Positions 1 to 64,000 of a stretch of DNA of 64,000 nucleotides are shown piece after piece. The number at the start of each line of letters is the position of its first letter. The stretch's first letter is position 1. The stretch comes from an uncultured Actinomycetota bacterium (GTDB lineage: Bacteria > Actinomycetota > Actinomycetes > UBA12327). Location: assembly GCA_963850215.1 (NCBI GenBank), contig CAWKKI010000006.1, positions 5,535-69,534 of the forward strand, in the 5' to 3' direction. The notes below the pieces were generated by a model that had not been told where the DNA came from, did no database searches, and saw nothing but the letters and a program-made list of their open reading frames with translations. The position numbers and the translations under genes were made by a program.

Positions 1-27
1 GATCAGGTCGGGGATCGCGAGCTTCAT
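1..27 (-). CDS. Partial CDS running off the window edge (MKLAIPDLI...), possibly an ABC substrate-binding protein
   Basis: ATG at 27 preceded by a GAAGGA RBS-like sequence. Only 9 codons are visible, so the product is a weak guess. Confidence 0.3.
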
Positions 28-64
28 TGGAGTCCTTCGGTCGATGAGCGAGCGGTAGGGCACA

Positions 65-268
65 GTGTCCTGTATGCCTGCCGTCACATGGTTCGTGGTA
101 CTGGTCGTTCTCCTCTTCTGGGGATACTGCATCGTCGACTTCATGCGCACGGACGATCGCGACGTTCAGTTGTTCTCCCGCCCGGTGTGGGCCCTACTTC
201 TGGTATTCACCAGCCTCTTCGGCGCGCTCCTGTGGTATTTCCAAGGCCGTCCACGGCGCTCCCGTTGA
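65..268 (+). CDS. Small two-TM membrane protein (PLDc N-terminal-like)
   Basis: Hydrophobic helix, then YCIVDF, RPVWALLLVF..LFGALLW and a basic tail. The start may be ATG 74. Confidence 0.7.
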   Translation: MSCMPAVTWFVVLVVLLFWGYCIVDFMRTDDRDVQLFSRPVWALLLVFTSLFGALLWYFQGRPRRSR

Positions 269-278
269 GGCCGCGCCC

Positions 279-1494
279 TTAGGGGATGGCCAATGAGCGC
301 TCGTAGCCCTCAAGCATGGCGACCCGGCGCAGGTAGGTGCGTAGGGCATCAGGGTCGCGGACTGTTGCTCGCAGCGTCTCGTAGAAGGCCCTGCGCGCAA
401 CCGGATCCTGCTGGGAGATGTTGTTCTTGTTCTCGATGGTCTGACGCTGCAGGTACTCCTGCGCCACTGTGCGTCTTTGGCGGTCGTACTGGTCGAGCGT
501 GCTGTCATCGGCGGCGCCGTCGAGAAATGCTGTCAAGTCGTGGCGCGAGGTTGAAGACGTCGTGGATGCCGAAGTTCATGCCCATACCGCCGAGTGGGTT
601 GTTCACGTGTGCGGCGTCGCCGGCGATGAGCACACGACCGTTCCGGAACGAGCTGGCCACACGTTGGTGGACGTTGTAGATGTTGCGGTGGGTGACGGCA
701 TAGTCGCCATCGATCGGGTGGAAGTCGTGGAGCCTGGCTTGCACGGCTCGTTCGTCGAAGAGGTCATCGATATCGGCGCGCGGATCGACCGGGGAGACCA
801 CCCGCCAAAGGCCTTTGCCGTCGTCGCCTGGCACCTTGAACAGCGCTCGCCACTCGTCGGGGTCCGCGATGTAGTTGGTGCCCGCGTAGCCCACCGAGCC
901 GAAGTCGAACGGCGTGCTCAGAACCAGAAACCGTTCGTCGTAAGTGAAACCGTCGAATTCGACCGGCATCGACTTGCGGACGGCGGAGCGGCCACCGTCG
1001 CATCCGACCAGAAAGGCACCGCGCAAGTCGCGAGTGCCTGCGGGCGTTGAGACGGTGACGTTCGACGCCTGACTCTGTCGCGACCGCCGACTCGACCCGG
1101 TGCTCCATCAAGACACGATCGCCTAGACCCATTGCAGTCAGCATGTCGCGCAGCAGGTAGCAGACCTTGTGCTGCTCGAGCATCAATCGGAACGGGTACG
1201 CGGTGTCGTTGGCGAGCGCGCCGAGATCGAACTCCGCGATCACGCCCTCGGTGCGCGAGCGGTACTGGTAGTTCGTGACGGTGAAGCCGCGGCGCAGCAT
1301 CTCGTTCGTGGCGCCGATAGTCGCGTACAGCTCCAGGGTCGGCGGGTGGATGGTGCCCGCGCGTGGCTCGTCGCGCGATGTGATCGCTGGCCTCAAGGAC
1401 TGTGAACGGGATTCCAGCCTGCGCCAGGATGACCGCGAGCGGTGTAGCCAACTGGACCACCTCCGGCGATCAGCACGCCGTCGTCCCGGTCCAC
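279..1494 (-). CDS. FAD-dependent aromatic-type monooxygenase (several frameshifts)
   Basis: Motifs VLIAGGGPVG (start GTG 1494), LVGCDGGRS and GDAAH-NNPLGGMGMNFGIHD are spread over ORFs 918..1460, 764..1396, 505..1026 and 279..536. Confidence 0.85.
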
Positions 1495-1509
1495 GGAAGC
1501 TGGCGACCG

Positions 1510-1830
1510 TCAGTGCGCTTCGCCGGGCTGCGGCCCGTCGAAGCCTTCCACTGCAACGAACTCGCCAACGCTCACGCCATCTGCAACGCGGTTGCTGCGC
1601 GCCTCCTGGTACTCCGGGGAGTTGAAGTACTCGAGCGCTCGCTCGTATGACTCGAACTCGAGAACCACGTTGCGCGGCCGCGCTTCGCCGTCAAGTGCCG
1701 TGTGCTGGCCGCCGAGCACCAGGATGCGTGCGCCGTACTTCGCCATGGCGACGCGGGCACCTGCGGCGTAGCGCATGTACGCGTCGTTGTCGTCGACGGT
1801 GACGCGGGCGATGATGTAGCCCTTGGGCAT
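1510..1830 (-). CDS. DUF1330 domain protein
   Basis: MPKGYIIARV..Y..KYGARILVLGG..LDGE..RNVVLEFES..A..YFNSPEYQEA pattern. Start ATG 1830. Confidence 0.85.
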   Translation of the reverse strand: MPKGYIIARVTVDDNDAYMRYAAGARVAMAKYGARILVLGGQHTALDGEARPRNVVLEFESYERALEYFNSPEYQEARSNRVADGVSVGEFVAVEGFDGPQPGEAH

Positions 1831-1879
1831 GCTTGGTTTGCTCCTCGAGTTCTGCGGCGGCTGACTGCGTTGCCTCTGA

Positions 1880-3350
1880 TTACGACGAGTACCAGACGTT
1901 GACGTTCTTGACCTGCGAGTAGGACTGCAGTTCCTCGATGTCCTCTTCGCGGCCGATGCCGCTGTCCTTGTAGCCGCCGAACGGCGTGCCAGCGAAGTGC
2001 TTCGAGCTGTCGTTGACCCACACGTAGCCGGCTTGCACCTCGTGCGCGAAGCGGTGCGCCTGCTCGAGGTTCGTCGTGTAGACACTCGCGGTGAGTCCGT
2101 AGAGCACGCCGTTGGCCATCGTGATCGCCTCGTCGTAGTCGGCGAAGGGCATGACCGCCATCACCGGACCGAAGATCTCCTCCTGCGCCATCCGCGAGTC
2201 GGGATCGACGTCAGCGAAGACGGCCGGCTTGATGAACAGGCCGCCGACCGAGGTCGCCGTCGGTGTTGTGCTCGCCGCCGGTGACCAGCCGCGAGCCCTC
2301 TTGCTGGCCGAGATCGACGTAGTAGCGGACCTTGTCGAACTGCGCCTGATTGATCATGGACCCGGTCTGCGTGTCGGCGTCGTCTGGTGCAGCCTTGCTT
2401 GAGATCCGAGACGGTGCGCGGCGAGCAGGTCAACGAAGTCGTCGTAGATCTCGCGCTGGACGATCACGCGCGAGGTCGACCCGCAGGACTGGCCTTGCCA
2501 GGTGAAGTTCATGCCGCGGATCGCGCCGTCGACTGCGGCTTCGAGATCTGCGTCGTTGAACACGACGATCGGGTTCTTGCCGCCGAGCTCGAGACTGACG
2601 TGCTTGACGGCCACGCTGGCCGCGCGCGCCTGGATCGAGCGGCCGGTGGTGGCGGCGCCGATGAAGGCGAGCCGGCGAATCCCGGGATGCGTCACCAGCG
2701 CGTCGCCGACGGTCTGGCCCGTAGCCGGTGACCATGTTGAGGACGCCGGGCGGCAGCACATCCTTGGCGAGCTCGGCCAGTCGCAGGGCGGACAGGCTGG
2801 TGTGCTCGCTCGGCTTGAGGATGACGGTGTTGCCGGCCGCAAGGGGAGCGGCAATCTTGCCGGCCGCGAACATCAACGGGTGGTTGAACGGAATGATCCG
2901 CGCGACTACCCCATAAGGCTGACGCAACGTGTAGTTGAGACGCCCTGGACCGGTAGGGATCGTCTCGCCTCGTAGTTGCAGGACCAGGCCCGCGAAGTAA
3001 CGCAGCTGCGCGGTCGCGATCGGGACGTCCTTGCGCATCTCCTTGATCGGGCTGCCGTTGTCCATGACGTCGAGCGCGGCAAGCTCGTCTGCGTGCGCGT
3101 CGACGACGTCGGCCAACGTGCGCAGTGCGTGCGCCCGCTCGGCCGGCGGGGCTTCTGACCACTCGGGGAATGCGGCGTCGGCTGCCTCGTAGGCGATCTG
3201 GACGTCCTCGGCGTCTGCTGCTGGAATGGTGGCGACGACCTCGCCGGTTGCGGGATTGACCGCATCCATGACCTGACCCGAAGCGGCCTCGACCAGTTGA
3301 CCGCCGATGAGCATCCGAACCACGCGCTTCTCGCTCGCCACACTCGTCAT
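1880..3350 (-). CDS. Aldehyde dehydrogenase (frameshifted)
   Basis: PFNHP, KPSE, LELGGK, GQSC, EEIFGP and [13 protein letters not shown] motifs across ORFs 2430..3362, 2354..2854 and 1880..2191. Confidence 0.9.
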
Positions 3351-3358
3351 GCGGCGAA

Positions 3359-3787
3359 TCATGCCCTACCCGGCTGGCCTATCGCCGGGCAGGGCTTGCT
3401 CTGCCCGCGCGCCGTTCGTCCCAGCAGCGTCCTATCCGCCGTCGCGAAGTTCGGATTCTCGATGATCCCGATGATGCAGCCGCTCGGCTCGATGACCGAC
3501 GCGGTGCGGATGTCGTCGCCGACGTCGGTGACCGGCGTGTGCAGGGTCGCGCCCTCTTCAACTAGGTGGGCGAGCGCGGCATCGATGTCGGCCACGCCCC
3601 AGTAGGTGATTGGCCCCTGAGCCGGATCCGCATTCGGGTCAAGGCCGAGTTCGTATCTGCCCACGTCGTAGCCGACGTAGAAGGGTTGGTCGAAGTAGGG
3701 CGGGGACCCGATAAGTCGGGTGAACCACGCTTTACTGGCTTCTAGATCAGGCGCGGGGTAGATGACTGTGCGCAGTCCGAGAAACAT
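3359..3787 (-). CDS. VOC/glyoxalase family protein
   Basis: MFLGLRTVIYPAPDLEASKAWF...PYFDQPFYVG...ELGLDP...YWGVADI...DVGDDIRTA. Start overlaps the zwf stop. Confidence 0.85.
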   Translation of the reverse strand: MFLGLRTVIYPAPDLEASKAWFTRLIGSPPYFDQPFYVGYDVGRYELGLDPNADPAQGPITYWGVADIDAALAHLVEEGATLHTPVTDVGDDIRTASVIEPSGCIIGIIENPNFATADRTLLGRTARGQSKPCPAIGQPGRA

Positions 3788-5214
3788 CAGGTCCCATGTC
3801 CCCTTAACGCATCGCGATTCTCCTTGGGGAACCACGGCCGGTGCCAGCGACCGAAGCCCCTGGTCAATTGGTACGCCTGGGGCGGACCCCATGACCCTTG
3901 TGCGTATGGGATCACGTCTTGGGTCGTGTTCAGCAGCGGCTCAACGATCCGCCATGTCTCCTCGACCGAGTCTTCGCGAGTGAACAGCCCAGACCGACCG
4001 GCAAGCGCGTCGCCTAGGAGCCGCTCGTAGGGCTCCGGGGCATCGCCGAGCTCGTCGCGGAAGATCAGCGAGAGGTCGATCGACTTGGGTGCGTTCTTGC
4101 CTGGCTTCTTCGCCTGCACCGACAAGCACGCGCCCGGCTGCGGATCGATCCGGACCACGAACTGGTCTTGGTCTGGAGTGTGCTTCGGCGCGATGACCAA
4201 GGGCGGGGGTCGCTTGAACACGATCCGAACCTCGGTGATCTTGGCGGGCATCGCCTTACCGGCCCTGATGAAGAACGGCACTCCGGACCAGCGCCAGTTC
4301 TCAATGCCCAGCCGCATGGCGGCGAAGGTTTCGGTGTTCGAATCGGCGGCGACCCCATCGATGTCCCGGTAGCCGTCGTACTGACCGCGCACGTAATGAG
4401 CAGGATTGGCCGCGGGCATGGCCTTAAATACGTCGAAGCGCTTGTCGAGGATCGCGTCGTCGCCGGGCGACGACGGCGGCTCCATCGCCACGAGAGCGAT
4501 GATCTGCAACAAGTGGTTTTGCACCACGTCTCGTACGGCGCCTACCGGGTCGTAGAAACTGCCGCGATCCTCGACCCCTACCTGCTCAGCCATGGTGATC
4601 TGCACGCTGCTGATGTGTTGGCGGTTCCAGACCGGCTCAAAAATGGAGTTCGCAAAGCGCAGGAACAGGATGTCCATCGCCGGCTCTTTGCCGAGGAAGT
4701 GGTCGATCCGCAGGATCTGCTCTTCTTCAAGAACGGTGCGCAGGTCGGCGTTGAGCGCACGTGCGGACTCAAGGTCGCGGCCAAAGGGCTTCTCGACAAC
4801 GACGCGGGCGTTCTTCGTCAGTCCGGCATCGGCCAGTCCATGAACGATGCGGCTGAACAGCACGGGTGGCACTTCGAGGTAGAACACCGGCGTGTGCGCA
4901 TCTTGCAGGTGCGACGCCACTTCTGAGTAGGTGTCGGAGGAGTCGTAGTCCCCGCGCACGTACCGCAGCCGACCGGCGAAGCGGGCCCACACTTCCTCGT
5001 CGATGTCCTCCCCGGCGGCGGCTACGTCCTTGCGCGCCTGCTGGGCTAGCACGGCGTGGTCCCAGTCGGTTCGCCCCACCCCCACGATCAAGCAGTCGAG
5101 CAAGCCTCGTCGTTCGAGCCGATAGAGCGAGCGAAAGGTCATTTTTCGCGCGAGATCGCCGGTGATGCCAAAGATGACGAGCGCATCAGCCTTCGCCGCG
5201 AACGAGTTGGCCAC
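3787..5214 (-). CDS. zwf: Glucose-6-phosphate dehydrogenase
   Basis: GITGDLA, VEKPFG, RIDHFLGKE, DVVQNHLLQ and RWSGVPF motifs. Confidence 0.97.
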   Translation of the reverse strand: MANSFAAKADALVIFGITGDLARKMTFRSLYRLERRGLLDCLIVGVGRTDWDHAVLAQQARKDVAAAGEDIDEEVWARFAGRLRYVRGDYDSSDTYSEVASHLQDAHTPVFYLEVPPVLFSRIVHGLADAGLTKNARVVVEKPFGRDLESARALNADLRTVLEEEQILRIDHFLGKEPAMDILFLRFANSIFEPVWNRQHISSVQITMAEQVGVEDRGSFYDPVGAVRDVVQNHLLQIIALVAMEPPSSPGDDAILDKRFDVFKAMPAANPAHYVRGQYDGYRDIDGVAADSNTETFAAMRLGIENWRWSGVPFFIRAGKAMPAKITEVRIVFKRPPPLVIAPKHTPDQDQFVVRIDPQPGACLSVQAKKPGKNAPKSIDLSLIFRDELGDAPEPYERLLGDALAGRSGLFTREDSVEETWRIVEPLLNTTQDVIPYAQGSWGPPQAYQLTRGFGRWHRPWFPKENRDALRGHGT

Positions 5215-5300
5215 GCTGTGTCCCCTCTCGTTTCAGCCGCTGGCTGTCACTAACGTCTCCGACGATACTGACAGAACGATCATCCAACGAGAGGCGTGCC

Positions 5301-6335
5301 ATGACCACCGAGCATCCAATGCAGATCGCCATGGTCGGTCTTGGGCGCATGGGGGCGAATCTGTCCCGCCGACTGATGCGCGATGGGCACCGCGTGGTCG
5401 CCTACGACGTGAGTTCCGACGCGGTCGCTGCCCTCGAGAAAGAAGGCGCGACCGGCGCACGAACAATGGGGGAACTGGTAGCTGCGCTTGAGCAACCCCG
5501 AGTCGTGTGGGTCATGGTCCCAGCCGGCGACATCACCGAGAAGGCCATCATGGACTTGGCCGAACACCTCAGCCCTGATGACGTCATCATCGACGGCGGC
5601 AACTCCTACTACCGCGATGACATCCGGCATGCGAAGGCGCTGGCGGACAAGGGCATCCACTTCGTGGACTGCGGAACGAGTGGCGGCGTTTTCGGGCTCG
5701 AACGCGGCTTCTGCCTGATGATCGGCGCCGAAGCCGAGGTCTTCGCCCGGATCGAGCCGATCTTCGCGACCATTGCGCCGGGTGTCGATGCGGCTCCACG
5801 ATCACCTGGCCGGTCTGGTGAGCCGACGAATGCCGAGCGCGGTTACCTGCACTGTGGGCCTAACGGTGCTGGTCACTTCGTGAAGATGGTGCACAACGGC
5901 ATCGAATACGGCCTGATGGCCGCATACGCCGAGGGCCTGAACATCCTGCAGAACGCGAACGCCGGCAAGGTCACGCGCGACGGCGACGCCGAGACGGCGC
6001 CGCTCGCCGAGCCCGAGTACTACCAGTACGACATCGACACGGCCGAGGTCGCAGAGGTGTGGCGACGGGGGAGCGTGGTCGCCTCGTGGCTGCTCGACCT
6101 CACCGCGATCGCTCTGCACGACTCGCCTTCGTTGGACGACTTCACCGGACGCGTGTCCGACTCGGGCGAGGGTCGATGGACCTCGATCGCCGCCATTGAT
6201 GAAGGCGTGCCTGCGCCGGTGCTCACGACCGCTCTTTATTCGCGGTTCGCCTCGCGCAATCTCGATGACTTCGCCAACCGGGTCCTGTCGGCGATGCGCA
6301 AGGAGTTCGGCGGCCACGTCGAGAAGAGCGCCTGA
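5301..6335 (+). CDS. gnd: 6-phosphogluconate dehydrogenase, decarboxylating (short form)
   Basis: GLGRMG, IDGGN, GTSGG, GAGHFVKMVHNGIEYG, DSGEGRW and FGGH motifs. Confidence 0.96.
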   Translation: MTTEHPMQIAMVGLGRMGANLSRRLMRDGHRVVAYDVSSDAVAALEKEGATGARTMGELVAALEQPRVVWVMVPAGDITEKAIMDLAEHLSPDDVIIDGGNSYYRDDIRHAKALADKGIHFVDCGTSGGVFGLERGFCLMIGAEAEVFARIEPIFATIAPGVDAAPRSPGRSGEPTNAERGYLHCGPNGAGHFVKMVHNGIEYGLMAAYAEGLNILQNANAGKVTRDGDAETAPLAEPEYYQYDIDTAEVAEVWRRGSVVASWLLDLTAIALHDSPSLDDFTGRVSDSGEGRWTSIAAIDEGVPAPVLTTALYSRFASRNLDDFANRVLSAMRKEFGGHVEKSA

Positions 6336-7000
6336 TGCCCGATTCGGTTGAGCGACCGAACCTTCGTGTCGTCGACGTTGGAGACGACACATCACTTGCA
6401 CAAGCCAGCGCAAGTTTCGTGGTCGAGCGGATCAACGATGTGCTAGCGCATCATGCCCTTTTCAACCTCGCGCTGTCCGGTGGCACCACCCCGTGGGCGA
6501 TGCTCGACGTACTGCGAACAAGTGACGTGCCGTGGGACCGAGTCGCAATATTCCAAGTGGACGAACGCATCGCGCCCGCAGGTGATCCGAGCCGCAACAT
6601 CACGCAGATGGCCGAGCACCTGCCCGCTTCGGCGCATGTGGATCCGATGCCGGTCGAGTTGGCAGACTTGGAGGCGGCTGCTGCCTCTTACGCGGCGCGC
6701 ATCCCGCGGACCTTCGACCTCATCCACCTGGGGTTGGGGCCAGACGGCCACACCGCTTCACTCGTTCCAGGCGATCCAGTACTCGACGTGACCGATCGCG
6801 ATGTGGCCGTGACGACCAACGAGTACCAGGGTCATCGACGAATGACCCTTACTTTTCCCGTGCTCGACCGCGCGTCCGCGGTGATGTGGCTTGTCCGCGG
6901 CGATCGAGCGGCTGATGCGTTGCAAAGGTTGAGGGCTGGTGACACGTCGATTCCTGGCGGGCGCGTGTCGTGCCGGAATCAGGTCCTATTCACGGATTGA
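6335..7000 (+). CDS. pgl: 6-phosphogluconolactonase
   Basis: LSGGTTP, QVDER, LGLGPDGHTASL and RMTLT motifs. Coupled to gnd. Confidence 0.92.
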   Translation: MPDSVERPNLRVVDVGDDTSLAQASASFVVERINDVLAHHALFNLALSGGTTPWAMLDVLRTSDVPWDRVAIFQVDERIAPAGDPSRNITQMAEHLPASAHVDPMPVELADLEAAAASYAARIPRTFDLIHLGLGPDGHTASLVPGDPVLDVTDRDVAVTTNEYQGHRRMTLTFPVLDRASAVMWLVRGDRAADALQRLRAGDTSIPGGRVSCRNQVLFTD

Positions 7001-7803
7001 GTCGTCGACAGGATGAATGTGTGCATCGCGTGGGCGAAGCCCTCGTCGTCGTTGCTCCGCGTTACTTCGTCGGCGGCCCCAATCACTTCGGCCGAGGCCT
7101 GAGCCATGGCGATGCTCAACCCTGCTCGTTGGAACATCAGCACGTCGTTGTGCCCGTCCCCGATGGCCGCGATCGACTCGTGCGGAATGTGCAGGGCCTT
7201 TGACAGGAAGTCGATGACCGCGCCCTTGTTGGCGTGCTCATCGGTGATGTCGAGGTAGTAGGGCTGGCTCTGGCTCGCGGACAGGTGCGGGAATCTGGCG
7301 CTCACGGTCTTGGTCGCCGCAGCCACCCGCTCGTGGTGTTCGCTGACGCCGACGATCTTGACGATGTCCAGGGTCAAGGTTTCAAAGTCCGACACCAGGA
7401 TCGGCTCGAATGCCACGGTCCTGGCCTCGCGCTGCACGTGCGGGCCCTTGAGATCCGTTACGAACCACTCGTTGCCCCGATAGACCCACACATTCACCTC
7501 GTGCTCGAGCAGGTCATCCACGATTCGATGCACATCGTCGGTCGGGATTGTCAGGTCCCGCAGCGGCGCCAACACGATGTCGGAGATGAGGCCGCCGTTG
7601 TAGCCGCACAAGGGCGTGTGAATGCCTAGCGGTGCGACGAAGGGGAGCAATCCACGAGGCGGGCGGCTGCTGGTCAGGGCGAAGGCGATCCCCGCGTTGC
7701 CCAACGCCCGTACAGCCGCGATCGCGCGAGCGGTCAGACCCTTGTTCGAGTCGAGGAGCGTCCCGTCGACGTCAGACAACACGAGGCGAATAGGGGCGGC
7801 CAT
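6979..7803 (-). CDS. Cof-type HAD-IIB hydrolase
   Basis: SDVDGTLL, NKG and GDGHNDVLMF motifs. Confidence 0.93.
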   Translation of the reverse strand: MAAPIRLVLSDVDGTLLDSNKGLTARAIAAVRALGNAGIAFALTSSRPPRGLLPFVAPLGIHTPLCGYNGGLISDIVLAPLRDLTIPTDDVHRIVDDLLEHEVNVWVYRGNEWFVTDLKGPHVQREARTVAFEPILVSDFETLTLDIVKIVGVSEHHERVAAATKTVSARFPHLSASQSQPYYLDITDEHANKGAVIDFLSKALHIPHESIAAIGDGHNDVLMFQRAGLSIAMAQASAEVIGAADEVTRSNDDEGFAHAMHTFILSTTQSVNRT

Positions 7804-7820
7804 GCGCAGATTGTCGCGAC

Positions 7821-8777
7821 TCAGTCGGTGGCCGCGAGTACCGCGGCTCCAATCGCTCCGGACATGTCCTTTAGCTCACTGAGGATGACCTGCGGTGCGT
7901 TCTCCGGAACGAACAGGAGCGGCGCGAGCTTGTCGACGACCCGGTCGATGAACGGTTGCCCTAGGCGATCACCGAGCCCACCACCGATGACGAACGCCTG
8001 CAGGTCGAGCAGGTTCTGAATCGTGGCGAGACCGATCGACATGGCCCACACGGCGTCGTCGAGCAGTTCGTTTGCGACCCGGTCGTCCCGCTCCGCGGCC
8101 TTCACGATGGCGCTGCTGTTCAGGGTGGTGCGCCCGCGCTCCTTCATCAGCTCGAACAGGATCGTCTTCTCGCCCTCCTCGACGCGCTTGCGGGCGTGCT
8201 TCTCCATCGACCCACGACCGGCATAGGCCTCGAGGTGCCCGCGGCGGCCACAACCGCACTCCCGACCGTCCGGCTTCACGATGATGTGCCCAACTTCGCC
8301 AGCCGCGCCGCGTCCGTCGCGCAACTTGCCCTCAAGCACCAGACCACCGCCGACGCCGGTGCCCATGAAGATGGCGAGGACGTCGGTGAACGGGCGGGCC
8401 GCTCCTCGCGCCTTCTCACCGATCATCGCGACGCGTACGTCGTTTTCGACCTTCACGCCCACGCCACCGTTGAGCTGCGAGAGACGAGGACCTAGTTCGA
8501 CCGGCGAGTCGAAACCAGGAATATTGGGCGAATGGGACACCGTGCCGCCCGCGGCGATCCGACCTGGTGCGCCTACGCCGATGGCCGCGATGTCTTTGCC
8601 GTCGACCGACGCCTTCGCCAACGAGTTGGCGATCGACTGCTGGATCGTCGCGACGACATCGGCGGCGCCCGAATGCGGGGTCAACAGCCGGTTCTGGCCG
8701 AGCACCTCGTGGCCGTCGAAGACGACCGTCTGCACCTTGGTGCCGCCCAGGTCGACACCGACCGTCACCGAGCCCAT
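7821..8777 (-). CDS. ROK family sugar kinase (glucokinase-like)
   Basis: GVDLGGTK, ENDV, GTGVGGG, GEVGH and CGCGRRGHLEAYA motifs. Start ATG 8777. Confidence 0.92.
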   Translation of the reverse strand: MGSVTVGVDLGGTKVQTVVFDGHEVLGQNRLLTPHSGAADVVATIQQSIANSLAKASVDGKDIAAIGVGAPGRIAAGGTVSHSPNIPGFDSPVELGPRLSQLNGGVGVKVENDVRVAMIGEKARGAARPFTDVLAIFMGTGVGGGLVLEGKLRDGRGAAGEVGHIIVKPDGRECGCGRRGHLEAYAGRGSMEKHARKRVEEGEKTILFELMKERGRTTLNSSAIVKAAERDDRVANELLDDAVWAMSIGLATIQNLLDLQAFVIGGGLGDRLGQPFIDRVVDKLAPLLFVPENAPQVILSELKDMSGAIGAAVLAATD

Positions 8778-8830
8778 GCGCCTGACAGTAGGCGATGGTC
8801 CAAGGACGTGCAGGCTTGTAGCCTCAAAGC

Positions 8831-9928
8831 ATGCCCTCCACTTCCAACCTCGCAACCCAGACTTTGCACGAAGCCGGCCAGAGCCTCTGGGTCGACAACA
8901 TCTCGCGCGGCATGCTCACGAGCGGAACCTTGGCTCGTTACATCAACGAGTTCTCGGTCACGGGCCTGACGTCGAACCCGTCAATCTTCGACAACGCGTT
9001 GAAGAGTGGCACGGACTACGACGAAGGTGTTGTCGCGCTCCTTGCGCAGGGCAAGTCCGGTGAGAACCTGTTCTTCGACCTCGCGATCGAGGATCTGCAG
9101 CAAGCGGCTGATCTCTTCGCGGCGATTCATCGACGCACCGATGGCGTCGATGGCTGGTGCTCGATCGAGGTCTCCCCGCACGAGGCCTACAACACCCAAC
9201 CGACCATTGACCAGGCGATCGATCTGCACGCCCGGGGCAACCGGCCGAACCTCTTCGTGAAGATTCCGGGCACCCCGGAAGGTTTGCCGGCGATCGAGGA
9301 GTGCATCTACCGCGGCATCCCAATCAATGTGACGTTGCTCTTCTCGGTCGATCAGTACCTCGCGGCCGCCGACGCCTACCTGCGCGGCCTGGAGCGCCGG
9401 GTCGCAGAAGGGCTCAATGCCGCGGTCGGATCGGTCGCCTCAGTGTTCATGTCCCGTTGGGACACTGCAGTTGCCGATCAAGTCCCCGCCGAGCTCGCGG
9501 ACAAGCTTGCGCTGGCGATCGGCCTGCAGTTGTACAAGGCGTACCGCGAACTATGCGCGTCGGATCGAATGCTGCGGCTGGCCAACGAAGGTGCACGCGT
9601 GCAGCGACTGCTCTGGGCAAGTACCAGCACCAAGAGTGCGTCCGCAGCGGACACGCTCTACGTCGCCGGACTGGCCGCGCCCTTCACCGTGAACACGATG
9701 CCGGATAAGACGCTTGAGGCCTTCGCTGATCATGGTGTGGTGGGCGAACCGCTCGTGGCCGACGGAGGGGACTCCGTCGGCACTCTTAAGGCGTTTGCAG
9801 ACGCCGGAGTCGACATCGATGCCCTTGGCGCAAAGCTTCAACGTGATGGCGCGGCCGCGTTCGTGAAGTCTTGGGACGATCTGCTCGAACGCGTGGCGGA
9901 GAAGTCCGGCACCGTCAGCGCTGCGTGA
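8831..9928 (+). CDS. tal: Transaldolase
   Basis: [34 protein letters not shown] and RLLWAST motifs. Confidence 0.96.
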
Positions 9929-9935
9929 TCCGCTC

Positions 9936-11574
9936 GTGATCGTCGAACGGCTCCGGGATCGCACCGCCTGGGCTGAGTTGGAGGCCCACTTCGACCGCAT
10001 CAAGGCCGTGCATCTGCGCGAGTGGTTCGACGAGGATCCTGGTCGGGCACAACGCCTGACCTGTGACGCCGCCGACCTTCACCTGGATTTCTCAAAGGCG
10101 CGAGTCGATGACGAGACGATGCGCCTGCTCGTTGCGCTGGCGGAACAGAGTGGTCTACGCGAACGAATCCACGCGATGTTTGCCGGCTCTCGGATAAACG
10201 TCACGGAGAACCGAGCGGTCTTGCACGTGGCTTTGCGAGCGCAACCCGGCGAGCGTTACGAGGTTGATGGTCGCGACGTGGTCCCAGAGGTGCGGGCCGT
10301 GCTCAGTCGGATGTCTGACTTCGCCGACCGCATCCGCAGCGGCGAGTGGACCGGACACACCGGCAAGCGGATCAGAAACGTCATCAATATCGGCATCGGC
10401 GGTTCAGACCTCGGCCCGGTAATGGCCCTCGAAGCCCTGCGCTACTACGCCCGCCGGGACATGGTCTTCCGGTTCGTCTCGAACATCGATGGCACCGACT
10501 TTGTCGAGGCGACGCGCGACCTGGAGCCGGACGAGACGTTGTTCGTGGTGTCATCAAAAACGTTCTCCACGCTTGGAGACGATGACCAACGCGCGCGCGG
10601 CTCGACAGTGGCTGCTCGACGGACTCGACGGCGACGAGAAAGCCATCGCCAGGCATGTCGTGGCCGTGTCGACTAACGAGAAGGAAGTGACCGCCTTCGG
10701 GATCGATCCGGACGCGATGTTCGGCTTCTGGGACTGGGTCGGTGGGCGGTACTCGATGGACTCGGCCATCGGGTTGTCGACGATGATAGCTGTAGGCCCT
10801 GAGCAGTTCCGCGAAATGCTGCGCGGCTTTCACGACATGGATATGCACTTTCTGACTGAGCCGTTTTCGCGAAACATGCCGGTACTCCTCGGACTGCTAG
10901 GAGTTTGGTACGCCAACTTCTTCGACGCGGAGACGGTTGCGGTGCTGCCGTACGAGCAGTACCTAAAACGCTTCCCCGCGTATCTACAGCAGCTGACGAT
11001 GGAGTCCAACGGAAAGCATGTGCGCCTCGATGGTTCGCGCGTCGACTACTCAACCGGCCCGATCTACTGGGGCGAACCAGGAACGAACGGGCAGCACTCG
11101 TTCTACCAACTAATCCATCAGGGCACGCACCTGATCCCGATCGACTTCATCGGCTTCGCGCACGCGTTGAATCCGCTGGGCGAGCAACACGATCTCCTGA
11201 TGGCCAACGTCTTTGCGCAAGCTGAGGCGCTGGCATTCGGCAAGACGCCCGATCAGGTGCGAGCGGAGGGTACGGCCGGGGATCTTGTGCCGCACCGCGT
11301 CTTCGAGGGCAACCGGCCGACCAACGTGATTTTGGCCGAGCGGCTGACCCCGCGAACTCTCGGCCAGCTCGTGGCTCTTTACGAGCACAGCGTCTTCACC
11401 CAAGGCGCGATCTGGGGGATCGACTCGTTCGACCAGTGGGGTGTCGAGCTCGGCAAGGCATTGGCGAAGGCGATCATTCCCGAACTTACCGAGGCGAGCG
11501 CGCCGGATCTGCAGCATGATTCGTCGACCAACGCGCTGATCCGGCGGTATCGCGACATGCTTGGACGCGCTTAG
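9936..11574 (+). CDS. pgi: Glucose-6-phosphate isomerase (one frameshift near 10570)
   Basis: [10 protein letters not shown] and SKTF in ORF 9936..10676; [21 protein letters not shown] and [10 protein letters not shown] in ORF 10489..11574. Confidence 0.95.
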
Positions 11575-11611
11575 CCTGCACCTAGTCGTCGAGCCCGGAA
11601 GGTCGTTGGAC

Positions 11612-13462
11612 GTGGCATCGCTCATCGAGGACTACGCCCTTATCGGCGACACGATCACCTCCGCGCTCGTGGACAAGAACGGCTCCATCGACTGGTGGTG
11701 CGTGCCGCACGTCGACTCGTCCGCTGCGTTCGCCGCGTTGCTCGGCCATCCAGAACACGGTCGTTGGATGATCCGCCCGGCGGAGGAGATTCGTGCGGTT
11801 CGTCGGCGATACCTCGAAGACACGCTCGTGCTAGAAACCGAATTCGAGACTGCATCCGGTGTCGTTGCAGTCACCGATTTCATGCTTCCGGGCAACGAGA
11901 ACCCGGTCATCTTCCGGGCTGTCGAGGGTCGGCGCGGAACCGTTGAGATGGAGATGGAACTCATCGTCCGGTTCGACTACGGCTCGATCGTGCCGTGGGT
12001 CCGCCGCACCGGAGACGGCCTCACGATGGTCGCCGGGACCGACGCGCTGCGCTTCCACAGCCCGGTACCGCTGCGTGGCGAGGACCATCGCACCGAAGCC
12101 GATTTCGTGTTGACCGAAGGGCACGGCTATCGCTTCTCGTTGGCCTGGTATCCGTCCTGGGACGAGGCGCCCATGCCGCTGGATGGGCGCGCGGCGATGT
12201 ACCGCACCGTGACGTGGTGGCGCGACTGGATGAAGAGCTTGAACCACGAGGGGGTGCTTCGCGAACAGATCGCGCGATCGGTGATCACCATCAAAGCGCT
12301 TACCTACTCGCGCACGGGGGCGATTGTGGCTGCTGCCACCACCTCGTTGCCCGAACAGATCGGCGGTGAGCGAAATTGGGACTACCGATACTCATGGCTG
12401 CGCGATGCCTCACTCACGCTGCAGGCGGTGATCACCGCGGGCTTCGATGCCGAAGCTGCCGCGTGGGCTGACTGGTTACGGCGCGCAGTGGCTGGAAGTC
12501 CTGGCGACTTTCAGATCATGTACAGCGTGTCTGGCGGACGACGACTCACCGAGATCGAGCTGGACTGGCTTCCCGGGTACGAAGGCTCTGCACCGGTGCG
12601 GATAGGCAACGCAGCCAGCAACCAGTTCCAGCTCGACGTTTACGGCGAGGTGCTCGATGCGGCGCTTACGGCCGCGAAAGCGGGACTTCCGAATCTCACG
12701 TCCGGTTCGAACGAGATGCTTGCCCCCACGATGGAACACCTGGACCGGGTGTGGCCGCATCCGGACGAAGGTATCTGGGAGATCCGCGGTCCTCGTCGGC
12801 AGTTCGTGCACTCAAAGGTGATGGCGTGGGTGGCGTATGACCGCGCCATCCAGCTCGCGCATGTGCAGGGTGCAGAACACCATCCGATCGCCCACTGGGA
12901 GGCGACCCGCGACGAGATCCATACCCAGGTCATGGAGATGGGCTGGAGCCCGTCGCGCAACAGCTTCGTGCAGTACTACGGATCTGAAGAAGTTGATGCG
13001 AGCCTGCTGATGTTGGCGCGGGTCGGATTCCTGCCGCCTAACCATCCTCGAATCGTCGGCACGGTTAAGGCGATTGTCGACGACCTGTTGGTCGATGGAT
13101 TCGTTCAGCGCTACCGCACCTCAACGAACAATGTTGATGGCCTCAGCGGTGGCGAGGGAACTTTCCTGATGACCACGTTCTGGCTCGCGGACAACTACGC
13201 GCTCATGGGTCGCATTGACGAGGCGCAGGCGATCTTCGACCGGCTCCTCGGTTTGCGCAACGATGTTGGACTGCTCGCGGAGGAGTACGACCCCAATGAC
13301 GAACGGATGTTGGGCAACTTCCCCCAGGCCTTCTCGCACCTAGCCCTCATCATCACCGCGATGCAGTTGTCGATGGCCGAGAAGACTCCGCTCGAGCACC
13401 GCACCGAGACGTCCGCGACGTCTCCCCACGATCAGTCGAAGAGGTCGGCGCCCCAGACCTGA
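11612..13462 (+). CDS. Glycoside hydrolase family 15 (trehalase/glucoamylase-like)
   Basis: IEDYALIGD, SLPEQIGGERNWDYRYSWLRDA, QLDVYGE and GNFPQAFSH motifs. Confidence 0.93.
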   Translation: MASLIEDYALIGDTITSALVDKNGSIDWWCVPHVDSSAAFAALLGHPEHGRWMIRPAEEIRAVRRRYLEDTLVLETEFETASGVVAVTDFMLPGNENPVIFRAVEGRRGTVEMEMELIVRFDYGSIVPWVRRTGDGLTMVAGTDALRFHSPVPLRGEDHRTEADFVLTEGHGYRFSLAWYPSWDEAPMPLDGRAAMYRTVTWWRDWMKSLNHEGVLREQIARSVITIKALTYSRTGAIVAAATTSLPEQIGGERNWDYRYSWLRDASLTLQAVITAGFDAEAAAWADWLRRAVAGSPGDFQIMYSVSGGRRLTEIELDWLPGYEGSAPVRIGNAASNQFQLDVYGEVLDAALTAAKAGLPNLTSGSNEMLAPTMEHLDRVWPHPDEGIWEIRGPRRQFVHSKVMAWVAYDRAIQLAHVQGAEHHPIAHWEATRDEIHTQVMEMGWSPSRNSFVQYYGSEEVDASLLMLARVGFLPPNHPRIVGTVKAIVDDLLVDGFVQRYRTSTNNVDGLSGGEGTFLMTTFWLADNYALMGRIDEAQAIFDRLLGLRNDVGLLAEEYDPNDERMLGNFPQAFSHLALIITAMQLSMAEKTPLEHRTETSATSPHDQSKRSAPQT

Positions 13463-13540
13463 CCTTCACTCAGGCCGGGCGGGCACGCGAAGACCGCGCT
13501 GCCGGTGTGCTGGCTGGTTCGTGCTTGTGTCGAGGATTGG

Positions 13541-15007
13541 TCAGCCGCAGATGTTGGTGGCGGCGTTCTTCGTCGCCAGGTTGCCCGAGGAGGACGAGGA
13601 GCTTGACCCGACCTTGACCTTGACGACTGCGGAGTAGGTGGTCCCCGTGATCACACGAATCTGGCTGATGCCGCTTGTCTGAACCCCGGTCGAGCCGGGG
13701 ATGGCGGCGAGCACCGTGCGGGCGGCTGCGGCGAGCGAGGCGGGGTACTCCACCTCGGTCGTGGTGACGGTCGTGGTCGACCAGTTCTTGGCCGGGCCGG
13801 AGATTGCGAAGCCGTCGGTGGCCAGGGCGTTCGCCGTCTTGGTTCCGAGGCCTGCGGTCGAGGTTCCGTTATAGACGCTGACTGTGATGGACCCGGGCCG
13901 CACGGTCAGCGCGGTTGCCTTCGTGTTGTTCAGCGACGAGTCGTCGCGCAGGTCTGTGAACAGCTTCGCCGAGAGAACGGGGTTCCAGTCGAGCACCGAT
14001 CCGATGCCAGGCGCGTTCCTACCCGAGCTGTTGGCGATCGGCACAGTGATGAACTGCAGCTGCGACGGCTTGAACGAGCGCATCTCGTTCACAAAGCTCA
14101 ACAGTTGAGCGCTGGACATGTCCGTGGTGATCGACTTCGTCGCCGTCGACACGATCCTGTTGAACTCGAGTGGGTTGAGCAGGACGGAAGGCGAGGTCAC
14201 CTTGCGTGCAACGGAACTGACGAACCGCTGCTGGGCCTGGATGCGGCCGAGGTCCTCGTCTGCGTAGCTGTGTCGGTCGCGGACAAACGCCAGTGCCTCA
14301 GCGCCGTTGATGTGAGACGTGCCTGCTGGCAGATCGAGGCCACTACCTTGGTGGTTCACGACCGGGTCGTGCAGCGCCGTGGTCAGGCAGACGTTGACAC
14401 CGCCGATGGCATTGACGATGTTGACGAAGCCGTTCAGGTTGACCTGGACATAGTGGTCGATGTGCACGTTGGTCATCGACTCAACGGTCTCGATCATCAA
14501 CTGGGGGCCGCCGAGCGAGAACGCGGCGTTGATCTTCGCGTGCTTGGCGGCGTGGTGTACGCCCTTGCCGTCGGTGTACGCCGGGATGAGCGCGTAGGTG
14601 TCGCGCGGAATGCTGACGACAGTGATGTTCTTCTGCTTCGGGGAGATGTGGATCAGCATCATCGTGTCGGTGCTGTCGCCGCCAATGAATCCGGTGTGCA
14701 ACTGGGCTTGTTGTTGTCTCGTGAGCACCTGCCGATCGTCCGAGCCGACGAGCAGGATGTTCTGCGCAGTCACGTTCACTACGACGCTGGGACGGTTGGT
14801 GACCCCAGCAAAGGCGTCGACGTGGTTGACCTGACCCAGATAGTGGCGGGCGAGGAAGTACACGCCGCCACCGGCGACGAGCAGCAGGATCAAGAGCACC
14901 AGCAGAGAACGGACGAGGATCTTGCCCCAGGAGCGACGGCGCTTGGGCGCGCGGCGAGGCGACAGACTCGGGGGGAGACTGGACGTGACGCCCGTCTCGC
15001 TGCTCAT
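13541..15007 (-). CDS. LCP (LytR-CpsA-Psr) family protein with C-terminal LytR_C domain
   Basis: One TM helix; NILLVGSD, TDTMML, SIPRD, KINAAF, FVRDR, DLGRIQAQQ; C-terminal VSVYNGT...GLG. Confidence 0.93.
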   Translation of the reverse strand: MSSETGVTSSLPPSLSPRRAPKRRRSWGKILVRSLLVLLILLLVAGGGVYFLARHYLGQVNHVDAFAGVTNRPSVVVNVTAQNILLVGSDDRQVLTRQQQAQLHTGFIGGDSTDTMMLIHISPKQKNITVVSIPRDTYALIPAYTDGKGVHHAAKHAKINAAFSLGGPQLMIETVESMTNVHIDHYVQVNLNGFVNIVNAIGGVNVCLTTALHDPVVNHQGSGLDLPAGTSHINGAEALAFVRDRHSYADEDLGRIQAQQRFVSSVARKVTSPSVLLNPLEFNRIVSTATKSITTDMSSAQLLSFVNEMRSFKPSQLQFITVPIANSSGRNAPGIGSVLDWNPVLSAKLFTDLRDDSSLNNTKATALTVRPGSITVSVYNGTSTAGLGTKTANALATDGFAISGPAKNWSTTTVTTTEVEYPASLAAAARTVLAAIPGSTGVQTSGISQIRVITGTTYSAVVKVKVGSSSSSSSGNLATKNAATNICG

Positions 15008-15337
15008 GTTGGGGTCCGTTCGTCTCGTGGTGTGGGTAGGCAGGCCGGTGACTGCTGGGCGCGGGAACGTGGGTACCAGCGTAATTGCTCCGAGGCAGTG
15101 CAGCGTCCCGGAGCGCTCCCCCTTGGCCTACCCGCCATGGGGCTGTATTCAAACTGTGAACAGGCTCCGCGGGTGCGCATTGCCTCACATGTCGGACGAA
15201 CTGGCCCCAGGGGTGGTTCCCCGAAATATCCAGTCACACCACGGCGACCGCGTTGTAGTTTCAGAACGTGAGCGCGATCACACTGACCTAGCGTCTCCTC
15301 GCGCGGGCGTGAGTGGCAGGGACGGAGTGGTGGACGC

Positions 15338-18300
15338 GTGAGTTTGGCGAGCAGGTGGCGGATCGGATCCGGCTGGCGCGCAGCGTTGGCGATCGGCGCG
15401 TCGTTGGCCATCGTGGGTGCGTCGTTGATCGTGCTCCCGGAGACTTCCGCCGTAGCGGCAGCCCCCACCATCGTGGTGTCCAAATCGGCACCTGGCTCGG
15501 GACTCGTCGACAGTCCGATCCGCTACACATTGACCGCGTCCAATCCAACGGCCACTGGTGCCGTGCCGCAGTACAACGTGTCCTTCCGTGACGTGCTGCC
15601 CGTGGGAGTCACATACGTCTCCGGTTCGACCAGTCCGGCCGACGCTGGCGACCCGACTATCTTCACCGACGCAGTGTCGGGCGCGCAGACGCTCGTGTGG
15701 GACGACGTCGCCGACCTGCAGGTGAACTCGACCTACTCGTTGTCCTTCAGCGTTCTTCCGAGTCCGACCGACTTCCCGGTTGGGACCGTCGTGAGCAACA
15801 CGGCAAGCGGGTACGTGAGCAGCGATCCGAATGTCGAGCCTGATTTCGACGCCACCGGACTTCCGGTTGCCGATCCTGCGGTGACTTCTGCCAGTTCCGC
15901 GCCCGTGTCGACCCTGATCAGCGCATTGGACATCAAGAAGTCCGAACCGAGCCCCGAGGCCGAGCTGATGCGCGGCGTCCACGACAACTCGACGACCTAC
16001 ACCCTGACCGTCACCAACTCGCCACTGGCTGCAACCAACCTCGTGACCGTTGCGGACTACCTGCCAGCTGGTCTGGAGTTCTTGGGCTGCGGTGGCGTCG
16101 ACAACTCGGCCGCGGGCACCACCGAGTATCCGGGATCGGGTCGACTTACCGCTGTGCCGGCGCTGGCTCCCGCGGTATGTCCGACGCCCGCGTCCGTGGG
16201 CACGGTTACTAACCCCGCCCCGGACGGGGGTCAGACCTTCCCGCCGGGCGTCTACACCAAAGTGACCTGGACCTTGCCTGGGTTGGCAGCGGCGGCATCA
16301 TTCACCATCCAGTACAAGGCTGGTGTCCCGCTGCAGGCCAACACCGCGACCTTCACTCCGGGGCCTGCGCCGTCGGCCGCATCTGGACTGCAGGCAGCGA
16401 ACCTCGACAACAACAATGGCGCGCTGACTGCGCAGACGCCTGCCGGTGCGCAGTCGCTGACCAACTACGCGGTGGTTTCCGGCAACTACACGGGCACCAT
16501 CTCCGGTGGCGGGTCGAATCCACTCACCGCTGTCACCTCGCACACGGTCACAGCCCAGGACCTGGCTGTGCAGAAGTCCGTGTCGCCGAGCCAATTCACT
16601 GCTGGTGGGGTCGTCACCTATTCGTTGAGGATCCGCACGAGTGAATACGCCAACTCAGCTGGCGTGGCGATCCTCGACACACTGCCCAACGGAGTGTGTC
16701 CGCTGCCGGCCGTCAACGGAGACAACTTCACGACTGCGCCGAACTCCGATTGCGTGGGCAGCACTGCATACGCGCCGACTGTGTCGGTAAGTCCTGTACC
16801 TGCCGGTGGGCAACCAAGCATCGCGTACGGGACGGTCACCCAAAACGCGGACGGAACCTTCTCCGTCGCGTTCTCGCCGCTAGCAATCTCTGCGGACAGT
16901 GTCGCCACGGTGACCTACAAGGCACGGATGCGCGCCCACTTCACCGGTGGGGCAGTCGCGGGCGAGCCCACGGTGTCAGGTGATGCCTTTACTAACCGGG
17001 TGAGCGTCACGGGCAATACCTCAGCGGCTGGGACTGTCCCTGCGTCGCTGCAGCCGTCCCAGACCGGAGTAAGCAACACGTCGTCGGCCACCCAGACCAC
17101 TGCAGGTGCCACTTTCGCGAAACTGACGCAGCCGAAGTCGACCAGCTCGACTACGACCCCGCTCTACTACAACTGCAGCGTCGACGGCACGCCCAACCAG
17201 TCCCCAGTCACGTACGCGAACTCGAACGCGACCATCGCGACGAACCCCGCGGAGTGGACCTTCCGCAAGGGCGATCGAATCTGCTTCCAGATCACGGCTG
17301 CCTTCCCATCGGGCACCCAGACCCGCAATCCGGTGGTCACCGACTTCCTGCCGCAGGGAACCACGTACGAACCCAACTCCGTCCAGATCGCCGACGGCTC
17401 GGTCGACCCAGCTGGCGCGAACACCATCCCGCAGACCGAGGTCGCGTTCAGTCAAAGCGGCCGGGCGTTGACATGGACGTTGGGCGCTGCGGACGCGAGC
17501 GGCAACCGGTTTGTTCCTGACGGTTCGGTCTTCAGCGTGCGGTTCTCCGCCATCATCGCGGCTAGCGCGACGGGCACTCGCGCGTTGCTCACGGGCAATC
17601 TGGCGAAGATGCGGGCCGAGAACACCGAAGGTCAGTCCAAGTCCTTCCGCGACACGCAGCAGTTCGACATCGCTTTGGCCCCGCCCATCACCATCACCAA
17701 GGGGGTGGCCCAGGTCCAACGAGGTGCCGACATCGTCAACGGTCCCAACGGGCCGAACGTTGACGGTGTCACGGTGCGTGAGGGTGACCTCATCACCTAC
17801 CGCCTCGATGTGACCAACGCGGGTACCGCTTCTAACGGCAACAACTTCGCTGCACGAGCGTTGCAAGTCTGGGACGTGTTGCCTGCGGGCACGACCTGCG
17901 CGAACGTGACGATGCCGATCCCGTTACCAGCACAGGAACCGCTCGTCGCGGCGGACGTGACCGGACGCAGCGCCACTTGCTATGACCCGGGTAGCGCCAA
18001 CCAACCCAGCTACGCGCAGTCGGCTACCCAGTCGGCGATCGTCTGGTCACTGAACTCACGTGATGCCGACGCACTCTTCTCGACCGATCAAGTCGCAGCT
18101 GGCCTGGCCTCGGCCGACACCAAGGAGTTCACCTACCAGGTGGCCGTGCCCGACCCGACGTCCGAAGCGACTTCTCTGGTCAACACGGGCAATGTGCGTT
18201 CGTTTGAGGGTCCGACAAATGCCGGGACCACCTTGACCTACTTCCCGAAGAACAACGTCGATACCTCGATCCCCACCGCGGATCAGGACGCGAACCCAGC

Positions 18301-21300
18301 AAGTGATCCGTCGAACGTGGTGCTGGCCTCAGCGGTTGTCACCAAGACCCAGACCACCTCGATCACGGAGGCTGGCAACGACGGACCCGCTCAAGCGGTA
18401 ATCGGCGAGGGCGTGACCTACGCGGTGAGCGTGACCGTGCCCGCAGGGACCTCGGCGTTCAATGCGCTGTTGACCGATCCCATGCCTACAGGCATCACCC
18501 TCTTGAATGGCACCCTGACCTTCTACCCGGACGCGAACAGTTCGACCACGGCTAGTCCGCCCCTCAGAGTCACCTTGTCGACCACGGCAACCCAGGCCCA
18601 ACTGACGTTCCCTCGGATCTATACGAACTCGACATCGACTGACCAACGATTCACGATGACATTGGTCGCGCGAGTCGACACGTTGGCATCGAACGCGCAG
18701 GGTGTTACGCGGTCGAATACCGCAACCCTGACGGCCACAACCTTGCCCGGCGGTGGCAATGCGTTGCCTGCCATCAGCTCGAACACGACGGACCTCAACA
18801 TCGTTGAGCCGGCTCCCTCGATCAAGAAGTCGCCAAGCGCGCCAACGGTGATCGGCGGGCAGACGGTTACCTACACCTTGACCGCAAGCAACGCGTCCGG
18901 TCGACCGCCCCTTCATGACGCATTCGTGTATGACTGCGTCCCGACGGGCCTGAACTCGCCCGCCTATCTGACTCCACCCGCCGGGACCACAACGTTGCCG
19001 ATCGTGTCCGGCACTGGCACCAACGGCTGCGCGGTCGGCGCCACCCGACTTGCCTGGTACATCGGGACGATCAACGGTGGGTCGTCCGTGGTGGTCAAGT
19101 ACACGGCGGTCGTCGAGTCCAGCCCGATCGGCTTGGTGACGTACACGAACCATGCGACCGTGGCGGGCAACTCGCTGGCCAGCTCAAACACGACCGACCC
19201 GATATCTAACGGGGATCCAAACGGCCGGCCGTACAAAGCCACGACGAGTTCATCGATCGTCGTTGGTGGCGCCGCGATCTCCAAAACCGTCGATGCGCCG
19301 ACGTACACGATTGGCGGCGTCCCGACCTACACGTTGACTGCAACCTTCCCCGCCAACGTGACCTTCTATAACGCCAGCGTCATCGACAACCTGCCGGTGG
19401 GCACCACCGCCTCCAGCCTCACCACGGTGTCGATCACGTGCGCGAGCACGGACCCCGCAAACCCGCAGTGTGACTTGCCAGCGCTGCCGCTCCTCGCGTC
19501 CGCGGCTGGTAGCGGTGGATCGACCAACGTTGGCTGGTTCGTCGGGAATCTTCCGGCGAGCGCGTTCACCCGAACGGTCACGATCGTCTACACCGCGCGA
19601 GTCGCCGACGTGGCAAGCAACGTCGCAGGTTCAGCTGTCGTTGATTCAGCAAACGTGCGCTGGAACCTGCTACCGGGGCTAAGGCCGGTGTCCGCCGGAG
19701 CAACCTTCGACCGAACAGGGCCGACGGCAACGGCAAAAGTAACGGTCATCGAGCCTCAACTGTCTGTCGCCAAGACCGTCAGCAACAAGACGCCCGCCCC
19801 TGGGGATTCCTTCACGTACAGCGTCACCGTGACGAACTCGGCGGTCGCGACGTCGAGCCCGGCCTATGCCATGACCATTACCGACGTCATCCCGGTTGGA
19901 GTCATAGTGACGCCGGGCACGATCAGCGCCGGTGGCGTGCTGACCGGTGGCAATGCGACCACAGGTGGCGGCACGATCACGTGGACGATCACGGGGCCGG
20001 TCGTCCCGGGTGATTCAGTGAGCATGACTTATGCGGCGACGCTGGCAGCCTCGTCGACATTGACGGGCGCTGGCCTGGTCAACACCGCATCAATCACGCG
20101 TTACGCGTCCTTGCCCACCGGCACCACGGGTGCGCGGATCTACACGTCGAATCCACCAACTGCTACCGCCACCGTCACTCCGGGCTTCCCGCGCATCACC
20201 GCGAGCAAGGCTGTCGCGACCGGACCTGCGTACCTGAACCACCCGGTCGCCTACACGATCCGTCTGACCAACTCGGGTTCGACCACTGCCTACGGCGTGA
20301 ACGCGACTGACGTACTGCCTCGCTTCTGGACCTTCGACGCTGGTTCGGCGTTTGTCAGCGTCAACGGCGGATCACCGACTGCGGCACCGCCGACGGTGGG
20401 CACGGCCAATCCAGTCATCCTGAGCTGGTCTGCGCTGGGCACGCTAGGCCCTGGCCAGTCGCTGCTGCTGACTTACACCGCGACGCCGACCGACGCGTTG
20501 ACGACCCAGTCACCTCCACTCGTTGGTTCGACGGTGCCCCAGACCAACACGGTCGTGGGCAACGCGTTCGATGCCACCGGCGCGTCCGGCAATGCCACCG
20601 GGTCCTACTCGGCCGGGCCCGCGACCGCGACGACGCACGTCGATCAAGCGGACCTGCAGATCACCAAGAGCGGTCCTGCGACATTCGTGGCTGGTCGAGA
20701 CGGGTCGTGGACCGTTCTGGTGACGAACAACGGCCCGGATGCTGCGGCCGCTGCCCCTGGTGGCGCCATCCAGGTCGTTGACACCTTCCCCGCGGGGCTG
20801 GATCCGGCGACCGCCACTGTGAGCGGGCCGGGGTGGACGTGTAGTCGACCTGCGGCCAACTGGACCTGCATCCGCAGCAATCCCACAGACACGTTGGCGG
20901 TCAGCGCCTCGTTCCCCGTCATCACGATCACGGTCCCGATCCCCGCCGCCACGCCTGACGGCGCGACCTACACCAACACCGCATCTGTGACTCCCGATAT
21001 CCGCACCTACGACCCCAACGCAACCAACGACACGAGTCAGTGGACGTCCACTGTCAACGCGCAGGCCGACCTCGAGATTGTCAAGGCGCTGAGCGGCTCA
21101 CTCGTCGCAGGTCGTCCGGCCACCTACACCCTCGACGTGACGAACCATCGGACCGTCGGTCGCGCAGGGTCCGCTCGTCGTGACTGACACGTTGCCGGCT
21201 GGGTCGACGTTCGTATCGGCGACGGGAACCGGCTGGACCTGTCCGCAGTCGGCTGGCGTCGTCACATGTACGAGTTCGTTGGCTTCGCTGGGTGTCAACG

Positions 21301-24288
21301 CGGTCGCACCACAGATCGTGGTGACGATCGGGATCCCGTCCTCGCAAACTGCCAATGTTGTCAACACGGCGACGGTGTCATCGAGCACGACCGACCCGGT
21401 CCCGGGCAACAACACGGCGACTGTCTCGACGAGCCCTGCCACCCAGGCGGACCTGGTCCTCGGGAAGGTCCACGTGGGTGCGATCACCGCCGGCTCAACG
21501 TTCACCTATCGCTTCACCGTGGCCAACGACGGGCCATCGGATGCTGCCGCCCCAGTCACTGTCACTGACACGCTGCCGCTCGGCCTGACCTACACGTCCA
21601 CCGCGCCCGTTGGTACGGATCCGGCCTGGACGTGCGTGGTCACTGGTACCGATCTCTTGGGTCGCCAGCAGCTCACCTGCACGCTCGGCGGCACTGGCGG
21701 CCTGGCAGCTGGAGATGAGATCGCATTCGACATCACGGGCCAAGTTGGCAGCGGTGTGACCGGCGCAGTCGTCAATAGCGCAACGGTGTCGTCACCCACC
21801 ACCGATCCAAACCTTGCCAACAACACCGATGGAGATCGGTCCAACGTCAACACGTCGGCGGACCTGAGCATTGCGAAGACCCATACCGGCATCGTGGTAG
21901 CCGGCGGATCGGTGACCTACGCCATCACTGTGACCAACCATGGGCCGTCAAACTCGGCTGGCCCGATCACGGTCGTCGACGTGTTGCCGCCGGGCATTAC
22001 CTACACCTCATCCACCGGCGCCGGATGGGTATGCACTCCCGGGACCACTACGAGCATCGGCCAGACCGTCAATTGTCGACACGCCGCGGCGCTCCCTGCC
22101 ACGGCGGGCAACAACGCCTCGACGTTCAGGCTCACAGCCGCCGTGAGTCCGTCAGCCGGTCCGGACACGGTCGTGAACTACGCGGCCGTGATCGCGACCA
22201 CCGACGACCCGGTCCTGACGAACAACGTCACGAGCGACCCGACGGTCATCAGGACGTTCGCGAACGTGCACATCGTTAAGACCCGGGCCGGGACTGGGCC
22301 GGTGACGGCGGGGGACACCGAGACGTTCACCCTCACGGTGGGCAACGACGGTCCCTCAGACGCCGACAACGTTGTCGTCGGTGATCAACTGCCGGTCGGT
22401 ATGACGTTCGTCTCGGCGAGCGCCCCGACCTGGAGTTGTGTCAACGTGGGTCGCACCGTGGGTTGCGTACGGGCTGTCCTGCCCGCTGGTGCTACCAGCA
22501 CCATCACGGTGGTAGCCAGGGTGAACTCGAACGTGCCCGATGGCACCTCGTTGACCAACACCGCCGTGGTCGGGACCTCGACCCCAGGAGATCGCCCCGG
22601 CGACAACACCAGTTCCGTGGTTGTGCCCGTGGTCGCGCGCGCCGATCTGTCGTTGCAGAAGTCGCACATCGGCGGTGCTGCGACGGCGGGTGGGACGGCC
22701 CAGTTCGTCATCTCCGTCGACAACCTCGGACTGTCCGACGCGGTCGGTCCGATCACCGTGGTCGACACGCTGCCCAGCGGCCTGACCTACAGCTCGGTGA
22801 CCGCGCCGTGGACGTGCACTGCTGCAGCCGTGGCCGGTGACGGCACACAGACCGTGACGTGTGAGCTCGACGTTGCCTCGTTGGTCGCCGGGAACGCCGC
22901 TCCCGACCTCGTCATGACCGTAGATGTCGCTGCCGAGGTGCCTGCCGGGGACGTGACGAACACCGCGACAGTCTCCTCGCCGACCACGGATCCACGAGAG
23001 GCGAACAACACAGACACCGAATGACTTGCCCATCGTCGAGTCCGCCGACGTGTCCTTGACCAAGTCGCATGACGGTCCGGTTCGAATCGGCGACGCACTC
23101 GACTTCGAGCTCATCGCTAGCAACGCGGGCCTCTCGGTAGCCCGTGATGTCGTCGTAACCGATCCGGTCCCCGACGCACTCACCGTGACCGGTGCCTCCG
23201 GCACCGGCTGGACCTGTGACGTTGCTGGGCAACTTGTCACCTGCACGCTCGACGCGCCGCTGGCGCCGAACACGTCCGCCGCCCCGATCACCATCAGCAC
23301 CGTGGTGACCGCGGCCGACTACCCCTCGGTCACCAACACCGCCCACGTCTCTACATCGGCGCACGATCCGAATCCGGTGAACAACTTCGCGACTGACCGC
23401 GTCCTCGTGCCGCCGCTCGTCGACCTTGCCATCAGCAAGACGCACACCGGTGTGCTGCAAGTGGGTAGCGACGCCACCTACACGTTGAGTGTCGTCAACC
23501 TGGGACCGACGAACGACCCGAATCCGATCAGCGTTGTCGACACCCTGCCGGCCGGACTCACCTACGTCTCCGCTACGGGTGTGGGCTGGACCTGCAGCGC
23601 GAACGGTCAGACCGTCCTGTGTCGGCTGCCCGCTGGGATGGACGTGGGTGCGGCTACGCCAATCACGTTGGTGGTGCACGTCGGTTCCCCCGCGTACCCG
23701 AGCGTGACCAACACGGCGAGCGTGTCGAGTGCGTCGGAGGACACCGACCCGACGAACAACTCGGCGAGCGACCCCGCCGAAGTGCTTCCTTTGGTGCAGT
23801 TGGGGCTGACGAAGACCGTCGTGTCCTTCATCGACAACACCGCGACTTACCGGCTCGTGGTGACCAACCACGGTCCGCAGTCGACGGTGTCTCCGATCGT
23901 GGTCACCGACGATCTGCCGGCCGGACTCGCCTTTGTCTCGGCCAGCGGACCTGGATGGTCGTGCGCAGCCGCAGGCTCGCTCGTGACGTGCACCTACCCG
24001 GCAGCGCTCGCGGTCAACGAGTCGGCAGCGTTCACCCTCGTGGCGACGGTCACGGCTGCTCCCGGCGCGACGATTGTCAATACGGCAACTGCGTCGGGCG
24101 GCGGCGATTCGAGGGGCGCCGAGGTGCTTGGCGAGACGGCTGAGGCTTCGTTGGTCGTGCCTGCCGCCAGCGGTGGCGTGCTTCCGCACACGGGCGCCGG
24201 GGTCGCCAGCACGATGCTCTTGGCGATCGTGATGCTGAGCCTCGGAGTGGCGATGACGCTGGCAACCAGGCGGCGGCGCACACGCTGA
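15338..24288 (+). CDS. Giant sortase-anchored surface protein with DUF11/isopeptide-type Ig-like repeats (about 2,980 aa; two +1 frameshifts near 21148 and 23021)
   Basis: N-terminal signal peptide; many repeats (ADLxIxK...YTLTVTNxGPS...VxDTLPxG...WTC...NTAxV); C-terminal LPHTG, hydrophobic helix and RRRRTR. Joins ORFs 15338..21187, 21180..23024 and 23026..24288. Confidence 0.88.
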
Positions 24289-24306
24289 TCGTTCCGGACA
24301 GTCGCG

Positions 24307-24687
24307 CTACACGCGCGTCGGAGTCCAAGCGGCCACGACGTCACGGACCGAGATGATGCCGAGGACGTCGCTTCCCTCAAGCACGACGAGGTGACGGAAC
24401 CCGCCACGACGCATGGCGTCGGTGGCTTGCTCAAGGGTCCAGTCCGGGGCGGCGTAGACCAGTTCGGACGTGAGGTGATCACGGGCAGTGGCACTGTCCA
24501 TGTCCTGATCGTTTGCGACCGCCCGCAAGACATCCCGCTCGGTGATGATCCCGACCCCGCTGCTCTCGGGGTCGATGACGACCGCCGAGCCGACCTTGTG
24601 TTCGTTCATCGTCTTGGCGGCCTCGCGCAGCGTGTGCTCGGGACCGATGGTCACGATCTTCGACGTCATCACGTCACGAACGAGCAT
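24307..24687 (-). CDS. CBS domain protein
   Basis: Tandem CBS pair: VRDVMT, GIITERD, GFRHLVV, GIISVRD. Confidence 0.93.
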   Translation of the reverse strand: MLVRDVMTSKIVTIGPEHTLREAAKTMNEHKVGSAVVIDPESSGVGIITERDVLRAVANDQDMDSATARDHLTSELVYAAPDWTLEQATDAMRRGGFRHLVVLEGSDVLGIISVRDVVAAWTPTRV

Positions 24688-24776
24688 GTCCGCCCCCTAT
24701 GGGGTCACCGTGCGGGTGCCCTCGCTCCATGGTGGCGGGGTGCGCGCGTCGCCACAAGGGCCCGGAATGTCCGACT

Positions 24777-25637
24777 TCAGGCTGTGAGGGCGGAAACCAC
24801 GTGCTCGTGCAGCCGCCCGTTGGTGGTCAGACCGGACGAGGAGCATGGCGACCCGTCCAAGTCAGTAATCCGCCCACCGGCCTCGACAACAATCGGAACG
24901 AGTGCCGCGAAGTCCCACAACGAGAGTGATGGCTCCATTGCGATGTCGACGGCGCCCTCGGCAACAAGCAGGTGTGACCAGAAATCGCCGTATGCACGGG
25001 TCCGCCAGCAGGCTTCGCGTAAGCGCCGAAACGCGTCGAGCCGATCGCCCCACAGGTTCTCGCTGGAGAACGACAGTGACGCGTCGCTCACCTGGGCAAC
25101 TCGCGACACGCAGATGCGTCGACCGACTGGTGCGGTGCCTGGGGTCACGTGGTTGGAGTTCGAGCCGCGAGCTGCGATTCCGCTCGGTCCGGTCCACGCG
25201 CCTTGGCCGCGCGCGGCCCACCAACGACGGCCAAGCGCAGGGGCCGAGACGACCGCGGTGGTCACCAGTCCGTGCGCGGTCCGTGCGGGTTCGTCCGACG
25301 CCGTATCGCTCACGGAGTCGTCCATGAGCGCGATGAGGGTGGCCCACACCGGCACGCCACGCACGAAGTTCTTGGTGCCGTCAATCGGATCGATCACCCA
25401 ACGGCGGCCGTTGGCGCCGGCCGGGATGACTCCCTCTTCTTCGCCGGCCACGGCATCGGCTGGGCGGGCGTCACTCAGGGTGCTACGCAGGGCTCGCTCC
25501 ACCGCCTTGTCGGCGTCGGAGACCGGCGTGAGATCCGGCTTGGTCTCCACACTCAAGTCGCTTGCGCCAAAACGAGCGAGGCTGATGGCATCGGCCTCGT
25601 CGGCGAGTGAATGCGCGAGCGCGAGGTCATCGAGCAT
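24777..25637 (-). CDS. hisN: Histidinol-phosphatase (inositol monophosphatase family)
   Basis: ETKPDLTPVSDAD, GEE, WVIDPIDGTKNFVRGVPVWATLIAL, RAYGDFW and WD motifs. Confidence 0.9.
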   Translation of the reverse strand: MLDDLALAHSLADEADAISLARFGASDLSVETKPDLTPVSDADKAVERALRSTLSDARPADAVAGEEEGVIPAGANGRRWVIDPIDGTKNFVRGVPVWATLIALMDDSVSDTASDEPARTAHGLVTTAVVSAPALGRRWWAARGQGAWTGPSGIAARGSNSNHVTPGTAPVGRRICVSRVAQVSDASLSFSSENLWGDRLDAFRRLREACWRTRAYGDFWSHLLVAEGAVDIAMEPSLSLWDFAALVPIVVEAGGRITDLDGSPCSSSGLTTNGRLHEHVVSALTA

Positions 25638-25647
25638 GCGCGTGAGG

Positions 25648-26656
25648 CTATCGCTCGGGCGCGCGCATGCTTATGAGCAGACGGCGAAACGAAGCCAGGC
25701 GCTCGGGTGACGCGTGACCCGCAGCCACCCAGGCATCAAGGCCGCACTCCTCCTCAAGATGCGTGCAACCCCGCGGGCAGTCATCCGTCCCCGGCGCAAG
25801 GTCCGGGAAGGCCCGGATCACGTCTACTACATCTACGTGCCCGAGGCCGAAGGAACGCACCCCGGGCGTGTCGATCACCCAGCCACCGTCAGGCAACGGC
25901 AGGGCAATGACTGATGTCGATGTGTGGCGCCCACGCCCGGTTACCGCGTTGACGATTCCGGTCGCTCGTTCGTCATTTCTCAGCAACGCATTAACCAAGG
26001 TCGACTTGCCGACGCCACTGTGTCCAATCAGCACGGAGACGCGATCGTGAAGGCGCGCGCGAATCTCACTTAAGTCGCCTCCCTTGTGCAGCACCACATG
26101 CGGCACGTCGAGACCCGCGTAGGCCGCAAGGAACGAGTCGGGCGCGGCTAGGTCAGCCTTCGTGAGGCACAGCAGCGGTTCGATGCCTGCGTCGTATGCG
26201 GCGACGAGTGTGCGGTCAACGAGTCCCACCCTCGGCTCCGGGTTGGCCAAGGCGACCACGACCACAAGTTGTTCTGCATTGGCAACGACCACGCGCTCGA
26301 CATCGTCGGTGTCCTCGGCGGATCGGCGAAGGGTGGTGGTGCGCGGCTCGACGCGGACGATCCGTGCCATCGCCTCGGCACCTTCGTTGGCGGCGTCGAG
26401 ACCCATAAGCGACACGACGTCTCCGACGACTACACCTTTGCGGCCGACCTCGCGGGACTTCGCTGCCATGACGAGATCGCCTGCGCCGTCCCGACCGAGC
26501 CGACACGTGAAGCGGCCGCGGTCGACGGCGACTGACGAAAGCTTCTTGCGCCTCCGCGTACGACGGGCGTTGGTTGGAGCGCGGCCGGGACTTGTTGCGG
26601 CTCGGCCGGATCCGAACGTCGTCCTCATCGAGGTCCGTCGTACGCCTCGGACTCAC
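25648..26656 (-). CDS. rsgA: Ribosome small subunit-dependent GTPase A (frameshift near 26530)
   Basis: TKAD, GHSGVGKSTLVNAL, GRGRHTST, IDTPGVRSF and CPRGCTH motifs. The N-terminus (DEDDVRIRP) is in another frame. Confidence 0.92.
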
Positions 26657-27967
26657 CCGGCGTCGGCTCCCGTCAACATCGCGTGCCACGCCTCGACGAA
26701 ACCTGGGAACGTCTTGTCGGTCGTGGCGATGTTCTCGACCTCGAGCCCGGGGACCGCGAGTCCCAGCGAGAGCGCCAGCCGTCGCGAGCCGGTGGTCGTC
26801 GTACGTCTCGAAGATGGCGGCATGCATCGGATGTGGATCGATCGAAAGCCCGTCCTCGTGCTCGCGCACATGTGCGCCGAGTTTGTCGAGCAGCTTCACC
26901 AACGCGGAGATGCGATCAGTCTCGTGATTACGGATGTGCGCGACCCCACGAATGCGCGAAGGGCCGTCGGCCAGCGCAGCGAGCGCGGCGATGGTGGGCG
27001 TGAGCTCACCCAAGTCCCGAAGGTCCACGTCGTTGCCCGTGATCGAGCCGGTGCTGCGCACATGCAGTCCGGCATCGTCGATGCTTGTTTTGGCTCCGAA
27101 CGCTTCGAACAGCGACACGACTTCATCAACAGGTTGCACGCTCGCCTGCGCAATACCTGGGATCACGACATGCCCGTGCGTCACGAGCGCAGCAGCCATG
27201 AAATGGCGTGGCATTGCTGAGATCTGGCTCGATCGTCGTGTCGATCGCGCGAATGCTTCCCGCAGGAACGGTCCATGTGTTGGGCGCGCTGGTGTCGACC
27301 TGCAGCACCTCGTGCACGCAGCATCGCAACGGTCATGGCAACGTGCGGCTGCGACGGGACCGGTGGACCTTGGTGCTCAAGCACAAGGCCTCGTTCGAAA
27401 CGAGCGCCCGCCAGGAGCAGGCCGCTCACGAACTGCGACGACAGACTCGCGTCGACGACGACGCGACCGCCCTGCACATGGCCCTTGCCTTGAACCGTGA
27501 TGGGCAGGTGGCCGTCGTCTGACTCGACTTCGACGCCAAGCTGGGCGAGACCGTCGACGATCGGCCTCAGCGGCCGCTCGTGCGCGTGCGCGTCCCCGTG
27601 CAAAGTGACGGCGCCGTCTGCGAGCGCGGCTACCGGCGGGATGAACCGCATGATCGTTCCCGCGAGTCCCACGTCGATCGTGGCCGGTCCGTGCAAACGA
27701 CTCGGAGTCACCCGCAGCGACGTGTCAGTGATGAGGTCATCTTCGAGTAGGTCGCCAACATCCTCGATCCGGGCGCCCAACGCGCGCAGTGCGTCGGCCA
27801 TCAGGGAGGTGTCGCGCGCAACCAGGGGGTGGGCGATGGTGCTGGGTCCATCCGCAAGTGCAGCGAGTACCAGCGCCCGGTTGGTGATCGACTTGGACCC
27901 TGGGACGACAACGACCGCGTCGAATCGGCCGCGTCGCGCGCGGTGCTGCCCACAAGTCGTTCGCCAC
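26653..27967 (-). CDS. aroA: 3-phosphoshikimate 1-carboxyvinyltransferase (several frameshifts)
   Basis: [44 protein letters not shown] and KTFPGF motifs across frames. Confidence 0.92.
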
Positions 27968-28001
27968 GACCGTCAGCGTATCGACGAGCGAGAATGCAGT
28001 C

Positions 28002-28781
28002 ATGGGTGAGCCGTGGGGTCAGCGCGACTTCGGCGTTCGTTTCGACTGGGGCAGTGCAGGGGCGGATGCGATCGTTGCTGCGAACACGATCGCGGTTGTC
28101 GTCGATGTCTTGTCGTTCACCACCACGTTGTCAGTGGCCTTAGACCGGGATGTGAGCGTCATCCCCTACCGCTGGAACGACGCAGACGGTGCGCAGGAGT
28201 TGGCTGACCGTCGCGGTGCGACACTGGCACGGCCGCGCTCGAGGGCAGTCGCGGGCGAGGCCAGCCTGTCGCCGATGTCTATTCGCTCCGTCGCCTCGTT
28301 GAGCCGACTCGTACTCCCGTCGCCCAACGGCTCAGCGCTCGCCCACCAGATCGCGCAAGACGACAGCAACGGCTGCGTGGGCGCGAGTCTGCGCAATGCG
28401 CGAGCGGTAGCCAGGTGGATCGTCGATCAAGTCGATGACTCCTCCGGTACGGCAGCCGCTACCCGGTCGGTGGCAGTAGTCGCAGCCGGGGAGCGGTGGC
28501 CCGATGGGTCGCTGCGGCCTGCGGTCGAGGACCTGTGGGGTGGGGGAGGTCTGATCTGCGCGCTCAAGGCGTTGGGTTTCGATGACGTCTCGCCGGAAGC
28601 CGAATCGGCCGCCGTCGCATACGAGGCTGCAAGTGGTGACATCGGCTCGATGTTGCGTGAATGCGCAAGTGGTCGTGAATTGATCGAGTCGGGCTTCGGA
28701 TCGGATGTCGAAATTGCCGCCGAGGTCGATGAGAGCACGGTCGTCCCGCTGCTCGTCGATGGTGAGTTCGTCCGCGCCTGA
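28002..28781 (+). CDS. 2-phosphosulfolactate phosphatase (ComB-like) family protein
   Basis: VVVDVLSFTT, LPSPNGS, SLRNA, AAGERW and RPAVEDLWG motifs. Confidence 0.85.
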   Translation: MGEPWGQRDFGVRFDWGSAGADAIVAANTIAVVVDVLSFTTTLSVALDRDVSVIPYRWNDADGAQELADRRGATLARPRSRAVAGEASLSPMSIRSVASLSRLVLPSPNGSALAHQIAQDDSNGCVGASLRNARAVARWIVDQVDDSSGTAAATRSVAVVAAGERWPDGSLRPAVEDLWGGGGLICALKALGFDDVSPEAESAAVAYEAASGDIGSMLRECASGRELIESGFGSDVEIAAEVDESTVVPLLVDGEFVRA

Positions 28782-28797
28782 TGGCAGGCTGATCGGC

Positions 28798-29574
28798 ATG
28801 TGCGGGCGTTATGCGGCAAGTCGAAGCGCAGACTCGTTGGCTCTTGAGTTCGAAGCCGTCGACGCGAGCAACGGTGGCGTCCCAGCCGACTACAACGTCG
28901 CACCAACCAAACCGGTGCTTGCAGTGCTGGAGCGGGCGCACGACGACGATCCGCCGACCCGACAGATCCGGGTGCTGCGTTGGGGCTTGGTGCCGTCGTG
29001 GGCCAAGGATCCTTCGATCGGCAGCAGACTCGTCAACGCACGCCTCGAGACCGCCGCAGAGAAGCCGGCATTTCGCAAGGCGTTCGCCCAACGGCGTTGT
29101 CTGCTGCCCGCTGATGGCTACTACGAGTGGTACACCCCGGGTAGCGACGCGGTCGCCGATGGGCCTCGCCCGAGCAAGGGCAAGCCCATGAAACAGCCCT
29201 ATTTCATTCACCCGACCGATGGGGCGGTGCTCGCGATGGCCGGGCTTTATGAGTTCTGGCGCGATCCAGGGCGAGATCGCGAAGACCCAGAGGCATGGCT
29301 GACGACGATGACTGTGCTCACGACCACCGCAACAGACGATCTTGGTCGTATCCACGATCGCGCGCCGCTTCTGGTCGAGCCCGAGGGTTGGGGCCGCTGG
29401 CTAGATCCCCGTGTGACCGACGTTTCGTCCTTGTCCGATCTGCTGGTTCCCGCGGCCCCGGGCCGCCTGGACGCATATCCCGTGTCCACTTTGGTCAACA
29501 ACGTCCGGAACAACGGACCGGAATTGCTCGAGCGAAGCAACGGAATGAGCCGTCACATACCCGTGTTGGCATAG
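28798..29574 (+). CDS. SOS response-associated peptidase (SRAP/HMCES-YedK abasic-site protein)
   Basis: N-terminal MCGRY, YNVAPT, WGLVPSW, NARLET, GYYEW and IHDR motifs. Confidence 0.95.
29542..29568 (+). promoter_or_regulatory. SigR/SigH-type promoter (autoregulatory)
   Basis: GGAAT-N18-GTTG, matching the known SigR/SigH consensus, directly upstream of sigR. Confidence 0.8.
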
Positions 29575-29657
29575 TCATGCTCGTTGCGGAGGCCCCCGGA
29601 GCCACGTCGATGTTCCAGGTCAGCGGGGGACCCAGTCTCCCGTTACGCTCGACTCCA

Positions 29658-30260
29658 ATGAGTGTTGACGCGGTGATCGAAACCCCTGAAGAGCGTGCAG
29701 CCCGCTTCGAGCGGGATGCGCTGCCCTTCCTCGACCAGCTCTACTCAGCGGCCCTGCGCATGACCCGCAATCCCGCTGACGCTGAGGACCTGGTCCAGGA
29801 GACCTTCGTGAAGGCGTTCGCCGCCTTCCACCAGTTCAGGACGGCACGAACCTCAAGGCGTGGCTGTACCGGATCCTGACCAACACCTTCATCAACACCT
29901 ACCGCAAGAAGCAGCGCGAGCCGCAGCTGTCGGCGGGCGAGGATGTCGAGGACTGGCAGCTCGCGCGTGCGGAAGTCGCACACATCGACGGGACTGCGCT
30001 CGGCTGAGGCCGAGGCGCTTGATCATCTGCCCGACTCCGACGTCAAAGAGGCGCTGCAGCAGATCCCTGAGGACTTCCGGATGGCTGTGTACCTGGCCGA
30101 CGTCGAGGGCTTCTCCTACAAGGAGATTGCCGACATCATGGGTACGCCAATCGGTACCGTGATGTCTCGACTGCACCGCGGTCGCCGTCAGTTGCGCGAA
30201 CTGCTTGAGGACTACGCGCGTGAGCGCGGCCTCGTACCGGCCGGCGAGGGTGAGAGATGA
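29658..30260 (+). CDS. sigR: ECF sigma factor SigR/SigH (two compensating frameshifts)
   Basis: [33 protein letters not shown]...[34 protein letters not shown]. Followed by a ZAS anti-sigma gene. Confidence 0.93.
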
Positions 30261-30543
30261 GTTGCGGTAAGCCGCACGCGACGGACTGCTCGGACGTGAT
30301 CGAGCGGGTCTACCTGTACCTCGACGGCGAGGCAGATGACTTTGATTGCTCGCGCATCCGCGAGCACCTCGATGAGTGCAGTCCTTGCCTTGCTCAGTAC
30401 GGGCTTGAGCAAGAGGTGAAGACACTCGTGCCCGCTCCTGCGGAAGCGACGATGTGCCTGAGGATCTACGTGTCCGAGTCATGGCTCGCTTGACCGAGGT
30501 GCGGGTCGAGATCACCCGGACGGAGTTCCGCGTCGAGGGCTGA
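30257..30543 (+). CDS. rsrA: Mycothiol-system zinc anti-sigma factor RsrA/RshA (frameshift near 30430)
   Basis: [11 protein letters not shown]...YLYLDGE...HLDECSPC (HxxxCxxC motif). Confidence 0.9.
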
Positions 30544-30578
30544 GTCCTCGGCCCGCTCAATGCTGCGTCCGCTAAATG

Positions 30579-30610
30579 AAGAAGCCCAACGCTTATGCGT
30601 TGGGCTTCTT
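30579..30610. terminator. 14-bp perfect hairpin, probable bidirectional terminator between convergent rsrA and bL37
   Basis: AAGAAGCCCAACGC-TTAT-GCGTTGGGCTTCTT. Confidence 0.7.
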
Positions 30611-30667
30611 GCCGTGGTTGGCGCCGTTCTTCTTGCGGCCGCGGCGCTTACGTGCGCGCTTGCTCAT
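30593..30667 (-). CDS. 50S ribosomal protein bL37 (24 aa, below the ORF-track cut-off)
   Basis: Translates to MSKRARKRRGRKKNGANHGKKPNA; GGAGG RBS upstream; sits next to rsrA/rshA as in other actinobacteria. Confidence 0.9.
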   Translation of the reverse strand: MSKRARKRRGRKKNGANHGKKPNA

Positions 30668-30733
30668 GTTGCCTCCAGTACGAGGAGGTAAGTCTCGCAC
30701 AGGTTGGCGCGTGTGCCCGAATCGGCGGAACGA

Positions 30734-31390
30734 TCAGCCGGAGAGGCGGCGGTTCAGAGCGTCGAGCACCGATCGTGCGACCGCGTCAGCCTCGTCGCCG
30801 CGGACCAGTGCGCTGCCTGTGACCACCTGTTCGCCCAGCCGCGGCACCATCACGGACAGGATCGTGAGCGCGACTTCGCGCTGACCCAGGGCTACCACCG
30901 CTGCAGATTCCACCTCGGCGGTGGTGCCAAGAAGCTCGGCGACGGCCGTCAGAGTCGCCTGGGCTACCAATCGTGCCCGCTGGCTCGGTGCGCCGGGCCC
31001 GAGGACCTTGCCCTCGAAGACGCTGCCGCCGGCGGCAACGGTGACCGTCGCCTCGGACTCCTGGCCGCTGGTGCGCAACATGATGGATGCGATGGCGGGC
31101 CGAGGTGCAGCCTCGTCCTCGTCGTCATCTTCGTTGAGGATGACTTCAGGCACGTCTTCGTTGTCGAACTGCACGACGCTGACGATCCGGTGATCGATGT
31201 CGATGTCGAAGCGGGCCATCGCAAGCGACTGAACATCGCGAACGAGCTGCTTGGCAGGCTTGCCGGGTGAGGCCAGGACATGGATTTCGGTTGGCGTGCC
31301 ATCCGGTCCGGTAACGACGCTGGCCGCACGGATGCCCTGTACTTGGCGCAGCGCGTCCTCAAGTTCGGGAAGCAGGCGCAGGGTAGGCAT
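30734..31390 (-). CDS. Uncharacterised two-domain protein
   Basis: 218-aa ORF with protein-like composition: IHVLA..KQLVRDVQS..DIDHRIVSVVQ domain, acidic linker, alpha/beta C-terminal domain. Confidence 0.8.
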   Translation of the reverse strand: MPTLRLLPELEDALRQVQGIRAASVVTGPDGTPTEIHVLASPGKPAKQLVRDVQSLAMARFDIDIDHRIVSVVQFDNEDVPEVILNEDDDEDEAAPRPAIASIMLRTSGQESEATVTVAAGGSVFEGKVLGPGAPSQRARLVAQATLTAVAELLGTTAEVESAAVVALGQREVALTILSVMVPRLGEQVVTGSALVRGDEADAVARSVLDALNRRLSG

Positions 31391-31498
31391 CGAGGGGCTC
31401 CGCGTGTTCGTTGCTCGGTCGTGTCGTTGCTCGGGTGTGCCAGTGGTCGTGCCGTGGTCGTGCCTGTGACTTAGGCGCGCCCACTGCGCGCCTGCTGC

Positions 31499-31972
31499 CT
31501 AGTCTGGCCGAGGCAACTGGGTGAGACCGGCAACCAGGGTGCGGTGTCGCGCTGTTCTTGGCGCACTTTCAGGTGACCTTGGCGCCTCGGAGTCTTCGTC
31601 GGCATCACTCTCGGGTCCCGACCCGCTCGCCGAATGCAGGGTCAGATCGAGGACGTTGGACGTTCGCTGCGACTGCTCCCAGGCACGAGCGCTTGCGCTC
31701 ACGGACTCCTCGGCCTGCTCGGCGGCCTCGTCCAACGAGGCGATGGCCGCCGGAATCACCGTGCGAACGTGCTCGGTCACCGTGCGCAGGCTTTCGCGCT
31801 GCCACCAGCGCAGGAGCCGGGCGGTGGCGGCATCAATCCGGCCGGCAGCCTCAGCCGCCTCGAGTTCTGCGTCGAATCTGGCCGTGGCCGGGTCCGCCCG
31901 CGCGTCAAGCAGCCCTGCGACGAGGTCGGCAAGAGCCGCCTCGCGGGATGGACGTGAGGGAGACATCGTCAC
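31499..31972 (-). CDS. Hypothetical helical protein
   Basis: 157-aa ORF with an ARLLRWWQRES core and a low-complexity tail. Co-oriented with 30734..31390. Confidence 0.65.
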   Translation of the reverse strand: MTMSPSRPSREAALADLVAGLLDARADPATARFDAELEAAEAAGRIDAATARLLRWWQRESLRTVTEHVRTVIPAAIASLDEAAEQAEESVSASARAWEQSQRTSNVLDLTLHSASGSGPESDADEDSEAPRSPESAPRTARHRTLVAGLTQLPRPD

Positions 31973-32286
31973 TCAGGGTATGGGGTGGGTCTTCCCATCG
32001 AGGAAGACGTGGTCTGGTTACGCCGTTCGGGTCAAATGCCCATTTCGCCGCATGACCAGACCGGCCGGGCGCAATTCGCCGATTACAACGGGTAACTGAC
32101 CCGAAAGGGCTACCGTCAGAGGCCAAAGGGGTCGAATTCGGAGGTCTCCACCCACGTGGCGGTACTTGACGCCACCCTGTGTCCCATCCTTCACTTGCGT
32201 TCGGTGCCTGCCCTGCCGATGGGTACGAAACGGTCACTCATCGGATGGTCGCTGCTAACGCAGTGCGGACACCCTAAAACTGCACA

Positions 32287-32536
32287 GAGTGCGAGACGGG
32301 GATCGGCAGCCTTGGTTGGTTGTTGATCAGTTTCGGAGCGGACAACGGACGCCCCGAAGCACATGTAACTCCTTAGCGGAGCGGAATTACGCGCGGGTCT
32401 TAGCGGTACCCGTGACGTGAATCCACTGGAGTGATGTCCCAAATGAGCAAGCTCGTAAGCCTTGTCGAACGCGCTTTCACGGCCCCTGTTGGCATCTGGC
32501 GCTAGTGCCTAGGCTGCCGATCCCCGTCTCGCACTC
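32287..32536 (+). repeat. Perfect 26-bp inverted repeat enclosing 198 bp (candidate structured leader or ncRNA)
   Basis: GAGTGCGAGACGGGGATCGGCAGCCT (32287-32312) is the exact reverse complement of AGGCTGCCGATCCCCGTCTCGCACTC (32511-32536). Confidence 0.9.
32443..32505 (+). CDS. Unannotated 20-aa small ORF MSKLVSLVERAFTAPVGIWR
   Basis: ATG 32443 (alternative in-frame ATG 32434), GGAG at 32428-32431, TAG 32503-32505. Immediately upstream of the HD-GYP gene. Confidence 0.6.
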   Translation: MSKLVSLVERAFTAPVGIWR

Positions 32537-32557
32537 CTTGCCTTCCCCTGCAGGAGT

Positions 32558-33895
32558 GTGATGCGCGGCATGCCCTGGTCAGCGCGCGCGTATGTCACTG
32601 TGCTCGCGGTGATCGCGCTTGCGATCAACGCTGTCGCGGTCGGTCGTGTGCACCAGTGGTGGCCTGTTGCGGCTTTCGCTGTGCTTTACCTAGCGGCGCA
32701 CGTCATGCAGGTTTCGGCTGCGGGCCGAAGTGGCAGCAAGCTGTACCTCACTGTTAGCGAGCCTGTAGCGCTTGCCGCCTGCATCGCCCTTGGGCCCTGG
32801 GCGGCCGCGATCGTGGTGTCCATTTCGATCTTGGACTGGCATCCGGCGCCACTGAAGCGTCTGTTTAACGCGAGTCAGGCGGTGATTTTCACCGTGGCCG
32901 CCGGTGCCATGTACAACGCCCTTGGTGGGCCGCACGTGCTCACACCCAAGTCATTTCCGTCGGTGCTTCTGCCCACGCTCATCTCCGGTCTGACACTCGT
33001 CCTCGTCAATGCGATCCTCGTGGGCCTCGTGCTCGTTCTGGCGGAGGGGGCACGCCCGCTCGCGGTTATCCGTGACACGGTGTATCGACTTCCGGTTCCT
33101 GGCATCGCCTTCAGCCTGTTCGGCCTCCTCATCGCGGTCCTGTGGCAGGAGGTCGGTGTCGTCGCGCTGGCTCTGGTCCTGGTCCCGCTGCTCGCCGCGC
33201 GTTGGGCCATGGGTCAGTTCGCCGCGGAGCGCGACGCATACCAGTCAACGATTCGTTCGCTCGTGCAGGCGGTCGAGACCAAGGACGCCTACACGCGTGG
33301 TCACAGCGAACGAGTCGCCCGCGCGTCGGTGATGATCGCGCAAGTCATCGGGATGGATGACGACCGGACCAACGCAATCGAGTATGCGGGCACGCTGCAC
33401 GACGTCGGCAAGCTTGGGGTGCCAACGTCGGTCCTGCAGAAAACGGGCTCGCTCACAGACGAAGAATTCGCGGCGATCAAGTTGCACCCGGTTCGTGGAC
33501 ACGACATCGTGCGCGACATCCAGTTCCTCGATGAAGCACTCGAAGGCATCTACCACCACCACGAACGCATCGATGGCCGCGGCTATCCGATGGGCCTTAC
33601 CGGCGACCAGATCCCGGAGTTCGCCCGAGTGATCGCCGTCGCGGACGCCTTCGACTCCATGACCTCGACTCGTTCGTATCGCGGTGCGCGCACCATCGCG
33701 GACGCGATCGTTGAGCTTGATAGCTGCAAGGACACACAGTTCGATCCGGTGATGGTTGACGCGTTGGTGCTCGCGGTCGAGGCGACCGGATGGAACGCGG
33801 CTGTCGCCCCCACCGAGGCAGAGATTGCCGCTCAGAACGAACGATTCGCCGTCGACGACGACGACCCACTCCTCGATCTGAGGGCGGCGCAGTGA
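32558..33895 (+). CDS. Membrane-bound HD-GYP domain c-di-GMP phosphodiesterase
   Basis: Multi-TM N-terminus; KDAYTRGHSERV, LHDVGK, HPVRG, HHHERIDGRGYP and ADAFDSMTSTRSYR, all intact. Confidence 0.92.
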   Translation: MMRGMPWSARAYVTVLAVIALAINAVAVGRVHQWWPVAAFAVLYLAAHVMQVSAAGRSGSKLYLTVSEPVALAACIALGPWAAAIVVSISILDWHPAPLKRLFNASQAVIFTVAAGAMYNALGGPHVLTPKSFPSVLLPTLISGLTLVLVNAILVGLVLVLAEGARPLAVIRDTVYRLPVPGIAFSLFGLLIAVLWQEVGVVALALVLVPLLAARWAMGQFAAERDAYQSTIRSLVQAVETKDAYTRGHSERVARASVMIAQVIGMDDDRTNAIEYAGTLHDVGKLGVPTSVLQKTGSLTDEEFAAIKLHPVRGHDIVRDIQFLDEALEGIYHHHERIDGRGYPMGLTGDQIPEFARVIAVADAFDSMTSTRSYRGARTIADAIVELDSCKDTQFDPVMVDALVLAVEATGWNAAVAPTEAEIAAQNERFAVDDDDPLLDLRAAQ

Positions 33896-35184
33896 GCGCC
33901 ACGACCGCAGCGCCGAGGTTCGACGACCCAGGCTCGCGCGGCGTCTTCGTTGTCGGTGCCATTGCGGCGGTCCTGACCACCGCGTCGGTCGCCGCGATTG
34001 TGGTGCAGGGCTCACCCGACGTTGCTTGCGCTCTCGCGTTTTCCGCCTTCGTGGCCGTCGGCCAGTTCATGGCCTTGACCCTGCCGGGCGAGCGCGAAGT
34101 TGCTCCGGTCGCCATGGCCGCAGGTCTCGCCTTTGCGTTGGCTACCAACTTCGCTGGTCGACCACTTCACTACCAGGCCTATGAGGTCACGGCCTTTTTC
34201 GCGATCGCATCGTTGTTGGGCGTGCTTCCGCGGGTCTTCGTGGGCAGGACCCCTCGCATCGACGCGCTGTCCATCCGAGTCATCACGGTTGCCGTCACGG
34301 CATCGGCGTTTCGCGGCAGTCGAATCCATGCCGCCGTGGACCGGCTAAGTCCGACCGCTCTGGCCCTGTTCATGGTCTCGCTCGTGATCTGCGCGCTTCT
34401 CTTCGAAGCCGCGCTGTCGGCGGCGATTCGGGTCGGCTATACCCGCGCCCCCTATGTCCAGACCCTGAGTGACGGTTTGCGAGCCAGCTTTGGAATCGGA
34501 TCCGCGACCGGGTCCATCGCAGTGCTGATCGCCTTGTCGACCGGCGTGATGGGGTTCTGGTCGTTGCTCATCTTCTGTATTCCGCTGCTGCTTCTGCAGG
34601 TCTCGTTCAAGCGCTACGCATCGATTCGCGCGACCTACCGGCAGACGATCGGTGCTCTCGCCCGAGTAACCGAAGTCGGCGGCTACACCGAGAACGGCCA
34701 CTCGCGCCGGGTTTGCGACCTCTCGCTCACGGTGGGTCGCGAGCTGGGCATGTCCGAGGCGGACCTGCTCGATCTTGAGTACGCGGCGCTCATGCACGAC
34801 ATCGGGCAGATCTCGCTGAAGGAGCCGATCCCGGGTGGCGTTACCGTCACTGCGTCCTGGGAGGCGCAGCGCCGGATCGCCGAACTCGGTGCAACGGTCA
34901 TCAAGGAGACCGGCGTTCTCGATCGCGTTGCCGCGATCGTAGAGCGGCAGTCCGACCCCTACCGTCGACCGGGCCAGCAGGTCGATGAGACCCTTCCGCT
35001 GGCCGCGCGCATCATCAAGGTGGTCAATGCATTTGACGACCTCGTTGGCGGATCGGCCGACAGCGGACCACGCCTAGACGCGCTCGAACGACTTCGGATG
35101 GGCATGGCGTACGACTTCGACCCGCGGGTCGTCGAGGTATTGACCCGCGTGGTCGACCGCAACTTGCTGCTCAGCTCGGTCTGA
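33892..35184 (+). CDS. Membrane-bound degenerate HD-GYP-like protein
   Basis: Multi-TM N-terminus; GHSRRV and MHDIGQ are present, but HHE...GYP is replaced by ERQSDPY. GTG start overlaps the upstream TGA. Confidence 0.85.
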   Translation: MSATTAAPRFDDPGSRGVFVVGAIAAVLTTASVAAIVVQGSPDVACALAFSAFVAVGQFMALTLPGEREVAPVAMAAGLAFALATNFAGRPLHYQAYEVTAFFAIASLLGVLPRVFVGRTPRIDALSIRVITVAVTASAFRGSRIHAAVDRLSPTALALFMVSLVICALLFEAALSAAIRVGYTRAPYVQTLSDGLRASFGIGSATGSIAVLIALSTGVMGFWSLLIFCIPLLLLQVSFKRYASIRATYRQTIGALARVTEVGGYTENGHSRRVCDLSLTVGRELGMSEADLLDLEYAALMHDIGQISLKEPIPGGVTVTASWEAQRRIAELGATVIKETGVLDRVAAIVERQSDPYRRPGQQVDETLPLAARIIKVVNAFDDLVGGSADSGPRLDALERLRMGMAYDFDPRVVEVLTRVVDRNLLLSSV

Positions 35185-35259
35185 GGCAGGGACGCGGGGT
35201 CCTCGCGTGGTTTGATGGCGCTCACCCCCTTGTGATGGGTCCCACGAAGGAGAGCGCCA

Positions 35260-35475
35260 GTGGCCGAGGAGATCCACGCCGAGATGGTGGCGAACATCGC
35301 CAAGGTTGTCGTCGCGCCAGGTGATGCGGTCGAGGTCGGCGGCACTGTCGTGATCCTTGAATCCATGAAGATGGAGATCCCCGTCCTGGCCGAGAGTGGG
35401 GGGACTGTGCGCGAAGTGGCGGTCGCAGAAGGGGACGTTGTCCAGGAAGGCGACCTGCTCGTCGTCATCGACTAG
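35260..35475 (+). CDS. Stand-alone biotin/lipoyl carrier protein
   Basis: 71 aa with an ILESMKMEIPV biotinylation motif. Confidence 0.92.
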   Translation: MAEEIHAEMVANIAKVVVAPGDAVEVGGTVVILESMKMEIPVLAESGGTVREVAVAEGDVVQEGDLLVVID

Positions 35476-35510
35476 TAAAGATCCGGCTCTTTGGAGCCGA
35501 CATTCACCCG

Positions 35511-36602
35511 GTGAGCGCAGCCCCCGTGAGCTCAGTTGAGCCGTTCTTGCGTGCCCTGGTGGAGACCGGTGGCTCGGACCTGCACTGCAAGGTGGGCTCC
35601 CCGCCTCGCGTCCGGCTCGACGGTCGCCTGCGCAAGCTGCAGGCCGCATCGCTGACCCCGGTCGACACCGAGTCGATGGTCAACGAGGTCCTGCGCGAGG
35701 ACCTGCGTGAGGACTTCCTGCGGACCAACGAAGCCGACTTCGCCTACTCCATTCCGGGAGTGGGCCGCTTCCGCGTCAACGCCTTCCGCTCCCGTGGGGC
35801 GGCCGGTCTGGTCTTCCGGCGGGTCAGCATCGGCGCTATCCCGCTCGAAGACCTTGGCATGCCCCCGGTGTTGCAGTCGCTGGCCATGGAGCCACGCGGA
35901 CTGGTTCTCGTTACCGGTCCCACCGGATCGGGCAAGAGCACGACGCTTGCTGGCATGGTCGACTACATCAACAAGCACCGCGAGGTGCACATCGTCACCA
36001 TCGAAGACCCCATCGAGGTCATCCACGAAGACCAGATGTCGATGGTCAATCAGCGCGAGGTGCGGGTCGACACCGCGGACTTCGCGGTCGCACTACGTGC
36101 CGCGATGCGCCAAGACCCCGATGTCGTGCTCGTCGGCGAAATGCGCGATGCCGAGACCGTCAAGGCGGCGCTTGCCGCCGCGGAGACCGGCCACTTCGTC
36201 ATGTCGACTCTGCACACCACCGACGCGGAAGAGACCGTCAACCGCATCATCGACTTCTTCGCACCGCATGAGCAGAAGCAGGTGCGGATGGCACTCGCCG
36301 GCTCGCTGCGCGGCATCATCTGCCAGCGCCTTGTGCCACGCGCGGACCAGCTCGGTCGATGTGTCGCTACCGAGATCGCCATCAACACTGGTCGAGTGGC
36401 CGACGCCATCGTCGACCCCGACAAGACCTCGACCATCAACGAACTGATCCAAGAGGGCACGTTCTACGGGATGCAGACTTTCGACCAGCACCTCGTCGCA
36501 CTCATCCGCGACGGCGTCATCACTCTCGATGACGCCATGTTGGCCTCGACAAACCCGCACGACCTCACCGTCGAGCTCCGTCGCCTTGGCCTCGTCGCGT
36601 AG
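35511..36602 (+). CDS. pilT: Type IV pilus retraction ATPase PilT/PilU family
   Basis: GSDLH, GRFRVN, GPTGSGKSTT, TIEDPIE, RQDPDVVLVGEMRD, AETGH..STLH and GMQTFDQ motifs. Confidence 0.9.
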   Translation: MSAAPVSSVEPFLRALVETGGSDLHCKVGSPPRVRLDGRLRKLQAASLTPVDTESMVNEVLREDLREDFLRTNEADFAYSIPGVGRFRVNAFRSRGAAGLVFRRVSIGAIPLEDLGMPPVLQSLAMEPRGLVLVTGPTGSGKSTTLAGMVDYINKHREVHIVTIEDPIEVIHEDQMSMVNQREVRVDTADFAVALRAAMRQDPDVVLVGEMRDAETVKAALAAAETGHFVMSTLHTTDAEETVNRIIDFFAPHEQKQVRMALAGSLRGIICQRLVPRADQLGRCVATEIAINTGRVADAIVDPDKTSTINELIQEGTFYGMQTFDQHLVALIRDGVITLDDAMLASTNPHDLTVELRRLGLVA

Positions 36603-36623
36603 CGCTCACGTCTAACGCGCCCC

Positions 36624-36818
36624 CTACGGGCCGTCGATCTCTCCATGCTCGACGCACCGCGCGGTCCAACTGCCTGGTGTCACCTGGACCACCATTCGAC
36701 GCCCGCACTGGACGCAGTAGCGGGGTGGCTCAAGGTCGCGCGCCGCGATGCACCGGCTGTGATCAGCCGTCGCGTCATCGATGAATGACTTCCCGCAGCG
36801 GTCGCAGTAGTCGCCCAT
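36624..36818 (-). CDS. bsaP: Biotin synthase auxiliary protein BsaP-like (Cys/His-rich)
   Basis: [24 protein letters not shown] motif, downstream of bioB. Confidence 0.75.
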
Positions 36819-36849
36819 CACGCGAGGCGGTCAAGGCCGGGGCCAGTCA

Positions 36850-37386
36850 TCACAGCGCCAGACGCCAAGCGAGCAGATCCGTGCCCGGAACCGGACTCCA
36901 GTCGCGCTCCGGCAGCCGTTCGAACCCCATCCGCCGATAGAGGCGCTCTGCGGTGTCGTTGCCAGCGATCACGCTGATGACGAGGGCATGCGATCCGCGT
37001 TCGCGCGAACGAGTAATGCATGCCTCCACCAACGACTGCCCGACACCGCGACCCTGCGCTTTCGGATCGACGGCCAACATCCGAAACTCGGCCTCACTGC
37101 CCTCGGCGAGCTCGGTCATGGGGGAGCCGGGGAAGGTCAGGCGCACGGTGCCGATGACCTCGTCATCGGGCTCCACTGCGACCAGCACCTCTGCGATCTC
37201 GGCGTGCGATGCGGCATCGCGCAGGTAGTTCCCGTAGTCGGGATCGGTGCCGAGCACGTTGGAATCGGCGTAGGCCGCATACGTCAACTCGCCAGCCCGC
37301 GCGAGATCCTGCGGCTGCGCGATGCGGATCACCACATCGGGATCGCTCACAGCGTGTGTCTCGCTCATAGGGTTCGGATCGCTCAC
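36850..37386 (-). CDS. GNAT acetyltransferase
   Basis: [17 protein letters not shown] acetyl-CoA motif, A.RLYRRMGF. Confidence 0.9.
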
Positions 37387-38420
37387 AGCGTCTGAGACAG
37401 TGCCTTGACCGGCATCGCCAGATCACCGAGCAGCGCGAGGTCATCGGTCGCCGGGCGGCCGAGTGTCGTGAGGTAGTTGCCCACGATCACTGCGTTGATG
37501 CCGCCCAGCAGGCCGCCCCGAGTGCCCAGGTCGCCAAGAGTGATCTCACGACCACCTGCGAATCGCAGGATCGTTCGCGGCATGGCGAGCCGGAAGGCCG
37601 CGATCGTCCGCAGCGCGTCCTGGGCGTCCATGACCGGCAGCTCTCCGAACGGTGTGCCTGGACGAGGGTTGAGGAAGTTCAGCGGCACTTCGTGCGGCTG
37701 TAGGTCGGCGAGTTGCGCCGCGAACTCGGCGCGTTGCTCGACGGACTCGCCCATGCCGACGATGCCGCCGCAACAGACTTCCATGCCGGCGTCGCGCACC
37801 ATGGCGAGCGTCTCGTGTCGCTCCTCCCACGTGTGGGTCGTCACGACTTCGGGAAAGTAGGAGCGCGCCGTCTCGAGGTTGTGGTTGTAACGATGCACAC
37901 CCATGTCGGCGAGTGCATCCACTTGCTCCTGGGTGAGGATGCCGAGGGATGCGGCAACATTGATGGACACGGCCTCGTTGATCGCGGCGACCGCCTCGCG
38001 CATCTGCGTCATCAAGCGCTCGTCTGGCCCGCGCACGGCTGCGACGATGCAGAACTCGGTAGCACCGGTTGAGGCCGTCTCAATGGCCGCCGAGACGAGC
38101 GAAGGAATGTCCAGCCATGCGGCGCGAACGGGCGAGGTGAACTGACCCGACTGCGAACAGAAGTGGCAGTCCTCGGGGCAGCCGCCGGTCTTCACCGACA
38201 CGATGCCCTCGACCTCGACCTCTGGGCCGCACCACCGCATCCGCACCTCGTGCGCGAGCTGCAGCAGCGCGTCTAGTGAGTCGTCAGGGATCTGCAGGGC
38301 TTCGATCAGCGCGGCCTCGTCGAGGCCCACGCCTTGCTCAAGGACACGTTCGCGCGCATATGCGAGCAGGTCCTCTGGCGAGCGGCTATTGGACTTGATC
38401 TGCTCAGGAGCGGTGGTCAC
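37383..38420 (-). CDS. bioB: Biotin synthase
   Basis: [11 protein letters not shown] radical-SAM motif, [17 protein letters not shown] and VPLNFL. Start GTG 38420. Confidence 0.96.
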
Positions 38421-39120
38421 GGATGAAGTCTGCCGCATCGAACGAGCCGCCAAGGGAGCCGTCGACCCAGCCGATAGCGTGGCGACGGAAGGCAGCCTGG
38501 TCGAGTTGTCCGGCGCCTTCGGGAAGCACGCCGACAATCCGGGCGCCAATTCGGCTGATGTCGATGAGGTTGGACCGCTCAGCCAGGCCGGGTTCGCGTG
38601 GCCACGAGCCGATGACGACTCCTGCGCAGGTGACTTCGGCGGCGGCCAGAGCCTCAAGCGTTAACGCGATGTCGTTGAGAGTCCCGAGGGCAGCAAGGGC
38701 GACAACGAGGACCGGCCAGTCAAGGGCGGCCGCAAGTTCGCGCATCGACCAGACCGGGTCGTCGGCGAGGCGGACCAGGAGTCCCCCGGCACCTTCAACC
38801 AGCACATGATCGACATCGTTGGCAGTGGCGGCGAGCCGATCGGTGCAATCGGCGAGACCGAGTGTTGGCATGCCTGCGCGGCGCGCTGCGCTCGCGGGAG
38901 CCAACGGATCGGGGTACCTGACGTACTCATCAATTCGATCGACACCAGCCAGCTCACGAACGACGTCAAGGTCGCCGCGCTCATGTGGCTGAAGTCCGGT
39001 CTGCGCTGGCTTGACGACACAGACCGAATCTCCACGTGCGCTCCACGCGGCCGCGACCGCTGCAGTGGCGATGGTCTTGCCGATCTCGGTTCCCGTCCCG
39101 GACACAATGAGTCCGCTCAT
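38404..39120 (-). CDS. bioD: Dethiobiotin synthase
   Basis: [22 protein letters not shown] and LGTLN motifs. Confidence 0.95.
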
Positions 39121-40268
39121 AGGTGCTTCACCCTGCGAGCAACGTCTGCCAGGGCTTCGGCGGCCAAGGCCATCTCCTCGTCCCCGAGGTTGGCCCGCGC
39201 GGTCAGGCGAAGCCGCGAGATGCCGTCGGACACTGACGGTGGACGAAAGACGCCTACCTGCGCGCCGTGCTGTCCGAAGATTTCGCCGGCCGCGACGGCG
39301 GCCTGCGGTGCTCCGATGTGCACCGCCGTAACGGCTGCAGCGGGCGTGGGAGCACGTAAGCCGTTGGCCTGCGCAGTCTGCGCGATCTCGATGGCTCGTT
39401 GGCGCGCGACCGCTGCACGTTGTGGCTGTGACTCGATGACTCCGATAGCCGCCAGCGCAGCACCGGCTGCTGCGGGGGCAAGACCGGTGTCGAAGATGAA
39501 GGTGCGGGCTGCATCGATGAGATGTGCGACCACCCGTTCGCTGCCGAGTACGGCGCCGCCTTGCGAACCGAGCGACTTCGACAGCGTGACGGTGAGGACG
39601 ACATCGGGTGCACCGGCCAGACCCGAATCGGCGGCGAGCCCGCGACCGCCCGCACCGACCACCCCGAGTGCGTGCGCCTCGTCAACCACGAGTACCGCGC
39701 CCTGTCGGAGACATGCTTCGTGCAGATCGTGCAGCGGCGCAGCATCACCGTCGACACTGAAGACTGCATCGGTGACCACGACGGCGCGTTGCTCGTCTCG
39801 TTCGGCGAGCAACGCCTCGACTGCTGCCGCGTCGCGGTGCGGTGAGATCGCGATCCGTGCACGCGAGAGCCTGCACGCGTCCACGATCGAGGCGTGGTTC
39901 AGCTCGTCCGACACGACCAGGTCGCCTTCAGCTGCGAGCGCCGCGATGGCGCCAAGGTTCGCCAGGTAGCCGGAGGAGAAAACGAGTGCAGCCTCGGCGC
40001 CGGTGAATCGCGCGAGCCGTTGCTCGAGTTCTGCGTGCAAACGAGTCGAGCCGGTCACCAGCCGAGAGCCGGTCGATCCCGCGCCCCAAGTGAGCGCAGC
40101 ATCGACGGCCCCCGCGACCACGTCAGGATGGCGGGCCAAGCCGAGGTAGTCGTTAGACGCAAAGTCGACCTGCGCCGCACCGGCTTCACGCGGGCGCACC
40201 GCGCGGCGCAGCCCCTCATGCCGGCGCTTCTCGGCTCGGTCGTCGAGCCACGCCAACGGGTCTGACAT
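39117..40268 (-). CDS. bioF: 8-amino-7-oxononanoate synthase
   Basis: SNDYLGL, GSRLVTG, SGYLAN, NHASIVD, DEAH and TLSKSLG motifs. Confidence 0.95.
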   Translation of the reverse strand: MSDPLAWLDDRAEKRRHEGLRRAVRPREAGAAQVDFASNDYLGLARHPDVVAGAVDAALTWGAGSTGSRLVTGSTRLHAELEQRLARFTGAEAALVFSSGYLANLGAIAALAAEGDLVVSDELNHASIVDACRLSRARIAISPHRDAAAVEALLAERDEQRAVVVTDAVFSVDGDAAPLHDLHEACLRQGAVLVVDEAHALGVVGAGGRGLAADSGLAGAPDVVLTVTLSKSLGSQGGAVLGSERVVAHLIDAARTFIFDTGLAPAAAGAALAAIGVIESQPQRAAVARQRAIEIAQTAQANGLRAPTPAAAVTAVHIGAPQAAVAAGEIFGQHGAQVGVFRPPSVSDGISRLRLTARANLGDEEMALAAEALADVARRVKHL

Positions 40269-41599
40269 CACCCGACGACCAAGCCAATGGATTCGGTGAT
40301 GACATCGACGATGGTGCGCAAGTCGTCGTCCCCGATTGCAAGTGGCGGCATGAGGACGACGACATCGCCGAGGTTGCGCGTCAACACCCCCCGCGACAGT
40401 GCCGCCTTACAAATCTCGAAGCCAGTGCGATCGCCTCGTGATGCGACCTCAATGCCCGTCATCGTGCCGACGCGTCGGATCTCAACGACCCCGGGGTGCG
40501 CCTCCAACGGAGCCAGCCACTCACCCAGACGCTCACCGATCTCGGCCGCGCGAGCGACCGTCCCGTGTGCCTGCATGAGGTCGAGATTCGCGATCGCGGC
40601 AGCAGCACACAACGGATTGGCTGTGTACGAGTGGCCATGGAAGAACGTCTTGCCTTCGGCCGGGTTACCCAGAAAAGCCTCATAGATCTCGTCGGTCGCG
40701 AGCACCGCGGACAGCGGTAGGTAGCCACCGGTGATGCCCTTGCCGCAGGTGATGAGGTCCGGCGAGATGCCTGCATGCTCGACCGCCCAGAACCGGCCCG
40801 TGCGCGCGACGCCAGTGGCGACCTCGTCGCAGATCAGGTAGGCGCCGAACTCCGTTGCCAACTCTCGGGCCGCCCGCACAAAGCTGACGTCATGGGACAG
40901 CATCCCGCCTGCCGCCTGCATGAGCGGTTCGATGACGATGGCGCACACTCGGTCGCCGTCGGCTCGCATCAAGGCACGCAGCTCGTCGCTGACCTCAGCC
41001 GCGCGATCCGTTGGTGACTGTCCGGTGGCACGAACGCCGGGCGAGGACACTGTTCGGGTCTGCAGCAAGATGTCGCGGTAGGTGTGGTGGAACAGTTCGA
41101 TGCCCCCGACGCTTACGGCACCGAGTGTGTCGCCGTGGTAGCCCTCGCTCACGTGGACGTACAAAGGCCGCACCTCACCACGCTGGCTCGCCGCTTGGTA
41201 AGCCATCTTCAACGCGGCCTCGACAGAGGATGCGCCGTCCCCGCCGAAGAATGCCTTCGTCAGTCCTTGGGGCGCCAACGCGACGAGTTTTTCGGCCAGC
41301 TCGATGCCGGGCTCATGTGTGGAGCCGAGGAAGGTCGAGTGGTCGAGCACATCGAGCTGGCGTTTGATCGCATCGTTGATCTCGGGCACGCAATGGCCGT
41401 GCACCGTGACCCACAGCGACGAGAACGCGTCGAGATATCGACGGCCCTCGGAGTCGATCAAGTACATGCCCTCACCGCGCGCCACCACCAACGGCTCGTC
41501 GTCGAGCCAAGCAGAGTGCTGAGTGAAGGGATGCCACACGGCTCGTGAGTCGCGGGCCAGCCATTCTTGCTTCGTGCTCTGATCGTTTGTCGTGGTCAT
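40268..41599 (-). CDS. bioA: Adenosylmethionine-8-amino-7-oxononanoate aminotransferase
   Basis: VWHPFTQ, SSLWVTVHGH, YHGDT, DEVATG, GKGITGGYLPL and FFHGHSY motifs. Confidence 0.95.
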   Translation of the reverse strand: MTTTNDQSTKQEWLARDSRAVWHPFTQHSAWLDDEPLVVARGEGMYLIDSEGRRYLDAFSSLWVTVHGHCVPEINDAIKRQLDVLDHSTFLGSTHEPGIELAEKLVALAPQGLTKAFFGGDGASSVEAALKMAYQAASQRGEVRPLYVHVSEGYHGDTLGAVSVGGIELFHHTYRDILLQTRTVSSPGVRATGQSPTDRAAEVSDELRALMRADGDRVCAIVIEPLMQAAGGMLSHDVSFVRAARELATEFGAYLICDEVATGVARTGRFWAVEHAGISPDLITCGKGITGGYLPLSAVLATDEIYEAFLGNPAEGKTFFHGHSYTANPLCAAAAIANLDLMQAHGTVARAAEIGERLGEWLAPLEAHPGVVEIRRVGTMTGIEVASRGDRTGFEICKAALSRGVLTRNLGDVVVLMPPLAIGDDDLRTIVDVITESIGLVVG

Positions 41600-41810
41600 C
41601 GTCGGCATCTTCCCAGACGGAGGCCCGAGCTGCTCCGAGGGCTCCGAGTGCTTCAGCATTCCGGCGGGGTGCCCAGCCCCCGCCCGGCCCACCGCCTTGC
41701 ATCGCGTCGAGTCGCGTTGCATCGCCGACCCGCTCGTCTGCATCGTTGCACTGTGCGTTGCGCATGTTGCAACGGATGCAATGCGTACCCCGTCGATGCA
41801 AGAGGACGGC

Positions 41811-41832
41811 GGGGGGGCGGGGCGGGGCGGGG
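41811..41832 (+). other. G-quadruplex-forming G-run tract
   Basis: GGGGGGG-C-GGGG-C-GGGG-C-GGGG in the bioA/pdtaS divergent intergenic region. Confidence 0.6.
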
Positions 41833-41922
41833 CGACGGCGCACCCGCGCGGCGAGCAGCGGCGCACGCTGACAGTGCCAGCGAGGGCCAACGAGCCGCGA
41901 GTGCCGGCGATACGCTGCCCAC

Positions 41923-43404
41923 GTGCCGAGCCTGAACGACCTCGTGCGATCTCGAACCGATCTGACCGACGCGGACCTGGACTGGCTGCACAACGTGCTC
42001 GGTGAATGGCAGCTGCTCTCTGACCTGTCTTTCAGTGACCTCGTCATGTGGGCCGTAACCCGCGATGGGCGACGTCTGGTCGCCGTCGCGCAGATGCGTC
42101 CGACAACTGCTCGCACCATGCTCATCGATGACGTCGTGGGCACAGAGGTCGCGCGCGATGCGCAACCTGAGCTGGCGCGAGCTCTGGATCAAGGCACTCT
42201 GACTACGGGCACTTCCGAACGCGTCTGGGACGGCGCGGTGGGCCATGCGTGCGCCACATTCGTGCCGGTTCGGCGGGCCGGTTCGGTTATTGCCGTCATC
42301 GCGCGTTATGGCGAGGACGATGCTGAGACCCCGCGCAGTCCGCTCGAGCGCGCGTACCTAGATGCTGCGGATGCCCTGAGCGCCATGCTGGCTCAAGGCC
42401 GCTTTCCGTTTCCTGCCTTGTTTGTTCACGACGCAGCGACCCCTCGCGTTGGTGATGGACTGATCCGCCTGGACGCGGACGGGATCGTGACCTATGCCAG
42501 CCCGAATGCGGTCTCGGCCTATCGACGGGTCGGTCTGTCCGGTGATCTCGTGGGATGCGACCTTGCCCGGGTCACGGCCGAGATGTCGCCGGACGATGCG
42601 CCGGTCGATGAATCAGCGGCTGCCGTGGTGGCTGGGCGAAGTCCACGGATCGCGGAGGTGGCAGCGCTCGGGACGAATCTGCTTGTCCGTGCGATCCCCC
42701 TGCAGCCAGGTGGTCAGCGCCAGGGCGCGCTCGTGTTGGTTCGCGATGTGACGGAGATGCGCCGGCGGGAGCGAGACAACATCACGCGGGACGCGACCAT
42801 CCGCGAGATTCACCACCGAGTCAAGAACAACCTCCAGACCGTTGCTGCGTTGTTGCGACTGCAGGCACGCCGCCTAGACGAGCCCGAGGCGCGCGAAGCA
42901 CTGCAAGAGGCAGTCAGGCGGGTGGGGTCGATCGCGGTCGTGCACGAGACCTTGTCGCGGACCCCCGACGAGCACGTTGCCTTTGACGACATCGCCGAGC
43001 GGCTGATGGCGATGGTTGTCGATGTGTCTCTGCCGGGGGAGACGCACGGCGTCACGGCCCGTCGCTCGGGAGCGTTCGGAGTGCTACCCGCCGACGTGGC
43101 TACTCCGTTGGCCATGGCCTTGACCGAGCTCATGCAGAACGCGGTCGCCCATGGCCTTGGTCAACGAGGTGGCCAACTGGACCTGCGGGCCAGCCGCACG
43201 GCCGGTCGGCTTCGAGTCGAGGTTGCCGACAACGGTGTCGGCGTGCCCTCCGGCTTTGACCCAGACCGCGACGGAGAACTCGGCCTGCAGATCGTGCGGA
43301 CCTTGGTGATCGGCGAACTGGGGGGCACGGTCACGTTCGAACCCGTGCGCTCCGGGGGGACCCGGGCAGTCGTCGATGTCCCAGTCGGAGGCTGGGCGGT
43401 ATAG
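41923..43404 (+). CDS. pdtaS: Cytosolic sensor histidine kinase PdtaS-like (GAF-PAS-HisKA_2-HATPase)
   Basis: WQLLSDLSFSDL, EIHHRVKNNLQTVAALLRLQARR, ELMQNA and DNGVG motifs. Convergent with whiB1. Confidence 0.92.
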   Translation: MPSLNDLVRSRTDLTDADLDWLHNVLGEWQLLSDLSFSDLVMWAVTRDGRRLVAVAQMRPTTARTMLIDDVVGTEVARDAQPELARALDQGTLTTGTSERVWDGAVGHACATFVPVRRAGSVIAVIARYGEDDAETPRSPLERAYLDAADALSAMLAQGRFPFPALFVHDAATPRVGDGLIRLDADGIVTYASPNAVSAYRRVGLSGDLVGCDLARVTAEMSPDDAPVDESAAAVVAGRSPRIAEVAALGTNLLVRAIPLQPGGQRQGALVLVRDVTEMRRRERDNITRDATIREIHHRVKNNLQTVAALLRLQARRLDEPEAREALQEAVRRVGSIAVVHETLSRTPDEHVAFDDIAERLMAMVVDVSLPGETHGVTARRSGAFGVLPADVATPLAMALTELMQNAVAHGLGQRGGQLDLRASRTAGRLRVEVADNGVGVPSGFDPDRDGELGLQIVRTLVIGELGGTVTFEPVRSGGTRAVVDVPVGGWAV

Positions 43405-43411
43405 CCGCTGG

Positions 43412-43666
43412 TTACTGGGCGCTGCGAGCGCGCATGCGCGCATTGCGGCGCTTGAGTGCGCGTCGCTCGTCCTCGCTCAGGCCGCCCCAGACCCCCGCGT
43501 CCTGCCCGCTTTCCAGCGCCCATTGGAGGCAGGCCTCACGGACGGAACACCGGTGGCACACGGCCTTGGCCTCTTCGATCTGAACGAGGGCCGGACCGGT
43601 GTTGCCAATGGGGAAGAACAACTCAGGGTCCTCGTCACGGCAGGCAGCCTCGTGGCGCCAGTCCAT
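43412..43666 (-). CDS. whiB1: WhiB1/WblE Fe-S transcription regulator
   Basis: MDWRHEAACRDEDPELFFPIGNTGPA..C..C..C..GVWGG. Confidence 0.95.
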   Translation of the reverse strand: MDWRHEAACRDEDPELFFPIGNTGPALVQIEEAKAVCHRCSVREACLQWALESGQDAGVWGGLSEDERRALKRRNARMRARSAQ

Positions 43667-43706
43667 GCGGTTCTCCTTGACTAGGCAGGGCGGGTCGCGC
43701 CCCGCT

Positions 43707-43722
43707 TGTGAATCCATTCACG
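43707..43722. promoter_or_regulatory. CRP-like binding site upstream of whiB1
   Basis: TGTGA-ATCCAT-TCACG, one mismatch to TGTGA-N6-TCACA. Confidence 0.55.
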
Positions 43723-43975
43723 ATCACCGTGTCCGGCCAGGTCTGCCGAAAGCGATGATGTGGATGAGAACGGTACGGACGCTGTTGGTGTTCCGCCGGG
43801 ATTGCCGACGGAGTCACGAGAGCGTCCGCGACCGGCTGTAACCGATCGGAAACGACCCAATCACGCAGGCCAAACTCGTTCAAGGGCTTTGGGCTGGTAG
43901 TTGTCAGACTGTTGTGTCGCGTCGGTCACATTCCTGGACGAAGCCGGCCCGCGCGGTGCCAGCCGGGCCCTGGGC

Positions 43976-44656
43976 CTAAGGCAGCCGCCAGTTCACGGGC
44001 TCGGCGCCACACGAGGTGAGCGCGTCGTTGACCCGGCTGAAGGGCCGGGAGCCGAAGAATCCGCGGTCGGCCGACATGGGACTCGGGTGGGCGCTCACAA
44101 CTGTGGGGGTCTCCGCCAGGGCCGGCCGCAGGGTCTGGGCATCGCGCCCCCAGAGGATGGCCACGAGCGGCCGGTCGCGGGCGACCAGGGCGGCGATGGC
44201 CTGATCCGTGACTGCCTCCCACCCCTTCCCTCGATGGGATCCGGGCGCGCCAGGGGCAACCGTGAGCACTCGATTCAACAGCAGGACACCGTGTTGAGCC
44301 CACGGACTCAGGTCTCCCGAGGTGGGCGCGGGCAGGTTCAAGTCATTGCTGTACTCGGTGAAGATGTTGCCCAACGAACGCGGCAGCGGTCGGGTCGTCG
44401 CAGTGACCGAGAAGGACAGGCCGACCGCATGTCCGGGTGTCGGGTAGGGGTCCTGACCAACGATGAGTACCCGCACGTCATCGAATGGCTGCGAGAAGGC
44501 GCGCAGCACGCGCGGCCCCTCTGGAAGGTAGCCACGACCGGCCGCTATCTCCTCGCGCAAGAACACTCCCATTGCAGTGATGTTCTGGGCAACGGGTTGG
44601 AGTGCAGGCACCCAGGACTCATGGACAAGCTGGTCGAGAGATGCGGGAGATGGCAT
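43976..44656 (-). CDS. ung: Uracil-DNA glycosylase (family 1)
   Basis: GQDPYP, GLSFSV, GVLLLN and HPSPMS motifs. Confidence 0.95.
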
Positions 44657-45585
44657 CAGATCACCACGCGCAACGCGCGCGGTGACGCGCGGAACTCCGC
44701 TTCGTTGACGCGACCCAAGTGATCGCCGTCGACTTGTAGATCGATCGGATTCTCCGACCGAAACGACAGCGCGTCTTGATCGTGCAGCACGAGCACGTCC
44801 TTACCGTGCGGCGGTCGTCCGACCACGACGAGGTCGGTGACGTGACGCAACATCGCGGGTACGGGCATGCCGCGTAGAGCAAACAGATCAAGGCCGGTGT
44901 CGAAAGATGCTTCCGGGCATGGGTCAACAGGGCGATTGCCGATGAACGTCCACGGCGAGGTGTTCTGGATGATGCCGAGGAACAGGCTGGACTCGTCCGG
45001 GTGCACAAGAGAGAGCCCTGGCTCCTGGCGATGGTCGCGGCGGATGTACCGATCAAACGCTGCCTGCACGTACATCATGGAGCTGCTGCGCGCGCCCCTG
45101 GCTCGTCGACGCTCGACCTCGGCGACGACCTCAGCGTCGAATCCCAGTCCAGCGGCAAAGGTGAACCAACGGTCCTCCTCAGCCTCCCGTATGACGGTTC
45201 CTAAACCGATGACGCGAGATGAGTCCTCGTGCAACGCCTCGATGAGCACGCCGGCCGCGTCCAAGGGTGAGGTCGGCATCCCGAGCGCTCGTGCGAACAC
45301 GTTGCCGTCGCCACCGGGCAGGACGCCGAAGCGGGGGAGGTCGGGGTGCGGCCCCTCGGCAAGGAGCCCGTTGACGACTTCGTTGACCGTGCCGTCGCCG
45401 CCGAGCGCCAGCACGACGTCGAAGTCGTCCTGAACCGCGCGGCGTGCCAGTTCAACGGCATGCGCGCGGTAGGCCGTCTCGGAGACCTGCACGTGGAAGT
45501 CGGCACGCATCGCCTTAACGATCACGTCGCGCGCACGAGCAGTGGTAGTGGTCGCACGCGGATTCACTACGAGGAGGGCTCGCAC
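44656..45585 (-). CDS. Diacylglycerol kinase family protein
   Basis: [24 protein letters not shown] and QVDGD motifs. Confidence 0.92.
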
Positions 45586-45624
45586 GGCGCTCAGGCTAGC
45601 GAGGTGTCGCATAGGGTGCGCTGC

Positions 45625-46029
45625 GTGGAGCGCGGCCGGCAATTACTGCGCGTCGCGGCCGCCGTGCTGTTCCTGCAGGGGGCGGCGCTGCTGGCGCTGG
45701 GGGTTTACATCCTCGTTGAATTGTTCGTGTCGACTGCCCAGCGCACGTCGACCGCAATCGTTGAGGTGCTTCTATACGCCGTCATGACGGCCTGCTTGTG
45801 GCTGGTGGCGCGTGGGCTTTGGCGGGCGCGACGTTGGGCCCGATCACCGGCTGTGGTCGTGCAGGTTGTTGCTGGCTTCGCATCGATCAACATGATCGAG
45901 GGCGATGGCGCCGCGCCATGGGTCGGAGTCCTCGTGCTGGTGACGGCCCTGGTTGCCTTCGTTGCGTTGCTCACCCCGCCCGTGACGCGCGAACTGGCTT
46001 CGCCGGCCGATTCGGATGCCGACGCCTAG
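45625..46029 (+). CDS. Four-TM membrane protein
   Basis: Hydrophobic helices with an RRWARSPAVVVQ motif typical of the gene beside actinobacterial DAGK/whiB1. Confidence 0.75.
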   Translation: MERGRQLLRVAAAVLFLQGAALLALGVYILVELFVSTAQRTSTAIVEVLLYAVMTACLWLVARGLWRARRWARSPAVVVQVVAGFASINMIEGDGAAPWVGVLVLVTALVAFVALLTPPVTRELASPADSDADA

Positions 46030-46817
46030 TTCTCCTGCATCGCATCGCGCAGATTGCGCAGGGTTCGTGCGAGCAGCCGCGAGACATGCATCTGCGAGAT
46101 GCCAAGCTCCTCGGCGATCTGGCTTTGCGTCTTGTTCTCGAAGAAACGAAGCATGATGATGCGCCGTTCGCGAGGGGGCAGCGCATCGAGCAGCGGTCGC
46201 ACCGTCTCTTGGTCGTTGATCGCGTTGAGTCGATTGTCATCGACGGCGAGGGTGTCGATGATCGTCGTGCCCTCACCGACTGGCGCATCGAGCGGCACGG
46301 TGCTGTAGGCGGCTGCCGATTCGATGGCTTCGATGATGTCGTCCTCGGTCACCTCGAGGGCCGCGGCGAGCTCGGGAACCGTAGGCGTGCGACCGAGTTC
46401 GTGCGTCATAGCCGCACTTACCCGGTTGATGCCCATGCCGAGGTCTTGCAGTCTTCGCGGGACGCGCACCGACCATGTGCGGTCGCGGAAGTGGCGCTTG
46501 AGCTCGCCAAGAATCGTGGGCGTAGCAAACGTCGATAGCTCAAGACCGCGTTCGGGCTCGAACCGGTCGATGGCCTTGATCAGTCCTACAACCGCGACTT
46601 GCTGCAGGTCGTCAAGCGGCTCGCCTCGACCGTCGAAGCGGCGCGCGAGGTGGCGGGCCAGAGGCAGGTTGAGCTGCACGGCCTCGTCGCGCAGCCGAGT
46701 TCGGGCAGGGTCATCTGCTGACAGCGTCGCCATCTCGACCAAGAGCGCGCGCGTCTGCGCCTTCTGGCGTTCGCGGCCGGAATCGACGGCCGTGGACGCG
46801 GTGTCTTCGATCGTCAT
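46026..46817 (-). CDS. SigB/SigF/SigG family sigma factor
   Basis: GEPLDDLQQV..GLIKAIDRF, PTILGELKRHFRD..VRVPRRLQ and TQSQIAEELGISQMHVSRL. Confidence 0.95.
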   Translation of the reverse strand: MTIEDTASTAVDSGRERQKAQTRALLVEMATLSADDPARTRLRDEAVQLNLPLARHLARRFDGRGEPLDDLQQVAVVGLIKAIDRFEPERGLELSTFATPTILGELKRHFRDRTWSVRVPRRLQDLGMGINRVSAAMTHELGRTPTVPELAAALEVTEDDIIEAIESAAAYSTVPLDAPVGEGTTIIDTLAVDDNRLNAINDQETVRPLLDALPPRERRIIMLRFFENKTQSQIAEELGISQMHVSRLLARTLRNLRDAMQEN

Positions 46818-47263
46818 CCCGTGACGGCCAAGTCCTTAGCCAGCGACATGCGCAGGACGCTGCGTCCGTCCGTCGTGTCGATCGATGCAGACACGGACGT
46901 GACTAGGGCGCAGAGCACGGTCCAGGCGAACGAGTCCTCAGCTGGGACATCTGCATCGGACCGCGCCGCCGCTTCGATATCGACGTGGAAAGCGCCTTTG
47001 GGGGCGCTCAAGGTGAACGTGAGAGGCCCGGACGCGAGTGGGAGCGCACACGAGAAGGCCTCGTCGACCGCGATGCGGGTGTCCTCGATCTCATCGAGGG
47101 TGGCTCCGTGTCGCGCGATGAGCGTTGCGCCGAGATTGCGGACGATGGACACGTACCAGGCCTCGGGGGGAACCGTGAGGGTGACTGTTGACAGAGCGGG
47201 GTCCTGCGCGGTCCTGCCCACCAACGTGCCTGGTCGTGCCGGTGTCGCAGGGGTCGAAGTCAC
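46814..47263 (-). CDS. Anti-sigma factor (RsbW-like HATPase)
   Basis: LDEIEDTRIAVDEA and FAWTVL motifs. Directly upstream of the sigma gene. Confidence 0.85.
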   Translation of the reverse strand: MTSTPATPARPGTLVGRTAQDPALSTVTLTVPPEAWYVSIVRNLGATLIARHGATLDEIEDTRIAVDEAFSCALPLASGPLTFTLSAPKGAFHVDIEAAARSDADVPAEDSFAWTVLCALVTSVSASIDTTDGRSVLRMSLAKDLAVTG

Positions 47264-47569
47264 GACAGCACCATCTCCCGTCCGGGCCTGGCCGAGCCTC
47301 GCAGCATCGCGATCGGACCCAGGCTAGAGGGTGGATCGGGGTGCTCGCTGAGTCTCATGAAACGCGCTCGGCCCGACCCGGGCTCGCGCGATTTGGCAAT
47401 TGTCCAATGTGTACACCCGCACCCATCCGTCCGTTGCATCGCTTGTGTACGCGTCGATGTGGTTGCAACCCGCGCAGCACAGGTCGAGGCGATGCAGGAA
47501 CTCATACAAGCGATGCAAGGCGAACCGGCCCGATGCAAGGGCCGGGTGGTTCGAGTGGGTCGACGGCGT

Positions 47570-47971
47570 TTAGGCCTTCTTCGTCTCCCAGAAGATGTCG
47601 GCGATCTCGTCAATCTTCGCCAGCAGTTCGTCAGCCTTTGCGACATCGACCGTGCCCTTGGTGCCGCCGGCACCGGCGAGCTTGGTCGCTTCGTTGACCA
47701 GCCCGTGCAGCTGCGGGTACTTCTCGAAGTGCGGCGGCTTGAAGTAGTCGGTCCACAGCACCCAGAGGTGCTCCTTAACGAGGTTCGAGCGCTGCTCCTT
47801 GATGAAGATGCAGCGGGCCTTGAAGGCGGGGTCATCACTGTCGTTGTACTTCTCGATGATCGCCTTGACCGACTGCGCCTCGATGCGGGCCTGGGCGGGG
47901 TCGTAGACACCGCAGGGCAGGTCGCAGTGGGCATGCACGACGGTCTTCGGGGCTAGCAGTCGGCGGAGCAT
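47570..47971 (-). CDS. sodN: Nickel superoxide dismutase precursor
   Basis: Leader followed by the Ni-hook HCDLPCGVYDPA; HLWVLWTDYFK. Confidence 0.97.
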   Translation of the reverse strand: MLRRLLAPKTVVHAHCDLPCGVYDPAQARIEAQSVKAIIEKYNDSDDPAFKARCIFIKEQRSNLVKEHLWVLWTDYFKPPHFEKYPQLHGLVNEATKLAGAGGTKGTVDVAKADELLAKIDEIADIFWETKKA

Positions 47972-48106
47972 GGCCGTCCCTTCGTCAGATTTCCTTCTCG
48001 AATGCCACGCGAGTCGCGTAGCGATCTTCGACCGACACTACCGCCGAAGTCGGGCGAACGGAGTGGGGGAGATCACCGTCAGTAACCGAGTTACGCATGA
48101 ACCGCA

Positions 48107-48595
48107 TTGACCACCTCGATTGGCCGAACGGGCATTGATCCCGACTCCGACACACGGCCTCGATCAGTCCGTGCCAGGGTGCATGTCGTGGCCGCTCTCG
48201 GTACATCGCAACCAGGACAGCACCGCTGGCCGTGGCGGCGGGTCGCCGTCGATGGCGAGTCGATGCTGCCGAGCTTCAGGCCGGGCGACTGGCTTGTCGT
48301 CCGTCGCGGTGGTCGCCCGATTCGTACGGGTGACGTCGTTGTTGCGGTGCGGCCTGACCGGACAGCGCTCCTGATCGTCAAGCGAGCCGTTCGTCGTGAC
48401 GGACAATCGTGGTGGCTGCTGGGCGACAACGCACAGAGCAGCGACGACAGCAGGCTGTTTGGCGCGGTCCCTGACGCCAACATCGTCGGACGCGTTGCGT
48501 TTCGCTACTGGCCGCTGCGCCGCCGGCGCACTCAAGTTGCGGCTACAGAACCTTCGACAGGAACGAACGAGTCCGCTCGTGCTGCGGGTTCGTAA
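48107..48595 (+). CDS. sodX: Ni-SOD maturation peptidase (S26 family); start uncertain
   Basis: V.GESMLP, GDWL, IVKR, WWLLGDN..SDDSR.FG motifs. Divergent from sodN. Confidence 0.88.
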   Translation: MTTSIGRTGIDPDSDTRPRSVRARVHVVAALGTSQPGQHRWPWRRVAVDGESMLPSFRPGDWLVVRRGGRPIRTGDVVVAVRPDRTALLIVKRAVRRDGQSWWLLGDNAQSSDDSRLFGAVPDANIVGRVAFRYWPLRRRRTQVAATEPSTGTNESARAAGS

Positions 48596-48785
48596 GGACT
48601 TCGCGCGGCTCGCCCGACTCGACGATGACCCCGTCGTCCATAAAGACCAACTGGTCGCCGGCTTCGCGGGCGAACCCCATCTCGTGGGTGACCACAACCA
48701 TCGTCATGCCCTCTTCGGCGAGCGTGCGCATCACGTCCAGGCCGGCAACGGCCACGTACGTGCGGCGGCGGTTTCTGAAGTTCAC
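48543..48785 (-). pseudogene. Remnant of a polar amino-acid ABC operon: signal-peptide-like start fused to the ATPase C-terminus
   Basis: LDVMRTLAEEGMTMVVVTHEMGFARE...HERTRSFLSKVL (H-loop onwards), with no Walker A, Walker B or signature motif. Confidence 0.8.
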
Positions 48786-48890
48786 AAGTCCTCCTGCAAT
48801 GTATGAATGTTGCGGTGATCCTGCCCCGCCGAGCCGTTGGGTGATTGACCACTGTGTCAAGATTCGAACACGTATTGGACGGAGCGCGTT

Positions 48891-50078
48891 GTGGCTGGTT
48901 CAGCTGAGAGTTCGGATGCCAAGGAGCGGGATCCGCGCGCCGATGACCCCATCTTCGCCCTGCATCGAGGTGGCAAGGTCGAGGTCCGGTCAACGGTTGG
49001 AGAGTTGGATGCTGCCCTTCTAGCTGCTGCTTACACGCCGGGAGTTGCCGAGGTATGCCTCGCGATCGCGGCCGATCCTTCGCTCGCCGATCTCTACACC
49101 TGGCGTCACCACACCGTCGCCGTTGTGACGGACGGGAGCGCCGTGCTCGGGCTTGGCGACATCGGGCCAGCGGCGGCGTTGCCCGTCATGGAGGGCAAGG
49201 CGCTGCTCTTCAAGGAACTTGGCGGTGTTGATGCCGTGCCCATCTGCCTCGATGCACGCGAGGTCGACGACATCGTGGCGACTGTGCAGCGACTGGCACC
49301 GTCGTTTGGCGGGATAAACCTTGAGGACATTTCTGCGCCGCGTTGCTTCGAGATCGAGCGCCGCCTTCGCGACACGTTGTCCATCCCCGTCTTCCACGAC
49401 GACCAGCACGGCACAGCGGTTGTCGTGCTCGCTGCGCTCAAGAACGCCGCCCGTCTGACCGGACGCGACCTGAGCGACCTTCGAGTTGTCATGTCTGGCG
49501 CGGGTGCTGCGGGTGTCGCGGTGTGCGCAATCTTGCAGAACGCAGGCATTGGCGATGTCGCAGTCGCGGACCGCCGAGGGATTATTCATGTGGGTCGCAC
49601 CGATCTCACTGACGTGAAGGAAGCGTTGGCTCGACGAACGAACAAAGCGGGGCTCACCGGCACGCTCGAGGAAGCGATGTCGGGCGCCGACGTCTTTGTC
49701 GGTGTCTCGGGCGGGCACGTTTCAGAGGAAGCCGTCGCGTCCATGGCCAAGGACGCGATCGTCTTTGCCTTGGCCAACCCCGAACCTGAAATCCACCCCG
49801 ACATCGCCAACAAGTACGCGGCCGTAGTCGCCACCGGTCGAAGCGACTTCCCGAACCAGATCAACAACGTGCTTGCCTTCCCCGGCATCTTCAAAGGGGC
49901 GCTGACGGCGGGGGCTCCGAGCATCACCGAGCAGATGAAGGTGGTCGCTGCTCAGGCGATCGCCGACGTGGTCGGCGACGACCTCGCATCGGACTACGTG
50001 ATACCGGACGCTCTCGACCCGCGAGTCGCGCCGGCCGTTGCAGTCGCGGTTGAGCACTGCGTACGCCGCGAGACCTGA
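48891..50078 (+). CDS. NAD(P)-dependent malic enzyme (short type)
   Basis: AYTPGVA, VTDGSAVLGLG, MEGK, NLEDI, FHDDQHGT, GAGAAG and ATGRSDFPNQINN motifs. Confidence 0.95.
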   Translation: MAGSAESSDAKERDPRADDPIFALHRGGKVEVRSTVGELDAALLAAAYTPGVAEVCLAIAADPSLADLYTWRHHTVAVVTDGSAVLGLGDIGPAAALPVMEGKALLFKELGGVDAVPICLDAREVDDIVATVQRLAPSFGGINLEDISAPRCFEIERRLRDTLSIPVFHDDQHGTAVVVLAALKNAARLTGRDLSDLRVVMSGAGAAGVAVCAILQNAGIGDVAVADRRGIIHVGRTDLTDVKEALARRTNKAGLTGTLEEAMSGADVFVGVSGGHVSEEAVASMAKDAIVFALANPEPEIHPDIANKYAAVVATGRSDFPNQINNVLAFPGIFKGALTAGAPSITEQMKVVAAQAIADVVGDDLASDYVIPDALDPRVAPAVAVAVEHCVRRET

Positions 50079-50120
50079 CCCGTTTCGCCGCGCACGCGTG
50101 CCATCTGGTTGGCTCGTCGC

Positions 50121-51092
50121 ATGTTTGCAGTGACTGCCGAACGACCCAATCCCGATTCGCCGTTAACCGGACTTGCCCTCGGCGAGCATGCCGATCCCGA
50201 ACCGCACGACGACTGGGTGCTGGTGACGGTGAAGGCTGCGAGCCTCAACCATCACGATCTCTTCACGCTCAAGGGCGTAGGCATCACGGACGAACGCTTT
50301 CCGATGATCCTTGGTTGCGATGCCGCAGGCGTCGACGACCGTGGCAACGAAGTGGTTGTCCATGCCGTGATTGGTGATCCCGCAGCAGGCGGTGGCGACG
50401 AGACATTGGACCCCAACCGCTCGTTGCTGTCCGAGGTCTATGACGGGACGATGGCCGAGCAAGTGCTCGTCCCGCGGGCCAATCTCGTGCCCAAGCCCAG
50501 AGGCCTTTCCTTCGCAGAGGCCGCGTGCATGCCCACAGCCTGGCTCACGGCGTACCGAATGTTGTTCGTGAAGAGCGGGCTGCGCCCAGGCCAGACCGTG
50601 CTGGTCCAGGGGGCTGGTGGCGGAGTCTCGACCGCGCTCGTGTCACTCGCGCGCGCCGCCGGACTGAAGGTGTGGGTGACCAGCCGCTCGGATGAGAAGC
50701 GAATGCGAGCGGTGCACGAGCTCGGCGCCCACGCGGCGTTTGAGGCGGGCGCCCGCCTTCCCGATCGGGTCGATGCGGTCATGGAGAGCGTGGGCGAGGC
50801 GACCTGGTCGCACTCCTTGAAATCGCTCAAGCCGGGTGGGCGCATCGTTGTGTGCGGCGCGACGTCCGGCCCCGCTCCGCATGAAGAGCTGGCCCGCGTC
50901 TTCTTCCTGCAGTTGTCCGTCGTCGGCTCCACGATGGGTACTCGCAGTGAACTCGTGTCGCTGCTGCAGATGTGTCAGAGCAACCAGCTCAAGCCGCTTA
51001 TCGACTCAACCTTCAGTGCGCAGGATGCGCGCGAGGCGTTCGAACGGCTCGAGTCCGGCGAGGCGTTCGGCAAGGTGGTGCTGACCTTCTAG
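50121..51092 (+). CDS. Zinc-binding dehydrogenase / quinone oxidoreductase family
   Basis: SLNHHD, ILGCDAAG, LTAYRML, QGAGGGV and GSTMG motifs. Confidence 0.9.
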   Translation: MFAVTAERPNPDSPLTGLALGEHADPEPHDDWVLVTVKAASLNHHDLFTLKGVGITDERFPMILGCDAAGVDDRGNEVVVHAVIGDPAAGGGDETLDPNRSLLSEVYDGTMAEQVLVPRANLVPKPRGLSFAEAACMPTAWLTAYRMLFVKSGLRPGQTVLVQGAGGGVSTALVSLARAAGLKVWVTSRSDEKRMRAVHELGAHAAFEAGARLPDRVDAVMESVGEATWSHSLKSLKPGGRIVVCGATSGPAPHEELARVFFLQLSVVGSTMGTRSELVSLLQMCQSNQLKPLIDSTFSAQDAREAFERLESGEAFGKVVLTF

Positions 51093-51277
51093 GCGAGGTC
51101 CTCGACGTCGGCGTCGCCTTCCCTGGCCAACCAAGTGGCGAGGCGTTCAACGGCAGTCTCGAAGTCGGGGTGCTCGTCGACGAACTCCTGCAGGCGGCCG
51201 GCAAGCCAGGTCAACGTGACCGTTTCTTCGCCACGCCGCGATTCGAGTTCTTCGATGCCGCGGTCGGTGAAGTACAT
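51089..51277 (-). CDS. DUF6104-type small conserved actinobacterial protein
   Basis: MYFTDRGIEELESRRGEE..WLA..L.EFVD.HPDFETAVERLATWLAR, downstream of kgd. Confidence 0.85.
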   Translation of the reverse strand: MYFTDRGIEELESRRGEETVTLTWLAGRLQEFVDEHPDFETAVERLATWLAREGDADVEDLA

Positions 51278-51290
51278 ATGCGAGGGCCGA

Positions 51291-54200
51291 TCAGATGCCG
51301 AGAGCCTGATCCACGACCGCCTTCTGCTCACGGTCGTGCACCGAGTGCTGGCCGACTGCGGGCGAGGACGAGGCTGGCCGCGTTGCTCGGGTCACGGCTC
51401 GACCACCGAGCGCCTCTGGCAGGTTCAACAGGATGAACGGCGCCGCCCCTTGATTGGCCGGCTCGTCCTGCACCCACATGACCTCGGCGTCGGTGCGGAA
51501 GGCCGAGAGCGCCTGGGCAATCTCGGCTGTCGGCAGCGGGTAGAACTGCTCAAGTCGAAGGATTGCGATGTCGTCGACACCGCGATCGGCCCGCGCTGCG
51601 ATCAACTCGTGGGCAATCTTGCCGGCGCACAGCACGACTCGGCGAACCTTCGACGCCTCGACTAGGGGGTCTGTGATGACTGGCGTGAATTCACCGGCCG
51701 TGAACTGCTCGGTGGGTGAAGCCGCAGCCTTCAGTCGCAACATCGACTTCGGCGTAAATACAACGAGCGGGCGGTGCTCAGCGCCGAGGGTGTGGCGCCT
51801 GAGTAGGTGGAAGTACGACGCGGGCGTCGAAGGCTGCGACACGGTCATGTTGTTCTGAGCGCACAACGTCAGGAAGCGCTCGATGCGTGCGGAGGAGTGG
51901 TCAGGCCCTTGGCCCTCATAGCCGTGCGGCAGCAGCAGCACGACGCCGGACTTCTGGTTCCACTTCTGTTCGCCCGACGAGATGAACTCGTCGATGATCG
52001 TCTGGGCCCCGTTGGCGAAGTCACCGAACTGGGCTTCCCACATCACCAACGCGTCTGGACGCGCGACCGAGTAGCCGTACTCGAAACCCATCGCTGCGAA
52101 CTCGCTTAACAACGAGTCGTAGACGTAGAACTTGGAACCGTCCGCATAGAGGTTCTTCAACGGCTTGTACCCCTGACCGGTCACGCGGTCGAAGATGACC
52201 GCGTGCCGTTGGCCGAAGGTGCCGCGTCGGGAGTCCTGCCCGGCCAATCGAACCGAACGACCCTGTGCAAGCAACGACCCGATGGCCAGCGTCTCGGCCA
52301 TCGCCCAATCGATCGTGCCGTCGGCCACCATCTGCGCGCGACGCTGCAGCTGAGGAAGCAGGCGGGGGTGCGGTGTGAACCCGGCGGGAAGCGTCGTCTG
52401 GGTCTCCACGATGCGCTTCACAAGCTCGTCATCGATGGCGCTGACGTACGCGGCTACGGTCTTGGGCTCGTGCACTGGGATCTTCGGCGCCCTGACGCCG
52501 CCGCCGGTCGTCGCCTCACGCGTCTCGCGGAAGACCTTCTCGAGCTGCTCCTGGTAGTCACGAAGAGCCTGCTCGGCTTCCTCGATCGTGATGTCGCCAC
52601 GACCAACGAGTGCCTCGGTGTAGAGCTTGCGCACGGACCGCTTGGCGTCGATCAGGTCGTACATCAACGGCTGTGTCATCGACGGGTCGTCGGTCTCGTT
52701 GTGACCGCGACGGCGGTAGCAGATCATGTCGATGACGATGTCGCGCTTGAAGGTCTGTCGGAACTCGAACGCCAACTGCGCGACGAAGATGCACGCCTCT
52801 GGGTCATCGCCATTCACGTGCAGGATCGGAGCCTGGATCATGCGCGCGACGTCGGTCGCGTACACGCTTGAGCGACTCGACTCCGGCGAGGTGGTGAAGC
52901 CCACCTGGTTGTTGACGACGAGGTGAATCGTGCCGCCGGTGCGGTAGCCGCGCAGTTGCGAGAGGTTCAACGTCTCCGCGACCACGCCCTGGCCGGCGAA
53001 GGCGGCATCGCCGTGCATGAGCAGGGGCAGCACGGTGAATCCCGCGTCACCCTTGTCGATCGTGTCCTGTTTGGCCCGTGCGATGCCCTCGAGGACCGAA
53101 TCCACCGCCTCGAGGTGAGACGGGTTTGCGGCCAGGTAGACCGGAATCTGGGTGCCTGACTCAGCGGTGAAGGTGCCGCGCGTGCCCAGGTGGTACTTCA
53201 CGTCACCCGAGCCCTGAACGCTCGACGGGTCGAGGTTGCCCTCGAACTCGCGGAAGATCTGCGCGTACGACTTACCTGCGAGGTTGGCCAGCACGTTGAG
53301 TCGACCACGGTGTGGCATGCCGACACATACCTCGTCGAGACCCGCGTCGGCCGCGTCGCTAATGATCTCGTCGAGCAACGGGATCGCAGCCTCGCCGCCC
53401 TCGAGCGAGAACCGTCGCTGCCCAACGAACTTCGTCTGCAGGAACGTCTCGAACGCTTCGGCCGCGTTGAGTCGACGCAAGATCCGCAGCTGCTCAGTGC
53501 GGTCAGGCTTCTCGTGCGGCCGCTCGATCCGCTCCTGGATCCACTCACGCTCTTCAGGGTCCTGGATGTGCATGTACTCGATGCCAACAGTGCGGCAGTA
53601 GGCATCGCGGAGCAGATCGAGGATCTCGCGCAGCGTGGCCATGCGAGTGCCGGCGAAGCCGCCGGTTGCGAACTCACGGTCGAGGTCCCACAAGGTCAGG
53701 CCGTGGGTACCGAGGTCGAGGTCCTGGTGGCTACGGACGCGATACTCAAGTGGGTCAGTGTCGGCGAGCAGGTGGCCGCGTACCCGGTAGGCGTGGATGA
53801 GTTCCTGCACGCGCGCGCCGCGGTTGACGACATCCTCGCGGCTCAAGTTGGTGTCTGGCACCCAGCGGATCGGCTCGTACGGAATCCGCAGCGAGCGGAA
53901 CACGTCGTCGTAGAAGCCGTCCTCGCCCAGAAGCAGTCCGTGGAGCACCCGTAGGAAGTCACCGGATTGCGCGCCCTGAATGATCCGGTGGTCGTAGGTC
54001 GAGGTCAGGGTCAGGACCTTGCTGACCGCGAGACGCGCGAGCGTCTCTTGCGACGTCCCTGAGTACTCGGCCGGGTACTCCATCGCGCCGACGCCGACGA
54101 TCGTGCCCTGTCCGGCCATCAGTCGGGGCACCGAGTGAACGGTGCCGATGGTGCCCGGGTTGGTCAGGCTGATCGTGGTGCCCGCAAAGTCATCGACCGT

Positions 54201-55037
54201 CAGCTTGTTGTTGCGAGCCCGGCGGACGGTGTCCTCGTAGGCGGCCCAGAAGTCCGAGAACTCCATCGTGTCTGCTCGTTTGATGCACGGAACGAGCAGC
54301 TGGCGGCTGCCATCCGGCTTGGCCAGGTCGATGGCGAGGCCAAGATTGACGTGCTGATGCTCGATCACCGCGGGCTTGCCCGTGGCATCGGTGAACGCGT
54401 AGTTCATCTCGGGCATCGCACGTAGGGCCCTGACCACCGCGTAGCCGATGAGATGCGTGAACGAGACCTTGCCGCCGCGTCCGCGGCGCAACTGCTTGTT
54501 GATCACCGTGCGGTTGTCGACGAGAAGCTTTGCCGGCACGACGCGAACGCTTGTCGCAGTCGGTACGGCGAGGCTTGCTTCCATGTTTGTCACGACCCGA
54601 GCCGCCGGCCCCTTCAGCGCGACGGTCTCGTCCTTCGCTTCTGCGGGGGCTGCGGGCGCGGCGCTCGCGGCTGCGGGCTGGGCGGGCGTCGGTGCATTGG
54701 GCCCAGTCGATGAGGGCGACGGTGTTGCCGCGGGAGTCGGTGCAGGAGCAGTCGTGGGGCTAGTCACTGGGGCGGTGGCCTTCGTCGGGGCTTGCGGAGA
54801 CGGAACGCGAGATTCGAGAGGAGCGGTCAGCGTGGGTGCGGCTGTTGGGGCCTGCTCGGTCGCTGGCGGGGATTCGGGGACAGGGCTTGAGCCGTTCCCG
54901 TTGGTCTCACCGAAGAACTCCCGCCAGACCGGGTCGACTGAGTCCTTGTCCTCGACGTACTTCTGGTAGATCTCGTCGACAAGCCATTCGTTTGGTCCGA
55001 AGCCGACGAGTCGGTTGGTGCGAGGTGTCTGGGACAC
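51291..55037 (-). CDS. kgd: Multifunctional 2-oxoglutarate decarboxylase/dehydrogenase (E2-E1 fusion)
   Basis: [10 protein letters not shown], Pro/Ala linker, [30 protein letters not shown] and WEAQFGDF motifs. Confidence 0.97.
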
Positions 55038-55183
55038 TGGGCTCCAGCCCTTGGAAGCGTGATCCCGCGCCGGTGGCAGTGCCATCTCACGTGCGGTCAG
55101 ACGCTGCGCTGGTGTGTCGGGGGATGTGCCGACTTCGGAATCCGTCGCTCATGCGAGGACGCGAGACCCCATCCTACCAACGG

Positions 55184-56011
55184 CTACCAGCGCGGAATCA
55201 TGCGCTGGTCGTCGTCCCAGCCCGGGATGATCCGCAGCAGCCGCCCGTTGCGCGCCTTGATGTCGTCGAGGTGTCCCCGTACCTCGTTGAAATCGTCTTG
55301 AGCGTGCAGAAAACGTCCGTTGAAGTCATCGAACTCGCCGCGAGCAATGCCCACGACAAGATCACAGACGAGTTCGACGGGTGTCCATCCGCCGGGGGGT
55401 GCTGCCGGTGCGTCGTTGGCGCTGGTGAGGACCAGACCGGGGGAGACGTCGATCGCTTTGACGTTCGTCTCGCGCAGTTGTGACGCGATCTGGTCGGTGA
55501 GTCGAAAAAGGCCCGACTTCGACACCGGGTAGGCGCCGTCCGTGGGAGGAAGTGCTGCGGCTCCTGCCAACGAGTTCATCGCGACGAGGTATCCCTCGTT
55601 GCGCTCGACCATGCCGGGCAGCGTGTAGCGGGCGAAAAGGAACGGCCCCTTGAGGTTCGTCTCGACCCGGCTCCACCAGTCCTCTGGGTCGGCGTCCCAG
55701 ATCTTCTCGCCGTTCCACGTGGCCGAGCGAGCCGCGTTGTTGACCATCAGATAGGTCGGACCGAGCGAGGACTCGACCTCGTTCACGATGTGGCGGACGG
55801 CGTCGGTGTCTGCCACATCTGCGGCGAATGCCATCGCGTGCCCATCCGCGTTCGCGATCTCGGCCGCCGCTGACTCCACCTCGGAGCCGGTCCGCGCGAC
55901 GAGACCCACCGACATGCCCTCAGCGGCGAGTCGGATGGCCAGGCTGCGGCCGATGCCGCGACCGGCACCGGTCACTATCGCGACGCGGCCGCTCAGGTCG
56001 TTGCTGGGCAT
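55184..56011 (-). CDS. Short-chain dehydrogenase/reductase
   Basis: TGAGRGIG, NNA and YPVSK motifs. Confidence 0.9.
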   Translation of the reverse strand: MPSNDLSGRVAIVTGAGRGIGRSLAIRLAAEGMSVGLVARTGSEVESAAAEIANADGHAMAFAADVADTDAVRHIVNEVESSLGPTYLMVNNAARSATWNGEKIWDADPEDWWSRVETNLKGPFLFARYTLPGMVERNEGYLVAMNSLAGAAALPPTDGAYPVSKSGLFRLTDQIASQLRETNVKAIDVSPGLVLTSANDAPAAPPGGWTPVELVCDLVVGIARGEFDDFNGRFLHAQDDFNEVRGHLDDIKARNGRLLRIIPGWDDDQRMIPRW

Positions 56012-56137
56012 GAGGTCTCCTCAGATGTGGTTGGGCTTGTCGGCGGTGTCGAATCGGGCGGATCCTGGCAATGTCTACCGGGCGGTGCCTGTCAAACGCT
56101 AGGCCCCACGCGGTAGGCCGCCCGACGAGGAGAGCCC

Positions 56138-56635
56138 ATGACCGACGAGGTATCCCAGGACCCGGCTGCTCTGGTTCAGCGCGCCGCAAGCCTGCGGCCC
56201 ATACCGCGTTGGGTGGGGGCCGCGTTCATCTTTGGCGGCGCACTCATGTTCCCGTGGATCGTTTACCTGGCGTTGACCCTGCCGGTGAGCTACTCCGCGG
56301 CGCACTACTCGCTCGCCTGGGTCGGATTCGACATCTTCGTGATCGCCTTGCTGCTCTGGACAGGGCTTGCTGCATGGCGGGGCAATCCGCGCGTGGCGAC
56401 CTACGCAGCCATGACGGCGACCGTGCTGCTCGTCGACGCGTGGTTCGACATCACTCTCAGCAGCGATCAGGGTGATCTCATCCAGGCGGTGTTGCTGGCC
56501 ATCCTCGTGGAGGTGCCAGTCGCGATCGGCTGCCTATGGGTATCGCTGCACGCAAGCCACGTGATCGGTGAGCGATTCGGGTTGTTGCGTGAGGCGTGGC
56601 GCTCGATGCGCCCCCCGCCCGAAGGCGGGCCATAG
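56138..56635 (+). CDS. Membrane protein (4 TM)
   Basis: PWIVYLALTLP, WVGFD and LLVDAWFD motifs. Confidence 0.8.
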   Translation: MTDEVSQDPAALVQRAASLRPIPRWVGAAFIFGGALMFPWIVYLALTLPVSYSAAHYSLAWVGFDIFVIALLLWTGLAAWRGNPRVATYAAMTATVLLVDAWFDITLSSDQGDLIQAVLLAILVEVPVAIGCLWVSLHASHVIGERFGLLREAWRSMRPPPEGGP

Positions 56636-56702
56636 GGACCGCTGGCATACTTAGCCGACCCTAATTGCCCCGCGGCCGACGTGTGGTTGGCCTGGAGGAC
56701 TC

Positions 56703-58871
56703 ATGCGTTCGTGGGCCGGTTTCGTCTACCGTCACCGCAAGCTCGTACTCGTTGTTTGGCTCATCGCCCTGTTCGGCACTGGCTTCATTGCGAAGTCCTG
56801 GGGTACTCAGTACTCCAGCGCTTTCAACCTGCCCAATACCGAGTCCACCCACGCCTTGTCCGTGCTCAGCGAGAAGTTCCCCTCACAGGCGGGCGCTTCG
56901 CTGCAGTTGGTCTTCCACGCGAAGACCGGCACGGTGACCGACAGCACCAACAAGCCCGAGATCGAAGCGCTGCTGACCAAGATTGAGGCAACGCCTCACG
57001 TCGACACCGTCCAGAGCCCGTTTGACGCCACCGCGGCCGGACAGATCTCCAAGGACGAGTCGGTCGCCTACGCCAACGTCATCTTCGACCAGCGTTACCC
57101 GACTCCCGCGGTGGTGAGCCCGGTCATCGACACCGCACTTGCGGCTAACAGCACGACTCTGCAGGTCGAGGCGGGCGGTCCGCTTGTCTCGCAGTCCCAG
57201 AGTCAGCCGCCGAGTTCTGAGGCGTTGGGTCTGCTTGCAGCGGCACTCATCTTGCTGATCACGTTCGGCTCTTTGGTCGCAATGACGCTCCCGCTGATCA
57301 GCGCGGTCGTCGCGCTGGGCACCGCCATCAGTGTTATCGGGATGGTGTCCCATGGCCTTCAGATCGCCGAGTTCGGCCCCACCCTTGCGACCTTGATCGG
57401 GCTGGGCGTCGGTATCGACTATGCGCTGTTCATCGTCAGTCGGTTCCGCCAGACCTTGCATGACGGGGAGACCGTGGAGAACTCCGTCATCATGTCGCTC
57501 GACTCGTCGGGCCGCGCGGTCGTGTTCGCGGGTGTAACGGTTTGCATCGCGTTGCTCGGGCTCTTCCTGCTCCACGTCAGCTTCTTGTACGGCATCGCCA
57601 TCTCAGCCAGCATTGCCGTCGCCTTCACGATGCTCTCTGCAGTGACATTGCTGCCAGCCATCCTGGGGATGCTTGGCCCTCGGGTCGACAAGGGCAAGGT
57701 GCCCTTCCGCAACATCGATGCCAACGAGCACCCTGGTTGGGCTCGTTGGGCAGGGCAAATCAAGCGCCGCCCGTGGGTCTTCGCAATCGCAGGCTTGCTG
57801 ATCGTGCTCACCTTGGCCATCCCGGTTCTGTCGATGCGGCTCGGTTCGTCTGACGCTGGAACTGCACCGAAGTCCGACACGACACGGCGCGCCTACGACT
57901 TGCTCGCCGAAGGCTTCGGCCCTGGTTTCAACGGTCCGTTCACGGTGACCGTGCAGTTGCCGAAGGGCAAGGAAGCCGACGCGGCCGCGGTGTCCGATCT
58001 TGACGCGCGCCTTCGCGCGGCGGATGGCGTTGCCGCGGTGTCGCCGCCGATCTACAGCAAGGACGGAACCGCCGCGATCATCCAGGTCGTGCCCACCACC
58101 GGGCCGCAGGCGGCCGCCACCACCGAACTCTTGAAGTACTTGCGCACCCAGGTGATTCCCTCGGCCGTAGCCGGCAGCGATGTCGTCGTCTCAGTCGGAG
58201 GCATCACCGCCATCTTCGAGGACTTTTCTCAGGTGCTGCAGCAGAAGTTGCCGTTGTTCATCGGCGTGGTGGTTCTGGTCAGCATGTTCTTGCTGATGTT
58301 GGTCTTCCGCAGTCTCGTGATCCCGGTCAAGGCAGCGGTCATGAACCTGCTCTCGATCCTCGCTGCCTTCGGCGTGGTTGTGGCCGTTTTCCAATGGGGC
58401 TGGGGCGCGAGCCTCATCGGCGTCGATGCGACCGGGCCGATCGAGGCCTTCCTCCCGGTGATGCTGTTCGCGATCCTGTTTGGGCTGTCGATGGACTACG
58501 AGGTGTTCCTCGTGTCTCGAATGCACGAGGAGTGGCTGCGCAAGAAGGACAACGACTACGCGGTGGAAACCGGTCTGACCAAGACCGGCGGAGTAATCAC
58601 GGCGGCCGCAACGATCATGATCGTGGTGTTCGCGTCGTTCATCCTCGGTGGCGAACGAGTCATCAAGCTCTTCGGGCTCGGCTTCGCGTGTGCGGTCTTC
58701 ATCGACGCGTTCATCATTCGTTCGGCCATCGTGCCCGGCGTGATGTTCATCATCGGCAAGGCGAACTGGTACCTGCCTAGCTGGCTCGACCGGATCCTGC
58801 CGCAGTTGTCGATTGAGCCGGCAGCAGAGCACGGCGAGCCGGAGGAGAAGGAACCCGCCACCGTCGGCTAG
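56703..58871 (+). CDS. MMPL/RND family transporter
   Basis: GVGIDYALFIVSRFR, GFGPGFNGP and FGLSMDYEVFLVSR motifs. Confidence 0.95.
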   Translation: MRSWAGFVYRHRKLVLVVWLIALFGTGFIAKSWGTQYSSAFNLPNTESTHALSVLSEKFPSQAGASLQLVFHAKTGTVTDSTNKPEIEALLTKIEATPHVDTVQSPFDATAAGQISKDESVAYANVIFDQRYPTPAVVSPVIDTALAANSTTLQVEAGGPLVSQSQSQPPSSEALGLLAAALILLITFGSLVAMTLPLISAVVALGTAISVIGMVSHGLQIAEFGPTLATLIGLGVGIDYALFIVSRFRQTLHDGETVENSVIMSLDSSGRAVVFAGVTVCIALLGLFLLHVSFLYGIAISASIAVAFTMLSAVTLLPAILGMLGPRVDKGKVPFRNIDANEHPGWARWAGQIKRRPWVFAIAGLLIVLTLAIPVLSMRLGSSDAGTAPKSDTTRRAYDLLAEGFGPGFNGPFTVTVQLPKGKEADAAAVSDLDARLRAADGVAAVSPPIYSKDGTAAIIQVVPTTGPQAAATTELLKYLRTQVIPSAVAGSDVVVSVGGITAIFEDFSQVLQQKLPLFIGVVVLVSMFLLMLVFRSLVIPVKAAVMNLLSILAAFGVVVAVFQWGWGASLIGVDATGPIEAFLPVMLFAILFGLSMDYEVFLVSRMHEEWLRKKDNDYAVETGLTKTGGVITAAATIMIVVFASFILGGERVIKLFGLGFACAVFIDAFIIRSAIVPGVMFIIGKANWYLPSWLDRILPQLSIEPAAEHGEPEEKEPATVG

Positions 58872-58900
58872 CTCGACAAGGCGGTGGGTGAGTAGGTCGG

Positions 58901-59542
58901 CTAGTCGAGCCGGACGGTTCCGTTCGGTGTGTGGACGTGCACCGCGCAGAGCCCGTGTTCGTCGGCCTCGTTGACCCAGTTGACCGTGACCCCGTCCAAC
59001 GCATTCGTGTATGGCACGCCGAGCCAGTCATCGACCTCGGCGGCATCCCCGCTGATGTCGAGCGCGGCGATCTGAATGTCCGCCCTGGCTGGTGCGCTTG
59101 GGTGCTCGGCTTCAGACACAAGCCATTGCACGAAGAACGGCAGCTGTGGGTCGGCCATCGTGTCTGAGATGCCGATCTGTTTCCACCGCAGCTCAACCCC
59201 GTCGGGGCGATGTCTGTTGCCGTCCACCGACTCGCGGCCAAGGCGTGACTCCAGCGGTGCGATGTCGTCGACCGCGATCACCCACCCCAGCCAGCCGCCG
59301 CCTTGCTCCGCTCGTTGCTTGACAGCACGACCGAACGGTGCACGATCCGCGGCGGGGTGCTCAAGTGCTGCGACGACTTCGATGTAGGAGTGTCCGGCCA
59401 AGGGCAGCACGAAATTGCTGGTGCCAAACCTGGGGTGCTTGCCACCGTCGATGAACGGTGTGCCGATGGCTGCGCCGAGTCGTTGAACCGTGTCGGCGAG
59501 CTCGTCGTGACTGACCGCGTAGGACACGTGATCGAGTTGCAT
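58901..59542 (-). CDS. VOC family (glyoxalase-like) protein
   Basis: MQLDHVSYA, GGKHPRFGT.N, YIEVV and LPFFVQW motifs. Confidence 0.88.
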   Translation of the reverse strand: MQLDHVSYAVSHDELADTVQRLGAAIGTPFIDGGKHPRFGTSNFVLPLAGHSYIEVVAALEHPAADRAPFGRAVKQRAEQGGGWLGWVIAVDDIAPLESRLGRESVDGNRHRPDGVELRWKQIGISDTMADPQLPFFVQWLVSEAEHPSAPARADIQIAALDISGDAAEVDDWLGVPYTNALDGVTVNWVNEADEHGLCAVHVHTPNGTVRLD

Positions 59543-59652
59543 GGCGCCATGGTGACGTATGGGAGCGCAGACTTCGCACCGACCCCCCGGAATGTCGTGC
59601 CTGTTGCCACACTGATGGGGCGAGTGCTCGACGAGGCGGAGGTTTGTTAGGC

Positions 59653-60930
59653 ATGACATCGCTGGTGGAGGGCATCGCGCACGGCCTGCGCGAGTCGTTC
59701 TACATGGCCTGGGACACGTTGTGGGCGCTGATCCTCGGCTTTGCGCTGTCCGGCGCCGTGCAGGCCTTTGTGTCTCGCGACAAGATGCGCGCAAGTCTGG
59801 GAGGACATCGGCCTGCCGCTGTGACTCGGGCGTCGTTCTTCGGGGCGGTGTCGTCGTCGTGCTCCTATGCGGCATCGGCGCTCGCGAAGTCTCTGGTCGT
59901 GAAGGGCGCCGACTTCACCTCGGCAATGGTGTTCATGTTCGCCTCGACCAACCTTGTACTCGAACTCGGCCTCGTGATGCTCGTGTTGATGGGCTGGCAG
60001 TTTTTGGTCGCGCAGTACATCGGTGGGGTGATCATGATCGTGCTGATTGCACTGGCCGGCGCCCTCTGGTTTCGGGGGCGAGCGTTGGATCGGGCGCGTC
60101 GAGTGGCCGAAGAGTCGTCTGGGTTGGCGGCGCGGGGTGAGGACGGTCAGGCCCACCTCGAAGAGCCTGAATCGAACGACTCGGGCACCCGCGCTGGTAT
60201 CAAGTCGATCGCCGGCTGGTCGGATGCGGCGGGCTACACGTTTGCCGACCTGCGCATGCTCCGCAAGGAGATCGTGTTCGGTTTTCTCGCCGCGGGCTTC
60301 ATTACGGCGTTGGTTCCGGTCAGCGTCTGGAACGCACTTTTCATTCCGGGCCACGGCCTGCTGACCGCGATCGAGAACGCGATCGTTGGGCCATTCATTG
60401 CGATGTTGAGTTGCGTCTGCTCCATCGGGAACGTTGCGCTCGCCGCAGCGTTGTGGGTTGGCGGCATCAGCTTCGGTGGTGTGATCGCCTTCGTCTTCGC
60501 TGATTTGATTGCGTTGCCGTTGCTGCTGATCTATCGACGGATGTATGGCGCAGCCATGATGTGGCGGATGCTCGCGATCTTCTGGGCGGTCATGTCACTG
60601 GCCGGTTTGACCACCGAGGGCATCTTCGCGGCGGCTGGTGCGATTCCGAGTCGGTCGACAAGCTTTGTGATGGACGAGCAACTGTCGTGGAACTACACGA
60701 CGTTCCTGAACATCGCGATGCTTCTCGTCTTGGCGGTACTCGTCTACCTTCGCCGAAATCGTGATCGTTTTGGGGCAGGCGCCAGCGTGGCCATTGATCC
60801 CGTGTGCGGCATGCAGGTCGAGATTGCGCACGCTCCTGCTCGCATGGTCGTGGATGGCAAATCGGAGTACTTCTGTAGCGAGCACTGCATGCACAGATTC
60901 GCTGCAACACATCCGACGACCTCGACGTAG
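59653..60930 (+). CDS. Permease (DUF318/ArsP-like) with C-terminal YHS/TRASH metal-binding domain
   Basis: SSSCSYA, ASTNLV.ELG and CVCSIGNV motifs; C-terminal DPVCGM...YFCSEHC. Confidence 0.88.
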   Translation: MTSLVEGIAHGLRESFYMAWDTLWALILGFALSGAVQAFVSRDKMRASLGGHRPAAVTRASFFGAVSSSCSYAASALAKSLVVKGADFTSAMVFMFASTNLVLELGLVMLVLMGWQFLVAQYIGGVIMIVLIALAGALWFRGRALDRARRVAEESSGLAARGEDGQAHLEEPESNDSGTRAGIKSIAGWSDAAGYTFADLRMLRKEIVFGFLAAGFITALVPVSVWNALFIPGHGLLTAIENAIVGPFIAMLSCVCSIGNVALAAALWVGGISFGGVIAFVFADLIALPLLLIYRRMYGAAMMWRMLAIFWAVMSLAGLTTEGIFAAAGAIPSRSTSFVMDEQLSWNYTTFLNIAMLLVLAVLVYLRRNRDRFGAGASVAIDPVCGMQVEIAHAPARMVVDGKSEYFCSEHCMHRFAATHPTTST

Positions 60931-60932
60931 GC

Positions 60933-61400
60933 TTGAATCTGCAAGCAACCGCAGACACGGTCCACGTGCAGGAGCTCAAGGTGCCCCTTCGCCTCTCATC
61001 GCATCACGCATTCAGCCGGTTCGTGACTGGGTCGTACATCCTGCACACGGGCCTGGACAAGTGGAAAGCCGGCGAGGATCTCGCACGGGGAGTGCACGCG
61101 AGCGCGTCGAACGCGTACCCCGTCTTCAAGCAAGTGGAGCCCGAGCAGTTCATCAAGTTGCTTGCCGTGGGCGAGATCGCGACTGGGGCAGTCCTCCTGA
61201 CTCCCTTCATCCCCAACCGTGTCGCCGGAGCGATGCTCACGGGTTTCTCCGGCTTGCTGCTCGGCATGTATGCGCGCAACCCCGCCCTACGCCGCGAGGG
61301 CAGCATCTGGCCGAGTCAGACTGGTGTCGCAGTAAGCAAGGACTCATGGCTGCTGGCGATCGGTCTCGATCTCCTTCTGGACTCAGGTCGCCGGTCCTAG
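60933..61400 (+). CDS. DoxX-like membrane protein (start uncertain)
   Basis: GSYILHTGL.K, GEIATGAVLL and VSKDSWLLAIG motifs. Confidence 0.75.
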   Translation: MNLQATADTVHVQELKVPLRLSSHHAFSRFVTGSYILHTGLDKWKAGEDLARGVHASASNAYPVFKQVEPEQFIKLLAVGEIATGAVLLTPFIPNRVAGAMLTGFSGLLLGMYARNPALRREGSIWPSQTGVAVSKDSWLLAIGLDLLLDSGRRS

Positions 61401-62459
61401 AAAGCGCTCGACGTCCTGAGCGTCGCGATCTAGTGCATCCATTGCCTGCTCGGATACCTTCGCGTCAGCGAATGGCGCGATCTGCACGCCCGTGGTTCGC
61501 GACCAGGACCACGTGCCCGCTGCGCGGCCGTCCACGAGTGCGAACGACCGGAACATCCCGTTGCTCGTCACCAACTCGTTGTGCCCGTTGAGGACCGGGT
61601 CTCGTGACGCCCAGCCCATGAGCAACTCGTCGAACGGACCGAGCAGACTGGGACCTACCTGCGCACGCGACGACTTGGGTCCGTCGACCAAAGTAAAAAG
61701 GCCGTCTGGCGCTGCCTTGGTCTCTGCGGCGATCGCATCGAAGCCGCGTCGAGCCCGACCGAGTGTGATGCCCGTCCACTTCGCCAAATCGGCGGGGCCA
61801 GCGGGCGCGTGCCCCGCCAGGTATCGACGCGCAAGTCGTGCGAGGTCTGCATCCTCGTCGTGATCTACGGGCCGCTTCCCGAGCCAACCCTCCGCGAGTA
61901 CGAATGGTTGCTCGTTGCCGCTCGGGGCTCCGCGGACGCAGACACCCTCTATGGACGCTTTGAACGCGATCTGGATGAACGCTTGGCCATCGGCCGGAAT
62001 CTTCTTGCGGGTGAGCAGTTGCCGCAGATCTGCGCGCGTCTGCGGGCCTTCCGACAGGGCCTCGGTGATCAAGTCGACTCCGCGGGCGGCGACTTGAGGA
62101 GTCACGCCTACGTTTTCGAGTTGCCTGCCACTGACGTTGACAAGTTGAGGCGTGGTGAGGCGGTGCATCCACCAGTAGTCGTCTCGGTGTACGAGGTGCA
62201 ACGTGCCGCGGTTGAGCCACGACACCACCAACGAGCCGGCACTTCTAAGCTCGTCATCGACATCGCTTTGGTACAGCCCGCGACTGCGGGCGCGAATCGT
62301 GAGTCTCATGCCGCGCACGTCTTGTGACTGCACGGCAAGCAAGCGTTCGACTACGGCAGCCACTGAGGTGGCCTTCGGACCCGCGAGCAGTTGCGCTCTC
62401 AGCCGCTGCGAATGTGTCGAGGAGACTTGGCTCGGCTCGCGCCTATTCACACGCGCCAC
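61383..62459 (-). CDS. AlkZ-like winged-helix DNA glycosylase (HTH_42)
   Basis: AVQSQD (QxQ), RGTLHLV, RYL..H.PA...D..W.G, L.PFDE and DGRAAGTW motifs. Confidence 0.88.
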   Translation of the reverse strand: MARVNRREPSQVSSTHSQRLRAQLLAGPKATSVAAVVERLLAVQSQDVRGMRLTIRARSRGLYQSDVDDELRSAGSLVVSWLNRGTLHLVHRDDYWWMHRLTTPQLVNVSGRQLENVGVTPQVAARGVDLITEALSEGPQTRADLRQLLTRKKIPADGQAFIQIAFKASIEGVCVRGAPSGNEQPFVLAEGWLGKRPVDHDEDADLARLARRYLAGHAPAGPADLAKWTGITLGRARRGFDAIAAETKAAPDGLFTLVDGPKSSRAQVGPSLLGPFDELLMGWASRDPVLNGHNELVTSNGMFRSFALVDGRAAGTWSWSRTTGVQIAPFADAKVSEQAMDALDRDAQDVERFLGPAT

Positions 62460-62474
62460 GCTACCGAGGCAGCG

Positions 62475-63218
62475 CTATAGGCCTCGCAGTGGCTTCTTCA
62501 ATTCGTCGAGTGCGGTCGCGATCCACGCGTCGGCTGCGTCGTAAGTCACGCCGAGCCGATTGAGGATGTCGCTGGTGCCTTGGTCGTTGCGAAGGATTCC
62601 GAGCAGCACGTGCTCAGTCCCGATGTAGTTGTGGTCCAAACGCAGTGCTTCGCGCAAGGCCAGTTCGAGTGTCTTCTTCGCGTCCGGTCCGAACGACGTC
62701 TGCCGCTTTCGCTTGCGCGTTGCACCCGTGGGCAAGTCCGCGAGGATGGCGCCCTGCACGGTTTCAAGGGACGCGCCGACTCCGACCATCGCTTGCGCGG
62801 CGATGCCCTCCGGTTCGCTCAGCAGACCCAGTACGAGATGGGCGTTGGTCACCTCACCGTCCCCGCGTTGATCCGCTTGGCGTCGCGCCTCCTGGACAAC
62901 GTTGCGAGCCCGCTTGGTGAAACGGCTAAAGAGCCGGCGAGTGGGGAAGTCCGGATCCTCTTCGCCTCGGGCAACGTGGCGTTGCTGCGCGGCCTGCTTG
63001 CTCACGCCCAGGCAGGTGCCGATCTCGGTCCAGGATGCGCCATTCGCACGGGCCACCTCGACGTAGTGACCGATCAGCGCATCCGCAGTCGTACCGAGCG
63101 ACTCCGAGATGTTCACGGCGTCCGTCAGGCGAGTGAACACATCGCCATCGGGGTGTTGGGACTCGACGAACGAGATCAGCGAATCCAGGTCAATGGGATT
63201 GGACGGGTGTGAGGTCAT
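62475..63218 (-). CDS. HTH plus Clp N-terminal repeat domain protein (no ATPase)
   Basis: GASWTEIG..LGVSKQAAQQR HTH; FSRFTKRAR; ALREALRLDHNYIGTEHVLLG. Confidence 0.9.
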   Translation of the reverse strand: MTSHPSNPIDLDSLISFVESQHPDGDVFTRLTDAVNISESLGTTADALIGHYVEVARANGASWTEIGTCLGVSKQAAQQRHVARGEEDPDFPTRRLFSRFTKRARNVVQEARRQADQRGDGEVTNAHLVLGLLSEPEGIAAQAMVGVGASLETVQGAILADLPTGATRKRKRQTSFGPDAKKTLELALREALRLDHNYIGTEHVLLGILRNDQGTSDILNRLGVTYDAADAWIATALDELKKPLRGL

Positions 63219-63219
63219 G

Positions 63220-63272
63220 TCGTCAACCTTAGATTGACGAGGTCTTCGCCGTCAACCGTGTCTTGACGGCGA
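63220..63272. promoter_or_regulatory. Two tandem palindromic operators GTCAA-N7-TTGAC
   Basis: TCGTCAA-CCTTAGA-TTGACGA (63220-63240) and TCGCCGTCAA-CCGTGTC-TTGACGGCGA (63246-63272). Confidence 0.7.
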
Positions 63273-63309
63273 GAAGGGCGGTTGGTCAGCGTGCGCGCGG
63301 GCACCCCGT

Positions 63310-63339
63310 TTGACATGTGACTAAATAGTCACCTAATCT
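63310..63339 (+). promoter_or_regulatory. Sigma70-type promoter with an ArsR-type operator in the spacer
   Basis: TTGACA-N18-TAATCT, palindrome GTGACTA-AA-TAGTCAC at 63317-63332, ATG 7 nt after the -10. Confidence 0.7.
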
Positions 63340-63346
63340 TTGGGTC

Positions 63347-63674
63347 ATGCCGCAGCCGAGCGAAGACATGGTCTTCAAGGCACTGGCGGATCCCACCCGT
63401 CGGGCTTTGCTGGACGCGCTCTTTGGCGAGGACGGTCAGACGTTGTCAGCGTTGGATTCGCAAGTTCGACATGACGCGCTTCGGAGTAATGAAGCACCTC
63501 AAGGTGCTCGAGGAGGCAGGCCTGGTCGTCACGCGGCAACGCGGTCGGCAGAAGTTGCACTTCCTCAACCCCGTTCCTATTCGACTGATCCACGACCGCT
63601 GGGTCAGCAAGTACGCGCAGCCGTGGGTCGCCGGACTCAGCGAGCTGAAGTCCGATCTCGAGCAGAAGGAGTAA
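63347..63674 (+). CDS. ArsR/SmtB family regulator (frameshift near 63460)
   Basis: VFKALADPTRR.LLD in one frame; MTRFGVMKHLKVLEEAGLV..R.GR.KLHFLNPVPI in the other. Confidence 0.9.
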
Positions 63675-63678
63675 GGCG

Positions 63679-64000
63679 ATGGAGAAGGTGTACGAGATCT
63701 ACATCCGCACTTCACCGGAGGTTCTGTGGGAGGCGATCACAGATCCCGACATCCGAGCGAAGTACCAGTTCGGTGCCGCTGCTCGCTCGGACTGGAAGGT
63801 GGGCTCACACATCCAGCTGGGCGCGCCCAGCGCACCTGGTCCGCTCGGCGAGGGTGAGGTGCTCGAAGTCGACCCACCGCGTCGACTCGTCTACACGCAG
63901 ACCGCGTTGTGGAGCGACGAGGTGAAGGCCGAGGGCGCCACCCGCGTGACCTGGGACATCGAAGCGATCCAAGACTCGTGTCACGTGACTGTGACGCACG
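63679..64000 (+). CDS. SRPBCC/AHSA1 domain protein (partial, runs off the window)
   Basis: MEKVYEIYIRTSPEVLWEAITDP...GEVLEVDPPRRLV...TRVTWDIE. Confidence 0.88.
   Translation, partial: MEKVYEIYIRTSPEVLWEAITDPDIRAKYQFGAAARSDWKVGSHIQLGAPSAPGPLGEGEVLEVDPPRRLVYTQTALWSDEVKAEGATRVTWDIEAIQDSCHVTVTH

What the first reader, a model, noticed from the sequence alone, without database searches (positions are those of the whole stretch)
30734..35184. Candidate undescribed signalling module: two unknown proteins, a structured RNA with a micro-peptide, and an HD-GYP receptor pair
Seen: between bL37 and the biotin carrier gene lie two uncharacterised genes, a roughly 590-bp structured intergenic region containing a 20-aa ORF, and two translationally coupled multi-TM HD-GYP proteins (one intact, one degenerate). 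Established: HD-GYP domains hydrolyse c-di-GMP, and Streptomyces has an HD-GYP pair (hdgA/hdgB) near sigR-rsrA with no known input signal. Inference: the peptide is a ligand or regulator of the membrane sensor domains and the divergent proteins are partners, giving a peptide-to-c-di-GMP system. My recollection that homologues of the 218-aa protein neighbour HD-GYP genes in other phyla is unverified.
Basis: partly seen in the sequence, partly recalled or inferred. Interest (0 to 1): 0.85.

Follow-up and report, generated by a model that had tools for sequence, protein, structure and literature searches.

The report
Conserved leader RNA with micro-peptide gene
Upstream of a pair of membrane-bound c-di-GMP-degrading enzymes of unknown input lies a previously undescribed, widely conserved folded RNA that carries a tiny 20-residue protein gene, giving a concrete candidate for how these orphan sensors are controlled.

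Summary
Between p157 (31499-31972, -) and hdgA (32561-33895, +) lies a 585-nt spacer. Its 3' half (32270-32541) is a structured RNA: a 23-bp closing helix, an invariant AGCGGAGCGGA block, a covarying hairpin and a 20-codon ORF (32443-32505). A covariance model finds one copy in 56 of 151 genomes sampled from the class, only in genomes with HdgA (56 of 75 with it, 0 of 76 without), and always directly upstream of it in the 37 loci with enough downstream flank. Weaker copies occur in other classes of the phylum. Covariation (22 of 52 pairs, 0 of 500 shuffles) and G-U pairs place the fold on the + strand. Codon periodicity and an open frame in 38 of 39 copies indicate translation. The 218-aa protein co-occurs with it (53 of 56). 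Rfam, Pfam, NCBIfam and four literature searches know neither RNA nor peptide. Short contigs in four metatranscriptomes cover only the inner RNA. Best reading: a leader or dual-function RNA whose micro-peptide is a membrane partner of the MASE9 HD-GYP pair. The co-fold gave weak support only (0.54 against 0.01). The mechanism is unproven, and a purely cis-acting uORF remains a strong rival.

The parts
30593..30667 (-). bL37 ribosomal protein gene (24 codons plus stop), 66 nt downstream of p218 on the same strand
   Evidence: NCBIfam NF047428, 47.7 bits against a cut-off of 30. A full-length match follows p218 in 6 of 6 element loci with 4-kb flanks.
30734..31390 (-). p218: conserved protein of no described family. 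Ferredoxin-like N domain, acidic linker, C domain of two beta-beta-beta-alpha units.
   Evidence: No Pfam or NCBIfam hit. 2148 homologues, all unnamed or 'hypothetical' among the 120 listed. AF2 model pLDDT 80. C domain resembles the citramalate synthase/LeuA regulatory domain: Z 9.2, 109 residues aligned, rmsd 3.0; Foldseek E 1.9e-5.
31499..31972 (-). p157: helical protein (two short helices plus one long helix), disordered tail, conserved C-terminal ..RRLLVAGLT.. motif
   Evidence: No Pfam or NCBIfam hit. 246 homologues. Alignment, model pLDDT 81, no fold match at E<=0.001.
32166..32195 (+). Promoter-like box TTGACG-N18-TTCACT
   Evidence: Read. The pattern is present 25-193 nt upstream of the element in 34 of 38 loci. 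The generic sigma-70 scan did not call it. No start site was mapped.
32270..32541 (+). Whole conserved RNA element (model R1)
   Evidence: 202.7 bits on + against 47.7 on -. Alignments A4 and A5.
32276..32284 (+). Conserved single-stranded box just 5' of helix P1 (GACAACTG in most copies, AAAACTG here)
32287..32310 (+). P1 closing helix, 5' arm
   Evidence: 23 pairs, 96.6% of cells paired, 10 pairs with changes on both sides.
32375..32385 (+). AGCGGAGCGGA block, unchanged in every class-level copy shown
   Evidence: It is kept in the window and its family although its predicted pairing partner in the sORF (P2) is not.
32387..32420 (+). P3 hairpin with a third AGCGG in its loop, followed by GUGAC
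   Evidence: 9 pairs, 95.6% paired, 6 with changes on both sides.
32443..32505 (+). Micro-ORF, 20 codons plus TAG, with a GGAG box about 11 nt upstream
   Evidence: Open in 38 of 39 copies. Entropy by codon position over codons 2-13 is 9.63/6.72/14.63. No Pfam or NCBIfam family.
32513..32536 (+). P1 closing helix, 3' arm, pyrimidine-rich at its distal end
32561..33895 (+). HdgA orthologue: MASE9 membrane domain plus intact HD-GYP domain; AGGAG at 32552-32556
33892..35184 (+). HdgB orthologue: multi-TM protein with degenerate HD-GYP (HD kept, GYP block lost); start overlaps the hdgA stop (GTGA)
   Evidence: Present after HdgA in 80 of 80 loci.

Best explanation
The hdgA-hdgB operon is transcribed from a conserved promoter-like box as an mRNA with a roughly 350-nt leader. 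About 270 nt of that leader form a conserved RNA: a 23-bp helix (P1) closes a domain holding three AGCGG motifs, a hairpin (P3) and a translated micro-ORF of about 20 codons. The micro-peptide has a Lys-rich start, a hydrophobic or amphipathic helix, a Gly/Ala turn and a C-terminal Trp. It is proposed to be a small membrane-associated subunit or regulator of the MASE9 membrane domains of HdgA and/or HdgB. It is made from the same transcript as its partner, as KdpF and MgtR are (recalled examples). P1 is proposed to set the ratio of the products in two ways. First, it holds its pyrimidine-rich 3' arm away from the hdgA ribosome-binding site. Second, as a long perfect duplex, it is a likely processing site that releases a stable inner RNA carrying the sORF. 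What is shown: the fold, its strand, the coding signature, synteny, distribution, and presence in RNA libraries. What is inferred: peptide-MASE9 binding, processing, the Shine-Dalgarno switch, and any role for p218/p157.
For: Structure. On 38 distinct copies 92.4% of cells pair, against 84.0% in shuffles and 39-47% with slid partners. 22 of 52 pairs change on both sides, with 0 of 500 shuffles reaching this. G-U pairs are frequent on the + strand. The copies from other classes keep P1 with wholly different letters.

Coding. The ORF is open in 38 of 39 copies. The third codon position varies most and the second least. Serine switches between TCC and AGC, and all three stop codons are used.

Linkage. 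R1 occurs in 56 of 75 HdgA-bearing genomes and 0 of 76 without HdgA. HdgA lies directly downstream in 37 of 38 loci; the 38th locus ends 34 nt after the element. Related sORFs precede hdgA even where the RNA core is missing: G047, L010, L132, L133 and five Nocardiopsis loci.

Peptide character. Copies from other classes are 27-29 residues long and plainly hydrophobic.

Co-fold. The MASE9 domain with the peptide scored ipSAE 0.54, best of 3 controls 0.01, contacts 88% reproducible, partner pLDDT at least 65. The tool's verdict is 'weak support'. That mark was reached by 58 of 80 solved complexes and 2 of 110 mismatched pairs, but scores of 0.60 or less came from only 7 of the 80 and from both mismatches.

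RNA. Four metatranscriptome runs of four studies each hold one short contig (156-241 nt) within 32314-32571. Two of them end at 32314/32315, just inside the 5' arm, and one runs on into hdgA.

Shine-Dalgarno access. The mean unpaired probability of the hdgA SD-AUG region is 0.46 with P1 intact and 0.32 with the 5' arm removed. It is lower in 21 of 22 loci.

Literature. MASE9 is thought to bind its ligand within the membrane, and HdgA/HdgB have no known signal (passages read in bioRxiv 10.1101/2021.11.05.467447, PMC6205966, PMC13232838).
Against: The co-fold pass is weak by the tool's own calibration. It also used an upstream-extended 32-residue reading of the sORF, and the controls need not be hydrophobic.

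In the class Actinomycetes most peptides carry Glu9 and polar residues. They are too short and too polar for a classic transmembrane helix.

Conservation concentrated at the C-terminus next to the stop codon also suits a regulatory arrest peptide.

Contigs cannot show RNA ends or levels. The runs were found through exact words from this stretch, so covering only the conserved core is partly an ascertainment effect.

The invariant AGCGG blocks are not explained by this model.

The predicted P2 pairing has no compensatory change and is broken in the window itself.

The accessibility difference is modest, its p-value ignores kinship, and no shuffled-arm control was run.

No sORF was found by my patterns in the Streptomyces loci. 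HdgA/HdgB therefore work there without it, or with a form I missed.
Confidence: 0.45

Rival explanations
1. Purely cis-acting leader. The sORF is a regulatory uORF whose translation, or stalling at its conserved Gly-Trp-x-Trp-stop end, remodels the leader (P1, P2) and so sets hdgA-hdgB translation. The peptide has no function once released.
For: The most widely kept peptide feature is the C-terminal G-x-x-W motif beside the stop codon, across otherwise different N-termini. The whole 13-29-residue chain would still lie in the ribosome exit tunnel at termination (established knowledge). The sORF sits inside a helix whose 3' arm can compete for the hdgA Shine-Dalgarno box. P2 would pair codons 5-7 with the invariant AGCGG block in most copies, 86% of cells paired.
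Against: The distance from the stop codon to the P1 3' arm varies from 5 to about 45 nt, so a terminating ribosome often would not reach it. All three stop codons are used. The N-terminal half is conserved at the amino-acid level. Hydrophobic, membrane-like versions recur in separate lineages, which an arrest peptide does not need. P2 is absent in the window and its family.
Confidence: 0.25
2. Ligand- or protein-binding RNA. The invariant AGCGGAGCGGA, the AGCGG loop and the GUGAC block form a binding site for a small molecule or for a protein, with p218 (possibly together with p157) the obvious candidate. This controls sORF and hdgA expression. It could operate alongside either model above.
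For: Twelve unpaired letters are invariant across families even where their predicted pairing partner is lost. p218 orthologues occur in 53 of 56 R1-positive genomes and in none of the 95 R1-negative genomes of the sample at orthologue level. In the one genus that has the sORF, P1 and promoter but lacks the AGCGG/P3 core (G047, and G076 by its weak R1 match), p218 and p157 are missing too. The p218 C domain has the fold of an amino-acid-binding regulatory domain.
Against: p218 has an acidic linker, shows no known RNA-binding domain, and gave only poor dsRBD/S5 superpositions (TM 0.17 or less, rmsd above 10). No Rfam riboswitch matched at E<=1. Co-occurrence may be plain inherited synteny. The core-less case is a single genus.
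Confidence: 0.2
3. A type I toxin-antitoxin-like or other selfish small hydrophobic-peptide locus that happens to sit beside hdgA.
For: It has a small hydrophobic or amphipathic peptide and an mRNA locked by a long 5'-3' helix, as in some type I toxin mRNAs (recalled).
Against: It is single-copy in the assembly and shows one forward-strand match per genome in all but one (G121) of the 56 genomes. Its position is fixed across many families and at least two classes. No antisense element was seen. The minus-strand scores are only the mirror image of P1.
Confidence: 0.03

Closest known systems
HdgA/HdgB (vnz24090/vnz24095) of Streptomyces venezuelae
   Same: Orthologous pair. It has a MASE9-type multi-TM protein with intact HD-GYP, followed by a multi-TM protein with degenerate HD-GYP, in one operon downstream of sigR/sigH-rsrA/rshA. 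75 of 80 loci show that synteny. The paper passages read were in PMC6205966.
   Different: The Streptomyces loci examined have a 210-500-nt spacer with no R1 match, no p218/p157 and no sORF found by my patterns. The window's lineage has about 2 kb inserted: bL37, p218, p157, the RNA and the sORF.
Small membrane proteins encoded beside the membrane protein they bind (KdpF, MgtR, PmrR, MgrB; recalled, not checked here)
   Same: Peptides of 20-30 residues with a basic start and a hydrophobic helix, encoded next to and co-transcribed with a polytopic membrane partner.
   Different: No such partner is known for any c-di-GMP enzyme or any MASE domain (from my reading of the passages found, not an exhaustive search). 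Many copies here are amphipathic rather than transmembrane. Binding has only a weak computed pass.
Dual-function RNAs carrying a small peptide gene (RNAIII/hld, SgrS/SgrT; recalled)
   Same: A structured, apparently abundant RNA of about 200-270 nt containing a short translated ORF.
   Different: Here the RNA is the 5' leader of an operon, not a free-standing gene. No base-pairing target is known.
Regulatory leader peptides (TnaC, SecM/MifM class; recalled)
   Same: A short ORF in a structured leader whose C-terminal residues next to the stop codon are the best conserved, with downstream Shine-Dalgarno access depending on RNA pairing.
   Different: No stalling has been shown. The peptide is too short to reach a translocon while still on the ribosome, and there is no obvious sensed metabolite.
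Rfam families, including the c-di-GMP-I/II riboswitches
   Same: A cis-located structured RNA upstream of a c-di-GMP turnover gene.
   Different: No Rfam 15 family matched at E<=1 in the window region or in four other copies. The only hits were chance-level: Antizyme_FSE E 0.92 and mir-4449 E 0.38.

Membership tests
HD-GYP c-di-GMP phosphodiesterase (HdgA, 32561-33895) | HD_5/HD domain with an H-D dyad and the HHE..DG.GYP block | tested here: met
   PF13487 at E 5.1e-39. HDVGK and HHHERIDGRGYP are visible in the translation.
HD-GYP c-di-GMP phosphodiesterase (HdgB, 33892-35184) | GYP block and second His cluster | tested here: not met
   HD_5 at E 2.9e-12 and HDIGQ kept, but the aligned stretch reads ERQSDPYRRPG where HdgA has HHHERIDGRGYP. 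It is a degenerate member, like S. venezuelae HdgB (PMC6205966, passages).
MASE9 membrane sensor domain | Match to PF20972 above the gathering score | tested here: met
   HdgA scores 31.2 bits against a cut-off of 24.3, residues 75-216. HdgB had no hit at E<=0.01, which is inconclusive for HdgB.
Known RNA families (Rfam 15), including c-di-GMP riboswitches, 6S and 6C | Covariance-model match | tested here: not met
   Nothing at E<=1 apart from two chance-level hits.
Structured RNA (generic) | Helices kept by compensatory changes, strand-specific | tested here: met
   22 of 52 pairs change on both sides, 0 of 500 shuffles reach this, slid controls pair 39-47%. The alignment was fitted to the model, which leans towards the structure. 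The independent MAFFT/RNAalifold run on 9 sequences gave 16 of 52.
Translated small ORF | Open frame conserved, three-base periodicity of variation, Shine-Dalgarno box | tested here: met
   Translation itself was not measured.
Small membrane-protein regulator of a membrane sensor | Physical binding to the partner's membrane domain | tested here: inconclusive
   Complex prediction returned weak support: 0.54 against a best control of 0.01.
Ribosome arrest / regulatory leader peptide | Sequence-dependent stalling that changes downstream expression | not testable with these tools
   Only the conserved C-terminal motif and the RNA context are seen.
Type I toxin-antitoxin | Antisense RNA partner; patchy, multi-copy, mobile distribution | tested here: not met
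   Single copy, fixed synteny across families.
bL37 ribosomal protein (30593-30667) | NCBIfam NF047428 above cut-off | tested here: met
   47.7 bits against 30.

The most novel reading that the evidence does not exclude
The block bL37-p218-p157 / AGCGG-P3 RNA / micro-peptide / HdgA-HdgB is one self-contained signalling device. A membrane micro-peptide would be the first known direct ligand or subunit of a MASE-type sensor domain, gating a c-di-GMP phosphodiesterase. Its supply would be set by a dedicated RNA element read by p218, a ligand-binding protein of a new family. This would be a peptide-plus-RNA input layer for c-di-GMP signalling conserved across a bacterial phylum.
Probability: 0.15. 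Interest if true: 0.9.

Novelty: new variant of a known kind. Interest (0 to 1): 0.72.

Why it matters
HdgA/HdgB are conserved actinobacterial c-di-GMP proteins with no phenotype and no known signal, still so in the 2026 paper read here. MASE9 is a sensor domain with no known ligand. This locus supplies a testable candidate input: a micro-peptide made from the same transcript. It also supplies a new, deeply conserved RNA family and two conserved protein families of unknown function tied to it. Actinobacteria lack the classical RNA chaperones (recalled). An abundant structured RNA with invariant single-stranded motifs next to a strictly co-occurring unknown protein is therefore also a lead towards new RNA biology in the phylum. 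The RNA model, the peptide alignment and the distribution tables make each part directly testable.

Tried and rejected
Mobile element (MITE). The inverted repeat is single-copy in the assembly, so this was rejected.

DNA-level palindrome for a protein. This was rejected because G-U pairs occur only on the + strand and the arms are about 190 nt apart.

Second copy in the window. The weak R1 match at 58538-58815 (-), 17.2 bits, lies inside a 722-codon ORF and was treated as chance. The R1 matches in L082, L020 and L051 (E 0.04-0.34) were treated likewise.

blastn across relatives found only 3 of 40. The covariance model was needed.

One search was a mis-specified test alignment and is of no use.

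Covariation between peptide Glu9 and charged residues in the MASE9 helices. Several HdgA frames were picked wrongly by my script, and only three lineages lack Glu9. No conclusion was drawn.

Neighbourhoods of the p218 paralogue (4 loci). The neighbours were an alpha/beta hydrolase in 2, plus ATP-grasp, Ku, ThiF and TetR genes. No HD-GYP gene and no clue emerged.

p157 fold search gave no match at E<=0.001.

The protein-atlas look-up of p218 gave only unannotated clusters, some labelled Gemmatimonadota. This is a lead only.

The generic promoter/terminator scan found no sigma-70 site and one weak terminator-like site inside the P1 arm.

Read laying showed no cover on the flanking genes in the four RNA runs. 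The contigs are 90-97% alike and come from relatives, so flanks could fail the 88% threshold. This absence is no evidence. No DNA run was laid.

Supplementary files of papers were not opened.

The class tallies include the unpublished genomes G037 (positive for R1, p218 and HdgA) and G020 (HdgA only). Dropping them changes each count by one and no conclusion.

Full report
WHAT IS THERE. On the + strand the window region reads as follows: an SRAP peptidase gene, an ECF sigma factor of the SigH/SigR type, and a ZAS anti-sigma factor (zf-HC2, E 3.6e-11). On the - strand follow bL37 (30593-30667), p218 (30734-31390) and p157 (31499-31972). Then comes a 585-nt spacer, and on the + strand HdgA (32561-33895), HdgB (33892-35184), a 71-residue biotin carrier and a PilT-type ATPase. 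HdgA has a MASE9 domain and an intact HD-GYP domain. HdgB keeps HD but lacks the GYP block, and its GTG start overlaps the hdgA stop as GTGA. p218 and p157 match nothing in Pfam or NCBIfam.

THE SPACER HOLDS A CONSERVED RNA. A 34-nt inverted repeat (32282-32315 / 32508-32541) encloses about 190 nt that include the 20-codon ORF at 32443-32505. The repeat occurs once in the assembly. blastn found short matches in two other families. Both lie upstream of an HdgA orthologue and both carry a similar 20-21-codon ORF.

Eighty HdgA loci were fetched from named genome contigs. Six of them, together with the two loci and the window, gave nine leaders. Their MAFFT alignment (A4) folds as follows with RNAalifold:
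- a 23-bp closing helix P1;
- a hairpin P3;
- a possible helix P2 between an invariant AGCGGAGCGG and codons 5-7 of the ORF.

A covariance model R1 was built from this alignment. In the 83 sources then held it matched only the nine training loci. In whole genomes the results were:
- 6 of 7 relatives in the window's own order, the miss being a 60%-complete genome;
- 56 of 151 genomes sampled from the class, or 42 of 119 good-quality genomes and 36 of 103 genera, with one forward-strand match in each genome but one (G121, which has two);
- four genomes of other classes in a phylum sample of 151, at E 6e-8 to 3e-17.

On 38 distinct copies 92.4% of cells pair, against 84.0% after shuffling and 39-47% with slid partners. 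Twenty-two of 52 pairs change on both sides, and 0 of 500 shuffles reach this. P1 has 10 covarying pairs and P3 has 6. P2 has none, and it is broken in the window and its family. G-U pairs are common on the + strand, and R1 scores 203 bits on + against 48 on -. The fold is therefore an RNA fold of the hdgA-sense transcript. In the other-class copies P1 is kept with entirely different letters.

Several unpaired blocks are invariant or nearly so. These are a GACAACTG box just 5' of P1, AGCGGAGCGGA, AGCGG in the P3 loop, GUGAC after P3, and a GGGG/GGAG box before the ORF. A promoter-like TTGAC(G)-N17-18-TTCACT box lies 25-193 nt upstream in 34 of 38 loci. In the window it is at 32166-32195.

THE ORF IS CODING. 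It is open in 38 of 39 copies; L042 is out of frame. Lengths are 13-25 codons in the class and 27-29 in the other classes. Over codons 2-13 of 31 distinct sequences, summed entropy is 9.63, 6.72 and 14.63 for codon positions 1, 2 and 3. Serine switches between TCC and AGC, and all three stop codons occur.

The pattern is Met, a basic residue at position 2 or 3, Ile/Leu, a hydrophobic or amphipathic stretch (usually with Glu9), a Gly/Ala-rich turn, and Trp within the last three residues. Some class-level copies and all three other-class copies are plainly hydrophobic and membrane-helix-like.

Related sORFs also precede hdgA where R1 does not match. These are G047 (which keeps the promoter box, the GACAACT box and P1), L010, L132, L133, and five Nocardiopsis loci ending ..GWSWW. 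No such sORF was found by my patterns in the Streptomyces loci. Neither Pfam nor NCBIfam knows the peptide.

CO-OCCURRENCE. In 38 element loci, HdgA lies directly downstream in 37; the remaining locus ends 34 nt after the element. p218 lies upstream on the opposite strand in 35; the three misses have under 400 nt of upstream flank. p157 was detected in 26.

Of the 80 HdgA-HdgB loci, 75 have SigH-RshA upstream and all 80 have HdgB. Only the six with the RNA have p218, and five of those have p157. In all six, bL37 follows p218.

In the class sample of 151:
- HdgA is present in 75;
- R1 is present in 56, all of which have HdgA, and in 0 of the 76 genomes without HdgA;
- orthologue-level p218 is present in 53, all R1-positive.

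The three R1-positive genomes without p218 are one 60%-complete assembly and the two genomes of the genus whose element, read in G047, lacks the AGCGG/P3 core. Nine other genomes have only a 33-36% identical paralogue. In the four paralogue loci examined there is no HD-GYP gene nearby. Kinship means these counts are not independent events. Two families are split identically for R1 and p218 (f10 1 of 2, f24 4 of 5), though one of those misses has HdgA cut by a contig end.

THE TWO PROTEINS. p218 has 2148 homologues, 65-72% identical among the best 120, and none is named. The AF2 model (pLDDT 80) shows three parts:
- an alpha-beta-beta-alpha-beta N domain, a common ferredoxin-like fold with Z about 8 to many unrelated domains;
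- an acidic linker;
- a beta-beta-beta-alpha x2 C domain that resembles the amino-acid-binding regulatory domain of citramalate synthase/LeuA (Z 9.2, 109 residues, rmsd 3.0; Foldseek E 1.9e-5).

p157 has 246 homologues. It consists of two short helices, a roughly 70-residue helix, a disordered tail and a conserved C-terminal motif, and has no fold match. Their functions remain open. A ligand-binding regulator is the most I can say for p218.

EXPRESSION. Word search found four metatranscriptome runs from four studies. Laid on 31400-33900, each holds one short contig (156, 165, 202 and 241 nt), 90-97% alike, covering 32333-32485, 32314-32480, 32315-32499 and 32336-32571. They come from relatives. 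Two end within a base of each other, just inside the P1 5' arm, and one continues into hdgA.

Contigs cannot prove ends or levels, and the search favoured the conserved core. Even so, an RNA of a minor community member assembling in 30-60-million-letter libraries suggests an abundant, stable species. Together with a 23-bp perfect duplex, this suggests (by inference) endonucleolytic processing at P1, for instance by RNase III.

HOW IT MAY WORK. The model I favour (0.45) has the peptide as a small membrane-associated partner of the MASE9 domains, with the RNA setting its supply relative to the poorly expressed enzymes. Three lines support it:
- the peptide's character and its fixed position in the same transcript;
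- the published view that MASE9 binds its ligand within the membrane and that HdgA/HdgB lack a known signal (passages read);
- a weak co-fold pass: 0.54 against a best control of 0.01, contacts 88% reproducible, partner pLDDT at least 65. The tool warns that passes at or below 0.60 are more often wrong than right unless the guess was likely beforehand.

Thermodynamic folding of 22 leaders shows the hdgA SD-AUG region less accessible when the P1 5' arm is removed (0.32 against 0.46, lower in 21 of 22). This fits the pyrimidine-rich 3' arm acting as an anti-Shine-Dalgarno element when P1 is open. The effect is modest and no control was run.

Two rivals remain. One is a purely cis-acting uORF (0.25), which the C-terminal conservation next to the stop codon favours. 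The other is a ligand- or protein-binding RNA centred on the AGCGG blocks, with p218 as reader (0.2, and compatible with either of the other models). That reading alone explains the invariant single-stranded letters and the joint absence of the core and p218 in G047. A toxin-antitoxin reading is disfavoured by the fixed single-copy synteny.

NOVELTY. Rfam 15 has no match. Four literature searches returned nothing on an RNA or small ORF upstream of hdgA, and the 2026 paper still lists HdgA/HdgB as being without phenotype. I read search listings and the found passages only, and no supplements.

The HD-GYP pair is known. The RNA family, the micro-peptide family and their linkage with p218/p157 appear to be undescribed. 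The kinds are familiar (leader RNA with a uORF, small membrane protein beside its partner), but this combination and its target are new. I therefore rate it a new variant of a known kind, with interest 0.72.

LIMITS. Nothing here measures translation, processing, binding or c-di-GMP.

Noticed in passing
window 30593-30667 (-), with L008, L009, L011, L023, L029, L042, L133: The 24-codon bL37 gene sits 66 nt downstream of p218 on the same strand, so p157-p218-bL37 may be one operon. bL37 was found at this locus in 6 of 6 element loci with 4-kb flanks and in L133 (which has the sORF but no p218). It was not found in the Streptomyces-type loci.
   Followed up: partly
L131 (G047:C4), reverse strand, spacer between rshA and hdgA: A reduced form of the element. 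The promoter box, GACAACT box, closing helix and 21-codon sORF are present, but the AGCGG/P3 core, p218 and p157 are all missing. This suggests the core and p218 belong together.
   Followed up: partly
window 35511-36602 (+): A PilT/PilU-family ATPase (TIGR01420, E 2.7e-139) follows the biotin carrier. In the 80 HdgA loci a PilT match was seen only in the six that carry the RNA element.
   Followed up: no
G012, G036, G027, G039 (L134-L137) and others: A 33-36% identical paralogue of p218 exists elsewhere in many genomes, including ones without the RNA. In two of the four loci examined an alpha/beta hydrolase gene lies next to it.
   Followed up: partly
window 31499-31600 (-), C-terminus of p157: After a variable disordered tail, p157 homologues end in a conserved short motif (..H-R-R-R-L-L-V-A-G-L-T..) that looks like a docking peptide. 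No partner was tested.
   Followed up: no
window 32166-32195 (+): The conserved box TTGACG-N18-TTCACT has a perfect -35-like hexamer but a -10-like hexamer without the usual A at position 2. The segment before TTCACT (CACACCC) is also conserved. It may be read by a particular sigma factor.
   Followed up: no
window 58538-58815 (-): A weak match to model R1 (17.2 bits, E 1.9e-4) lies inside a 722-codon ORF. It is probably chance.
   Followed up: partly

Follow-up and report, generated by a model that had tools for sequence, protein, structure and literature searches.

Long-range stems recognized by RNase III, which in bacteria needs a duplex of about 20-22 bp, are known from the stalks of rRNA operons, the early mRNA sites of phage T7, and the pnp and rnc leaders. 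Messages that fold back on themselves are also found among the type I toxins (e.g. hok, aapA1, tisB and zorO), while control by leader peptides, or upstream ORFs (uORFs), is known from tnaC, ermCL, mgtL and trpL. Small membrane modulators include MgrB and SafA with their partner PhoQ, AcrZ with AcrB, and KdpF, and genes of c-di-GMP turnover are often preceded by c-di-GMP riboswitches, the GEMM-I and c-di-GMP-II classes being found before GGDEF, EAL and HD-GYP genes. HD-GYP proteins with a MASE9 domain are widespread. The Streptomyces venezuelae pair hdgA-hdgB is described as a gene for a 6TM-HD-GYP protein followed by one for a 6TM protein with a degenerate HD-GYP domain (PMC6205966). A second report states that the MASE9 domain was defined on such proteins, that it is thought to bind a ligand within the membrane, and that S. 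venezuelae HdgA is poorly expressed (bioRxiv 10.1101/2021.11.05.467447); this Streptomyces protein is the only studied case, and is reported to be without a phenotype.

Here we describe an element in the leader region of an hdgA-like gene, found in a stretch of 64,000 nucleotides from an uncultured Actinomycetota bacterium (GCA_963850215.1 CAWKKI010000006.1:5535-69534), the whole of which is referred to as the window. The gene pairing downstream of the element is the same as that given for S. venezuelae hdgA-hdgB (PMC6205966). Like the RNase III stems, the element has a duplex of 25-30 bp that joins sequences about 200 nt apart and encloses a functional unit at a cistron boundary, but what it encloses is a micropeptide mRNA, and its apical helix is conserved as sequence. 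With the hok, aapA1, tisB and zorO messages it shares a small ORF (hydrophobic in some lineages), pairing of the 5′ and 3′ ends, and a Shine-Dalgarno sequence (SD) in a hairpin; it differs from them in being single-copy, syntenic with hdgA and ancient, in that no antitoxin RNA was seen, and in that the peptide of the window is not hydrophobic. The very short conserved leader ORF, the Trp near its end and the structure beside its stop codon recall tnaC, ermCL, mgtL and trpL, whereas the element has no terminator or antiterminator, its ORF lies wholly inside the closing helix, and the gene downstream is that of a predicted c-di-GMP phosphodiesterase. A peptide of 20-35 residues with a basic N-terminus, a hydrophobic core and an interfacial Trp, encoded beside the gene of a polytopic sensor, resembles MgrB, SafA, AcrZ and KdpF, although several lineages of the element have amphipathic or very short peptides and the sensor is a putative partner. 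Finally, as a structured leader of a c-di-GMP turnover gene the element is comparable to GEMM-I and c-di-GMP-II riboswitches, but it has no Rfam match at E ≤1 beyond chance level, holds a coding ORF and is closed by a 29-bp helix.

No description of a leader, uORF or structured RNA before actinobacterial HD-GYP genes was found in the full texts of the literature collection that was searched, and the control module does not seem to have been described. What appears to be novel is a structured leader in which a very long duplex encloses the whole of an upstream ORF and which is coupled to a putative c-di-GMP phosphodiesterase. It is a well-supported candidate for the small group of conserved bacterial RNAs that combine structure with coding. 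Its helices, invariant tracts and micropeptide are kept across classes, and expression of the phosphodiesterase would therefore be tightly controlled post-transcriptionally; the RNA domain and the peptide are two concrete handles for finding the signal.

An inverted repeat in front of an hdgA-like gene

The element occupies the 3′ half of a 586-nt gap between a divergent ORF (31499-31972, - strand, 157 codons) and the hdgA-like gene (32561-33895, + strand), whose product carries MASE9 (2.7e-07) and HD_5 (5.1e-39) matches and a GYP motif at residue 341. The hdgB-like gene that follows (33790-35184, + strand; its true start is perhaps further downstream) encodes a membrane protein with a degenerate HD domain (HD_5 2.9e-12) and no GYP motif. 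From these domains, the pair is predicted to comprise a 6-TM MASE9 plus HD-GYP cyclic-di-GMP phosphodiesterase and a degenerate paralogue.

The arms of the inverted repeat (32282-32315 and 32508-32541, + strand) measure 34 nt, are 91% complementary and lie 192 nt apart; they contain a perfect core of 26 bp (32287-32312 and 32511-32536) with a spacing of 198 nt, exactly as a first-pass annotation of this sequence had described it. Among inverted repeats with arms at most 600 nt apart, this is the longest and best of the 64-kb window, in which five pairs of at least 18 nt were found, the remaining four having 19-25 nt at 81-85%. A second inverted repeat, imperfect (77% over 22 nt, with arms 42 nt apart), is located at 32023-32108, in the same intergenic region and 5′ of the element. 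The + strand folds with -132 kcal/mol, compared with -97.7 +/- 5.2 kcal/mol for 200 shuffles, none of which equalled it (z -6.55), and the - strand of the element gave z = -5.85. On the comparative evidence presented below, the inverted repeat forms P1, the helix that closes a structured + strand RNA of about 260 nt.

The first-pass annotation had placed three stems between the arms, and only the third is a conserved helix. The TTCGGAGCG/CGCCCCGAA stem (32332-32358), complementary at 8 of 9 positions, is part of the minimum free energy (MFE) fold of the window and lies in a region (32316-32374) that differs between loci and is variable in both length and sequence among relatives. The GTAACTCC/GGAATTAC stem (32365-32390; 7 of 8 complementary) is specific to the window, where it draws on an AAUUAC insertion, and shares positions with the invariant AGCGGAGCGG tract. 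The third stem, CGCGGGT/ACCCGTG (32392-32414), is real and conserved, and constitutes the hairpin P4. That no known RNA family could be recognized here agrees with a search of window positions 31000-34000 against Rfam 15, which at E ≤1 returned only V_AS7 (E 0.68, 33881-34000), outside the element. Seven related loci gave three chance-level matches (E 0.11-0.51), far below the gathering scores; one of the three, to IRES_Bip with 18 bits vs the 40 of its gathering score, overlaps the core of locus L124.

Occurrence in Actinomycetota

In its own genome (18 contigs, 76% complete) the 281-nt stretch occurs once, and beyond this only the arms match each other. Blastn searches of 401 genomes of the class yielded matches in 39 of them, among which are the own genome and the unpublished genome G261; at least two of the matches (L031 and L032) were due to chance and fell in a coding region. 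An exact pattern of the core recovered 56 stretches from 185,579 species genomes, nearly all of the carriers being MAGs assigned, by the titles of their records, to Actinomycetota, Frankiales, Frankiaceae, Sporichthyaceae, Acidothermaceae and Nanopelagicales. The pattern is also carried by one isolate genome (AP028633.1), and the carriers, most of them MAGs, come from lineages known almost only via metagenomes. Three of the 56 pattern matches (Caulobacter, Acidimicrobiales and Streptosporangiaceae) were rejected as false, having no covariance-model match, and two stretches at record ends were left out of the analysis.

When 151 genomes of the class were searched with R1, a covariance model of the 110-nt core, 55 were positive, among them the own genome and the unpublished genome G037; 54 of these 55 have a single copy, and G121 has two, on separate contigs. 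Beyond the blastn and R1 tallies, the conclusions draw on published genomes. Several families were fully positive (f1 5/5, f6 6/6, f9 3/3, f16 5/5, f19 5/5 and f30 5/5) and others fully negative (f3 0/6, f11 0/5 and f28 0/5). In a phylum-wide sample of 151 genomes, R1 matched seven; two of these, the own genome included, belong to the class, and the other five, from other classes, gave weaker matches (E 7.5e-7 to 7.5e-4). Four out-of-class loci were opened, and each has the core, the small ORF and an HD_5 gene of 430-470 residues in the same order; the long-range helix is clearly above shuffles in two of the four, and the ungapped P1 score is not above shuffles in the out-of-class loci L149 and L150.

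In 85 of 89 loci, the element is immediately followed by an HdgA-like match in the same orientation, and the remaining four loci end less than about 330 nt past the element. The inferred hdgA start is found a median of 28 nt past P1. HD_5 was detected in 12 of the 14 downstream ORFs scanned; the two ORFs without it (L108, L112) are probably wrong picks, because an HdgA match was found downstream in both loci. Sixteen of 20 model-negative genomes have no hdgA orthologue, and the element thus goes with the gene. A strong hdgA match is present in the other four (G034, G009, G016, where it is cut at the contig start, and the unpublished G020), and the model-negative G021 has a weak HD-domain match only. 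Judged by this distribution, the element is old, present in several classes of Actinomycetota, and fixed in front of hdgA.

Compensatory changes and strand

Fifty-two non-redundant elements were aligned with MAFFT without structural information (alignment A2), and from this alignment RNAalifold predicts both P1 and the P4 hairpin (32391-32416, with pairs from G32393-U32413 to U32398-A32408). Pairs were counted in P1 (22 pairs), P3 (5), a possible hairpin of the core, and P4 (6). Overall, 94.8% of 1707 cells were paired, vs 36.6-42.3% when the partners were slid by 1-3 columns; 19 pairs had changes on both sides, vs 5-7 in the slid controls, and such double-sided changes were carried by 110 cells, vs 7-19. 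None of 500 shuffles reached any of the covariation measures. In P1, 15 of 22 pairs changed on both sides and 93.1% of cells were paired (e.g. columns 22/454, with GC in 20, UA in 16 and AU in 12 sequences), and in P4 the corresponding values were 4 of 6 and 99%. An unguided MI scan with APC of 76 sequences ranked the P1 and P4 pairs at the top and brought up no further convincing helix. No P3 pair was changed on both sides in the 52-element alignment, and both P3 and P5, a weak hairpin predicted further 3′, were rejected as conserved helices, there being no covariation for them in the pair counts or the MI scan. The first-pass annotation had proposed covariation across orthologous loci as a check, and for P1 and P4 it is strong.

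Soil metagenome contigs of close relatives carry a compensatory change in P4 (32397 G>C together with 32409 C>G), as well as 32393 G>A, which turns a G-U pair of P4 into A-U, and 32530 C>T, which turns a G-C pair of P1 into G-U. P1 has a median length of 29 bp (11-53) in 78 unique elements, and one of its positions is mismatched in about half of the sequences (28 of 52 unpaired, columns 26/450). Its apical half, GGGAUCGGCAG/CUGCCGAUCCC, is conserved as sequence and not merely as pairing, and the apical CGGCAG/CUGCCG recurs even outside the class. In the structure-blind alignment, the P1 mismatches are strongly asymmetric, with 64 G-U vs 10 A-C, and therefore the + strand is the RNA, and no symmetry is maintained at the level of DNA.

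This asymmetry bears directly on whether the repeat acts as DNA, i.e. as a MITE or an invertible promoter segment, both of which the first-pass annotation had offered as alternatives, or as two distant operator half-sites. A perfect 26-bp inverted repeat with a conserved apical arm sequence would suit such an element, but a DNA symmetry does not predict the excess of G-U over A-C. A MITE is ruled out because there is one copy in the own genome and in 54 of 55 positive genomes. An inverton is disfavoured because the inner part is inverted relative to hdgA in none of 89 loci, a test made on assembled contigs, which drop rare variants such as a minority orientation in one population, and because two metagenome contigs (X2 record 1 and X4 record 7) run through the element colinearly and without joints. 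The seven neighbouring ORFs include no recombinase (SRAP, sigma-70 region 4, zf-HC2, HD or no Pfam), and there is no target-site duplication, the conserved flanks ACAACUG (5′) and CUUCCCC (3′) being dissimilar. Readings at the DNA level are essentially excluded.

The conserved core

Between the variable region and P4 lies the invariant tract AGCGGAGCGGA(A)U (32375-32387), seen in the alignments and the model matches, which may form P3, a 5-bp hairpin with a GCGGA loop that has no covariation support. The loop of P4 contains UAGCGG (32401-32406), and P4 is followed by the conserved linker GACGUGAAUCC, with its invariant GAC and the predicted weak P5, and by the SD of the small ORF, GGAG (32428-32431; linker and SD together 32414-32431). 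AGCGGAGCG is invariant in alignments A2 and A3 and in 38 of 38 model-found loci, and no variation occurs in AGCGGAGCGGAU or in the AGCGG of the P4 loop, an invariance that is partly due to ascertainment, as the pattern search and model R1 were used to collect the sequences. Together with the linker, the AGCGG tracts show the strongest conservation within the element, and they stay the same in loci whose P1 and peptide have diverged, including those of other classes. The base of P4 seems to be extended by 2-3 bp across a bulged A, the basal pair being U-A in 21 and C-G in 15 of 52 sequences; this extension and P3 are mutually exclusive and compete for the UCUCGC segment. The SD (GGAG or GGGG) is located 8-13 nt 5′ of the start codon in all 52 elements, and local folding pairs at least two of its four bases in 45 of 52 (MFE -6.4 vs -4.6 for shuffled sequences). 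A duplex between the invariant 13-nt tract and codons 3-7 of the small ORF (GAUC..CCGCU) was rejected as a general feature because the native sequences did not outperform synonymous recodings (mean -12.6 vs -11.9 kcal/mol; the 5% tail was reached in 4 of 74).

Conservation of this kind would be accounted for if the RNA were a sensor, in which the AGCGGAGCGGAU tract, the AGCGG loop of P4 and the GAC-UGAAUCC linker bind a ligand or a protein and thereby gate the SD of the small ORF, and hence hdgA; such a domain would be riboswitch-like, perhaps for a nucleotide second messenger. The persistence of the tracts where the rest has diverged, the UCUCGC segment contested by P3 and a covarying P4 extension, and the weak hairpin that holds the SD all speak for a sensor. 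The weight of these points is lowered by the part of the invariance that comes from collecting sequences by pattern and model R1, and P3 and P5 do not covary, no Rfam family matches, and a closing helix of 29 bp is unlike the P1 stems of riboswitches. We consider a sensor RNA unlikely.

The enclosed reading frame

The small ORF (32443-32505, + strand, MSKLVSLVERAFTAPVGIWR) has an ATG start and 20 codons followed by TAG, and ends 5 nt 5′ of the perfect 3′ arm, as had been noted before, within the P1 helix closed by the 3′ strand at 32508-32541. Read from the aligned start column, it is intact in 50 of 52 elements, with 20-25 codons and a start of ATG (47) or TTG (5), and in the two that are not intact, both from MAG assemblies, a 1-nt indel causes read-through. 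In two MAG lineages (L011/L036 and L027/L041) a 1-nt indel before the Trp codon leads the frame into the P1 3′ strand, and may be either a sequencing error or a real variant. Other indels are in frame (12 nt and 3 nt), entropy is highest at the third codon position (0.88 vs 0.59 and 0.44), and metagenome contigs of near relatives differ from the window in this ORF by two synonymous changes plus V>I and R>K. Pooled pN/pS is 0.51, vs 1.26 and 1.19 in the other two frames, and indicates that the whole peptide is under purifying selection. By this coding signature, the small ORF is a protein-coding gene. Together with the covariation, the excess of G-U on the + strand and the synteny, the same signature supports the multi-branched leader RNA of about 250 nt with a peptide ORF that the first-pass annotation had put forward.

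The peptide has no Pfam or NCBIfam family. Its common form is MKKIVSAVEQFLQSGANWKW, and family f19 and loci outside the class have hydrophobic-helix peptides such as MKKIAAVIGGLVALFVAGGAGAGWH and MKRVIAFLSGLAAAVLSAGAAAKW; in the family to which the window belongs, the peptide has shrunk to MFKMLLEPGVSWR (13 aa), and the peptides of the window and its nearest kin are not hydrophobic. Lengths span 13-35 residues with both termini kept, the N-terminal start is Lys-rich, and hydrophobic versions of 24-35 residues occur in several lineages. The model-negative genome G009 holds a 35-codon hydrophobic ORF, MFGK...PGISWT (L142 1326-1433), followed by a strong hairpin about 70 nt before its hdgA. Both ends of its peptide resemble the 13-residue peptide of the window's family, which suggests that this ORF is a diverged version of the leader module. 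A predicted complex of the same 35-residue peptide with a 32-sequence alignment of the HdgA N-terminus had a score of 0.01.

A small membrane peptide would open the way to a type I toxin-like arrangement, in which the mRNA would be kept inert by its 5′-3′ fold-back until processed, much as in hok and aapA1 mRNAs. The hydrophobic versions with a Lys-rich start, the long-range 5′-3′ helix and the SD in a hairpin would all be in keeping with such a message. Type I loci are patchy and multi-copy, in contrast to an element that is single-copy, strictly syntenic and vertically kept across classes, and with no antisense RNA in evidence and peptides of the window and its kin that are not membrane-like, we regard a toxin as very improbable.

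Trp is the last or second-last residue in 50 of 50 intact ORFs, and about one third have W-x-W; in the larger set of 74 ORFs the Trp count is not independent, as the filter for that set required Trp. The stop codon lies a median of 13 nt before the P1 3′ strand (IQR 5-17), and no more than 17 nt before it in 56 of 74. Such an arrangement would be expected if the act of translation mattered, with a ribosome at Trp-(x)-stop altering P1, the access of Rho, or re-initiation at hdgA. The variation in length of the peptide between kept termini fits this, as does the C-rich composition of the P1 3′ strand and the following 25 nt (C 0.40, G 0.28). Blocking the P1 5′ strand lowered the predicted openness of the hdgA ribosome-binding site (RBS) from 0.42 to 0.37 (lower in 42 and higher in 14 of 74), which we take as a weak hint from modelling. 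On the other side, covering the ORF plus 10 nt changed the prediction for the hdgA site in 0 of 74 loci, and the idea that a ribosome on the small ORF opens this site was rejected. All three stop codons are used (29/23/22 in the 74 ORFs), 8 of 74 stops are more than 25 nt from P1, a scan found no terminator after the ORF, and purifying selection acts on the whole peptide rather than on its end alone. A leader peptide is thus a doubtful explanation, of low probability. An amino-acid attenuator of the trpL type was rejected on the grounds that no terminator follows the ORF and the downstream genes are not Trp genes.

Sequences on either side of the helix

The 5′ flank motif, ACAACUG in relatives and AAAACUG in the window (32276-32282, + strand), always lies 2-4 nt before P1 and is present in all rows of alignment A2 (A4, A6, A7 and T9 invariant) and in divergent loci; it often takes the form UUGACAACUG. 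On the 3′ side, CUUCCCC (32542-32548), a pyrimidine motif resembling an anti-SD, recurs in many loci between P1 and the SD of hdgA, which in the window is AGGAG (32552-32556; both within 32542-32556, + strand). The Streptomyces-sized G034 differs in having hdgA directly after an anti-sigma gene, with an anti-SD/SD pair and neither small ORF nor P1; at the place of CUUCCCC and the SD, its locus (L143) has CCCCUUCCC...GGGGAAGGGG before the hdgA start.

Further upstream, a CCTTCACT block is found 50-200 nt 5′ of the ACAACTG motif in most of the 52 loci, often with TTGACG 18 nt 5′ of the block. In the window, TTGACG-N18-TTCACT (32166-32195, + strand) lies about 80 nt 5′ of P1; it is a candidate promoter or operator block whose membership in the element is uncertain. 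From its sequence, a promoter is possible, although the second hexamer, TTCACT, lacks the usual A at position 2, and a sigma-70 promoter scan of the region, including this block, called nothing. In some clades the TTGACG-N18-TTCACT block lies inside a TGACG-N8-CGTCA palindrome. Three other candidates were discarded: a promoter of the SigH/SigR type (GGAAT-N18-GTA, 32383-32408), which is present in the window only and unconserved; the TTGACA within UUGACAACUG as a -35 box, with no -10-like sequence 16-18 nt further on; and a minus-strand GTG ORF at the CCTTCACT block, in which about 10 codons are alike (VKGVTKVRVK) before divergence and scattered stops set in.

A model for the leader

The reading that we favour, with about even confidence in it, is that the element is the leader of an hdgA-hdgB operon in which a micropeptide cistron is co-transcribed, P1 serves as a processing or insulating duplex, and the peptide acts at the membrane. 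The small ORF and hdgAB would be made as one transcript. P1 would not be a switching helix, as the duplex (median 29 bp) is too stable, and would therefore be a processing or insulating module specific for double strands, most likely an RNase III site; its 26 perfect bp in the window, like the median of 29 bp, exceed the length that the enzyme needs. Cleavage would set free a message for the micropeptide, its ends paired and protected, and would give hdgAB a new 5′ end that lies 20-30 nt 5′ of the start codon, next to the CUUCCCC anti-SD, so that peptide and enzyme could be expressed at different levels. Different levels would fit the poor expression reported for Streptomyces HdgA (bioRxiv 10.1101/2021.11.05.467447). 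The site of action of the micropeptide would be the membrane and its probable partner the MASE9 domain of HdgA, because the basic start, the hydrophobic or amphipathic body and the terminal Trp of the peptide fit such a role.

Several findings weigh against this favoured reading. Conservation of the apical P1 sequence is superfluous for a generic double-strand site, and the invariant AGCGG tracts are left unexplained; in addition, P1 is mismatched in 28 of 52 elements, the peptide of the window is not hydrophobic, and the promoter scan was empty. A two-layer module would combine elements of the readings above, with the AGCGG-repeat domain as a new sensor, riboswitch-like or protein-bound, that gates translation of a micropeptide, with this peptide serving the MASE9 domain of HdgA as a ligand or subunit within the membrane, and with processing of P1 uncoupling the two messages; we hold this to be rather improbable.

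Neighbouring genes

Beyond the 157-codon divergent ORF, as seen from the element, lies a second ORF on the same strand (30734-31390, - strand, 218 codons), and no Pfam or NCBIfam family was found for either. Both are syntenic with the element in the relatives L005 and L006, and the 157-codon ORF carries a conserved DPATARFDAELAAAE...RWWQRESLR stretch. In G034, where the anti-sigma gene preceding hdgA is rsrA-like, the leader contains, about 120 nt before hdgA, a hairpin together with a perfect CCCCUUCCC / GGGAAGGGG anti-SD/SD complement. A sigH/rshA-like pair is present at 29.6-30.5 kb of the window. Its sigH-like gene (29640-30262, + strand) is in three pieces, of which the N-terminal and region-4 parts are in frame with a stop between them and the middle part is in another reading frame, and it therefore has either two frameshifts or assembly indels in the MAG.

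Follow-up and report, generated by a model that had tools for sequence, protein, structure and literature searches.

Genes and features at the locus

The window, the whole 64,000-nt stretch of DNA analyzed here, comes from an uncultured Actinomycetota bacterium and contains a mini-gene (sORF) on the + strand at 32443..32505, which comprises 20 codons plus a TAG stop codon and encodes MSKLVSLVERAFTAPVGIWR. The initial annotation had described this feature as a 20-aa ORF with a GGAG-type Shine-Dalgarno sequence (SD), and inspection of the sequence agreed with it: the start codon is ATG 32443, the stop codon is TAG 32503-32505, and the SD, GGAGTGAT, lies at 32428..32435 (+ strand). The alternative MSQ- start that it had mentioned also exists, as an in-frame ATG at 32434 that would give a 23-aa version (MSQMSKLVSLVERAFTAPVGIWR). 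A third in-frame start is GTG 32431, from which the ORF listing enters the sORF (24 aa). We prefer the 20-aa call because ATG 32443 is the homologue of the ATG used in the family and lies 7 nt past the SD (alignment A2). An SD of the GGGGTGAT/GGAGTGAT type preceded the sORF start in 61 of 74 family members, as counted by a simple motif test in which some starts were mis-picked. The penultimate codon of the sORF (32497..32499, + strand) encodes Trp. A length of 20 aa is by itself at chance level, because 152 ORFs of at least 20 aa overlap positions 28000-38000 in the ORF listing; the sORF was judged real by its conservation and not by its size.

The first gene downstream, HD-GYP1 (32558..33895, + strand), encodes a membrane MASE9 sensor with an HD-GYP domain (HD_5, 5.1e-39; HD, 1.4e-16; MASE9, 2.7e-07). 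Its ORF opens at GTG 32558, and its N-terminus, M-R-x-L-P, aligns with ATG 32561, which is the likely start codon. The HD-GYP2 ORF (33790..35184, + strand; HD_5, 2.9e-12) is a paralogue of HD-GYP1, with an HD domain approximately 25% identical, and its true start probably lies nearer the HD-GYP1 stop codon. HD-GYP2 followed HD-GYP1 in each of the 18 loci inspected, two of which were truncated at the end of the locus. The HD_5 matches in both downstream ORFs confirm that the peptide is encoded directly upstream of an HD-GYP pair, as had been claimed. A linker at 32542..32556 (+ strand) carries a CUUCCCC tract (32542-32548) and the HD-GYP1 SD (AGGAG, 32552-32556). The ribosome-binding contexts of the sORF and of the downstream gene had been called alike, which is true at the sequence level (GGAGTGATG, 32428-32436, vs. 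GGAGTGTGATG, 32553-32563). To our knowledge, MASE9-bearing HD-GYP enzymes are almost unstudied. The available text of a survey of HD-GYP proteins names HdgA of Streptomyces venezuelae as the sole member with MASE9 examined experimentally and calls it poorly expressed (10.1101/2021.11.05.467447).

Conservation and coding signature of the mini-gene

A pattern scan retrieved 80 loci, nearly all of them in Actinomycetes MAGs. A homologous mini-gene with its last Trp codon in final or penultimate position was present in 74 of the 80, one further (75th) locus had a copy with a 1-nt frameshift, and an HD-GYP orthologue lay downstream in 72. The sORF was also present in 28 of 30 loci found with a covariance model, which covers the inner domain of the leader described below. 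The initial annotation had proposed a comparison of HD-GYP upstream regions and of their synonymous substitutions. Of 18 orthologous loci found via the HD-GYP protein alone, 15 contained the sORF. In the coding analysis, pN/pS was 0.57 in frame vs. 1.17 and 1.08 in the shifted frames (55 unique sequences). The entropies of the three codon positions in the same set were 0.74, 0.61, and 1.05. The three stop codons were used approximately equally among the 74 members (TGA, 26; TAA, 25; TAG, 23), and indels came in threes, preserving the frame. The conserved residue whose spacing to the stop codon is fixed is the last Trp, which was found at position -1 or -2 in all 71 unique sORFs (final in 23 and penultimate in 48). 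A Trp-x-Trp motif occurred in 54 of the 74 members; the copy in the window has a single Trp.

The sORF is a genuine conserved mini-gene selected at the amino-acid level, and it is best explained as opening the HD-GYP1-HD-GYP2 transcript as its first cistron. From these sequences we infer that it is translated and that its translation has a regulatory effect. The peptide had been called unannotated, and none of 10 exact family peptides (both window versions included) was present among approximately 15 billion predicted proteins. No NCBIfam or Pfam match to the peptide was obtained at E-values up to 10. The case shows that the best-conserved part of a locus can be an ORF that falls under the cut-offs of gene callers.

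The leader RNA and its pairing with the mini-gene

The region around the sORF is best explained as a structured leader RNA of approximately 270 nt (about 32275-32556 in the window) that encloses the mini-gene. Its putative 5′ boundary is a conserved block at 32275..32282 (+ strand; TAAAACTG in the window, family consensus tGACAACTG). Across 72 unique loci, information content was approximately zero upstream of this block and high from the block onward, and no conserved block was found upstream of tGACAACTG. The search upstream of the leader found no sigma-70-like promoter site, and the TTGACA inside the boundary block has no matching -10 element at 17 nt.

The sORF lies in a 192-nt segment bounded on both sides by the arms of a 34-nt inverted repeat. 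The left arm of this repeat (L, 32282..32315, + strand, 34 nt) is 91% complementary to its right arm (R, 32508..32541, + strand), which is pyrimidine-rich and C-rich. The inverted repeat bracketing the sORF was absent from the initial annotation. A MITE or other repeat element was rejected as a candidate, a search of the own genome having matched only the locus and its two arms. The two arms form P1, a 25-bp long-range helix that closes the whole leader around the sORF. In P1, 12 of 20 pairs were changed on both sides, and 95.7% of cells were paired. An anchored ungapped table of 70 unique loci (positions 0-26 of P1) contained 1656 Watson-Crick, 81 G.U, and 26 A.C combinations, and because G.U exceeded A.C, P1 is identified as a helix of the + strand RNA. 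This table replaced a whole-flank duplex folding, which over-extended (mean of 57 "pairs") and gave equal energies for the + and - strands.

A variable region (32316..32366, + strand) separates P1 from the inner domain. It ranges from approximately 10 to 100 nt across loci and is not alignable, with length and local hairpins differing among loci. The inner domain, composed of P3, the AGCGGAGCGGA junction, and P2, sequesters the SD of the sORF. The 5′ strand of P3 is an anti-SD tract, ACUCC (32368..32372, + strand), and its 3′ strand is the complementary SD itself. P3 was tested by duplex energies because MAFFT loses its register; RNAalifold on alignment A2 gave P2 only. The mean energy of the P3 duplex was -10.93 kcal/mol within the same locus vs. 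-9.30 (sd 0.29) for mismatched loci, a value matched by none of 200 permutations (66 unique loci). The AGCGGAGCGGA junction (32375..32385, + strand), which holds an SD-like GGAG, was invariant in all 13 protein-anchored loci, its invariance in alignment A2 being due to the construction of the search pattern. P2 is a hairpin at 32390..32417 (+ strand) with a bulged A at 32415 and a loop that includes UAGCGG (32401-32406). It has 6-8 pairs, five of them with compensatory changes and 97.4% of cells paired, and it appears in the minimum-free-energy fold of the window. Invariant columns numbered 24 and were mostly junction and loop positions. In alignment A1, which is independent of the search pattern, 96.1% of cells were paired; shuffles reached 81.5%, and slid partners 38-47%. 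Double-sided changes were found in 17 of 26 pairs in A1 vs. 7.4 (sd 1.7) in shuffles, and none of 500 shuffles reached 17. The leader of the window folds at -141.9 kcal/mol (z = -5.16).

The leader was present in 18 families and in 54 of the 151 genomes sampled, with a single copy per genome that always lay ahead of an HD-GYP orthologue; it is a dedicated cis element of the HD-GYP pair. One of the carriers is an Acidothermaceae isolate with a complete genome. In these 18 sampled Actinomycetes families, one dedicated leader unites the long covarying P1, a domain that sequesters the SD, and a mini-gene under selection. The leader is undescribed, in that it has no Rfam, Pfam, or NCBIfam family. 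With permissive filters, Rfam gave no match at E-values up to 1 across 30000-35000 (c-di-GMP-I and c-di-GMP-II classes included), and no description of the leader or of the peptide was found in openly readable articles.

Contigs of close relatives, 156-241 nt long, were present in four metatranscriptome runs from four studies and covered about 32314-32499, with one extending to 32571. The sORF in the contig of one relative differed by two synonymous and two conservative changes and by a TAG-to-TAA change. Conserved words had been used to find the runs, and the contigs may be DNA carried in RNA libraries; they are a weak hint of leader transcription. Two of the contigs, from two studies, begin at 32314 and 32315, at the apical end of the left strand of P1. 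The upstream flank and the body of the HD-GYP genes had no RNA-contig cover, which by itself proves nothing.

The sORF contains a stretch, R′ (32462..32468, + strand; UUGUCGA in the window, GCUGUCGA in the family), that can pair with the top of L and mimics R. The window has seven contiguous L:R′ pairs. At least eight contiguous pairs were found in 47 of 68 sORFs, vs. 15.3% of 1320 control windows, and in 40 of 69 loci the best duplex between L and the sORF started at nt 16-17 of the ORF. Codon use at these positions was strongly biased. Ala codon 7 was GCU in 35 of 47 cases (8% of 2337 background Ala codons), and Val codon 8 was GUC or GUU in 51 of 53 cases, with GUG in 1 of 53 vs. 41% in the background. 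Codons 7-9 mimic R, so that L has two alternative partners, R′ and R. Synonymous-site bias and enrichment over control windows point to pairing between L and R′, which shows no covariation because both strands are nearly invariant; this absence was counted against a switch.

R and the linker together (50 nt) had a mean composition of 41% C and 26% G. The distance from the sORF stop codon to the right core of P1 varied from 4 to 51 nt across loci, so a terminating ribosome would miss P1 in many loci. Pairing between the right arm of P1 and the HD-GYP SD showed no covariation (-16.2 vs. -15.9 across loci; 40 of 200 permutations were equal or lower), but it was better than with shuffled SD regions (1 of 200). 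A terminator scan gave one terminator-like match, which is at chance level (0.8 expected) and lies inside the left arm of P1. No U-tract follows P1. The variable stop distance, the missing covariation with the HD-GYP SD, and the failure to find an intrinsic terminator or a promoter were counted against the switch.

Interpretation and comparison with known systems

We propose, with roughly even confidence, that the sORF-containing leader controls the HD-GYP pair as a leader-peptide RNA switch. The inner domain would set how frequently the sORF is translated, whether via a ligand, a protein, or plain folding, and the position of the ribosome on the sORF would then select L:R′ or L:R. A ribosome on codons 3-14 would cover R′ and allow P1 to form. 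A ribosome dwelling at the Trp-x-stop would free R′ for L and leave the C-rich right arm single-stranded. The choice of partner by L would set HD-GYP expression through one of three candidate output routes: Rho could load on the C-rich arm when it is free, the 25-bp helix could undergo RNase III-type processing, or access to the start region of HD-GYP could change. Such a switch would work in the manner of a termination-stage arrest uORF or a leader-peptide attenuator, here governing the operon of a c-di-GMP-type phosphodiesterase. The suggestion of an attenuator leader peptide in the initial annotation stands in part: the leader covaries, the SD is sequestered, the ORF mimics a helix arm, and synonymous sites are held, but there is no terminator with a U-tract and the genes are not those of amino-acid biosynthesis. 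If true, the switch would show post-initiation control of c-di-GMP-type signaling in mostly uncultured soil and freshwater actinomycetes, and a new architecture would join the short list of uORF-based switches. A two-stage sensor is unlikely. The inner domain would in that case be an RNA of a new class that binds a ligand (perhaps a nucleotide messenger on which the HD-GYP enzymes act) and gates the sORF, the Trp-ending nascent peptide would toggle the 25-bp helix at termination, and the released peptide could also partner MASE9; RNA aptamer and arrest peptide would then control c-di-GMP turnover in series.

The peptide may instead be a non-secreted, trans-acting micropeptide, an amphipathic (in some lineages membrane-spanning) helix with a terminal Trp anchor that binds or modulates the MASE9 sensor of HD-GYP1, with the leader serving only to dose it. 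We regard this as the strongest rival, possible but less likely than the switch, and it is compatible with the switch, since the same ORF could act both ways. Of 13 loci from five families that lack the P1, P2, and AGCGG motifs (f3, f41, f44, f46, and f53), 12 have a Trp-ending ORF ahead of the HD-GYP orthologue; examples are MSKLVSAIETFLSRSEDWRWT and MKRIRTLVERFLMSNAETHWR. These 13 loci have the HD-GYP orthologue and no match to the covariance model, except that f41 gave a weak match without P2 (16.9 bits). Their enclosing helix had 12-17 pairs vs. 12-14 in shuffles; the corresponding numbers for the window were 29 vs. 13.9. The peptide does not depend on the leader RNA, because the Trp-ending ORF persists without the enclosing helix, and this was counted against the switch. 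The RNA structure would then have been added to an older unit of peptide and gene. So was amphipathicity, because a purely cis-acting leader would not need an amphipathic helix: residues 2-17 form a strongly amphipathic helix, with a hydrophobic moment of 1.49 vs. 0.70 (sd 0.35) in shuffled residues. The amino-acid-level selection on the sORF also suits a functional peptide, and the HD-GYP survey, in its available text, argues that the ligand of MASE9 is bound within the membrane (10.1101/2021.11.05.467447). Five of 58 unique peptides of the pattern set, and the f3 peptides, were transmembrane-like (best 15-aa hydropathy, 1.8-2.6), whereas the main class of 20-21 aa is amphipathic and not hydrophobic (GRAVY about 0). 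These two versions are physically different, which was counted against a trans-acting peptide. The stop codon lies 0 or 1 codon past the last Trp in every unique sORF, and this strict spacing favors a termination event because the length of the tail of a free peptide should drift. The synonymous-site constraint and the layout of L, R′, and R likewise link the ORF to RNA refolding, and the peptide belongs to no NCBIfam or Pfam family. A complex prediction for the 35-aa f3 peptide with residues 1-228 of its cognate HD-GYP1 gave a score of 0.02 (mark, 0.32), which speaks neither for nor against binding; the 20-aa peptide of the window is below the advised 30 residues per chain. Were the peptide to act in trans, it would be the first micropeptide partner of a c-di-GMP phosphodiesterase. 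The idea that it is the precursor of a secreted signaling peptide gained no support: the main class has no signal-peptide-like N-terminus, neither Pfam nor NCBIfam holds a matching family, and none of the adjacent genes was recognised as serving modification or export.

It is unlikely that function resides in the inner domain (P3, AGCGGAGCGGA, and P2 with the AGCGG motif in its loop) as a riboswitch aptamer or as the binding site of a protein, with the ORF as an expression platform or incidental. Known c-di-GMP riboswitches lie ahead of HD-GYP, EAL, and GGDEF genes, and a riboswitch-like trait is present here in the conserved P2 and P3 and the invariant junction over an SD: the invariant columns are concentrated in junction and loop, the SD is sequestered by a covarying strand, and P1 provides a closing helix. 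However, Rfam gave no match, the element precedes a single gene family once per genome, and other families have kept the peptide without the RNA domain; the coding signature, the variable stop codons, and the frame-preserving indels show that the ORF is not incidental. A type I toxin-like module, in which long-range 5′-3′ pairing and SD sequestration lock the mRNA of a membrane-active peptide, is very improbable. These two features do resemble the folding control of the aapA1 mRNA of Helicobacter pylori, as described in the available text of PMC5416894 and PMC6733600, and the peptides of some lineages are hydrophobic. Those of the main class are not, however, and the element occurs once per genome, keeps its syntenic place beside the HD-GYP pair, and is inherited family-wise, in contrast to mobile and patchy toxin-antitoxin loci. 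The 34-nt inverted repeat around a 192-nt segment could also suggest a repeat acting at the DNA level, either a MITE or an invertible promoter segment, which would make the ORF a by-product; this reading is almost certainly wrong. It is already contradicted by copy number, by the strand-specific pairing that follows from the excess of G.U over A.C (81 to 26), and by compensatory changes across families at a fixed syntenic site; no recombinase domain was present among the neighbors scanned.

MgrB and SafA are small membrane-protein modulators of PhoQ. The locus resembles those systems in having a tiny co-oriented gene beside a membrane sensor and a helix with Trp at a likely membrane interface, but most members here are amphipathic and not membrane-spanning, and MASE9 binding is a hypothesis. 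In the dual-function rnTrpL/peTrpL attenuator of Sinorhizobium meliloti, a leader yields a small RNA and a leader peptide (PMC7968998, available text). The leader described here could likewise yield a stable small RNA together with its peptide, and short RNA-library contigs cover the leader alone; any trans function of its RNA or peptide would be hypothetical.

In the mgtA leader with mgtL, as presented in the accessible part of PMC12360218, the leader fold controls a small uORF, which then restructures the leader and changes downstream expression; here there is no known ligand, no Rfam match, and another architecture. The trp, his, and ilv attenuators share with this locus a candidate leader ORF, which here has a coding signature and an SD and precedes the regulated genes, and the ORF overlaps one of two mutually exclusive pairings (L:R′ vs. 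L:R). The Trp-x-Trp found in 54 of 74 members is a further likeness to these attenuators. Unlike classical attenuators, the leader has no terminator hairpin with a U-tract and no run of codons for the regulated pathway: the window copy has a single Trp, and the genes are HD-GYP, not trp. Within Actinobacteria, leader attenuators (PMC1262725) and a Corynebacterium ilvB uORF (PMC10272879) are described in the available parts of these sources.

The tnaC (tnaCAB), speFL, and cruR uORFs differ from the sORF in several respects. The peptide has no sequence relation to TnaC or to another named leader, its Trp lies at -1 or -2 with all three stop codons in use, a 25-bp helix encloses the ORF and an SD-sequestering domain precedes it, and the regulated genes encode signaling enzymes; stalling and Rho dependence are here a proposal only. 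The likeness lies in a short upstream ORF with a conserved peptide and a C-rich stretch directly after it. When a ribosome is arrested with the last codon of such a uORF in place, it shields the adjacent Rut site (PMC12360218, accessible part), and the critical event here would similarly fall at or beside the stop codon.

The mini-gene and its surroundings

The 20-codon frame (sORF, or mini-gene) runs on the forward strand from ATG 32443 to TAG 32503–32505 and encodes MSKLVSLVERAFTAPVGIWR from this second ATG; in-frame alternatives are ATG 32434 and GTG 32431, where the frame begins in the ORF listing. On the same strand, sequence reading places an SD-type GGAGTGAT at 32428–32435. The sequence agrees with the initial annotation on position, SD, both ATGs and the TAG. 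A length of 20 aa is unexceptional: the ORF listing has 152 ORFs of at least that length overlapping 28000–38000. The GC frame plot is flat and GC-poorer over 32100–32520, which appears non-coding at the plot's resolution. An inverted repeat of 34 nt (91% complementary; arms 32282–32315 and 32508–32541), overlooked in the initial annotation, brackets the sORF, and a genome search found the leader element to be single-copy in the window's own genome.

HD-GYP1 (32558/32561–33895, forward; MASE9 and HD_5) is followed by HD-GYP2 (ORF 33790–35184, forward), an order seen in 18/18 related loci examined. Domain matches then identify a T2SSE-family ATPase (35511–36602, forward), a GNAT acetyltransferase (36850–37386, reverse) and a radical-SAM/BATS protein (37383–38657, reverse). 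Upstream, no Pfam match at E ≤ 0.001 was found in 30560–32100 (approximately 1.5 kb), despite long ORFs on both strands (reverse, 30734–31390 and 31499–31972; forward, 30704–31270 and 31521–32099), and the GC frame plot of this region is compatible with either strand. Farther upstream, in the region 29694–30493, an ECF-type sigma factor gene is broken: Sigma70_r2 falls in ORF 29295–29879 and Sigma70_r4 in ORF 29943–30260, which share a frame and are separated by a stop and a seemingly out-of-frame stretch. The break may reflect a misassembly, or the gene may have decayed. A zf-HC2 anti-sigma ORF (30257–30493) follows, and we take the two genes to resemble a SigR/RsrA-type pair.

Conservation and coding signature of the mini-gene

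When 41 related genomes were searched with the HD-GYP1 protein alone, 27 matched at E ≤ 1e-20. Six-frame translation of the upstream 450 nt revealed a similar short ORF at the same place in 15 of 18 orthologous loci, with the last Trp final or penultimate in the peptides of those 15; the RNA motifs were not seen at three protein-anchored loci (L013, L015 and L020). Scanning the species-level genome collection with a motif pattern from the protein-anchored alignment yielded 105 stretches, of which 80 were fetched. Almost all were Actinomycetota/Actinomycetes MAGs (Frankiaceae, Sporichthyaceae, Nanopelagicales and Motilibacteraceae), plus one Acidothermaceae isolate. A Trp-ending sORF was present in 74 of the 80 and a same-strand downstream HD-GYP orthologue in 72; three of the eight loci without an HD-GYP match end at a contig edge. 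Five loci with neither sORF nor HD-GYP (Bacteroides, Chromatiales, Gemmatimonadota, Bryobacterales and Nonomuraea records) were rejected as chance matches. One named MAG record (L028, 1601–1641 region) carries an sORF copy with a 1-nt indel and the ...AAWKW-stop ending in the next frame, which reflects decay of this copy or an error in long-read assembly.

The family consensus is approximately MKKIVSAVEQFLQSGAxWxW, the window's sORF being a divergent member with one Trp only. Across 55 unique sORFs of 20–21 codons, the three codon positions had entropies of 0.74, 0.61 and 1.05, in that order, and pN/pS was 0.57 in frame, rising to 1.17 and 1.08 when the frame was shifted. Conservation and coding selection, a check named in the initial annotation, were therefore both found. 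The last Trp was final in 23 and penultimate in 48 of the 71 unique sORFs, and Trp-x-Trp occurred in 54 of 74. All three stop codons were used (TGA 26, TAA 25, TAG 23; 74 sORFs), with no bias found in the base following. None of 10 exact family peptides occurred among approximately 15 billion predicted proteins, in which sense the description as unannotated is correct, and the sORF peptides matched no NCBIfam or Pfam family.

Structure of the leader RNA

The protein-anchored alignment comprised 13 loci found through the HD-GYP1 protein, so no RNA pattern had entered into their selection. One of its rows (L017) came from an unpublished genome (G037), and L013, from unpublished G020, was inspected only; both genomes are included in the tallies for HD-GYP1 protein searches and covariance model, and no claim depends on them alone. 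On this alignment, RNAalifold predicted a hairpin, P2, and a long-range helix, P1, of approximately 20 pairs; of the 31 pairs predicted, 17 showed compensatory changes. After removal of small dubious pairs, the 26 remaining were compared with 500 shuffles: 96.1% of cells were paired (81.5% in shuffles; 38–47% with slid partners), 17 of 26 pairs were changed on both sides (control, 7.4, sd 1.7) and the covariation score was 0.508 (control, 0.211). No shuffle matched the observed value on any of five measures. In an anchored, ungapped table of 70 unique loci, P1 extended to approximately 25 consecutive pairs (1656 Watson-Crick, 81 G.U, 26 A.C and 127 others), most non-pairing cells being a conserved C.C at position 12 and C.U at position 18. 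Because G.U was far more frequent than A.C, P1 is a forward-strand RNA helix, not a DNA repeat. Its top 12 pairs are nearly invariant in sequence, which is not accounted for by pairing alone. The window's leader (32272–32580) folds at −141.9 kcal/mol (z = −5.16) with P1 and P2 in the minimum-energy structure, and conservation begins abruptly at tGACAACTG (32275–32282). Rfam had no match to the leader at E ≤ 1.

Within P1 lies an inner domain with an invariant junction, AGCGGAGCGGA (32375–32385, forward). Just 5′ of it, the pyrimidine tract ACUCC (32368–32372, forward) is complementary to the sORF's SD. Same-locus duplexes of tract and SD averaged −10.93 kcal/mol vs. −9.30 (sd 0.29) for mismatched loci, a value reached by 0/200 permutations, so a co-varying strand (P3) sequesters the SD. 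P2 (32390–32417, forward) has a bulged A and another AGCGG in its loop. Invariance of the pattern columns in the pattern-derived alignment is by construction of the search pattern; the same columns were also invariant in 13/13 protein-anchored rows. Short repeats were observed as well: GAUC occurs four times in the consensus element (P1 left arm, junction GCGGAUC, sORF codons 3–5 as AAG AUC G, and P1 right arm), of which the window retains only those in P1 (32301–32304 and 32519–32522), and AGCGG recurs in the P1 left arm, the junction (twice) and the P2 loop.

The P1 left arm (L) is also complementary, at its top (5′-UCGGCAGC), to 5′-GCUGUCGA, sORF codons 7–9. It could thus pair either with R′, within the ORF, or with R, downstream of the ORF. 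The best left arm:sORF duplex starts at ORF nt 16–17 in 40 of 69 unique loci. Its energy (−23.65) was reached by none of 100 codon-shuffled ORFs (−21.34, sd 0.34) and was not better than that of cross-locus pairs (−24.10), since both partners are nearly invariant. Codon usage is the more stringent test: Ala codon 7 was GCU in 35 of 47 sORFs vs. 8% in the neighbouring HD-GYP genes (2337 Ala codons), and Val codon 8 was GUC/GUU in 51 of 53 and GUG in 1 of 53 (background, 41%). The favoured bases are those that L:R′ pairing would require. At least eight contiguous L:R′ pairs were found in 47 of 68 sORFs vs. 15.3% of 1320 length-matched HD-GYP coding windows; the window has seven.

Between the sORF stop and the P1 right core lie 4–51 nt (median approximately 14), and HD-GYP1 starts approximately 18–35 nt past the P1 base, after a GGAG-type SD and often also a CUUCCCC tract. 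The window's P1 right arm is able to pair with the HD-GYP SD; across 42 loci, such pairing was no better than that of cross-locus pairs. Right arm and linker are rich in C (41%, vs. 26% G). The leader showed neither an intrinsic terminator nor a sigma-70-like promoter.

A public-run search found four metatranscriptome runs (four studies) with small shares of leader query words. Each yielded one contig of 156–241 nt, 92–97% identical to the window and hence from a close relative, starting at 32314, 32315, 32333 or 32336 and ending at 32480, 32485, 32499 or 32571; the upstream flank had no contig and the HD-GYP body a 40-nt piece only. These contigs, from runs found via conserved words, carry no strand, end or level information, and DNA can occur in RNA libraries; they hint weakly at presence of the leader as RNA. 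They also add a further case of coding-type substitution, the relative from run X9, whose sORF differs by two synonymous changes (ACG>ACU, CCU>CCA), V>I, R>K and TAG>TAA. The contigs of X11 and X6 (two studies) both start where the P1 left strand has its apical end (32314 and 32315), perhaps by chance, perhaps because the long helix is processed there.

Distribution and proposed reading

A covariance model of the inner domain, run on 151 sampled genomes of the class (119 high-quality), matched 54 (40 among the high-quality ones), once per genome except for G121 (two matches on two contigs). Presence was all-or-none by family, with matches in 18 families. The sORF, both P1 cores and a downstream HD-GYP were present in 28 of 30 fetched model loci; of the other two, one ends at a contig edge and one was missed by the anchor. 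An HD-GYP1 orthologue was present in 75 of the 151 genomes, leaving 21 with the gene and no model match.

Upstream regions were obtained from 17 of these 21 (left out: L175, with 50 nt only, G016, G020 and G146). Trp-ending mini-genes were found in families f41 (2/2 loci, MSKLVSAIETFLSRSEDWRWT), f44 (1/1, MKRIRTLVERFLMSNAETHWR), f46 (2/3 with both MGKLRSVLEQFLSAGSTAKWE and another ORF ending NWKWG, 1/3 with a short ORF ending NWKWA) and f3 (6/6, most of them hydrophobic, ending GWTWW, GWSWW, GWCWW or GISWT), and f53 (1/1) had an extended ORF with a similar N-terminus. The two f46 loci (L165 and L173) carry their mini-genes in tandem, MGKLRSVLEQFLSAGSTAKWE and then the ORF ending ENWKWG, 100–230 nt before HD-GYP1. 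In ten model-negative loci, the best sORF-enclosing helix had 12–17 pairs vs. 12–14 in shuffles (maximum 14–22), only two f46 loci exceeding shuffles, by one pair; the same procedure gave 29 pairs in the window vs. 13.9 (maximum 17). The covariance model found only a weak, P2-less match (f41, 16.9 bits). Trp-ending ORFs persist without P1/P2, so the Trp-ending mini-gene predates the P1/P2 leader and is the more general of the two. A convincing Trp-ending ORF was found in 0/4 f28 loci, the one seen overlapping the upstream gene, at chance level. In these loci (L163, L167, L172 and L178; genomes 7.5–9.2 Mb), the HD-GYP pair directly follows an ORF reading ...KKLVKRCCG.DDVPTDLRAKVMGR..., presumably RsrA-like, so the sigma/anti-sigma neighbourhood seems older than the leader.

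Comparative sequence analysis thus identifies a conserved, selected mini-gene within a covarying 25-bp helix, its SD sequestered, its interior mimicking one P1 arm and its Trp fixed beside the stop, in a leader strictly linked to the HD-GYP pair. We give about even chances to a leader-peptide-type RNA switch for this pair: the inner domain would gate mini-gene translation, the position of the ribosome on the mini-gene would decide between L:R′ and L:R, and that choice would set HD-GYP expression. The main rival, a less probable reading, is that the sORF encodes an amphipathic peptide acting in trans on the MASE9 sensor. It is supported by the persistence of the Trp-ending mini-gene in families without the P1/P2 leader, the strongly amphipathic helix predicted for residues 2–17 of the 20–21-aa class (moment 1.49 vs. 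0.70, sd 0.35; 5 of 58 unique peptides TM-like) and, in an HD-GYP survey, the proposal that MASE9 binds its ligand inside the membrane (10.1101/2021.11.05.467447). However, the last Trp stands 0 or 1 codon before the stop without exception in the pattern set, and synonymous sites of the sORF serve the RNA; on these two grounds, the RNA switch was weighed above the trans-acting peptide. The two are compatible, not exclusive.

Leader and sORF have no Rfam, Pfam or NCBIfam family and no peptide record, and no paper on either was found in full-text searches, which covered few subscription journals. The initial annotation had proposed an attenuator leader peptide as one of two alternatives. An attenuator-like way of working is retained in the RNA-switch reading, but the leader is not a classical attenuator, having neither terminator nor cognate pathway. 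Its peptide also belongs to no named leader family in NCBIfam or Pfam. In mode of action, the proposed switch would resemble leader-peptide attenuators and, going by PMC12360218, may work like the termination-stage arrest uORFs tnaC, speFL and cruR and like the mgtL relay.
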